Part shown: piece after piece, positions 1-64,000 of the stretch
How the letters are laid out: each line of letters begins with the position of its first letter
Numbering within the stretch: position 1 is the stretch's first letter
Assembly: GCF_009914755.1 (NCBI RefSeq)
Contig: NC_060925.1
Origin: the human T2T-CHM13v2.0 reference genome, Homo sapiens
Reading direction: 5' to 3' (one strand)
Length of the DNA stretch: 64,000 bases
Notes under the pieces: model-generated
The model's input: the letters and a program-made list of their open reading frames with translations, nothing else
Told to the model about the DNA's origin: nothing
The model's database searches: none
Translations under genes and position numbers: made by a program

Positions 1-634
1 TTCAAACCTGTGTTCTTTTCACTAACAACTCGACTAGAACTAGAAAATAGTGATTTACAAAATATACGTGGTATTTGAATGAGGAGTAGAATAAAGAAAT
101 AAGACAGTTGCTAGAGGGAGACAAGGATGAAGACAGGAAATATTTCTTTTTAGGGTGGAAATGCACAACATGTTTATATAGGGTAAGAAAGCAGCAACGA
201 GAAAGACACTAAGGAAATGGGGCTTACGGGATACATCTAATGAACAAGCTCCTAGAGATGGCATGAGGAGATAAATAAAGAAGACATGTAAACAGAATAA
301 CTTTAAACAGAACAGAGAAACCTCATCCTGTAAGACTGGGCAAAGATAAGTATGGGTAAGGGTAGGTTACTTTTAGGACAGAGCACAATAAACTTAGGCA
401 CATCACTACTATTATCTCAATTTTGGTCAGTGAAATGGGAAGTAATCATCTCTTCATCTTAAGAATACTAGAGTTTAAACAAGGGGACACCTGATATGAA
501 AAATGAATATGTTTACAATATCAATGATAGAAATTAAAGAGAAAGTTTTCCAAGAAGTAAAAGGAGTCCAAGGTAGTAATGAGAAGCAATTTATGATGGT
601 ACTGATTTGAAGGTCATGAGAATCTATCCATCTG

Positions 635-1400
635 ATACTATGAAATATATATTTGGTCTTCATCCCCCTCCAAAGGACTGTCTTTTTGTATGCCAATACT
701 GACTGATAGCTTCAGGATGGGCCTGGTCACTGGAAAGACAAGAGTATGATTAGAGTTGGGACTTGCAGCACCCCCCACAAACTCTAGGAGGAGAGAGGAG
801 TGGAGGGTCAAGTTGATCACCAATGGCCAATGGTTTAAACAATCATGCCTATGTAATGATGCCTCTGTAAAAACCCAAGAAGACAGTTTCTGAATAGCTA
901 GCATGTGGAGGTTCCTGGAGGGTGGCTCATCCAGGGTGGGCATGGAAGCTCCGTGCCCCTTCTACTATACGTCATGCTATATATCTCTTCATCCATATTC
1001 TTTATACTAGCCTTTATAATAAACTGGTAAACATAGGTTTAAGTGTTCCTCTGAGCTTCGTAAGCTGCTCTAGCAAATTAGTCAAAGAGAGGATCACGGG
1101 AACCCCAACTTCAAGCCAGTCAGGAGGAAGTTCCAGCCTGGACTTGGGCCTGCTGTCTTTAGGGGCTGCAGGATATGAGGGACTAAACCCCTCAATCTGT
1201 GGGATCTGACACTATCTCCAAGTAGAAAGGGTCAAAATTAAATTGGAGGACACTCAATTGGTATCTGCTGAAGAAGTTTATTGCTTGCTTGGTGGTGGGG
1301 AGAACCCCTACCACTTTGGTCACAGAAGTCTTCTTCTGTGTTGATGATTGTTGTGGTAAAAGAGAATAGAGAAAAACATGGCTTGAAGCAACAACAAACT
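635..1400. mobile_element. MER21-like solo LTR
   Basis: TAGCTTCAGGATGGG..GGTCACTGGAAAGAC..GATTAGAG..TTGGGACTT and AATCATGCCTATGTAATGA motifs recalled from MER21; ends are approximate. Confidence 0.65.
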
Positions 1401-1544
1401 AACCTAGTATAAGAGCCAGGGAGGCAAGTTGCAGCATTGACCCAGTAATAGACGCTTATTAAGAATCTTCTACATGTTAGCTTTGATGTGACATTTGATA
1501 TAATGAAATAAATAAGGTAAAATAAGATGTAGAAAGAAAGTTTC

Positions 1545-2075
1545 ACAGCAGAATACTATTGAGCCATGAAAAAGAATGAAATCTTATCATTTGCAATAAC
1601 ATGCATAAACCTAGAGGACATTATGTTAAGTGAAATAAGCACAACACAGAAAGAAAAAATGATGCATTATCTCACTCATTGATGAAATCTAAAAAAAACT
1701 ATGATATAACAGAAGTAGAGAGCAGGATAGTAATAACCAGAGCTTGGGTAGGTTAAGAGGAAGAGAGGATGAGGAAATACTGATTGATGAGTACAAGATT
1801 ACAGTTAGATAGGATGGACTAATGCTGGTGATCTATTGCACAGTAGGGTGACCATAGTTATCAACAATGTATGGTATATTTCAAAATGGCTAGAAGAGAG
1901 GCCTCTGAATAGTCTCAGCAAAAAGAAACAATAAATGTTTGAGGTGCTAGATATGCCAATTATCCTAATTTGATCATTACACAATGTATAAATGTATTAA
2001 AATTTCATATGATGCCCTATATATATGCACAATTATTATGTCAATTAAAAATAAAATAAAACTTGAAAAAAAAAG
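1545..2075 (+). mobile_element. Old L1 (L1MA-like) 3' end
   Basis: ORF2 C-terminal/3' UTR motifs (AAAAAGAATGAAATC...GAGGACATTATGTTAAGTGAAATAAGC) and an A-rich tail. Confidence 0.75.
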
Positions 2076-3885
2076 AAAGCTTCAATGTAACCAACACAAA
2101 AAGAACAAATCCTTTTAAGTAGCCATGTTATATTTGATCTGTATCTTATATGTTCAAGGAAAAAGTCAATAAATTCCAAGAACCAGTAGTATTATAAGCC
2201 ACATCTTATGGTTATATTGCAAACTAATAATATTTTTAAGATCATTAAGCCAATCGTAAATAAATATTTGAAATAGACTGAAAAGACTTAAGACATAATA
2301 TGAAAGTACAGTAGAATGACTGAATATAAGATAAATATATTTTTGTCACTTTACTATATATCAACCCCACCTTCCCTTAAAAACAGAAAAGAGAAAAAAA
2401 GAAAACAAATTGGGTGAAGAATCTTACTCTCAAAAGCAGCAAGAAAAATATAATAGTTAAAAACAAATATAGTCAGAAATATACAGCAAATATACACATA
2501 CACACAGTCCCCAAAACATTAGTAGTAACAAGCTGGAAGAAAACAAGTTTAAATAAATCAATATTCATCACATATCTGGATGGGAAGAATGGAAATGTAA
2601 AAATGGCAATTCTCCCAAAATAAAATTAAAGAGATTTATCTTAGACCTTCAAAAATGATTCAAAGTTCATCTAGAAAAATAAATATGCAGGAATATGAAT
2701 GTGTGTATCAAATGGAAAGAATATACATCATAGAAAGCTGTAATGCTTAACTATGCATTATCAGTCCAATACAGATTTGGAATAATGAAACAGGCATAAT
2801 GGGGGGAAAGGAGGATGGGAGAGTATAGAAAGGGTGAGAGAAGAAAATATATTAATGAGAAACAGATTTCTGCTTCTATAATGACAATTTACACAAAGCA
2901 GACCAATCATTCTAAAAAGATTAAGAAAATCTGGACAAATTATTTTTTAAAATCTGCCTGTATTCACAGAGATGCTAATAAGGCAGTGACGAATGACAAA
3001 GCCAAGATCTGGGAGAAGGCAAAGCCAGGGAGATGAACCAGACATTGAAGCTGCTTTCTCCCTAAGAGCATCTGCTAATTCTGGAAAAGAGAAATGAAAG
3101 ACTGGAAAAGCTGAGCTGAGATTTTTATGGTCTCACAGACTAGAAGCAGAATATGAGTGCAGGGTCTACCAAGAAGAGGAAGCCTTTATAAAGTCTCTTC
3201 AATTTGGATAGGGCCCCCAGAAGACAGGATCATAGGAATAAGGATTAACTCAAAAGAACCTGGTCTTTACAAGGACTGAAGTCCATCTTCAAATAATCTC
3301 AATGCCTGACACTGGATTGATATCATCAAGGATTGCTAGTACTACTAGCAACCTACTATAAACAAATAAAAAGCAAACATAAAGCCTATCTGGAGAAAGA
3401 GAACAAGATACTACACCTTCAATTATTTTTACAATTTTTCACATACAATGCCACATATTCAAAATTAACCATGAATGGTACAGTTAATTTTGGGGAAGTA
3501 TTCAGCAATGTCAACTAAAAACAGGCATACGTCTACCCTATGATTCAGAAATTTCACCCATAAGAATATACCAAAAGAACTAAGTATATCTCTTTACCAA
3601 AAGATATTTATAAGAATGCTCACAATAGTTTTATTCATAATAATCCAAAATTTAAAACAATTGTCATCAATAGAAAAATGAATGGTAGTATACTCATACA
3701 ATGTAATACTAAACAGCATTAAAGAATGAACTACTGGGACATAACAACATAGATAATTCTAACAGACACTAGGTTTAGTTAAAAAAATTAAAATAACATA
3801 TTCAAATAAATACCTATTACATGATTTCATTTATATGAAGTCCAAGAATAAAATTAATCAATGCTGATAAAAAGTCAGAAAAGTA

Positions 3886-4187
<302 letters not shown>

Positions 4188-4251
4188 CAGAAAAATGACT
4201 ATCCTGGGGAGAGGTATTGACTGGTAGGGGCAAAACAGAACTTTTATTTAA

Positions 4252-4559
<308 letters not shown>

Positions 4560-6070
4560 TAATTATTTTTTAAAATTGTGTAGGTACATACATAGTACAT
4601 GTATATATTTATGGGGTACATGAGATGTTTTAATACAGGCAGCAATGTAAAATAAGCACATCATGAAGAATGGGGTATCCATCTCCTCAAGCATTTATCC
4701 TTTGAGTTACAAACAATCCAATTACATTCTTTATTTTAAAATATACAATTAAAGTATTACTGACTATAGTCACCCAATTGTGCTATCAAATAGTAGGTCT
4801 TATTCATTCTTTCTCTATTTTTTGTACCCATTAACCATTCCCACCTCCCCATAAACCTGCTACTATCCTTCCCAGCCTCTGGGAGCCATCCTTCTACTCT
4901 TATCTCCATGAGTTCAACTGATTTGATTTTTAGATCCTACAAATAAGTGAGAACATGTGATGTTTGTCTTTCTGTGCCTGGCATATTTTACTTAACATAA
5001 TGATCTACAGTTCCATCCATGTTGTTGCATATGACTGGATCTTATTCTTTCTTACGGTTGAATAATACTCTATTGAGTAAATGTATACTTTATTAATTCA
5101 TCTGTTGATGGACGCTAAGTCCAAATCTTAGCTACTGTAAACAGTGCTGCAACAAATGTAGAAGTGTAGATATCTCTTTGACATACTGTTAGCCTTTCTT
5201 TTGGGTATATACTCAGCAGTGGGATTGCTGGATCATATGGTAACTCTTATTTTTAGTTTTCTGAGGAACCTCCACACTGTTCTCCACAGTGGTTGTACTA
5301 ATTTACATTCCCAGAAACAGTGTGCAAGGGTTCCCTCTTCTCCACATCCTCACCAGCATTTGTTATTTCTTGTCTTTTGGATAAAAGCCATTTTAACTAC
5401 GGTGAGACAATAATCACATTGTAGTTTTGATCTGCATTTCTCTGATGATCAATGATGTTGAGCACATTTTCATATGCCAGTCTGCCATTTGTAAGTCTTC
5501 TTTTGAAAAATGTCTATTCAATCTTTTGCCCATATTTTGATCAGATTATTAGATATTTTCCTATAGAGTTGTTTGAAGCTCCTTATATATTCTGGTTATT
5601 AATCCCTTATCAGAGGGGCAGTTTGTAAATATTTTCTCCCATTCTGTGGGTTGTCTCTTCACTTTGCTGTTTGTATTCTTTGCTGTGCAGAAGCTTTTTA
5701 ACTTGATGTGATCCCAGTTGTCCACATTTACTTTGGTTACCTGTGCTTGAGGGGTAGTGCTCAAGAAGTCTTTGCCCTGACCCATGTACTGGAGACTTTC
5801 CCCAATGTTTTCCTGTAGTAGTTTCATAATTTGAGGTCTTAGATTTAAGTCTTCAATACATTTTGGTTTGGTTTTTGTATATGGTGAGAGATAGGGAACT
5901 AGTTTCACTCTTTTGCATATAGATACCCAGTTTCTCCAGTACTATTTATTAAAGAGACTATCTTTCCCCAGTGTTATGTTTTTGACACCTCTGTCAAAAA
6001 TGAGTTCACTGTAGGTGTATGGATTTGTTTCTGGGTTCTCTGATTCTGTTCCACTGGTCTATGTGTCTGC
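4560..6070 (-). mobile_element. L1MA-like 3' region (ORF2 C-terminus + 3' UTR)
   Basis: ORF 5561..5908(-) resembles L1 ORF2 ([10 protein letters not shown]...RQPTEWEKIF). Confidence 0.85.
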
Positions 6071-7641
6071 AGAAGGGAACCTTTTAGATGCTGCAAGTAT
6101 TTTGTATTTCAGTGAGTGGTGGTTATATGGTTATATACAAATGTCAATAGTCATTGAAGTGTATTCATAAGAGGAGTGTAGTTTGCTTTAGACACTTTAG
6201 TATACAAAGACTAGCTAAGGCAATCTTCAAAAAGAAGAATAAACTTGGAGGCTTAAACTACCAGATAGCAAAACTTAAGCTACAGTAATTAAGAAAGTAT
6301 AATATTTATGCAAGGATGGACAAACAGACCCAAGAAACAGAACAGAATCTAGAAAAAAGTTCCACATGCCTACATGTGCCCTAGCAGGCACTTAATTTAT
6401 GACAAAATAAACACTATGAAGCAATGGGAATAAGTCTTTTCAACAAATCGTATTGTTTAATTAGAGATTATATATGAATAAAACAAATTTTATCCCTACT
6501 TTATACTATATATAAAAATTAAATCCAGGTGGACTATAAATCAAAATGTAAAAGGTAAAAAAAATGCTTCTTGAAGATTATGTAGAATGATATTTTCATA
6601 ACTGGTGTAAGCAAAGATTTCTTTAAAATGAAAAAAAAACAAGCAGTAGGCACAAAGGAAAATATTAATAAATCAAACTACATTACTAAGTCAGATTGTG
6701 TTAAAAATAACTTGCTCATCAAAAGAACAAGAATCGCTAATGGATTAAAAATGTAAGCCACAGAGTGGGACAAGATACTTGAAACATATAACTGGCAAAT
6801 GGCTTGTAATGAGAAAATGTAGGGAATTCCTACAAATTAATAAGAACAGAACAAACAACCCAATGGAAAAACGGGCAAAAGACAGGCACTTCACAAGGAG
6901 AAGGAAGAGTGTATCTAAAGGACCTGGAAAGATAATCCCTAAACAGCCAATACACACATACTAGGAAGCACAGTCAATCAATTTGAAAAAGAGCAGCTGA
7001 AACTGGAAAGGGGTTTGTTCATTTCAATAGCAGGTAAATTCAAAAGTTGTACAATAGAGTCTGAAGACGGTAGATTAGTCCTGGTAGCCCATAAGAACTA
7101 CAGAAACTGACCACCCAGGGTTCCTGTGCAGGATAAAACCCAAGACACTAGGAAAAACTATAGGGAATAGAATAAAACTTGAGCAGGACAAAAATAAAAA
7201 TATCAGGAAAAAAATGGACTAGCAAAAGTGAAATGGAACAGAGACAGAATACCCTAGAAAGCAAGTCACCACACTTTGAACACTACATACGGAAGCTCTT
7301 TGAAGTTAAAATGTTGTCCTGAATCAATCTTCCTTCTAAGAGATAAGAAAAAAAAAATTTTTTTAATTTAAATTCAATTAAAAATGAACAAAGAAAAGGA
7401 TCAAGGTCAAATATTTTACCAAGTTCTTGTTTAAATAATAATAGGCAAAAGAAGAAAATTCCTTCAATGACAGCAGCCAAAAAACATGTTAGCAAAATAG
7501 AGCAAAATTATAATCTATTGAAAAATTAAGGAAGTAATACAAGAAACTGAAGAACTACATTAATCAAAATTAGAAAAACATAGATGTAAGATGATATAAA
7601 TCAGGAAAAAAGTAAAAACAGAGAAAAAAGTCAGTTCAATC

Positions 7642-7938
7642 TTTTTTTTTTTTAAGAGATAGGGTCTCACTCTGTAACCCAGGCTGGAGTACAGTAGCAT
7701 AATCATAGCTCACTGTACCCTCAAACTCCTGGGCTCAAGTGATCCTCTGACCTCAGCCTTCTGAGCAGCTGGGACTATAGGCATGTACCATCACAACTGA
7801 CTAATTTTTAATTTTTTTTGTAGAGATGGGGGTCTCACTATGTTGCCCAGGCTGATCTTCAACTCCCAGCCTCAAGCAATTCTCCAGCCTACGCTTCCCA
7901 AAGTGCTGGGATTATATTTATGAGCTACCACACACCCA
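7642..7938 (-). mobile_element. Alu (AluJ-like)
   Basis: Diverged antisense Alu. Confidence 0.9.
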
Positions 7939-8363
7939 ATCAGAAATCATTTCATAACTGAATATGAATTAAAATAAACAGGAGAGGAAATAATACGACA
8001 GATATAATGCCTTAAAATACAAGAAAATGAGAATATTTTAATCAAAAAGAAACCAAAGAATTTTAAATAGCACAGAAAGTAAACACTAAACAGGCAAAAT
8101 GATCCAAAATACTATAATAGTAGTTCCTAATTAAGAAAATTGAGGCAAAAAAAAAAAAAAAAGAAAATGAATACTACAAACTATCGTTCAGGAAACTTTG
8201 CTGAAATGGATACATTATTGCTGTTTTCTATAATAAGACTTATAGAATATATACAACGAATTTAAAGAAAAACAACCTAATTTTATAACCAATTAAAAAT
8301 GACATAATTTTGATATAAGTAAAAACCAAATTTTAAAAGTTAAGACACTGATATTTACATATA

Positions 8364-9473
8364 CAGGTGACCCTTAAACAACATGGGGGCTAGGGCCATC
8401 AAACCCACACACTGTTGAAAACCTCCATATAACTTTTTTTTAACTTAGAGGGTACATGTGCAGGTTTGTTACATGGATAAAAACTGCATGATGCTGAGGT
8501 ATGGGTTTCTATTAATCATAATTCCATTGCCCAGGTAGTGCACATAGCACCTGTGACAGCTATTAATAGCTTTTCAACCCTTTCCCCTTTCCTTCCCTTC
8601 ACCTTTTTGAAATCTCCAGTGTTTATTGTTCCCATCTTTGTGTCCATGTATACCCAGTGTTTAGCTCCTACTTGTAAGAGAGAACACACTGTATTTGGTT
8701 TTCTGCTTTTGCATTAATTCACTTAGGATAATGGCCTCCAGCTGCATCCATGCTGCTGCAAAAGACATGATTTTATTCTTTCTTGTAGCTCCATGCATAT
8801 GGAACCATATGCATCTGGCTCCCTAAAAACTTAACTACTAATAGCCTACCACTGACCCAAAGCCTTAATAATAACATAAAAACAGGCCAGGCACAGTGGC
8901 TTATGCCTGTAATCCCAGCACTTTGGGAGACTGAGCCAGGCAGATCACCTGAAGTCAGGAATTCGAGACCAGCCTGACCAACATGGAGAAACCCCGTCTC
9001 TACCAAAAATACAAAAATAGCTGGGCGTGGTGGCACATGCCTGTAATTCCAGCTACTCTGAAGCCTGAGGCAGGAGAATCGCTGAACCCAGGAGGTGGAT
9101 GTTGCGGTGAGCTGAGATCATGCCATTGCACTCCAGCCTGGGCAACAAGAGCGAAACTCCGTCTCTAATAATAATAATAACATAAAAACATAGTCAACAT
9201 GTTTTGTGCATTGCACATATATTATATTAAGAAACTAGGGAAAAACATTAATAAGAAAATCATAAGGGAGAGAAAATATGTTTACTATTTATTAAGTGGA
9301 AATATGTATGAACATAAACATATTCATCATGAAGTTCTTCATCCTTGTCTTCACATTGAGCAGGCTGAGGTAAAGGAGGAAGAAGTGGGGGTTGGTCTTG
9401 CTGTCTCAGGAGCGGCAGAGACAGAAGAAAATGGATCCAAACAGTTCAAATTCACTTAGTTCAGGGTCAACTG
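8364..9473 (-). mobile_element. Tigger2a-like DNA transposon with nested L1 3' fragment (~8430-8810, -) and Alu (8885-9180, +)
   Basis: TIRs CAGGTGACCCTT...GGGTCAACTG with TA on both sides. Confidence 0.8.
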
Positions 9474-9477
9474 TATA

Positions 9478-9481
9478 GGTG

Positions 9482-9535
<54 letters not shown>

Positions 9536-9621
9536 TATATATGTGTGTATATATATGTGTATATATATGTGTGTATATATATATACACGTGTGTGTGTGT
9601 GTGTGTTTGTGTGTGTGTGTG
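9478..9621. repeat. Compound (TG)n/(TA)n microsatellite
   Basis: Directly visible. Confidence 0.95.
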
Positions 9622-9639
9622 ACAGATCTATTTAATAGA

Positions 9640-14030
<4,391 letters not shown>

Positions 14031-16415
14031 CTTCAAGGAGAAAGACTATAAATTATTTAAAGAAAAGCTTTATGGAGAACTAATGCTGCTGGAACACAAA
14101 TATTAAGTTAATGTAAACTACATCTACTGGAACATACAATATAATCTTATTTTGTAACTGTCTACTATCTTATAGCTAAAAATAATTTTCCTTCTTCTTC
14201 TGTAAAACTTCTCATTTTCACATGTACTTTTACTGTGAGTTACAAATTAAATGTACTATGATACTCCAGAAATATTATAGCAAAATAGTAAATCAAAAGG
14301 CTATAGGAAATAACTTACGTGCCAGACTACTATTAAACCTCTGTACCAGCACAAACAGCTGCTATAATAATTTTTTCTGAATACCTATTTACCTCCCCAA
14401 ACTATAAAGATAAATTGGTTTGAATATATTTGTTATATAAATCCTTAGTCCTACAAGCTCTCCTGAGGACTGAGCCAGAAATATTCTCATGCACAGACTT
14501 AGAGGAATTTATTCTTAGCCTCAAAACTTCACCTGAAATCAGTTTAAAGGGGCTTCAAAAAAGACTTTACCTGATATTCCAGATATCAGGTAAGAACTAA
14601 TTCCTAGAAACTGAGAAGCAGGAGCTCTAATAAAACTGCTATTTTAGCTCCCTATAGGGAAGAGAAATCAACAGAAACACCCAGTAACATACTGCAATAT
14701 AAATAAATATCATATCTTCTCTTTATCCAAGTGGTGGAAAAAGGAGACCGAAACAGCTATTCTATTATAAATTTTCAAATACAAAATACATTTCCTAATC
14801 ACAAGATTGTAACACTACAAACAGGTGTCTTTAAATAGGACAGTTCCAACAGTCATAAAAATGGTAATGAGAGGCAGTTATATGAAGCATTTTATGATAT
14901 TTTGTTTAACTCCTTGGATATCAAACGCATAGTAGGTGCCAGGCACTATGCACTAGAGATACAGCAGTGAAAGAAAAAAAAAAAAAAAAAAAACAGGAAA
15001 AATCTCTACTCCTATAAAACTGTTATTCTAGTGAGATAAAAAATTTAAAAATAAATAATATGTCAGTGCTAGAAAGAAAAACAGTAGAACCATTCATTCC
15101 ATTTGCCCTGAGTGGTACCTTTTCACACATTTTGTTTTGGCAAAAATATTATTAGCATACCCCTTTACTCTCAAAACATACTGGTGTACAAGATACAGAT
15201 CTAAAGATAATAGAACAGAATTGAGACATTGACCAAAGAGGGGTGCTGTTTTATATATGTTGGTAAGAGAAGGCCTCTCTGATTATGACAAATCTGAGGA
15301 GTGACTGGAAATAAGTGAGAGAGCAAGCCATATACACATCTGGAGGAAGAGCTTTTCAGGCAGTACATTTGTGGCAGTATAGTGAGAGAACATCTGTGGT
15401 GCACTTACGGGGGTGTGTGTGTGTGTGTGTCTGTAGATGAAAATCTGCAAACCTTCAGTGAAAGAAGATGAAAATCCAGTTTCAACAGAAACTCTATGAA
15501 ATAGAAAACTTTTTCATTCTCTTTCTTGCCTAAAAGTGGTTCCCAGGGTATACATTAGGCATAACTTATTTTGTTCTGGTAGATTCCAGAATTAAAACCA
15601 TTTCCTTGAAGAGGAAACCTTCTCTATGAATGTAAAATTGCCCTATTATGGCTTTTAATATCATGGGCATTTAATATAATTGTATTAATTTATGTAATAT
15701 AATTATATAACTAATTTATTAAATTATAATACATATAGTTAATATATATCTCCCTAGAGCCTGAGGTGATTCTGGGTCCCTGGAGATTCCTTAGAGGGGC
15801 ATATAGGGTATGAAATAGAATTGGAAAGTTCTATAATAATACTAATGTACTGACACTAATAATACATCACCAATAATAATAAACAAGGAACATTTTAAGT
15901 AATTAGTATGTCCAAGTGAGAGGTGAAGCCAGCTGGACTCCCTGGGTCAAGTGGGGACTTGGAGAACTTTTGTGTCTAACTAAAGGATTGTAAATGCACC
16001 AAGCAGCACTCTGTAAAAACGCACCAATCAGTGCTGTGTCTAGCTAAAGGATTGTAAATGCACCAATCAGCACTCTGTAAAGACACACCAATCAGCACTC
16101 TGTCTAGCTAAAGGACTGCGAATGCACCAATCAGCACTCTAAAATCGCACCAATCAGCACTCTGTGTCTAGCTAAAGGATTGTGAATGCACCAATCAGCA
16201 CTCTGTAAAAATGCACCAATCAGCACTCTTGGTCTAGCTAAAGCATTGTAAACGCACCAATCAGCACTCTGTAAAAACACACCGCTCAGTGCTCTGCATC
16301 TAGCTGAAGGATTGTGAATGCATCAAGCAGCACTCTGTAAAAACGCACCAATCAGCACTCTGGGTCTAGCTAAAGGATCGTAAATGCACCAATCAGCACT
16401 CTGTAAAAACGCACC

Positions 16416-18620
16416 GAGAGTTCCAAGCCCACGGCCCCGGTCGCGGCCTCGCCGCCCTCCCGCGCCCCGCACCGGGAGCGGGCCTAGAGCACTCGCCTCG
16501 CCCCTCCGCGAGCAGGGCTCTGGCGCCCGCCCCTGTCCGCACCGCTGGCAGCCTGAAGAGAGTCGCTGGCCATGGTCGCTGCTAGGTAGGATATATCTGC
16601 ATCTTGAAAGGAAGATAAAACAAAAGCCTTCTTTGGAATAGATGGATTTTTGTCACTTTCTGTGTGAACTAAAGTGATTCAATGTCTCTTTTGGATTGCT
16701 TCTGCACTTCAAGAACACAAGATGAATCACTCAGACCTGAAAAACAGTCTGAAACCAGTATCCATCAATACTTGGTTGATGAGCCAACCCTTTCCTGGTC
16801 ACCTCCATCCACTAGAGCCAGTGAAGTACTATGTTCCACCAACGTTTCTCACTACGAGCTCCAAGTAGAAACAGGAAGAGGATTTGACAACTTGACTTCT
16901 GTCCATCTTGCATGGCATACTCCCACGGGAACACTGGTAACTATAAAAATTACAAATCTGGAAAACTGCAATGAAGAACGCCTGAAAGCTTTACAGAAAG
17001 CCGTGATTCTATCCCACTTTTTCCGGCATCCCAATATTACAACTTACTGGACAGTTTTCACTGTTGGCAGCTGGCTTTGGGTTATTTCTCCATTTATGGC
17101 CTATGGTTCAGCAAGTCAACTCTTGAGGACCTGTTTTCCTGAAGGAATGAGTGAAACTTTAATAAGAAACATTATCTTTGGAGCTGTGAGAGGGTTGAAC
17201 TATCTGTACCAAAATGGCTGTATTCACAGGAGTATTAAAGCCAGCCATATCCTCATTTCTGGTGATGGCCTAGTGACCCTCTCTGGCCTGTCCCATCTGC
17301 ATAGTTTGGTTAAGCATGGACAGAGGCATAGGGCTGTGTATGATTTCCCACAGTTCAGCACATCAGTGCAGCCGTGGCTGAGTCCAGAACTACTGAGACA
17401 GGATTTACATGGGTATAATGTGAAGTCAGATATTTACAGTGTTGGGATTACAGCATGTGAATTAGCCAGTGGGCAGGTGCCTTTCCAGGACATGCATAGA
17501 ACTCAGATGCTGTTACAGAAACTGAAAGGTCCTCCTTATAGCCCATTGGATATCAGTATTTTCCCTCAATCAGAATCCAGAATGAAAAATTCCCAGTCAG
17601 GTGTAGACTCTGGAATTGGAGAAAGTGTGCTTGTCTCCAGTGGAACTCACACAGTAAATAGTGACCGATTACACACACCATCCTCAAAAACTTTCTCTCC
17701 TGCCTTCTTTAGCTTGGTACAGCTCTGTTTGCAACAAGATCCTGAGAAAAGGCCATCAGCAAGCAGTTTATTGTCCCATGTTTTCTTCAAACAGATGAAA
17801 GAAGAAAGCCAGGATTCAATACTTTCACGGTTGCCTCCTGCTTATAACAAGCCATCAATACCATTGCCTCCAGTGTTACCTTGGACTGAGCCAGAATGTG
17901 ATTTTCCTGATGAAAAAGACTCATACTTGGAATTCTAGGGCTGCCAAATCATTTCATGTCCTATATACTTGACACTTTCTCCTTGCTGCTTTTTCTTCTG
18001 TATTTCTAGGTACAAATACCAGAATTATACTTGAAAATACAGTTGGTGCACTGGAGAATCTATTATTTAAAACCACTCTGTTCAAAGGGGCACCAGTTTG
18101 TAGTCCCTCTGTTTTGCACAGAGTACTATGACAAGGAAACATCAGAATTACCAATCTAGCTAGTGTCATTTATTCTGGAATTTTTTTCTAAGCTGTGACT
18201 AACTCTTTTTATCTCTCAATATAATTTTTGAGCCAGTTAATTTTTTTCAGTATTTTGCTGTTCCTTGGGAATGAGCCCTCAGAGGACAGTGCTTCCAAGT
18301 ACATCTTCTTCTCCCAGATTCTCTGGCCTTTTTAATGAGCTATTGTTAAACCAACAGGCTAGTTTATCTTACATCAGACCCTTTTCTGGTAGAGGGAAAA
18401 TGTTTGTGCTTTCCTTTTTTCTTCTGTTAATACTTATGGTAACACCTAACTGAGCCTCACTCACATTAAATGATTCACTTGAAATATATACAGAAATTGT
18501 AATTTGCTTTTTTTTTTAAAAAGGGGGCTAAAGTAACACTTTCCTACTTTGTAAATTATAGATCTTAAATTCATGCACCCCGTGGGAGCTCAATAAAGAT
18601 ATACTGAATTGAGAAAAAAA
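16416..18620 (+). pseudogene. Processed (intronless) full-length retrocopy of STRADB mRNA: 5' UTR, CDS, 3' UTR, polyA
   Basis: No introns. AATAAA at 18592-18597 and an A-tract at 18614-18625. TSD AAAAACGCACC (16405-16415) / AAAAACACACC (18621-18631). L1 endonuclease-like site TTTTT/AC on the bottom strand. Confidence 0.95.
16682..17938 (+). CDS. STRADB: Intact 418-aa ORF of the STRADB retrocopy (STE20-related pseudokinase adaptor beta-like); expression unknown
   Basis: Same length as, and near-identical to, STRADB as I recall it. STRAD pseudokinase signatures VTIK, HRS (for HRD) and GLS (for DFG). Ends SYLEF instead of SYWEF. The symbol names the parent gene, not this locus. Confidence 0.85.
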   Translation: MSLLDCFCTSRTQDESLRPEKQSETSIHQYLVDEPTLSWSPPSTRASEVLCSTNVSHYELQVETGRGFDNLTSVHLAWHTPTGTLVTIKITNLENCNEERLKALQKAVILSHFFRHPNITTYWTVFTVGSWLWVISPFMAYGSASQLLRTCFPEGMSETLIRNIIFGAVRGLNYLYQNGCIHRSIKASHILISGDGLVTLSGLSHLHSLVKHGQRHRAVYDFPQFSTSVQPWLSPELLRQDLHGYNVKSDIYSVGITACELASGQVPFQDMHRTQMLLQKLKGPPYSPLDISIFPQSESRMKNSQSGVDSGIGESVLVSSGTHTVNSDRLHTPSSKTFSPAFFSLVQLCLQQDPEKRPSASSLLSHVFFKQMKEESQDSILSRLPPAYNKPSIPLPPVLPWTEPECDFPDEKDSYLEF

Positions 18621-18978
18621 AAAAACACACCAATCAGCGCTCTGTGTCTAGCTAAAGGTTTGTAAACACACCAATCAGCACTCTGTAAAATGGACCAATC
18701 AGTGCTCTGTAAAATGGACCAATCAGAAGGATGTGGGCGGGGACAAATAAAGGAACAAAAGGTGGCCACCCCAGCCAGCAGCGGCAACCCGCTCAGGTCC
18801 CCTTCCACGCTGTGGAAGCTTTGTTCTTTTGCTCTTCACAATAAATCTTGCTGCTGCTCACTCTTTGGGTCCATGCCACCTTTAAGAGCTGTAACACTCC
18901 CCGCAAAGGTCCACAGCTTCATTCTTGAAGTCAGCAAGACCAAGAACCCACCAGAAGGAACCAACTCTGGACACATCT

Positions 18979-18996
18979 TGGCAACCACAAAGGGAC
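18979..18996 (+). other. Primer binding site, tRNA-Arg type
   Basis: TGGCAACCACAAAGGGAC, 3 nt after the 5' LTR. Differs from TGGCGACCACGAAGGGAC (complement of a tRNA-Arg(TCG) 3' end) by two CpG-type changes. ERV9 is Arg-primed. Confidence 0.8.
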
Positions 18997-20036
18997 CATC
19001 GCCAAGCAGTGAGTACCATCGGACCCCTTTTGCTTACTATTCTGTCCTATTTTTCCTTAGAATTTGGGGGCTAAATACCAGGCACCTGTTGGCCAGTTAA
19101 AAGCGACTAGCGCAGCCGCCGGACTAAAGACCCAGTTGTCAGGCTTTCTGGGAAAGAGCTTTCTAACAACCCCCAACTCTTCAAAGTTGGCAGCACTGGT
19201 TTGCTTGGAACCAGCTTCCGCTTTTCCTGTACTTCCAGGCTGAGCCGACGGTCAACAGAGAGGAAAGACATTCAGCTCCAGGGTCCTGACAAAAAGTTGG
19301 TTGGCCCTGTAGCCATGATCGGAACTCTCAAAGTTACATCACCCAAGCGAGACTCGCCCATCTATCCTATCTATCCTGACCCTTGCCTCCTGGGTTCTAA
19401 CGCCTGTCAGACAAACTTCCTCTCGCCTCTTTTCTCCGAGACTAGTCCCGCTTCTAAAAACCACTCCCTGTCTCTGGTGCTTTTCTAGTTTCTCCTATAA
19501 GAGTGATTTCTAGTATAAACTTCAGGACTCTGTTATCTTCTTTAGGCACCTGAGCTCACCAATCATAAAGACATAATTTTTGCCCAAAGCCCCATCAGGT
19601 GGGGGGGACTATCTGGAATTTTAGGATCCTTCCTCAGACTAGCAGGCCTAACAAAAGCTATTACTGAAACTAGGCTATGGGGAGCCTCAGAAATGATATC
19701 CTTCCTATTCATATGATGAGAAATGAGGACAAAAGGCATCACCCTTCCAACCCTGGAGATCCCTTCCCTCCCTCAGGGTATGGCCCTCCACTTCATTTTT
19801 GGGGCATAACATCTTTATAAGACAGGAGAAAGGTCCCAATACTAACAAGAGAACACTTAGGACTCTAACAGGTTTTTGAGAATGAGTCAGTAAGAGCCAC
19901 TAAATCCAATTTTTCTCGGTACTCTTTGTGGTCTAGGAGGACAGGCAAGGGTGCAGGTTTTCAAGAATGCGTCGGTAAGGGCCACTAAATCCGACCTTCC
20001 TCAGTCCTCCTTGTGGTCTAAGGAGGAAAACTAGTG

Positions 20037-20355
20037 TTTCTGCTGCTGCGATGCTGAGCGCAACTTTTCCAATCAGCAGGGTCCAGGGACCATTGCGGGT
20101 TCTTGGGCAAGAGGGGTTTCTGCTGCTGCGTCAGTGAGCGCAACTATTCCGATCAGCAGGGTCCAGGGACCATTGCAGGTTCTTGGGCAAGAGTGATTTC
20201 TGCTGCTGCATCAGTGAGTGCAACTAGTCCGATCAGCAGGGTCCAGGGACCATTTGGGTTCTTGGGCAAGAAGAGTTTCTGCTGCTGCATCGGTGAGCAC
20301 AACTATTCCAGTCAGCAGGGTCCAGGGACCGTTGTAGGTTCTTGGGCAAGAGGGG
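20037..20355 (+). repeat. Four tandem ~80-bp repeats in the ERV9 leader
   Basis: Units start TTTCTGCTGCTGC at 20037, 20117, 20197 and 20276, each containing ATCAGCAGGGTCCAGGGACC-like ...TTCTTGGGCAAG. Confidence 0.9.
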
Positions 20356-20396
20356 AAAACAAACAAACCAAAACCACCGGCGTTTTTTTCTTTCAG

Positions 20397-21902
20397 ATAG
20401 TAAACACTCAGGCATTAACAGGCTCACCCTTGAAATGCATCCTAAGCCATTGGGACAGGCATTAACAGGCTCACCCTTGAAATGCATCCTAAGCCACTGG
20501 GACCAATTTGACCCGCAAACCCTGAAAAAGCAGCAGCTTATTTTTTTCTGCACTATGGCCTGGCCCCAATATTCTCTGTCTGATGGGGAAAAAATGACCA
20601 CCTGAGGAATGTATAAATTAAAATACTATACTACAGTTTGACCTTTTCTGTAAGAGGGAAGGCAAATGGAGTGAAACACCTTATGTCCAAGCTTTCTTTT
20701 CATTGAAGGAGAATCCACAACTATGCAAAGCTTGCAATTTACATCCCACAAGAGGACCTCTCAGCTTACCCCCATATCCTAGCCTCCCCATAGCTCCCCT
20801 TCCTATTAAAGATAAGCCTCCTCTAATCTCCCCCACCCAGAAGGAAACAAGCAAAGACATCTCCAAGGGACCACAAAAACCCTCTGGCTATCGGTTATGT
20901 CCCCTTCAAGCTGTAGGGGGAGGGTAATCTGGCCCAATCCGGGTACATGTCCCCTTCTCCCTCTGATTTACAGCAGATCAAGGCAGACCTGGGGAAGTTT
21001 TCAGATGATCCTGATAGGTATACAGATGTCCTACAGGGTCTAGGGCAAACCTTCTATCTCACTTGGAGAGATGTTATACTATTGTTAGATCAAACCCTGG
21101 CCTTTAACAAAAAGAATGTGGCTTTAGCTGCAGCCCAAGAGTTTGGAGATACCTGGTATCTTAGTCAAGTAAATGACAGAATGACAGCTGAAGAAAGGGA
21201 CAAATTCCCTACCAGTCAGCAACCCATCCCCAGTATGAATCCCCACTGGGACGTCGACTCCGATCATGGGGACTGCAATCACAAACATCTGTTGACCTGT
21301 GTTCTAGAAGGACTAAGGAAAATTAGGGAAAAGCCCATGAATTATTCAATGATGTCCACCATAACTCAGGGAAAGGAAGAAAATCCTTCTGCCTTCCTCG
21401 AGTGGCTATGGGAGGCCTTAAAAAAATATACTGCCCTGTCACCCAACTCACTTGAGGATCAACTGATCCTAAAAGATAAGTTTATTACCCAATCAGTCAC
21501 AGATATCAGGAGAAAGCTCGAAAAGCGAGCCCTGGGCTCTGAACAAAATCTGGAGGCATTATTAAACCTGGCAACCTTGGTGTTCTATAATAGGGACCAA
21601 GAGAACAGGCCAAAAAGGAAAAGAGAGATCAGACAAAGGCCACAGCCTTAGTCATGGCCCTCAGACAAACAAACCTTGGCAGTTCAGAGAGGACAGAAAA
21701 TGGAGCAGGCCAGTCACCTGGTTGGGCTTGTTACCAGTGTGGTTTGCAAGGACACCGTAAAAAAGATTGTCCAACAAGAAACAAGCTGCCCACCCTGCCA
21801 TGTCCACTACACCAAGGCAATCACTGGAAGGCACACTGCCCCAGAGGACAAAGGTTCTCTGGGCCAGAAGCCCCCAACCAGATGATCCAACAACAGGACT
21901 GA
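20397..21902 (+). pseudogene. ERV9 gag, disrupted
   Basis: MA-like MAWPQY, CA MHR-like ITQGKEENPSAFLE, NC zinc knuckle CYQCGLQGHRKKDC. The start appears mutated (ATA at 20397); several frameshifts; TGA at 21900-21902. Confidence 0.9.
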
Positions 21903-23180
21903 GGGTGCCCAGGGCAAGTGCCAGCTCATGTCATCACCCTCACTGAGCCCCGGGTATGTTTAACCATTGAGGGCCAGGAAATTGACTTCCTGCTGGACAC
22001 TGGCACAGCTTTCTCAGTGTTAATTTCCTGTCCCGGACAGCTGTCCTCAAGGTCCGTTACCATCCGAGGAATCCTGGGACAGCCTGTAATCAGGTATTTC
22101 TCCCACCTCCTCAGTTGTAATTGGGAGACTTTGCTCTTTTCACATGCCTTTCTTGTTATGCCTGAAAGTCCCATACCCTTATTAAGGAGGGACATATTAG
22201 CCAAAGCTGGAGCTATTATCTACATGAATATGGGAAACAAGTTACCCATTTGTTGTCCCCTGCTTGAGGAGGGAATCAACCCTGAAGTCTGGGCACTGGA
22301 AGGAACAAACTCAAGCTCCAGCCCTAAGCCTTCCCATAGGACAAAACTTCTCTTTACACGTCACAGAGAGGGCAGGAATAGCTCTTGGGGTCCTTACTCA
22401 GACTCGTGGGACAACCTCACAACCAGTGGCATACCTAAGTAAGGAAACTGATATAGTAGCAAAACGCTGGCCTCACTGTTTATGGGTAGTTGCGGCGGTG
22501 GCCGTCTTAGTGTCAGAGGCTATCAAAATAATACAAGGAAAGGATCTTACTATCTGGACTACTCATAATGTAAATGGCATACTAGGTGCCAAAGGAAGTT
22601 TATGGCTATCAGACAACCGCCTGCTTAGATACCAGGAGCTACTCCTTGAGGGACTGGTGTTTCAAATATGCAGGTGTGTGGCCCTCAACCCTGCTACTTT
22701 TCTCCCAGAGGATGGGGAACCAATCGAGCATGACTGCCAACAAATTATAGTCCAGACTTACGCTGCCCAAGAGGATCTCTTAGAAGTCCCCTTAGCTAAT
22801 CATGACCTTAACCTATATAACGATGGAAGTTCATTTGTGGAGAATGGGATACAAAGGGCAGGTTATGCCATAGTTAGTGATGTAACAGTACTTGAAAGTA
22901 AGCCTCTTCCCCCAGGGACTGGCGCCCAGTTAGCAGAACTAGTGGCACTTCCCTAAGCCTTAGAACTGGGAAAGGGAAAAAGAATAAAAGTGTACACGGA
23001 TAGCAAATATCCTTATCTAATCCTACATGCCCATGCTGCAATATGGAAAGAAACGGAGTTCCTAACCACTGGGGGAACCACCATTAAATACCACAAGGAA
23101 ATCATGGAGTTACTGCATGCAGTGCAAAAACCCAAAGAGGTGGCAGTCTTACACTGCCGAAGCCATCAAAAAAGGGAAGG
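21903..23180 (+). pseudogene. ERV9 protease fused directly to RT-connection/RNase H (RT core deleted at ~22305)
   Basis: LLDTG protease active site. After EVWALEG the sequence jumps to QAPALSLP...QPVAYLSK...DGSSFV...AQLAEL...YTDSKY. No YxDD region and no integrase. Confidence 0.88.
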
Positions 23181-23429
23181 AGAGAGGAGAACAGCAGCAT
23201 AAGCGGCTGGCAGAGGCAGGGAAAGACCAGCAGAAAGGAGAGAGAAAGGGACAGAAAGTCAGAGAGACTGAGAGAGAGGAAGAGACAGAGACAAAGAGGG
23301 AGTCAGAGAAAGAGAGAGAGAGAGAAAGAGAGAGACAGAAAGTCAAAGAGAGAAAGGAAGAAACAGACAAAGAGGGAGTCAGAAAGAGAGAAAGAGAAAG
23401 ACAAGTCAAAGAGAAAGAGAGATGGAAGT

Positions 23430-23460
<31 letters not shown>
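23170..23460 (+). repeat. Purine-rich (AG) low-complexity tract ending in a ~28-nt A run, inside the provirus
   Basis: GAGAGAAAGAGAGACAG-like repeats; A-run at 23433-23460. Confidence 0.9.
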
Positions 23461-23940
23461 CAGTGTACCCTATTCCTTTAAAAGCCAGGGTAAATTTAAA
23501 ACCTATAATGATAATTGAAGGTCTTCTCTGCAACCCTGTAACACTCCAATACCACCTTGTTGTCAGTGTAAACAAGGGCGTAGCCTGAAAGCACTGAGGC
23601 CACTGACAACCCATAGCCTTCCTATCAAAAATCCTTAACCCAGCAGGTTTCCTAGCAGGGAATCTAAATCTTAACTAATTACCATACAAAAGTCCAACCA
23701 GACCTAGAAGGAACTCCCTTCAGGACAGTTCCTCCCAGGCAATTAAGGAAAAAAGACACAATGGTATTCAGTAAGTGATAAGGAAGCAGACTTAGGAAAA
23801 TCGCCTAACAATTGGTCTGCTCCAACGTGCCACTTGTTGGCACTCAGCCAAACCTTAAAGTACTTACAGAATCAGGAGGGAGCCATCCATACCACTTCTA
23901 AGTGAATATGGACTGAACGAGGTTTTATTAATAGCAAAGA
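23461..23940 (+). pseudogene. Second, highly deleted pol remnant of a different class I ERV (HERV-I/HERVIP10-like)
   Basis: Hand translation gives, in order, YPIPLKARVNLKPI, PCNTPI, VSVNKGVA, QPIAFLSKILNPAGFL, NYHTKVQPDL, KRHNG, PNNWSA, LKYLQNQEG, IWTERGFINSK. These are RT-start, connection and RNase H motifs. Confidence 0.7.
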
Positions 23941-24049
23941 AAAATTAAAATCCCAAACTTAGAAGGTTTTCAACGAAAGTAAAGTTTGCTAAAAGTTAAC
24001 AGTGTAACACGTATTATCCTACCTTCAAATCTTATAGAAATCAGACCCT

Positions 24050-24790
24050 ATCAGTGTCCCACAAAGCTCAAGTCTGTCAGCACAGGGCCATACAACTAAT
24101 ATCCCTACTTATAGGGTTAGAAATGGCCACTGCTACAGGAACCAGAAAAGCAGGTTTATCTACTTCATTATCCTCCTACCACACACTCTCAAAGGATTTC
24201 TCAGACAGTTTGCAAGAAATAACAAAATCTATCCAGTAAGGATACAATCCCAAATACACTCTTTGGCAGCAGTGACTCTCCAAAACTGCCAAGGCCTAGA
24301 CCTCCTCACTGCTGAGAAAGGAGGACTTTGCACCTTCTTAGGGGAAGAGTGCTGCTTTTACACTAACCAGTCAGGGATAGTATGAGATGCCACCCGGCGT
24401 TTACAGGAAAAGGCTTCTGAAATCAGACAACGCCTGTCAAACTCTTATAACAACCTCTGGAGTTGGGCGACATGACTTCTTCCCTTTCTAGGTCCCGTGA
24501 CAGCCATCTTGCTATTACTCGCCTTCAGGCCCTGTATTTTTAACCTCCTTGTCAAATTTGTTTCCTCTAGGATCCAGGCCATCAAGCTACAGATGGTCTT
24601 ACAAATGGAACCCCAAATGAGCTCAACCAACAACTTCTACCGAGGACCCCTGGACCGACCCACTGGCCTTTTGACTGGCCTAAAGAGCTTCCCTCTGGAG
24701 GACACTACAACTGCAGGGTCCTTTCTTCACCCCATCCAGCAGGAAGTAGCTAGAGCAGTCATCGCCCAATTCCCAATAGGAGTTGGGTTG
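24050..24790 (+). pseudogene. ERV9 env transmembrane remnant
   Basis: Immunosuppressive-domain-like [17 protein letters not shown] followed by CTFLGEECC (CX6CC) from 24278. TM/cytoplasmic tail LVKFVSSRIQAIKLQM. Stops present, SU missing. Confidence 0.9.
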
Positions 24791-24809
24791 TCCTGTTTAG
24801 AGAGGGGAC

Positions 24810-25572
24810 TGAGAGGTGAAGCCAGCTGGATTTCCTGGGTCAAGTGGGGACTTGGAGAACTTTTGTGTCTAGCTAAAGGATTGTAAATGCACCAAGCAGC
24901 ACTCTGTAAAAACGCACCAATCAGCGCTCTATGTATAGCTAAAGGATTGTAAATGCACCAATCAGCACTCTGTAAAAACACACCAATCAGCACTCTGTCT
25001 ACCAAAAGGATTGTGAATGCACCAATCAGCACTCTGTAAAAACGCACCAATCAGCACTCTGGGTCCAGCTGAAGGACTGTAAATGCACCAATCAGCACTC
25101 TTTAAAAATGCACCAATCAGCACTCTGTAAAAACGCACCAATCAGCACTGAGTCTAGCTAAAGGACTGTAAATGCACCAATCGGCACTCTGTAAAAACAT
25201 ACCAATCAGCGCTCTGTGTCTAGCTAAAGGTTTGTAAACACACCAATCAGCACTCTGTAAAACGGACCAATCAGCACTCTGTAAAATGGACCAATCAGCA
25301 CTCTGTAACATGGACCAAACAGAAGGACATAGGCGGGGACAAATAAGAGAATAAAAGCTGGCCAACCCAGCCAGCAGCAGCAACCCGCTCAGGTCCCCTT
25401 CCATGCTGTGGAAGCTTTGTTCTTTCATTCTTCACAATAAATCTTGCTGCTGCTCACTCTTTCGGTCCGTGCCACCTTTAAGAGCTGTTAACACTCACCA
25501 CGAAGGTCTGCAGCTTCATTCTTGAAGTCAGCGAGACCAAGAACCCACCAGAAGAAACCAACTCCAGACACA
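24810..25572 (+). mobile_element. 3' LTR12 (uninterrupted, 763 bp)
   Basis: Preceded by the polypurine tract AGAGAGGGGA (24799-24808). CCAAT repeat array, AATAAA TATA-like box at 25350-25355, polyA signal at 25436-25441. Confidence 0.94.
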
Positions 25573-26096
25573 CAAGGACTGTCAGAATCATTTGATCTGG
25601 GGTTACTCAAGGATCTGACCATTTATAGGCTTTCCAGTTAAAGGGGTGCTAGGGTCCCCTTGACAATCTGGAGCATGTTCAATTTGTTTTTTAATAACAT
25701 TTTTAATTAATAAATTTTTGATTTTAGGCAGACAGATAAGCATATATTAGTTTTGTATTTTAGACAATAGGAAATGTATATATGACTCAATTCCAGTACT
25801 AGAATAGGTAGCTGAAAATTCTAGAAGATTCCACATTGGTTCAATAATTTTCCTTACTTGAAATTCTTCTCTTTGCTTCCACTGACATACAGCCAAACTG
25901 ATTATTTTGGCTTGACTTTATATTTTATTTAAATGGGTTATTTCTGTCATTTCTGCTATCATTCTGTGTTTAAATTTAAAGGCTCAGTACTATGGAGACA
26001 CATTGTAGGAACATCTATGAGGTGCTGCCAGGGCATCTATTCCCCTCCTTTCCCCTTCCATTACAGATCTACGTAGTTCTTAAAAAGCTAACACAT

Positions 26097-26439
<343 letters not shown>

Positions 26440-27576
26440 CTATGCCAACAGCATACTACATCCCCTTTTCTACTTTGATTAGAATAAACCTCAAGACTTG
26501 ATGAAAAGTATGGAACACAGACCTCTTATTTATTCTTAAGGATATGGTGGGGAAGATGTGAGGCCTGAGACCACTGCAATTTTGCTACTATAAATTTTGC
26601 TGCCATAAATTAGGTTAAGATTCAAGAAAATATAACAATTATAAATGTATAAGCAATCAAGACCGAGCCTCAAAATAAATACATCACGCTAGGTCCAATT
26701 AGGAGAGAGAAGCCACATAGGAAAAGTTTAATATAAAGAACAGTTAACTAAAACAGGGTATTCAAGGAGGAAGAGACTGTCAAGGAAGATGTAAAAAGAA
26801 TTTAAAATAATATAGGAATAGCAGGTAGAAAAGCAGCCATTACCCCTAGGGCTCAGAGTACCAACAAAGAAACTCTACATAAGCCCTCTTCCCCAGTGTT
26901 GAGATCAGACCTTGTTGGAGAGGGTACAGTCTGGGCTCACTGAAAAAGAAATCACTCTACTGCCGTGCCAGTGGTATATACTGAAAATCTGCCCTCTGGA
27001 ACTTGCCAGAAATTCTCCCTCTAGGATAGCAGGGAGGCTATTTACGGGGAGGTATTTCATCAGAAGCTTCACTATAGAACCATCCAAAGAGAGGCCAGCT
27101 GGGGAAAAACACTGCAGACCACCATGTATTGCAATACCTGGCCACTTGAGAAGCTACAAGGGCTTCAGAAGCCTGGTGCTGGAAAAAGTCAAATGAATAC
27201 ATTGGTACCTGGAAGCAAAATCTGTTCCCCTGCAGTATTTCTTCAGGGTCCTCTAATATACAAAGCTTCAGTGCCAGGTAGAGAAAAAAAATTTAAGGGT
27301 TTAAGTCAATTTCCACAGAACAGGAAAGAAGATTGAATTTGGTTAGGTGCAATAAATTGATAACCATCAGATTATATGAAGCAAAACCTGATATTAATGA
27401 AAGAAGAAATAATTCAATAATTATAATTAGACATTTAAATACCTTTCTCTTAGTAATCAGTAAAACAACCAACCCTCCCAAAAGAATACAATCAGAATGC
27501 ACAAGACTTGAACATTATCAACTTAAATGACAGAAATAGATTGACATAGATTAACACAATCAATGACAGCAAAATA

Positions 27577-28305
<729 letters not shown>

Positions 28306-28639
28306 CACACAATCTTTTCAAGTGCACTGGAACATCCTCAAGATCATAGGATAGGCCACAAACAAGTCTCAATAAATGTAAAAAAGTTAAAATCCTACAA
28401 ATTATGTTCTCTCACCACAACAGAATTAAATTAGAATTAACTTTAGAAAGAAATATAGGAAATCCCCAAATATTTGGAAATAAGTTATTTCAAAAGAACC
28501 CATGGTCAAAGAAGAAATCAAACCAAAAAAATTAGACAATATCTTAAAATTAATGGTAACAAAAAATAACATCAAAACTCATGAAATAGGGCAAAGTCAG
28601 TGGGAAGATGGAAATTTACACCTTTAAAAGCTTGTATTA

Positions 28640-28701
28640 AGCTTTGCACATTGGCAGTATCGCAGCCAATGAGATTTATCCAAGGCATGATTATTGCTAA
28701 T
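28640..28701 (+). pseudogene. U4 snRNA retropseudogene, 3'-truncated (U4 nt ~1-62)
   Basis: AGCTTTGCACATTGGCAGTATCGCAGCCAATGAGATTTATCCAAGGCATGATTATTGCTAAT matches the U4 5' half. 14-bp TSD AAAAGCTT(G/A)TATTA at 28626-28639 and 28703-28716. Confidence 0.92.
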
Positions 28702-28764
28702 AAAAAGCTTATATTAGGAAAAAATATCTGTAATCAATCATCTATGCTTCCATCTCAAGAAGCT

Positions 28765-28979
<215 letters not shown>

Positions 28980-29022
28980 GGAGAAGCTGAAAAAGGAAGA
29001 GCAAAGCATAGGCAAAGTAGGT

Positions 29023-29270
29023 ACAGGTTGAATATCCCTAATCCAAAAACATGAAATCTGAAATGTCCCAAAATCTAAAACTTTTTGAATGCTGACATTA
29101 TGCCACAAGTGGAAAATTCCACACTTAACGTCATATGATGGGTCACAGTCAAAATGCAGGCACACAACAAACAAGTTTATTCAGTGTCCCCACAGGAAAA
29201 AAAAAAAAAAGACGTTCTCCATCCCCATCAGCTGCAATATATCTTTTCTGAGCACACCCATATTCCCAGC
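29023..29270. mobile_element. Tigger4-like fragment
   Basis: TA-CAGGTTGAATATCCCTAATCC terminus and GCCACAAGTGGAAAATTCCACAC motif. Confidence 0.6.
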
Positions 29271-32253
29271 ACATATCCACATACTCATACCAACATGGTT
29301 CATAATTGCCCAAAACATAATTGCCCAAAACAGTCCAAATGTCCATCAAATAGTCAATAGTCAATGTGGAAGGGAAACATTCCATACAACAGAATACTAT
29401 TCAGCAATAAAAAGGAATGAACTACTTAGATGTGGAACAACATGAATGATTCTGAAAAACATTACTCTAAATGAAAAGAAGCCAGAGAAAAAAGATTACA
29501 TATTATATAACTCTTTAGATGAAATTTCTAGAAATGGCAAATATAGAGACAGAAAATACATTGGTTTCTGGGGACTGGGAGGTGGGCACAGGGACTGACT
29601 GCAAATAGGTATCAGGGACTTTTTGGGGTGGTAGAGACATTCTAAATTAGAAAATGATGATGATACACAATTGTATAAATTTTCTAGAAATCATTTAACT
29701 ATAGTTACTTACAATGGGTGAATTTTATGATATATAAATTATACCTCACTAAAGCTGTTAAATAAAGTAAGGGAAGGAGGGAATGAAGGATTTGCCCTGC
29801 CTTTCTTCTAGGAACTATATTTCAAAGTAACAAAATTGCTGATTAGGAAAATTTCTTCTATAGAAAAATTCTAGCTAATAAATACAAAAGAATGACAATA
29901 TTAGAAAAATAGTAATGTGCAACCCCTAAGGAAAAAATGGATCTCAAGGGATACTACAGCTATTAGATGAAAAGCTGATGGGCGCCTTATAATGGAGGAA
30001 TCAGGCTGATGCTGCCTGGAGCCAAATTATCATTCTTAGCATCACTAAACGTAAAACAATCAGATATTTTATGCAACTTGACATAATGCTGTTAAGTACA
30101 CAGCACCAACTATGAAGATTTCTTGCCAAAGTAACAAAATAAGCCAGAATCTAATCAAACCTCTATGTCTAATTATCAGTTTATAAAACAAGTAATAAAC
30201 AATCCAAACAACATTTTAAGGAAGCAATCAGCCAAACCCAAACTGTATGACATGCTAAATGAGCTAGTTTTTCTAACAAATCCACAGTATTAAAAACAAA
30301 AAAGGTAGGACACTACTATAGGAAAAAAGAGAGAAATCGACATATATGGTGTGTGAACCACACCTTGATTGGATCCTGATTTTAACAAATCGATTGCAAA
30401 AAGACACTTTGAGGATAACTAGGGAAATCTGAATTATGACTGTTTGATCTTATTAAGAAATTACTGATTTTGTTAGGTGTGATACCAGCATGGTGGTTCT
30501 GTATTTTTTAAAGCCTTTATCTGTTAGAGGCCATACCAAAGTATTTGTGGTGAAATGACATAATGCATAGAATTTGCTTTTAAATATTCCAGCAATGCTC
30601 TTCAGGTGGCAGAGTGAACATGTAATAAGATTGGCAAAATGTCAAAAAATATTGAAGCTGGGTGACAGATACACAGGACTTCATCACATTCTATTCTCTC
30701 CACTGTTAGTGTGGGTATTATAAACTCGCTCATTTTTTTTTTAATTAAGGAACTGAAAAAGACTGCAAAACAGTACAGTAAGGGAGGAGTAAAAGACAAA
30801 AGAGCCCAAAGCACATTAGAGAGGTCAGGGATAAAGACTAACATGGAAGTAATTGGAGGATAGGTAATACATGAAGCCAAGTCTTTGGAGAGTATTATAT
30901 AAGGAGAGACCATAAACAAAGTATAAAAAGAGATCAGAGAAGAAAGCCAGTGAAATATTAATATTTGAAGATAGGGCAGAGAAAGATGAATTTAAAAAGG
31001 GTACCAAAAAATGGAATACTAGTGGTTGGGAAGAGAGCCCAAGAAAAAAAAAAAAAATCAGGGAAATCAAAGAAAGAAAATTTCCAAAAAATAATAACCA
31101 CTAAGTACTCTTCTTATAGCCTCAAAATTTCAAATCAAATGGGACAAAAAAGGCATTGTTTTTTAACAGAAGAATTTCAAAATGAGAGAAATGTGTATCT
31201 TCATTTTTTTCTAAGATACACAATTTCCCAGATACTGAACAAGATGTTCAGTAAATATTAAAATTCATATATCCATTAGCACCACACTGCCACCTAGCTA
31301 GTCTGCAACAGTGGAAAATATAACACCAAGGGCTAGAACAGCTATACAAAATAAATAAGATATTGACATTGGCCATAAAGAGTTATTTGGAGAAGAGTCA
31401 CTAAACTATAAGCTCCATGAGACAGACAATGGGCCAGACTCTTCTTCCCTCTAATACTCAGATTCTTGCATGTTCCAGGCTACATGTTTCTACATTGCTG
31501 AAGTCGCAATGGGGCCAGCAGGGGAGGCCAAATGGAAAGGAAAGTTAATAATGATTATGCTCAATTTTACTGGCCTTTTGAGCCACATTTATACATTAGA
31601 TCAATCTGTTGATCCCAGAGCCCTTTCAAATTACAAAGATAAATTAACGGAGCTTTTCATTTAACACTCAGAGCTTAAAAAGTGTACACTTTTGCATTGC
31701 TGCTCTCACAAATAGTTGTATCTTTTTATAGTTATTCTAAGTAGTTTGAAGAATTTACTTGTTATGCAGAGCCTTGAAAAAATGTGTTTTTCAAATAATT
31801 TATTAATGTAATGAATGCAATGTAAAGTGCAAAAGCATATATTTTAAGCTACCATTACTTTGATCTGTTATTCACTCTCTTGACTTGAAATACACTGAAG
31901 TAGAAGACATATTTCTGTTTGCAGGGGAAAATCTCAACTAACATAAATTTCTGTCATTATATCACAAACACCCCATATCATTTTAATCAATAAAAAGCTT
32001 AAATAAGTCTCTGTTTTCCACAGACCAAACACACAAAAAAAGAAAGAATTCTCAGCCTCTCTGCAGCATATATATCTTTTATTATTTCCAGGAATATTCT
32101 GAAATTCTAAAAAGTATTAAAAAGTCTCAGCTCAAGATTTTTAAAGTTCTACTAACCCCTTTTAAACTTTTATTTAACCCAAGATTAAAGATCATAAGGA
32201 TAATAAATCCTAAAATGTCTTAGAATCAGGAATTAAAAAGTTAAAAAACTTAC

Positions 32254-32302
32254 ATTCAAGCTGTGTAACCACATCTCCAGGATCTACTGCGTCCGGGAAC
32301 AC
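32254..32302 (-). CDS. SPATA6: SPATA6 coding exon 3 (VFPDAVDPGDVVTQLE+1 nt, 49 nt)
   Basis: Acceptor ...cactatag|GTG preceded by a pyrimidine tract on the minus strand; donor T|gtaagt. Continues the frame from exon 2. I found no further exon in 1-32253, so intron 3 runs off the window. Confidence 0.93.
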
Positions 32303-32802
32303 CTATAGTGAGACGATACAGGGAGAGGCAGGAAGGAAGATATATATTTTTTTTCTCCCTTCATCCCCAAAATATCATTCCTTTCACAATCACAGAAACT
32401 TTTGACATTATTGAGAACTGTCAGTTCCTCTCTCCTTCCCATCACTACAAAAGATTCTACAAATAACCTTTATAGCTTGTGCTGCCTCCGTCTCCAACTT
32501 CCTCTGCTAGCATTCTTCCTCTTGTTACCATGATCATACCAGGCCTTCTTGGTGTTCCTCCAACCCATCAAGATTATTTTCAACTACAAGCCTTTATATT
32601 TGTTTTTCCTCTGCTTAAAATGCTCTTCTCCTAGACCTTCAAATAAGAGTAATATAGTCTCATAATTCAGGCTCAGCTTAAATGTTATTGCCTTCTCTGA
32701 CCACCTTTTAAAATAGACAATCCCCCAAATCCCCTTACCCGCCCATTATTCTCTTCATGCACTTACCACTATCTAAAATTATTCACATATTTATTTGGTT
32801 AT

Positions 32803-33494
<692 letters not shown>

Positions 33495-33695
33495 TAATCA
33501 AGGGAAAAAAGGCAACTGATTCAATGCATATTTAATGCAAATTTTCAAGCTTCCAGGCTTAGGTTACAAATGTCCTTTTGAATTAAACCAAAGCACACAG
33601 TCAGCAGTAATAATTTGTGTTATAGGCTTTTATTCAAAAATTGGAACCACTTTGATGTTTTGTTTGTTAATACTTGATCTGATATTTGAACTCAC

Positions 33696-33833
33696 CTTTT
33701 CAAACACCATTCTGGCATTGAAGACCAGGGGAAAAGTGGCTGGGACACATTGTGTCTTTTTGTATTGGCCAAACACACAGATGCTAAGATAGATGTCCTC
33801 TTTGTCTTTAAGCACGACTCCTGGGCAAGTTAC
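33696..33833 (-). CDS. SPATA6: SPATA6 coding exon 2 ([46 protein letters not shown], 138 nt)
   Basis: Acceptor ...tttctttcag|GTA and donor AAG|gtgag. In frame with exon 1. Lies within ORF 33630..33908(-). Confidence 0.95.
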
Positions 33834-34409
33834 CTGAAAGAAATTAGATAAAATGGATGTAACTGCTTTATAAATTCCCTGAACTATCCTACTAAAATAA
33901 CTTATCAAATATTACATAAAAACATTAGTCTGGTAATCTAATAAAAAATACTCACAAATAAAGAGAGAGAGACAGAGACTAGTGTTTACAGAGTTAAATG
34001 AAATGCTTTTATAACTTCCATCCCTCTGAGAAAACTACAATTTTCCATTTGGTTACTTGTGCCACATTTGAAGTTCTATGTACTAGCTCTTGGGACAGAC
34101 ACTAATAGTTTTAAACAGTCAGCCTGAGGCTCCCACTTTATGCTGAATGCTGACATAAAGTTATTCAGCATCATTTAATCACAAAGGATTAACACTCAGC
34201 AGAAATAAAACACTATATTAGAGAATTTTAAAAAACGCTGATAAAAACCACAAATCTGACTTCTATCACCCAAAATCACAGTCCATAGATACCTTCATCA
34301 AAAGTCATATGACAAAGTTTCAAAGCTAATAAAATGAAAGTTTCTAGCCCAATAAAGTACTTTTTACTTTAACTTATTTAGTTATATAGTTAAGTGCATA
34401 TACCTTAAC

Positions 34410-34761
34410 TGTCTGTTTCCCCCATTACAACGAAAGCTCCCAGAGGGGAGGATTTTCCCTTGTTTACCATGTGTCCTCAGTGCCTAGAACAGTCCACAGA
34501 ATAGAGTAGGTTCTGGAGAAAAAGTAGAAAAGAAAGAAGGAAAAAGGGAAGGAAGGAAGGTGAGAAGGAAGGAAAAAAAGTGAGAAAGAAGGAAATTAAA
34601 AAGTAAGAAACACAATTGGTCATAATTAACCAAAAGCTGCAGTTTTAGGGGGAAAAAAAAGACAGAAAGAAGTACCAAGAAACAGTCATAAGTAAAATAT
34701 CATATATTCTTTTTTTTTTTTTTTAGATGGGGTCTCGCTCTGTCACCCAGGCTGGAGTGCA
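34410..34761 (+). repeat. Inserted copy of the local duplication (intron 1)
   Basis: Copy of 32803-33141 that includes only the last ~35 nt plus tail of the Alu. Flanked by the 20-bp direct repeat TTATATAGTTAAGTGCATAT (34382-34401 and 34763-34782). Confidence 0.92.
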
Positions 34762-35852
34762 CTTATATAGTTAAGTGCATATTAAATTGCACTTAACTAT
34801 CCTCATTGTGATTGACAGGAAATATAGGCAAAAAAATGTGTGGTTATTAAATAACACATAGCACAGTCTCTCCAGTACCTACCATATTCTATTGCCAGTG
34901 ATCAACTACACCCTCAGCAGGATATTAAAGGCTCTCTAAGATTTGAGTACAATATAATATTACCCAACACTCCCAACAACACATTCAAAGTATATTTTTT
35001 ATTGTTCTCTTTTCTTGACTCATGTTCTTTCATCATTGTATAATGTAACATAATATAATACAACGTAAGGAGCAGTAACTCCTTACTACTCCATTCCATC
35101 TCCTCCTCATTTATTCCTACCACCTGCCAAGACATACATCAATGAACATCTCCTACACCAAATTTCTCTTGATTCACCATTATTCAAGTCAACCTAATTC
35201 AAACATTTATTATGAACTTACTATATGCAAGTAAGTATGTCTTAAATTTCTGTAGCATTTTGTAATTATGGTACAAATCATTGTGTACATGCATTTTAAT
35301 TAAGAGGGTACATATCACCTCTTGATCATAAATTTCCTGAGGACAGAAATTTTCTTTTCCTCATCATTGTATCCAAAGATACAGACTTTCAGTATTAAGA
35401 AAAAGCATAGAGATTATCTAGTCTAGCTTTGAGTTTTTTATATGTGAAATAAACGGAGCCCCGGGAAAGTTAAAGTGATCTACTAACTTAAGGTCACAAA
35501 GTAAATGAGTCATAAGATTAAATAAGTTAATATATTCAAAGTGCTTACAGCAGTGCTTGACAGAACATTCATTAATACTATCACAATTATTAGATTAAAA
35601 ACCATATAACCTGCCATCTTACCACACTATTACGTTGAATAAATGACAAATACTTCACATCCTTTTGTACATACTAATTATCTTCTCTGCCAGCTATTTG
35701 ACTCCATCTCCCTCTTACTCTATGTTCCCCTTTTGCTCTAATATATTCCCAATTGATCATTAAAACCAGGGTCCTCAACAAATCTCATTCTGTCCATAAG
35801 GTTCATTTCTTGCTTTGCCTCATTAAAACTAAAATCGTCTTAGATTCCCTCT

Positions 35853-36482
35853 AAATCTGTGCTGTCCAAAATGGTAGGCACTAGCCAATTACGCCCAGAG
35901 ATACAACTAGTCTAACTTAAGAAGGGCTGTAAGTGTAAAATATGAAATGGGTTTTTAAGACTCAGTAAAAAAAATCTGTAAAACATTTCATTAATAACTG
36001 TTATATTAATTGCATGTTGAAAGGATATTTTGAATACATTGATTTAAATAAAACATATTATTACTTTTGACTACCTCTTTAACTTTTTTTTTTTTTTTGA
36101 GACAGTGTCTCACTCTGTCTGTCGTCCAGGCTGCAGTACAGTGGCACGGTCTAGGCTCACTGCAAGCTCCGCCTCCCAGGTTCCCGCCATTCTCCTACCT
36201 CAGCCTCAAGTAGCTGGGACTACAGGCACCCGCCACCACACCAGGCTAATTTTTTGTATTTTTAATGGAGACGGGGTTTCACCGTGTTAGCCAGGACGGT
36301 CTCAATCTCCTGACCTTGTGATCTGCCCATGTCGGCCTCCCAAAGTGCTGGGATTACAGGCATGAGCCACCGCACCTGGCCTACTACTTTAACTTTTTTA
36401 AATGTAGCTATTAGAAAATTTAACATTACATCCTTGCCTCAAATTTGAGGCTCTTATATTTTTTCTGGACAGTACTGCTCTA
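35853..36482. mobile_element. MER33/MER3-like hAT element interrupted by AluY (36084-36381, -)
   Basis: Ends GTGCTGTCCAAAATGGTAG... and ...TGGACAGTACTG; internal Alu flanked by repeated CTTTAACTTTT. Confidence 0.65.
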
Positions 36483-37803
36483 ATTGTCCTCATTGGAAAC
36501 TGCTGAAGCTCTATCCAATTTGTAACATATGCAAGAAGGCATTGTTTTTTTCATCTACAATTCTACAAATTCTGCTATCTCTTAAAAAAACACCCAGCAG
36601 CTTTCCAAAAAGAAAGCCAGAAAAGGGAGGTTAAAAGAAATCAGATGGGACAAACAGAAAATACCTAGCAAGGTGGTTGACTTAAATCACCTTGGCAAGC
36701 TATGACATAGACTTGGCAATTTAGAAGAGCATGCACATGTGCAAAGCTGTTCATGTGCCGAGAAATGACCTGAGAAAGCCATAACCCTTCACCTCTGGCT
36801 GACCTTGGGGCTTTGAGAAAGTTGGAAGTGAAGGCTAAGGCAGAGTTGCAAATGGCACCAGGGCACAGAAAGCATACCCCAACATATACACAGAGAACCC
36901 TGACAATGGCTGAAAGACCTCTTGGTTCAAACATTTAAGGAAATAGAAGGCCACTCTTTAGGAGAACATAAAGCTAATTGAGCAAAGCCATCAGTGGCTA
37001 CACATGACAAAGATTACAGATTTTACAAAGTTAGTTCAGGAAATTAATTAAACAAACAAAAAACAATAATACCAGACAATAACAAATTCAGGAGAAAGGG
37101 AGGGAGCTCTGATTTACACAGTCCCACATAATTTAAAAAGTCTAATTTTCAACAAAAATTGCAACATGCAAAGAAATAGAAAGCACAGCCTATACATGGG
37201 GGAAAAAAAAAAGAGCAGTCAATAAAAACTGTCCCTGAGGAAGCCCAGAAGTTGGGCTTACTAAACAAAGATCTGAAATCTATTGTAAATAATACAAAGA
37301 ACTAAAGGAAATCTTGTCTAATGATCTAAATGAAAGTATGGCAATGCTGTCTCATCAAATAAGAAATATCAATAAAGAGATAAAAATTTTTAACAGAACC
37401 AAATAAAAATTCTAGAGTTAAAAAAGTGCCAAAATTAAATTAAAAATTCACTAGAGAAGTTCAAGAGGAGATATGAGCTGTCGGAAAAAGAATAAGGGAA
37501 CCTGAAAATACGTCAATTAAAATTATCCAGTCTGATTAACAGAAGGAAAAATGAACAGAGTTTCAGACCTGTGGGATACCACCAAGCACAGTAAAATAAA
37601 TAGAATGAGAGCCTCAGAAAGGATATCACAAGAAATAATATATGAAATCTTCTGATGTTTAAAGAAAACCAATAAAAGAATCCAACAAGATCAAAGAAAT
37701 CAAGGGAGGATAACTTGAGGCCAGGAGTTCAAGACCAGCCTGGGCAACATAGTGAGAGCCTCTCTCTACAGAAAAAAAAAATTTAAAACTTTTTAAAAGA
37801 TCA

Positions 37804-38175
<372 letters not shown>

Positions 38176-39626
38176 TCAAGAAGAGAGAATCTTGAAAACA
38201 GCAAGATAGAAGTGATTCAGCAGGCATCAATAATCTTCAGTAAGATTAACGGCTGATTTCTCATCAGAAACATGAAGCCAGTAGGCAGAGTGATAACTGA
38301 CTCAAAGTGCTAACAGAAGAAAACTTTCAAACAATAATTCAATACCCACAAAAATTTTCTTTCAAAAAGGAAGTAAAACTAAGTGATTCCCAAATAAACA
38401 AATGAGATAGCTCATCACTAGCAGAACTTCCCTATCAAAAATACTTAAAGAGAATCTTTCAGGTTGAACTGAAAGGATACTAGACATAGGCTCATATCCA
38501 CATTAAGAAGAAAAAAGAGCACCAGTAAATGAAACTATATAAATATAAAAACAGTGTAAATGCATTTTTCTCTTATTTCTCCTATTTTATTTCAAGACAA
38601 TTACAGAAAGCAATAATTATAAAACTGTGCTGGTGTACTTATATTTATAAAAATGTAATTTGTATGACAATAATATAAAGGAAGGGAGGGAGAATAGAAC
38701 AAAATAGAAGAAAGGTTTTCTGTAATAGTGAAAATAAGTTAGTATTAATCCATACTAGATTATAAATTAAGATGCTAATTGTAAACCCCAGACAAGCACT
38801 AAGAAAGTAACTTTAAAACTACAGCTTAAAAAAAAGAAAATGTAAGTGGCACACTAAAAAATAATTAACACAAAAAAAGCAATAGTGGAAGAATAGACAA
38901 AATAGTCACAGAAAACAAAAGACAAAATGACACAAGTAAATCTTATCTGTGGTTACATTAAAGATAAATTGACTAAACACTCCAACCAAAAGGTATAGAT
39001 TGGCAGAATGGATTCAAAACTATGATCCAACTATTTTTTGGCCATAAAAAGAAATAAACTACTATTACGTGCTACAACATGGATGAACCTTAAAAGCATT
39101 ATGTTAAGTGAAAAAAGTTTTAAAAGCACAAGGCCAGATGTAGCCACTCTTTTTGCTGTCTTTTTTGCTGACTGTCAGTGGGCAGAGTATCCAGGACTTC
39201 TTTTCCCAGAGGCAACCCTGTCTGCTCATTTTTGGCTGTCTACTCTAACAAACTGATTAATGGATAGGCAAAATATGGTATGTCCATACAATGAAATATT
39301 ATTCACCATAAAAAGAAAGAAAGTACTGATACGTGCTACAAGAGGGATGAACCTTAAAAGCATTATGCTAAGTAAAAAAAAGTAAGATACAAAAGGCCAC
39401 ATATTGTTTGATTCCATTTATAGAAATGTCCAGTATAGGCAAATCTACAGATACGGGAATTAGATCCAGGGGCTGGTGGGAGAGGGATAATAGGGAATGA
39501 CTACTAACAGATACAGGATTTTTTTATATGGTGATGAAAATGTTCTGAAATTAGTAGTGATTTTTGCACAACTTTGTGAATATACTAAAATTTACTAAAT
39601 TGTACACTTTAAAAGGGAACATTTCA

Positions 39627-39927
39627 GTCAGGCCTGGTGGCTCACACCTGTAATCCCAGCACTTTGGGAGGATGAGGCAGGTGGATCATGAGGTCCGGAG
39701 TTTGAGACCAGCCTGGCCAACATAGTGAAAACCCATCTCTACTAAAAATAGAAAAAATTAACTGGGCGTGGTGGCAGGCACCTGTAATCCTAGCTACTCG
39801 GGAGGCTGAGGCAGGAGAACTGCTTGAACCCAGGAGGTGGTGGTCGCAGTGAGACAAGATCGCACCACTGCACACCAGCCTAGGCAACACTGCGAGACTC
39901 CATATCAAAAAAAAAAAAAAAAAAAAA
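39627..39927 (+). mobile_element. Alu (AluS)
   Basis: Dimeric Alu with A-tail. Confidence 0.92.
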
Positions 39928-40678
39928 GAACGTTTCATGGGATGTGAATAATATTGCAACTTCAAAAAGATAAAGACTAATAAAAGTGAAATGAGGGAAA
40001 AGATCTATCATCTAATTACTAATCATAAAAGCTGGGGTAGTTATGTTAATATGACATAAAGTAGACTTCAGAAAGAGAAAAATCACCAAGGATAAAGTGG
40101 AACATTTCATATTGATTAAAAGTTTGATTTACTAACACAATCAAATTAAATTAAATATAATAGCATCTAATTATACAGTGTCAAAGTAAATAAAGCAAAA
40201 AATTACACATTTGAATTTCAGTACTTCCCTTTCAATAACTAACAAAAATAAGCAGTCAAGTAATCATTAAAGATATAGAAGATATAAGCAATATTTACTA
40301 ATTTGACCTAAATGACATTTACAGAGTACTTCATCCAACAACAGAAGGATACACGTATTTTTTTCCAAGGGCACATAAAAACATTCACCATGATAGATGA
40401 TACTGTGAGTCATAAAACAAGTCTCAATCAACATAAAAGGACATAAATTTTTTTAAAAAATCATGCAGAGTATATTCTCTAACCAGAATGAAATTAAACT
40501 AGAAATCAGTAATGGGAAAATATCTGAAAAAAATACCTAAATATTTGGAAATTAAATAACAGGGTCCTAAATCACTCATAGGTCAAAGAAGAAATTATAA
40601 GACAAATTAGAAAAAAACTTCCAACTGAATAAAAGTGAAAACACAACGTATCAAAATTTGTGGGATGTAATTAAGTCA

Positions 40679-41001
<323 letters not shown>

Positions 41002-41669
41002 TAAATCTTCGAAATTCTTTTAATTAATTTTCTGTTTGGAAAAAAAGCATTTGACAAAATTTAAGCCTCATTCATAATAAATGTTCTCAGCAAACTCAGA
41101 AGGAAATTTCCTCAACTGAAAAAGAATATCTATGCAAAAGCCTAAATCTGATATCAAACATACTTGACACTGAAAGACCGAATAATTGCCCCTAATATCA
41201 GCAAAAAGTTAAGAATGTCCACTCTCAACACCTCTATACCACAATGCACCATAGGTTCCAGCCAGTGCAGAAGGACAAGAAAAAGATATTTGGAAATGAA
41301 AGAAATAAAAGGCACACAGTTTGAAAAGGAAGAAGTAAAACAATGTATTTTCAAACATCTTAGTTGTGACCTATTGCAAAATGTGCTACTAGAAATAATA
41401 GGGAAATTTCACAGTCACAAATGAAAATTGGCAGATATTTAAAAAGAGAGACTAAATGAGAATTTTGGAAAATTTAGTCAATTAAGTTAAAAATCCCAGA
41501 ACAGGAGATAAATTTTAAATTATTAAGTACAAATTTAATATTGAAGAATTATCTAAAAACAATAAGTTTTTTTTTTAATGTTAAAAAAAAAGCATTTAGG
41601 AGCCTCTCTGAACCTGTTCTGGTTCAAGGGCTGCCTGATAAATTTAAAGAATAATAAATAAAGCTCTTA

Positions 41670-43038
<1,369 letters not shown>

Positions 43039-43436
43039 AATATGATAGCTAAGAATTTTCAAGAACTACAGAAAACCTTAAATTCTGAAGTGGAAAGCAT
43101 ACACCCAGTGCAAAACAGAATAAACAAATAAATCCACAGCTCTATACATCACAGTGTACTGAAATACATCAAGGATAAAGTGAAAATACATAATCATAGT
43201 GAAGATTTTAATACCTCTCCATTACAAATGGGTAGATCATGCAGACAAAAAATTTAATATGGAATTGAATTTCAGAGTAAGTAAGATTGGTGTGATAATG
43301 ACAGATAGAGCCATACATCCAACAAATGAGATTATATATTATTTTAAGCAAGTAGAGAGCATTTACAACAATTGGATAAGTATCAGGACACAAAGGAAAT
43401 AACAAACATAATAACATAGAGACCTTGTTCACTAGC

Positions 43437-43946
43437 TATGATGGTTAATTTTATGTATCTACTTCACTGGGTTAAGGGATACGTGAGTAGCTGGTAAACA
43501 TTATTTCTTGGTGTGTCTGTGAGGATGTTTCCATAAGAGATTAGTATTTGAATCAGCAGATTGAGTAACAAAGACCACCCTCACCAATGTGGGCAGGGAT
43601 TATACCATCTGTTGAGTGCAAGGATAGAACAAAAGGTCAGATTAAGGGCAAATGTGCTCTCTCTCCTTGAGCTCGGACATCCATCTTTTCCTGCCCTGGG
43701 ATAACAGAACTGCAGGTTCTCAACCCCTCAGACTCCAAGACTTACACCTGGTTCTCAGGCCTTTGTACTCAGATTGAATTACATCACCAAGCTTCCCTGG
43801 TTCTGCAGCTTGCAGACAGCTTGCAGGCAGCATATCATGGGACTGCAAAGCCGTCATCAAGTGAGCCAATCCCCATAATAAATTCCCTATTAAATAACTA
43901 TATAGTATATCCTATTGGTTCTGTTTTTCTGGAGAACCCTAATACA
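43437..43946 (+). mobile_element. MLT2 (ERVL) solo LTR
   Basis: TATGATGGTTAATTTTATGT... start and ...CTATTGGTTCTGTTTTTCTGGAGAACCCTAATACA end. Confidence 0.85.
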
Positions 43947-45879
43947 TGACCCCAATGCAATTCATTAAAATACCACAATAAAAGATAATATATATGTATA
44001 TGTGTAGGTATGTATGTGTATAGGTAGGGGGGAGAGTATGAGTATGGGAGAGTGTTACACACACGTAAATCTTATGCATCTTGGAATTAAAACAAATCCT
44101 AGATAGTTCATAAGCTAAAGTAGAAATCATAATAAAAATTATAAAATATTTAGAGCCAAATGATTTTAAAACATTATCAATAGCTTTGAGATGCCAGTTA
44201 AACAGCAACTGGAAGCAAATCAAGTGCCTTAAAGGCAGATATTACAATGAGAAAAAATATTGCAAATTGCAGAGAAGTGGTAAATACAAAATTCAGGATA
44301 CCGATTGGCCAAAAAGAAGAAGGAAAAAGGGATTTTATTAGGCAGAGATTTACAGGATGCTTCACCTGGATGGGTACACAGGTGTTCATTAAATGTTACT
44401 CTATAACTTCCTATATGTCTGAAATATTTCAAAATAAATGTTTTAAAAATAAGTGAAAAAAAGTAGTTGACTCATAAAGCTAAAATCTCTCTACAAATAC
44501 AAATAAAAGATCCTAAATAAAAAATTAGCCAACCAAATCCAGCAAAATAGAGTAAAAACTGTACATCCTGACTTAAAAGAACTTATTACAGGAATAGGAA
44601 TAGTTCAACATCAAAAAGTGTCATTTTTTTACAGACTATGAAAGCATTATTATATAATAATTTCACTGGATTAAAAAAAAACATCCCAAATAACTCAACA
44701 TTCAGGATTTTTTAAAATTAGAATAGAAGGGAACTGCACTAACTCAATAAATGAAAACCCTACAGCCAATATTCTATTAGGTTCAACTACATTTGAAATG
44801 GCTGAGGTTTTTTTAAGCCAAAAAAATGGCCCATTATCAGCGATTTCATAGGATTTGGTCTAATGATGGTGAGACTTCAGAAGCATAATTTAAAATTAGA
44901 AAAAACGACAAAGATACCTACTTTGTTATCCCTAACATTAAACACTATACTAGAAATTCTAGCCATCAACATAAAGACAAGGCAAACAAAACAAAACAAA
45001 ACAAAACAAAGGATTGTACTGCAAAAGTCAAAACTGTCTATTTTCAAACAACGTCATTTTCCACATAAAAAATACAACTATTGAAATAATGTTATTTCAT
45101 GTTATTTAATGTTGCATCCAAAATTAAAATATAAAATGTGCAACAAAGATATATACAAGAATGCTCATAGGAGCACAATTTGTAATATCCCCAAACTAGA
45201 AACAATGAGAATGTCCATCAACAATAGGAAGAATAAATAGTGTTATATTCATTTAAGAAGGGAAAAAAGGGTTATTGCCTCATAAACCACAAGGATAAAC
45301 TCCCACAAATTGGTTAGACATAAAAGAATTCAGACCATACAAAATAGACAGATCATAGATAGATATAGCTAGATTTCAAAACTTCAAAATATATTGTAAG
45401 AGAAGTCAAGATGTGGTTACCTTTGGGAGAGGAACAGGGGTAGGTGAAGTGGCAGGAGGGAGACAGCCCAATGGAGCAATCTGGGGTTCTGATAATATTC
45501 TAATTATTGGTGATTATACATTTACGATTTGTGTACTTTATGAATATATGCTATAGTTCCATAAAAAACTTAATTTAAAAAATCAATAACGCAATAAATA
45601 TATACAAGTTTGTCAAGTAAAATAATCATTTTAAAAATCAATAGCATTCTTTGTTTACCAGAAACGAAAAAATTAGAAAATGAAAAACATGCAGTACTAA
45701 AAAGAGCAAAAACAAAGTAAAATATAAACTTCAACTAGACGATCTTTGAAAATTCCATTACACATAACCAATAAAGGTTTAGTATCCAAAATATATTTAA
45801 CAAGAAGAAGAAAACAAGAATACACTTTTAAAGGACAAAGGATATTGGTAGTCACAGAAAAGGAAACCTCTAGGATCCA

Positions 45880-46097
45880 AGATTGGAGTTAAGCAGCCAC
45901 AATCCAAGGAATGCCTGGAACCATCAAAAACTAGAAGAGGCAGGAAAGATTCTCCCCTAAAGCTTTTGAAAGGAGCACCGTTCTGCTGACACTTTTATTT
46001 TGTACTCTGGCCTCCAGAAATGTGAGGGAATAAATTTCTGTTGTTTTAAGCAACTACGTTTGTGATAATTTGTTATGACAGTCCTAGGAAACTAACC
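45880..46097 (+). mobile_element. MLT1 (MaLR) LTR 3' fragment
   Basis: CCAAGGAATGCC...GATTCTCCCCTA...TGGCCTCCAGAA...AATAAATTTCTGTTGTTTTAAG...CTAGGAAACTAA. Confidence 0.75.
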
Positions 46098-49000
46098 GGA
46101 TACCCTGAGACTCAATAGTTCCATTTCTAGATCTACTCCCTAGAGCACTGGGTCACCATTCTATAAGACCCAAAATCATCCTTTTACAGAAAATATTTTC
46201 AACTTACCTATACATATAACTAAACAATAAACCAATATCCTAATTAAAGTTTGAAAAAATACAGAAATACTTTATAAGAAAATACATATTTCTAACATGT
46301 AAATGCTTGGGCAAGACTACACTGGAAGATATATTTGCACCTATACACAGAATCTATGTGAAATGGGCAGTTTCAAACGTGAGATGATAAACATCCCACA
46401 CTAGCAACTCAAACACCACAAGCAGCATTGCCTCTGGTGCCATGATTTTCCAAAAAAAGTAAACTCTTAGCAGAGCACCAAACCCAACAAAGTGTACTCT
46501 TTCCTCAATTTACATGGCAATTGCATTACTGTAAAATGCGTTTTAAAAACCTTTTAAAAAGACTTTGTGTTTATAAATAAACAGATAATTGATTATCAAC
46601 TGCTATTATGTTATTAACCTCCAGTAATTATAAACAGGTTTTTCATCTACATATTCAATGAGACATTCAAGTCATGCAGGATACCGAACAATTAATACCA
46701 CAGGACTCCCCAACCACTGTGACAAACAAAAGTAGTCTAGTCAATTTGTAAAATGCTCCCTAGGGCACACAATACACCCCTGAGAACAACAGACACAATG
46801 ATACTAGGAAATATGTGCAAATATATTCATTGAAACATTGTTTTGAATAATAAAAAGCATTAACTACTAGTATTTAATAAAAAGTCCATTAAGAGAGGAA
46901 CAAAAATTATATCACTGTTAATATAAACATATACCATTTTATACTAATGAAGGAAATGAACTAGACCTGCAAGAATCAACACTGAAAAATCTCAAAAACA
47001 GTGAATCAGAAAAAGCAGGTTGCAGAAGGATACATACAAGTAAGATACTATTTGTGCAAAATTTAAAAACAAAACTACAGCATAGGTTATACACAGACAT
47101 ACACAAATACTTAGTAATAAGTACAAAAATCTGAACAAACAATACACTACAACTTCAGGATATTAGTTATTTTAAGGAAGGTAGGGAGGAAAAAGTGGTC
47201 AGGAAGAGGTAAAAGGTACAGAGGAGGCCTCACCTACATGCAACATTATATTTCTTAAAAACAAAAATCTGCAGCAAACATGTAAAATTTATCATTTGTT
47301 AAATGGGGGGTGGGGCATCAAAGGATTCAGTTTTTTTTTTCTATAAATTTGAACTATTTTATAGTTAAAATTTTTTAAAGTCTATATTCCAGCGAAATTT
47401 ACCACCAACTGTGGCTTAACTGTGACTGAGACACTACCTACAGTAACCTGGATAAGGATCACAAAGATAAATGTTCAGATGAGTAGTGATTGAAAGAAGC
47501 CAGATCTGTCTGCCACAGTGCTATCATTAGTTTCAGTTAGGTAATGAGATGAAGTGAGAATTACATGCAATCCCAAATTGACACTATTACTTTACCTCCA
47601 ATATCTTCCATTTTCCCAAATAAGCTCATAAAAATTGAAATATTAAATATAAAAAGAAGGTAAAGAGATAAAGCAGCAATAATACTTCTTCCCATCAAAG
47701 ACAAAAGTTTTAAAGATTTAAAATGTAAGTGATGGAAAATATAATTCTTTTGATGCTCTTTAAAAACAAGTTACTTAGCATACTATGTCATTCTCCAAAG
47801 ACTCATTGAGAAAAGTCACTTTCCTCTTAGCAATATATTTTCTCTCATGTCATATGGCTCTGTTGGGCAACATAAAATGTTGTGTGACACATCCAAACCT
47901 TTCTATGTTTTTACTTTCATATTACTAAAGTATTACACAGATGAGATTACCACTAACACAAAACTTCAGCAAAAAGTAAGCATGGAAGGGGTAGAGAAGA
48001 ATGAGATTGCAACTTTCAACAGGCAATCAAAGATAACACCTAGTTTCCAGTTTATAGTAATTGGGAAAAAACTGAATGTCACCACAAAAAGAAGAAAAAA
48101 TCAGGCAATAATACAACATGAACTATTCTGTAACCGAGCCAAGTATGTTCAAAAGGTAATGTCCACAAAAAGATTTTTACAAGAATGAATATTCATAATA
48201 GTATTATCCAATAATAACCATAACCTGGCAACAACCCAAACAACCATCAACAAGAGAATGGATAGCATCAGAGTAAAAAGCTTCTACACAGCAAAGGAAA
48301 CCACTAACAGTAAACATACAGAATGGAGAAAATCTGATAAGCGGTTAATATCCAAAATATGTAAGGACCCAAACTCAATAGCAAGAAAACAAAAAACCTA
48401 ATTTTAAAAATGGGCAAGAGGTCTGACTAGATATCTCAAATGGCCAACAGGTGTATGAAAAGGTGCTTACCATCTCTAATCATCAGGGAAATGCAAATCA
48501 AAAATATAATAAGATATGCCCTCGCACATGTTAGAACGACTACTATAATAAATTCAAAAAATTGTAAGTGTTGGAAAGAATGTGGAGAAAGGGGAACCCT
48601 TGTACACCGTTGGTAGAAATGTAAATTAGAAGAGCCATTACAAAAAGCATATTTCCTCAAATAATTTAAAAAAAGAAAAATTTCCTCAAATAATTAAAAA
48701 ATAGAACTACCATATAATCCAGCAATCTCACTTCTGGGTATGTATCCAAAGGAAATTAGTATATGGAAGAGATCTGCACTCTCATATTCATTGCTGCATT
48801 ATTCACCATACTCATGATATGGAAGCAACCTAAGTGTCCATCAACGAATGAATGGATAAAGAAAATGTGGTAGGTGTGTGTGTGAGGGGGTGTGTGTGTA
48901 CACTATTCCGATTTCTATCACTATGGATTACTTTGCCAGTACTTAAACTTCACATTGGAGCCACATAGTATGTGATATTTAGTATCTGACTTCTTTTGCT

Positions 49001-50138
49001 CAGCATGTTCTTGAGATTCATCCATGTTGTTGGTTCTATCAGTAGTACCTTTGAATTGTGGAGTAGTATTCTATTGTATGTGTATACTACAATATATTTA
49101 TCCATTCTTTTTTGTCAAAACTTACATATATTTACACTGTACAAAGTGATGTTTTGCTACAGGTATGTACACTGTGAAATGATTAATTCAAGCTAATTAA
49201 CATTTCCATCATCTCCTATACTTATTTCTCTCTGGAAAGCAGTTCTGTCTGGAATGGACCTGAAAGGGGAACAAGGGAATTGCGAGGGGTGATGGAAGTG
49301 TTCCAAATCTTGATCTGGGTGATGGTGACATGAGTGTATGAATTGACCAAAACCAACTGAGGAAAAAAAAGGAACATTGTGGGAATAAAAAAAAAATAGA
49401 ACTGCTCTATATTAAAATGAACTACAAAGACCTATCAATCAAATGATTAAAGGTAATATATAAACCTTGACTGGATCCCGGTTTGAAAAAGTTAACTATG
49501 GAACTCATGTTTGGGACAACCAGAAAAACTTGAATATGAACTAAATATTAAGAATTTCTCACCAATTATCTTAGGTGTAATAATGGTGTTGGGGTTATAC
49601 AGAACAATCTCCTTATTTTTTAATTTTATTTACGTATGTATTTATTTAAGAGACAGGGTCTCACTGTGTTGCCCAGGCTGGAGTGCAGGGCTACTCACAG
49701 GTGTGCTCACAGCATACTACAGCTTCAAACTCCTGGGCTCAGGTAATCCTCCTGCCTCAGTCCCCTGAGTAGCTGGAACTACAGGTGCCTGTCATCATAC
49801 CCAGCTAATATCCTTATTTTTAGAAGACACATGCTGAAGTACTTACAGGTGGAGTATCATTATGTCAATTTATTTTCAATTTTTAGCAAAAAAATAAAAA
49901 ATTTATACATAAACATACACATACATATAGACAAATCAAATTAATGTACATGGTCATGGGTTACAGTTATTCATTGAACTATTCTTCTAAGTACTCTGTA
50001 TGTTTGAAAAATTTCATTTAAAAAGTTGGGGAGAAAGATGCCAGTTTTAATAGATACAGAGTGATCTCCAGGACATACTGAACGAAGAAAAGCAAAGGTA
50101 CAGAATAGTTTATACGCTACCTATTTCATAAAAACAAA

Positions 50139-50169
<31 letters not shown>

Positions 50170-52627
50170 GTTGTGTGGTATGTGAGAGAGAGTTTGTGTA
50201 TCTGTTTATATCAAAACCAGTGAAAATGGTTAAAGCAGATGAGTATAGGTGGGAAATAGTTTTGAGCCTGGAAGCAACACTTCTCTGAGTATATCATGTT
50301 ATAGTCTTGAACTTGAACCATGTAAATGTAAAAAGGAAATAGACAAGAAAGGAACTAAAATCAAAATGAAGATGTTAAAAATATCTAGGGTCATATAACC
50401 TTTCTATTCAATCAAAGCCAAATTAATCAATCAATCAAACATGTTTAACTTTTACGTCTGCTAGTGGGGTTTTTTTTGTGGGGGGGGCGGTCAGGGGCGT
50501 TGTTTGTTTGCTCCTTCTGAGCATCAGAGCCATTTTAAAAGGCTTTTGTTGTTCAAAAATTCGGGAACATTTTGCACATCTGCTTCTAAACAGTTGTGCA
50601 ATCCTAGATAAATAATAGCCATGCTGAGCATCGATTTTCTTGGCTGTAAAAAGGGATTGAATCCAATGATTTCCATCTAAGATGTCTCGGAACTATAAAA
50701 TTCTGTGACTTAAATGTTTGTTGGGGAAAAATATTATTTCCACCATCATAGTTTTCTTTAGCTCTGATAAGTAACAAAGCTCCGTTATACAGTGAATTAC
50801 ACAGTCATTCACTTTTCTGCAATACAACTAATACTCAGGAGAAATGTAGCTATTCCTCCGACTCCTTCAAGCAGTAATCAGTTACAACAGAGTACTTCCT
50901 CTTAGAAAGTTTGTATTGGCAACGTTAGGGAAGCTGCAGCCAGCCAGTCAGGCAGCTGCGCTCACCAGACTGCTAAACACCATTAGTTGGCAGGAGGAGG
51001 AAGAAGCCAGTAACAAAATCTATTAAGGCTGAACTCTGAAGGAGTTTCACTAACTTGTGTCCTGGGCCAAGGGATCGAGAAAGTTTCGTGCATTCTTCTT
51101 GCTAAACTAATTTTACTTTACAAAAAGTTGTCAAAAATGGCAGCTTTGGGAGGAAAACAAGCAAAGCTAGGGCTATGGAGTTTCCGAGAAAAATCTCTGC
51201 AGGCTTGAAGATAAAGGGAGAGTCCAAGAAAATTTCTACTTCACCACCACTGCCTCACACTCTGCCCCACGCACACTTGCCTTCTTTAAGACCTAACAAA
51301 AGACCTAAAACAGTCCTGTGATTTTCCTAGGGGTTTAAGTTCTGTGCTGCAGCAACCTCATTCTAACGTGACGAAGGCCAGCCAGGAAAGGCGGGAAGCT
51401 GCAAGCACGGGTTAAGTGGAGCCTGGCCAGTAGGGTGTACAGGAAGGAAATGCAGAGGGCTCCTGGCTGCAGCACCCAGGAGAGTAATGGTAATATTTCA
51501 GCACTCTCAACCCCCAAGTTTTCCTAGGAGATCAAACAGAAGGCAATATACATAAGAAGACTTACTGAGTAAGAAGGAGCGAAGAGACCGAATGGTGAAT
51601 TTTGGTTCCAAACTCCGTACAGGTCTGTGCCTGCAGGACTAAAACGGGGTGTGGAAAGGGTCTTGTGGAGATTTCCTCCAGAACAGACAAGCGGGAGTAT
51701 TCCTCTAAACAGGGGAATGAGAGGGTTCTCTAAAGAATGCAGGGGAAGAAGTTCAAAACCCTTGGAAGTCTTCTGAGATCAACAAGGGGAATAGAGTTTT
51801 CTCCTAGCATGGAGAGGTCCAGCCCCTTCACTGGATGAGTGGGGTTCTCTGCCCCAGCTGGACTTCCACAGGAGGATGGAGGAAAGCATCCTCTTGAGCA
51901 AGTCTGGAGAGTGAAGGGGTGGGGTTGCAAGGTTGGAGAAGGAGGTGTTTCCCTCATAAAAATGACTGGGCCTTTCTTGCAATGGCTGGCACAAAGTCGG
52001 AAGGGTCTGGGGACGGGAGGGGCCTGAAGTGATTTCTGAGGAGTTGGGTTTTTCCTGTAAGGCCCTGGGAGGGAAGGCAAGGTACTTTGCGCAATGACAC
52101 ATTTCAGTTGTTGGATGTGAAGATTCTCCTTCGAAGACAGAATAAAGAAAGGCCCCTTCATTAATGCGGGTTTGAAACTGGTCTGAAATGGTGTGCCTGC
52201 AGGGATTCGGGAGGAAATGCGACGCCCACCCCCAGACTTGGGAAAGGCGGGGGCAATAATTCTCTAAGAGAACTGGAGCCCGAAAGAGGAATGAAAAGCC
52301 CCCGCGCCGCGCACATACACTCTCTCTCACTGGAAAGTTAGGAGCGAGGAAAGAACTCTGAAGTGATTTGGGAACGATCTGAAAGCGCGCAAGTTGGAAG
52401 TCGGGTTGAAGCCAGCATAGCGGAGCAGGGGTCAGGCCTCTGCGTGGCCGGAGTGGGAGAGCGCTTCTGAGAACAAGATGGGGCAGGACCGAAGGGGCGT
52501 GAGGTCGACGCTCCCTAGGGATGATTCGGAGGGTGAAGGAGGTTTGGGGGTGGTTCCGGGCTCTCGGAGGTGACTGAGGGAGTCCCTGAGCCAATGCCCG
52601 GGGGTGGGAGGCGCTACCGGTACTCAC

Positions 52628-52678
52628 TGAGCTGATCTCCAGCGCCAGGGCGCACTGCAGCGCCTTCACCTTCGGCAT
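52628..52678 (-). CDS. SPATA6: SPATA6 coding exon 1 (MPKVKALQCALALEISS, 51 nt, phase 0)
   Basis: ATG at 52678 (-). The peptide matches the SPATA6 N-terminus as I recall it. A canonical donor GTGAGTA follows (52627-52621). The exon lies in a CpG island. Confidence 0.95.
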
Positions 52679-52866
52679 CCGTGCGGGGTGGGGCGGCGGG
52701 GAGTGACCCCGGCCACGGGCCCGAGTGAGGCGGGGAGACCTGGGGCTGGGCGGGGACGGGGAGGAGACGAGGTGGCGGCGGCGGTGGCAGCAGTGGCCCC
52801 CAGGCCGGGGCCCGCGGTCCAGCCTGGGTTCCGCCGGAGAAGCAGCTGAGCGCGGGGCGCAGACTC

Positions 52867-52880
52867 GTTGTCATGGCAGC
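52867..52880. promoter_or_regulatory. RFX X-box-like motif GTTGTCATGGCAGC
   Basis: 12/14 match to the palindromic X-box GTTGCCATGGCAAC, about 190 bp upstream of the ATG. Confidence 0.65.
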
Positions 52881-53040
52881 CAGGAGGGGCGGGGCCGGAA
52901 GAGAGGCCGCGCGGGGCACTCCAGGGCTACCCGCGCTGGGACGAGCGCTGGAGGCGGAGCTTGACGAACGCCGAGCGAGGCGGAGTCGGGCAGGGGGCGG
53001 GGCTTCCGAAGGGGCGGGGTGAGGCAAGGCAGCTCTTCTG

Positions 53041-53048
53041 TGACGTCA
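53041..53048. promoter_or_regulatory. Full palindromic CRE (TGACGTCA)
   Basis: Exact CREB/CREM consensus inside the promoter CpG island. Confidence 0.7.
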
Positions 53049-55122
53049 AACTGCGCCCAAAGCCGGACGAAAGGGAGCTGCTGTTTGTATAATGGGACGG
53101 TGCTCTGTTCAGGGAGTTGGAGTTCCTGTAAGGCCGTCGGAGGGAACCCCTGAGTTACAACGTGGTGATGGCACCTTGGGCTAGTGGCGACCCACTGTGG
53201 CCTCAGTTTTCCCAATTGTAAAAGAATAATAATTATTGTTAGTCCTCCTATTTAAATTTCACGGCACGGTTTACAAAGCCAGCATAAGGATACTGGGAAT
53301 TAGGGAAGAGACTTGCCCAAATCAAAGTCGGAACCAGGACTGGAACCCAGGAGCTCTCAAGTTAAACCCCAGTTGCCTCCCTGAGGAGAGGGGCTTGCAT
53401 CAGATGGTCCATACTCCTAGTCTCCTATTCTGTGATTCCCTTTGTTAGCGCGTTCCCTTTTCCCTTCAAATTTTCCTGTCTAATTCACCCATGTATGCGT
53501 CTTAATGCATATTGCTTAAGTGGAACTGTCAATGAGGTGCCAACAATAAGTCCAGCTGTGAAGGGCCTGACAATAGACCATCAAAGATAAAAAGAACCTA
53601 AGAGATTGCCCAATCCAATCATGTTAAAAATCATTTGTATTGCAAAATACATTATACATGCAGAAGTGTATAAAACACGTTTATCTTAATAATAATGTGA
53701 ACAGTACCTGTACAACTAGCACCCGGTTAAGAAATAAAACATTACCAGCACCTGAAAAATGCCCCCAACGATTACATTGCCTTTCTCGCCCTGGAGTAAC
53801 CACTACCCTGACTTTTGTACAATAATTCTCTTCCTTTTGCCATTCATGTATGCATTTCTAAACAAGATATTGTTTAATGTTTTCCGGTATTGATAGTATA
53901 TAAATGGTATTAATACTGTATGTATTCTTCTGTGATTTGCTTCTCCCACTTAATATTATGCCACCGGTGATGCTGTGTAGCTGAAGTTTTTTCCATTGCT
54001 GGACAGTATTCCAATATAGATTGATTTATCCTTCCTACTATCAATGATCACTTACACTGTTTTCATTTTTAGCTATTATTAACAATGTTGTGAACATTGT
54101 AGTACAAGTCTGTGTCTATTAATGCACATGTACTAGCGTAGGAGTGGGTTAGCTGGGTATTAGGGTTTTGCACATGTGGGTCTTTAAAAAGTAAGACCAC
54201 ACCATTTTCCAAAGTAGTGTACCTATTTATGTTTCTGGTGCTTATGTATAAGAGTTCTTATTTTTCCACATCATCAGCAACATTTGTGTTTGGATTTTTA
54301 ACTTTTGTATATTTGGATGTGTGTATTTTAGGTATTTCATTGTGGTTTTATCTTGAATCTCTGGGTACTGTTGAGGTTGAGTACCTTTGGTTTTGTTAGC
54401 CTTTCCATTATCTCTTATTGAACTGCCAAGTAGTTATCTTGCCCCCTTTTCTGTTGGTCTCTCTCTCAGTTCTTTATATACTCTGGATAATAATTATATG
54501 TCTACTCTATATGTTGCAAATATCCTTTCCACTTTGTGTTTGTATTTTAATTTTACATATAGTCTGTGATGAACAGAAGATAAATTGTTGTCATGGAGTA
54601 TGAGTATTCTCAGTTTGACCATATAATTCCAAGTTGCTATCCAGAATGCCATACCAGTCTATGCTCCCAATATTCGAAGGTTACTATGGCCCCACATTCT
54701 TCCCAGGCTTGGCATTATCAAGGGTTCTTGTTTTCCCCCAACATAACAGATGTAAAGTGTTATCTCACTATTGAATTTTTCAGATTACTGATGAGTCTGA
54801 GCATGTCTGTATATGCTTATAAGATTTTCTATCTTTACTAAAAATCATCTGCTCATAATGCTTTACCCCATATTCTATCAGGATTTTTGTCTTTTTTTTA
54901 GGAATTTTGTGTATTCTGGTTAGTTAATAAATTAATTCTAAGACACTACAAAAATCTTCTCTCTTTATGGTATTTTTATGAACTTTGCCCAGGATTTTGT
55001 TTTGTTTTGGGGTTTTTTGGGTGTTTTTTGTTTTGTTTTGTTTTTGACAGGGTTTTACCCGTCACCCAGGCTCTGGAGTGCACTAGCACAATCTCGGCCC
55101 ACAGCAACCTCTGCTTACCCAG

Positions 55123-58012
<2,890 letters not shown>

Positions 58013-58061
58013 TAAATCAATCATTTTTGCCTTATATTTGTGTTGTGTTTTTAACATTTTA

Positions 58062-58259
<198 letters not shown>

Positions 58260-58766
58260 TCAAACATACTGTATTTTCTGTTTTCTTATATTAACTTTAT
58301 AGTTTACCTTTCACATTTTGATGTTTAATCTATTAAGACTCAATTTTTGTACATGACGTTAAACAGTAATCCAGGATTCACTTTCTTGTTGTTGTTGTTT
58401 TCCCCTTTAAAAATGTATGCTAGATTTTCCAACAATACCTACTAAACATTCTATGCTTCCCCTCATTGATTTGTGGTGCTACCTTTCTTATGTATTAACT
58501 ACCAAAGTTCTGATTTCAACCTTGCTCTTCTGTTCCAGTCTTCTATTTGTCTATTCTTGCAACAGTACCACACTGCTTCTATTTATTACTATGGCTTCTG
58601 TTTGGCAAGTCTCCTTTTTTAGGAGATAGATTTAGCTATTTGTGATCCTTCATTGCTTCTTTTTATTTTAGAGTAATTTTATCAAGTTCCTCAAATAGTC
58701 CAGCTGGAATTTTGACAATGATACATTAAACTTATAGATTAATTCAGGGAATTGACATCTTTGTAA

Positions 58767-59108
<342 letters not shown>

Positions 59109-59337
59109 TGGACTGTATCTCTATCAGACATAGTCTATGTCCTTCAAGTTTTGTCCATAGAGATCTTATGTAATTCCTAGGTATTTAACTATAGTTTTTT
59201 CTTTATAATATTGAGAATAGTTTCTTAAGTTTTAATTATTTTTACTAGTTTGTTATTGCAATTATACAGAAATTTTGTCTTTATAAGTTAATCCTGGCAA
59301 ATCTGTTAAAGCCTTGCTGATTGAAATAGTTTCTCTG

Positions 59338-60956
59338 GCCCCTTTCCCTTCTCCCTTCTCCCTTCTCCCTTCTCCCTGCTTCTCCCTTCTCCCTCTCCCT
59401 CTCCCCATGGCCCACAGTCTCCCTCTCCTTCTCTTTCCATGGTCTCCCTCTGATGCCCAGCCGAAGCTGGACTGTACTGCTGCCATCGCGGCTCACTGCA
59501 ACCTCCCTGCCTGATTCTCCTGCCTCAGCCTGCCGCGTGCCTGCGATTACAGGTGCGCGCCGCCATGCCTGACTGGTTTTCATACTTTTTTGGTGGAGAC
59601 GGGGTTTCGCTGTGTTGGCCGGGCTGGTCTCCAGCTCCTAACCGCGAGTGATCTGCCAGCCTCGGCCTCCCGAGGTGCCGCGATTGCAGACGGAGTCTGG
59701 TTCACTCAGTGCTCAATGGTGCCCAGGCTGGAGTGCAGTGGCGTGATCTCGGCTCGCTACAACCTCCACCTCCCAGCCGCCTGCCTTGGCCTCCCAAAGT
59801 GCCGAGATTGCAGCCTCTGCCCGGCCGCCACCCCGTCTGGGAAGTGAGGAGCGTCTCTGCCTGGCCGCCCATCGTCTGGGACGTGAGGAGCCCCTCTGCC
59901 TGGCTGCCCAGTCTGGAAAGTGAGGAGCGTCTCTGCCCGGCCGCCATCCCATCTAGGAAGTGAGGAGCGTCTCTGCCCGGCTGCCCACCGCCTGAGATGT
60001 GGGGAGCGCCTCTGCCCCGCCGCCCCATCTGGGATGTGAGGAGCGCCTCTGCCCGGCCGCGACCCCGTCTGGGAGGTGAGGAGCGTCTCTGCCCGGCCGC
60101 CCCATCTGAGAAGTGAGGAGACCCTCCGCCTGGCAACCGTCCTGTCTGAGAAGTGAGGAGCCCCTCCGCCCGGCAGCCACCCCGTCTGGGAAGTGAGGAG
60201 CGTCTCCGCCCGGCAGCCACCCTGTCCGGGAGGGAGGTGGGGGTCAGCCCCTTCCAGGCCAGCCGCCCCGTCCGGGAGGGAGGTGGGGGGGTCAGCCCCC
60301 CGCCCGGCCAGCCACCCCGTCCGGGAGGTGAGGGGCGCCTCTGCCCGGCCGCCCCTACTGGGAAGTGAGGAGCCCCTCTGCCCGGCCAGCCGCCCCGTCT
60401 GGGAGGTGTACCCAACAGCTCATTGAGAACGGGCCGGGACGACAATGGCGGTTTTGTGGAATAGAAAGGGGGGAAAGGTGGGGAAAAGGTTGAGAAATCG
60501 GATGGTTGCCGTGTCTGTGTAGAAAGAAGTAGTCATGGGAGACTTTTCATTTTGTTCTGTACCAAGAAAAATTCTTCTGCCTTGGGATCCTGTTGATCGG
60601 TGACCTTACCCCCAACCCTGTGCTCTCTGAAACATGTGCTGTGTCCACTCGGTTAAATGGATTAAGGGCGGTGCAAGATGTGCTTTGTTAAACAGATGCT
60701 TGAAGGCAGCATGCTCGTTAAGAATCATCACCACTCCCTAATCTCAAGTACCCAGGGACACAAACACTGCGGAAGGCCGCAGGGTCCTCTGCCTAGGAAA
60801 ACCAGAGACCTTTGTTCACTTGTTTATCTGCTGACCTTCCCTCCACTATTGTCCTATGACCCTGCCAACTCCCCCTCTGCGAGAAACACCCAAGAATGAT
60901 CAATAAAAAAAAAAAAGAAGAAAAGAAAAAAAAAACAAAGTGGAAAAAAAAAAAAA
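59338..60956 (+). mobile_element. Full-length SVA (SVA_D-like)
   Basis: Degenerate CCCTCT hexamers, antisense Alu-like domain, GC-rich VNTR (~59820-60410), SINE-R, AATAAA at 60902 and A-tail. 15-bp TSD GAAATAGTTTCTCTG at 59323-59337 and 60957-60971. Confidence 0.96.
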
Positions 60957-61016
60957 GAAATAGTTTCTCTGTTCCATTGTTAGTATTAATATTATTCTCA
61001 CAGAGATGATAAGCAC

Positions 61017-61528
61017 TACACTGATTTTTCATTGCTAACATAACAAATTACCATAAACTTAGTGGCTTAAACAACATAAATTTATTATCTTTTAGTTGTG
61101 TAGGTCAGAAGTCCAATACAAGTTTTGCTGGATTAACATCATGGGGTCAGTAGGGCTGGATTCCTTTCTGAATGCTCTAGGAGAAAATCCATTTTCTTGT
61201 CCTTTCCAACTTGTAAAAGCCATTAGCTTTCCTCAGCTCATAGTCCCCTTCTTCTAGCTTCAAAGTTAGCAATTCCTCATTCAGCCTTTCTCACATTACA
61301 TCACTCTAACCTACTCTTCTACTTCACTCTTCCACTTTTAAGGACCCTTGTGGTTACACTGAGCCTACAAAGATAACCAGGGTAATCTCCTTATCTAAAG
61401 GTCAGCTGATTAGCCACTTTAATTCTATTGATTGCCTTAATTCTCTTTTCCATGTAAGATAACATAGTCACAGATTTCAGAAATAAGGACATGGACATCT
61501 TTGGGGGTTCATTATTCTGCCTGCCACA
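61017..61528 (-). mobile_element. MLT1 (MaLR) LTR
   Basis: TAACAAATTACCATAAACTTAGTGGCTTAAACAAC...ATTCTGCCTGCCACA, the reverse-complement MLT1 pattern. Confidence 0.75.
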
Positions 61529-63683
61529 AATACCAAAACAAATAATAATTGTATTGCATTGAAGTACATCACATATGTTGAAAATTCATGAGTTGGTAAT
61601 GTTATTCAAAGGGAAAAAAGCATTGGTCAGATTTGGATGACTTTAAGAACCAGTTCATTCCAAAAACTGAGAAATAAAACGAATCAAGCATTTATCCTGA
61701 ATATCTTGTTTGAACTCTACCTCAGGGTGACCAAAGAGCTGATGAAAGAAAGTTCTTTATAGAAAAATCCCCACTATAAATGAATAAGAATAAAGAATTA
61801 GAATATTCTTGGCTGCTAAAAACCATTACTGAAAAGCTGATGAAGAATTTCATAATAGATTAGTCTGATAGCACTCAAACACACTGATCAATCTTAATAT
61901 CACAAAAAACAGTATGTCCTTTGAGATGATGCAATTAGAAGTACACAATATCACCATTCATGTCAAAAAAATCAAACTTGAATCTGATCAAGCATCCAAA
62001 TCTGTCACCAACATACAGGACATATAAAATGTAAAGTAACTCGTTAGACAAAACCATAGGGATGCAAGCAGCAAAATAAACACAATAGTATTTCTTCAAC
62101 AAATAAATTGCAAAGAAGACTTTATGTATTAAAAAGACTGAAGTAAACCTAATGTAAAGTGTTTATGAGACCATTGCAGATATTTGAATGCTACTGGATA
62201 CATGATCTTAAGGAATTATTGTTAAATGTTTAAGTATAATAGTAATACTAGGGTCCTGTTATTTTTTTAAAGAGCTCTTTCAAAAAAAGTGGTACACATT
62301 GAAGTATTTATGGATAAAATATGATGTCTGGGATTTGCTTCAGAATACTCCAAGCGAGGTTGGAAGTGGTAGTGATGGAAAGTAGGTGAAGGTATGGATG
62401 AAACAAATTAGCCACGTAATTGTTGAAGGCTAGTGCCAAGTATGCTGGAGTTGATTTTACTATTTTTTCCTACTTTTGTTTATGTTTAATTCCATATTAA
62501 CACATAAAAAGTAAATAGATATTGAACAGTGTCAAGTGCTCTTTCTATACTGATTATTGAGATAATCATATGAGCTTTCAACTTCAACCAATTTATGAAA
62601 TAAATTATATCAATAGTTTTTTCTGATGATGAACCTTTCTTGTAGCCCTGTACTGTTATTTTGTGAAAATGCTTCTGTATTGTTAGTTAATATTTTATTT
62701 AGGTTTTTGCATCATATTCATAAGAGAATTGGACCTATAATTTTTTTCTTTTATTGCCCTTTCCTGATTTTGGAATCTAGATTATACCAACCTCATAAAA
62801 TAAGAGCATATATAAAAGCAAATGCTCTTATCTTGCAGATCCCTGAACTGAGGAGGCAAGATCAGTTTGGCAGTTGAAGCAGCTGGAATCTGCAATTCAG
62901 AGAATCTAAGAAAAGACAACCCTGAAGAGAGAGACCCAGAAACCTAGCAGGAGTTTCTCCAAACATTCAAGGCTGAGGGATAAATGTTACATGCACAGGG
63001 TGAGCCTCCAGAGGCTTGTCCATTAGCAACTGCTACAGTTTCATTATCTCAGGGATCACAGATTGTGCTACCTATTGCCTACCATCTGAAAACAGTTGCT
63101 TCCTATATTTCATCCAGTTTAATATTTATTTAAACCAAGAAGGTTAATCTGGCACCAGCTATTCCGTTGTGAGTGGATGTGAAAGTACCAATTCCATTCT
63201 GTTTTACTATTAACTATCCTTTGCCTTAATATGTATCAGTAGGTGGCTTGTTGCTAGGAAATATTAAATGAATGGCATGTTTCATAGGTTGTGTTTAAAG
63301 TTGTTTTTTGAGTTAAATCTTTCTTTAATAGTACTTTCTGATGTCAAAAACACTTAGAAGTCATGGTGTTGAACATCTATATAGGGTTGGATCTAAAATA
63401 GCTTCTTAACCTTTCCTAACCACTGTTTTTGTTTGTTTGTTTTTAACTAAGCATCCAGTTTGGGAAATTCTGAATTAGGGGAATCATAAAAGGTTTCATT
63501 TTAGCTGGGCCACATAAGGAAAGTAAGATATCAAATTGTAAAAATCGTTAAGAACTTCTATCCCATCTGAAGTGTGGGTTAGGTGCCTCTTCTCTGTGCT
63601 CCCTTAACATCCTATTTTATCTGTATATATATATATTCTTCCAAATATCCATGGGAAAAAAAATCTGATCATAAAAATATTTT

Positions 63684-63999
<316 letters not shown>

Positions 64000-64000
64000 A

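What the first reader, a model, noticed from the sequence alone, without database searches (positions are those of the whole stretch)
15917..18975. Full-length STRADB retrocopy with an intact ORF inserted inside an LTR12 enhancer: candidate LTR-driven retrogene
Seen: a spliced STRADB cDNA with polyA and an 11-bp TSD sits in the U3 of the ERV9 5' LTR, in the LTR's sense orientation. It lies directly downstream of ~500 bp holding roughly ten CCAAT repeats. All 418 codons are open, and there are two polyA signals (own at 18592, LTR at 18840). The 3' LTR lacks the insert, so it arrived by L1-mediated retrotransposition after proviral integration, not by viral transduction. Established: LTR12 U3 repeats bind NF-Y, are active in male germ cells and are induced by HDAC/DNMT inhibitors; STRAD proteins activate LKB1 together with MO25. 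Inference: the copy landed with a ready-made enhancer/promoter inside a testis gene and could be transcribed antisense to SPATA6. Caveats: STRADB pseudogenes are already catalogued as far as I recall, and the open ORF may simply reflect a young age.
Basis: partly seen in the sequence, partly recalled or inferred. Interest (0 to 1): 0.85.

Follow-up and report, generated by a model that had tools for sequence, protein, structure and literature searches.

The report
Young STRADB processed pseudogene inside ERV9 LTR
This is a catalogued, roughly ten-million-year-old dead copy of the STRADB gene that landed inside an old retroviral repeat; its reading frame is still open mainly because it is young, and nothing in the sequence suggests it is a working gene.

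Summary
A full-length, intron-free STRADB copy (16417-18612, RefSeq pseudogene LOC644462) has a 418-codon open frame (16682-17938). It ends in an A-run and is flanked by an 11-bp target-site duplication (10 of 11 bases match). It sits in sense orientation in the U3 repeats of the 5' LTR of a degraded ERV9 provirus (15917-25572). The 3' LTR lacks the insert.

The "LTR-driven retrogene" reading is not supported.
- **Promoter position:** the LTR's GC box (18735), TATA-like AATAAA (18746) and start-site motif (18774-18785) all lie downstream of the retrocopy. Only 10 CCAAT boxes lie upstream of it.
- **No sign of selection:** with an older chr7 retrocopy as outgroup, the chr1 copy's own branch has 10 coding changes, 8 replacement and 2 silent. 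This gives omega of about 0.8-1.7; omega of 0.2 or less is rejected.
- **Damaged motif:** W416L destroys the C-terminal WEF motif that binds MO25. Other changes hit residues shared with STRADA.
- **Methylation signature:** CpGs decayed 13 times faster than other sites, including in the carried CpG-rich 5' end.
- **Open frame by chance:** at about 1% divergence, an intact frame is expected with probability of roughly 0.14-0.29.

Expression could not be tested here. Verdict: an ordinary young processed pseudogene that is already annotated.

The parts
15913..15916 (.). CAAG, 5' copy of the 4-bp target-site duplication of the ERV9 provirus (3' copy at 25573-25576)
   Evidence: read
15917..16415 (+). 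Left part of the 5' LTR: U3 tandem enhancer-type repeats holding 10 CCAAT boxes (16024-16389)
   Evidence: repeat anatomy as described in PMC11853044
16405..16415 (+). Upstream copy of the retrocopy's 11-bp target-site duplication (AAAAACGCACC)
16416..16416 (+). Single untemplated G between the duplication and the first cDNA base. Reading it as cap-derived is from recall.
   Evidence: the parent's upstream base is C
16417..18612 (+). Processed STRADB retrocopy (RefSeq LOC644462), 12 parental exon blocks joined; 29 mismatches and 3 indel events against the parent mRNA
   Evidence: hub annotation
16417..16586 (+). Carried exon-1 piece: GC 0.76, CpG observed/expected 0.88; 21 of the parent's 25 CpGs kept; all 4 differences are CpG transitions
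16572..16589 (+). New 5-codon upstream ORF, created by the CpG-to-CpA change at 16572 (gccATGg)
16682..17938 (+). Open 418-codon frame with a Pkinase (pseudokinase) domain. Own-branch replacements are V14D, I64T, R78W, Y151C, L165I, L383R, S394P and W416L, so the C-terminus reads LEF instead of WEF.
18592..18597 (+). The retrocopy's own AATAAA polyadenylation signal
18614..18625 (+). Run of 12 A (remnant poly(A) tail; the last 5 overlap the downstream duplication)
18621..18631 (+). Downstream copy of the target-site duplication (AAAAACACACC)
18632..18976 (+). Right part of the 5' LTR: CCAAT boxes at 18630, 18671, 18695 and 18719 (the first overlaps the last two bases of the downstream target-site duplication), GC box 18735, TATA-like AATAAA 18746, start-site motif GCCAGCAGCGGC 18774-18785, LTR poly(A) signal 18840
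   Evidence: motif roles from PMC11853044
18977..24809 (+). Degraded ERV9 interior: gag p30 (20917-21648), protease (21903-22439), RNase H (22228-22953) and an env TM piece (24038-24382). All are fragmentary stop-to-stop frames.
24810..25572 (+). 3' LTR without the STRADB insert; it serves as the empty-site reference

Best explanation
This is an ordinary, young, neutrally decaying processed pseudogene of STRADB, already annotated as LOC644462.

How it arose (inferred from the anatomy): a capped, fully spliced, polyadenylated STRADB mRNA was reverse-transcribed by the L1 machinery. It entered an A-rich site in the U3 repeats of the 5' LTR of an ERV9 provirus that was already old. This happened roughly 5-15 million years ago.

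What it did to the LTR (shown by the sequence): the insertion moved 10 of the LTR's 14 CCAAT boxes 2.2 kb away from the LTR's own core promoter. That promoter lies downstream of the insert and points away from it.

Why the frame is open: too little time has passed for a stop or frameshift to be likely.

What the copy has gathered since: mostly amino-acid-changing substitutions, including loss of the MO25-binding WEF tail, and methylation-type CpG decay.
For: 1. Retroposition hallmarks. Twelve exon blocks are joined at GT-AG intron positions of the parent. There is an A-run, an 11-bp duplication matching at 10 of 11 bases, and an A-rich target. The 3' LTR is uninterrupted.

2. Youth. The copy differs from the parent mRNA at 29 of about 2190 aligned bases (1.3%). 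Its own branch carries 20 polarised changes in 2080 bases (0.96%, 95% interval 0.59-1.49%). The two LTRs differ at 29 of 355 aligned bases in the non-repetitive right part, about 8%.

3. No purifying selection. The own-branch coding changes are 8 replacement and 2 silent, plus 1 unpolarised silent. Omega is 0.8-1.7. Omega of 0.2 is rejected at p = 0.003-0.027 and omega of 0.1 at p of 0.0011 or less. Neutrality is not rejected (P = 0.50-0.85). Own-branch rates are similar in the coding part (10 of 1257) and the UTRs (10 of 823); Fisher p = 0.36.

4. Damage at conserved places. W416L turns the C-terminal WEF into LEF. The WEF motif of STRADA binds MO25, and mutating it abolishes binary binding (PMC2686265, passages). 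I64T, R78W, L165I and L383R, plus H176Y, hit residues identical between the parent and STRADA in the PDB alignment.

5. CpG decay. CpG bases changed at 13 times the non-CpG rate. In the carried exon-1 piece, 4 of 50 CpG bases changed against 0.35 expected at the non-CpG rate (P = 5e-4). Elsewhere in the copy, 3 of 26 CpG bases changed (counts). This is the pattern of germline-methylated, silent DNA.

6. Open frame by chance. Simulation gives P = 0.59-0.62 of no premature stop with the start codon kept, after 10-11 substitutions. Multiplied by P = 0.23-0.48 of no frameshifting indel (assumed indel:substitution ratios of 1:6 to 1:12), this gives about 0.14-0.29.

7. Promoter anatomy. The GC box, TATA-like box and start-site motif at 18735-18785 lie after the insert.

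8. RefSeq lists it as a curated pseudogene with the same ends (hub table).
Against: - The frame is fully open and the start codon and its context are unchanged from the parent.
- The copy carries a 170-bp piece that is still CpG-rich (GC 0.76, observed/expected 0.88). It lies 25 bases after the last of 10 NF-Y-type CCAAT boxes. Such a piece could in principle nucleate a TATA-less promoter.
- With only 10-11 coding changes the selection test is weak. Omega of 0.5 is not rejected (p = 0.09-0.34).
- Polarisation rests on a single outgroup, and that outgroup is probably wrong at H176Y.
- LOC644462 appears once in a PBMC array list beside erythroid genes. ERV9 LTR enhancers are reported to be active in erythroid progenitors. 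However, 60-mer array probes cannot separate the copy from its 98.7% identical, erythroid-expressed parent.
- No RNA, methylation, population or ape data could be consulted.
Confidence: 0.86

Rival explanations
1. Expressed protein-coding retrogene. The upstream U3 CCAAT array (NF-Y) acts together with the carried CpG-rich STRADB 5' end as a new promoter. The resulting transcript, in germ cells, erythroid cells or drug-treated cells, would be translated into a STRADB-like pseudokinase.
For: - Open 418-codon frame with an unchanged start context.
- Ten CCAAT boxes directly upstream, in sense orientation.
- The carried piece is still CpG-rich.
- Its own poly(A) signal is intact at 18592.
- LTR12 repeats are reported to work as enhancers as well as promoters (PMC11853044, passages).
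Against: - The LTR core promoter and start-site motif lie downstream of the insert.
- Replacement to silent changes are 8:2 on the copy's own branch.
- The WEF motif is lost.
- CpG decay is methylation-type, including in the putative promoter piece.
- A new strong-context upstream ATG sits at 16572.
- No paper among those searched links STRADB or SPATA6 with LTR12 (0 hits each).
Confidence: 0.05
2. Non-coding role. The sequence matters as RNA. One route is antisense: it is part of SPATA6 intron 3 pre-mRNA in testis, giving 2.2 kb complementary to STRADB mRNA as a possible source of small RNAs. The other route is a sense decoy transcript.
For: - The copy lies antisense inside SPATA6 (hub table).
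- It is 98.7% identical to the parent mRNA.
- Pseudogene-derived antisense small RNAs in germ cells are known in general (recalled, not checked here).
Against: - Nothing in the sequence distinguishes this copy from any other intronic antisense pseudogene.
- Substitution rates are even across UTRs and coding part, as under neutrality.
- No expression data were available.
Confidence: 0.06
3. Viral transduction: the ERV9 virus captured the STRADB cDNA in its U3 region before it integrated.
For: The insert lies inside U3 in the LTR's sense orientation.
Against: - A U3 passenger would be copied into both LTRs, yet the 3' LTR lacks it.
- The insert has its own 11-bp duplication of LTR sequence and an A-run.
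- Its own branch is about four times less diverged than each LTR.
Confidence: 0.01

Closest known systems
L1-mediated processed pseudogenes (retrocopies) with chance-intact ORFs
   Same: Intron-free full-length cDNA, A-run, an 11-bp target-site duplication beginning in an A-rich site, no parental promoter, and neutral substitution pattern.
   Different: Nothing essential. The only unusual point is the landing site, inside the U3 repeats of an ERV9 5' LTR.
STRADBP1 (equated with LOC389599 in PMC13040416); taken here to be the chr7 STRADB retrocopy, a link no call confirmed
   Same: The chr7 copy derives from the same parent and starts at the same first base. It too is a retroposed cDNA.
   Different: The chr7 copy is much older (5.6% own-branch divergence). 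It has stops, a 35-base gap over the start codon, and used an earlier poly(A) site. The chr1 copy is about 1% diverged and still open.
LTR12/ERV9-promoted host transcripts (the review gives male germ-cell p63 isoform and DHRS2 as examples)
   Same: An LTR12-family LTR with CCAAT repeats, GC box, TATA-like box and start-site motif lies at the locus, in the same orientation as the coding sequence.
   Different: In the known cases the host exon lies downstream of the LTR's start site at the U3-R border. Here the coding sequence lies upstream of that site, inside U3, so the LTR promoter cannot read into it.
STRADB / STRADA pseudokinases, the LKB1-MO25 adaptors
   Same: 98% protein identity to the parent (10 differences in 418 residues). 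Pkinase domain. Best solved relatives are STRADA chains at E = 1e-98.
   Different: The C-terminal WEF motif reads LEF. Residues shared by the parent and STRADA are replaced: I64T beside the glycine-rich loop, and R78W.

Membership tests
L1-mediated processed pseudogene | All parental introns are precisely absent | tested here: met
   Twelve exon blocks are joined. All 11 parental introns have GT-AG ends: 10 by script, 1 by eye.
L1-mediated processed pseudogene | 3' poly(A) tract following the parental poly(A) signal | tested here: met
   AATAAA at 18592 and an A-run at 18614-18625.
L1-mediated processed pseudogene | Flanking target-site duplication at an A-rich (TTTT/A-type) site | tested here: met
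   11 bp, matching at 10 of 11 bases, starting AAAAA. The L1 cleavage consensus is recalled, not taken from a call.
Functional retrogene | Intact ORF | tested here: met
   418 codons open, but the chance expectation is about 0.14-0.29.
Functional retrogene | Purifying selection on the copy's own branch (dN/dS below 1) | tested here: not met
   8 replacement to 2-3 silent changes, omega 0.8-1.7. Power is low: omega of 0.5 is not excluded.
Functional retrogene | Key functional motifs of the parent are kept | tested here: not met
   WEF has become LEF (W416L), and residues shared with STRADA are replaced.
Functional retrogene | Transcription and translation of the copy itself | not testable with these tools
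   No RNA-seq, CAGE, Ribo-seq or proteomics were available. The one array mention cannot separate the copy from its parent.
Functional retrogene | ORF conserved in orthologues of other species | not testable with these tools
LTR12-promoted gene | Coding sequence lies downstream of the LTR start site (U3-R border) in sense orientation | tested here: not met
   The start-site motif at 18774-18785, the TATA-like box at 18746 and the GC box at 18735 all lie after the retrocopy's end at 18612.
LTR12-promoted gene | LTR-initiated chimeric transcripts observed | not testable with these tools
   No transcript data. Two full-text searches gave 0 papers. Supplements were not searched.
ERV9 / LTR12 provirus | Two LTRs in the same orientation, with CCAAT tandem repeats and TG...CA ends, flanking gag-pro-pol-env remnants, plus a short target duplication | tested here: met
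   LTRs at 15917-18976 and 24810-25572. CAAG on both flanks. Gag_p30, RVP, RT_RNaseH and TLV_coat hits in + sense. The subfamily was not assigned because no repeat library was at hand.
STRAD pseudokinase | Pseudokinase domain plus a C-terminal WEF motif | tested here: not met
   The domain is present. The terminal motif is LEF, against WEF in the parent.

The most novel reading that the evidence does not exclude
The ten upstream NF-Y-type CCAAT boxes of the split U3, abutting the carried 170-bp CpG-rich STRADB 5' end, form a new TATA-less promoter. It would be active in male germ cells, erythroid progenitors or HDAC/DNMT-inhibitor-treated cells. The transcript would encode a great-ape-specific STRADB variant without the WEF tail, which could bind LKB1 while engaging MO25 differently. 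The same insertion would also have weakened the provirus's own 5' LTR promoter.
Probability: 0.04. Interest if true: 0.55.

Novelty: already known. Interest (0 to 1): 0.12.

Why it matters
The finding matters little as it stands. It is one more young processed pseudogene, already curated in RefSeq, with no sequence sign of selection.

Its practical value is as a caution. The copy is 98.7% identical to STRADB, an erythroid-expressed gene. Array or short-read signals labelled LOC644462 are therefore likely to be cross-mapping from the parent.

If the low-odds reading were true, it would be a clean example of a retrocopy gaining a promoter from a split LTR enhancer array. It would also be a natural WEF-less STRAD variant for studying LKB1 regulation.

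Tried and rejected
- **Viral transduction:** rejected, because the 3' LTR is empty and the insert has its own target-site duplication.
- **Exon identities from the six-frame search:** the values (59-94%) at first suggested an old copy with a surprisingly intact frame. The nucleotide alignment showed 96.8-100% per exon. The low values came from matches running into introns, so the "old but intact" idea was dropped.
- **Literature (main text only; supplements were not searched and may list LTR12 start sites or pseudogene expression):**
  - STRADBP1 or LOC644462 gave 5 papers, all gene lists.
  - STRADB with the retrocopy terms: none of the 15 listed papers held STRADB.
  - STRADB with LTR12 gave 0 papers, and SPATA6 with LTR12 gave 0 papers.
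  - Other pseudogene names gave 3 papers, all for LOC389599.
- **STRADA residue names:** a look for the STRADA residues matching the replaced positions in PMC2686265 found nothing.
- **Array mention of LOC644462:** the PBMC array listing beside erythroid genes is not accepted as evidence of expression, because the platform uses hybridisation probes.
- **No structure prediction, complex prediction or large protein-database search was run.** The family is not in question, and these steps would not change the verdict.


Full report
**What is there**

The + strand carries an uninterrupted 418-codon frame at 16682-17938. A six-frame search of the window's own genome with this protein found four relevant things:
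- the copy itself;
- exon-by-exon matches on contig C2 at 201.94-201.96 Mb, which is the parent STRADB;
- a second intron-free copy on C7 at about 151.69 Mb, with stops;
- weaker matches on C17, read here as the paralogue STRADA (a name no call gave; the PDB search shows STRADA as the closest solved relative).

The remaining weaker matches in that table were not followed up.

A nucleotide search with the 5' end found the two upstream parental exons. Aligning window 16417-18612 to 34 kb of parental DNA gave 12 exon blocks at 96.8-100% identity. All 11 removed introns have GT-AG ends in the parent: 10 by script, the last by eye. The rebuilt parental mRNA is 2193 bases and encodes 418 residues ending in WEF.

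**Insertion hallmarks**

- The cDNA is preceded by AAAAACGCACC (16405-16415).
- A single G at 16416 follows. It matches neither the duplication nor the parent's upstream base.
- The cDNA ends after the parental AATAAA (18592) in a run of 12 A (18614-18625).
- The last five A plus CACACC repeat the target (18621-18631). The two copies match at 10 of 11 bases, and the mismatch is a CpG-to-CpA change.

These are the marks of L1-type target-primed reverse transcription. The L1 cleavage consensus and the reading of the extra G as cap-derived are recalled knowledge. The RefSeq pseudogene LOC644462 has the same ends (hub table).

**The host element**

- The insert splits an LTR at 15917-18976. Its partner at 24810-25572 lacks the insert.
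- CAAG lies on both outer flanks.
- Between the LTRs, stop-to-stop frames in + sense hit Gag_p30, RVP, RT_RNaseH and TLV_coat. This is therefore a degraded, internally deleted class I provirus.
- The LTR carries the LTR12/ERV9 features listed in the review PMC11853044 (passages read): U3 tandem repeats with CCAAT boxes, an Sp1-type GC box, a TATA-like AATAAA about 30 bases before the start site, and the start-site motif GCCAGCAGTGGC.

In the window these features lie as follows:

| Feature | Position |
|---|---|
| 10 CCAAT boxes, left of the insert | 16024-16389 |
| 4 CCAAT boxes, right of the insert | 18630-18719 |
| GC box | 18735 |
| TATA-like AATAAA | 18746 |
| Start-site motif GCCAGCAGCGGC | 18774-18785 |
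| LTR poly(A) signal | 18840 |

**The key anatomical correction**

The LTR's core promoter and start site lie about 150 bases downstream of the retrocopy's A-run and point away from it. The retrocopy is therefore not placed behind a "ready-made promoter". It sits inside U3, with only enhancer-type repeats upstream. It has also separated 10 of the 14 CCAAT boxes from the LTR's own promoter by 2.2 kb.

**Age**

- The copy differs from the parental mRNA at 29 positions and three indel events, all of the latter in the 3' UTR.
- With the older chr7 copy as outgroup, 20 substitutions in 2080 polarisable bases fall on the chr1 branch (0.96%, 95% interval 0.59-1.49%). The non-CpG rate is 0.71%.
- Against recalled human-ape divergences, this suggests insertion roughly 5-15 million years ago.
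- The two LTRs differ at 29 of 355 aligned bases in their non-repetitive right part, about 8% or 4% per copy. The provirus is therefore several times older than the insert.
- Beyond mRNA position 2080 the chr7 copy does not align, because it used an earlier poly(A) site. The calls there are unpolarised, or wrongly polarised.

**Selection**

- On the chr1 branch the coding part has 10 polarised changes. Eight are replacements: V14D, I64T, R78W, Y151C, L165I, L383R, S394P and W416L. Two are silent, and one further silent change is unpolarised.
- With site counts for transition/transversion ratios of 1-4, omega is 0.8-1.7. Neutrality is not rejected (P = 0.50-0.85).
- Omega of 0.2 is rejected at p = 0.003-0.027 and omega of 0.1 at p of 0.0011 or less. 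Omega of 0.5 is not rejected (p = 0.09-0.34).
- Own-branch rates do not differ between the coding part (10 of 1257) and the UTRs (10 of 823); Fisher p = 0.36.
- Four changes were assigned to the parent branch: R41P, Y58Y, H176Y and L203L. H176Y is probably mis-polarised. STRADA also has H at the aligned place, so both retrocopies may have changed in parallel. That would make the chr1 count 9:2.

**Functional residues**

- W416L turns the terminal WEF into LEF.
- PMC2686265 (passages read) states that the WEF motif of STRADA binds a pocket on MO25 and that mutating it abolishes the binary interaction. A trimer with LKB1 can still form without it.
- In the phmmer alignment to STRADA chains (E = 1e-98), I64T (next to the glycine-rich loop), R78W, L165I and L383R replace residues that are identical in the parent and STRADA. 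Y151C does not.
- Pfam still sees a Pkinase domain.

**CpG test**

- The parent mRNA has 38 CpGs, 25 of them in exon 1.
- On the chr1 branch 7 of 76 CpG bases changed by transition, against 15 of 2117 other bases. That is a 13-fold ratio.
- In the carried exon-1 piece, 4 of 50 CpG bases changed against 0.35 expected at the non-CpG rate (P = 5e-4). This is similar to the 3 of 26 changed elsewhere in the copy (counts).
- This is the signature of DNA methylated in the germline, not of a protected, active CpG-island promoter.
- The piece is still CpG-rich (GC 0.76, observed/expected 0.88), simply because it is young.
- One of these changes created a new strong-context upstream ATG with a 5-codon ORF at 16572-16589.

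**Is the open frame surprising?**

No.
- A simulation of 10-11 substitutions on the inferred ancestral coding sequence used a transition bias of 2 and a CpG factor of 13. It kept the start codon and avoided stops in 59-62% of 20,000 trials.
- With assumed indel:substitution ratios of 1:6 to 1:12, the chance of no frameshift is 0.23-0.48.
- Together this gives about 0.14-0.29.

**Literature**

- LOC644462 occurs once in the main text of the library searched, in a PBMC array gene list beside erythroid genes. The platform is a hybridisation array, which cannot separate a 98.7% identical copy from the parent.
- STRADBP1 is equated with LOC389599 in PMC13040416. I take that to be the chr7 copy, but no call confirmed this.
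- No paper held STRADB together with LTR12, or SPATA6 together with LTR12.
- None of the 15 listed retrocopy papers held STRADB.
- Supplementary tables were not searched and could list this locus.

**What could not be tested**

Transcription, translation, methylation, human polymorphism and ape orthologues were all out of reach. The sequence-only parts of its refutation list came out on the side of an ordinary young pseudogene: dN/dS is near 1 and a key motif is lost.

**Verdict**

It entered the U3 region of an old ERV9 5' LTR, upstream of that LTR's promoter. A small residual chance remains that the split CCAAT array plus the carried CpG-rich 5' end drive some transcription.

Noticed in passing
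G000:C7:151690929-151692414 (locus L012, minus strand): A second, older STRADB retrocopy. It starts at the same first base as the chr1 copy. It has a 35-base gap over the start codon, in-frame stops, used an earlier poly(A) site, and carries 5.6% own-branch divergence. It is probably the locus called STRADBP1 / LOC389599 in papers.
   Followed up: partly
window 17207 (codon 176): Both retrocopies read TAC (Y) where the parent reads CAC (H). STRADA also has H at the aligned place. This points to a parallel C-to-T change in two independent copies, or a polymorphic or back-mutated parent site. It also shows the limit of polarising with a single outgroup.
   Followed up: partly
window 16572-16589: A CpG-to-CpA change created a new upstream ATG in a strong context (gccATGg), with a 5-codon ORF, in the retrocopy's 5' UTR. 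The parent has no ATG there.
   Followed up: yes
window 20017-20352: Four tandem units of about 80 bp in the ERV9 leader/interior lie under the RefSeq 'silencer' at 20112-20406.
   Followed up: no
window 23214-23407: A purine-rich low-complexity stretch (GA-rich, overlapping 8-14 bp periodicities) inside the proviral interior lies under the RefSeq 'enhancer' at 22751-23438.
   Followed up: no
window 21903-22953: In the provirus the protease hit (21903-22439) is followed almost directly by the RNase H hit (22228-22953). Most of the reverse-transcriptase polymerase region therefore appears to be deleted. The interior is only about 5.8 kb.
   Followed up: partly
window 16384-16641: An 85-codon ATG-started frame begins in the last U3 repeat and runs through the STRADB 5' UTR. 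It is taken as a chance ORF in GC-rich sequence.
   Followed up: no
parent gene, G000:C2 (mRNA position about 1887): The parent STRADB 3' UTR lacks 3 bases (TCT) that both retrocopies keep. This is a deletion on the parental lineage after the chr1 copy was made.
   Followed up: yes
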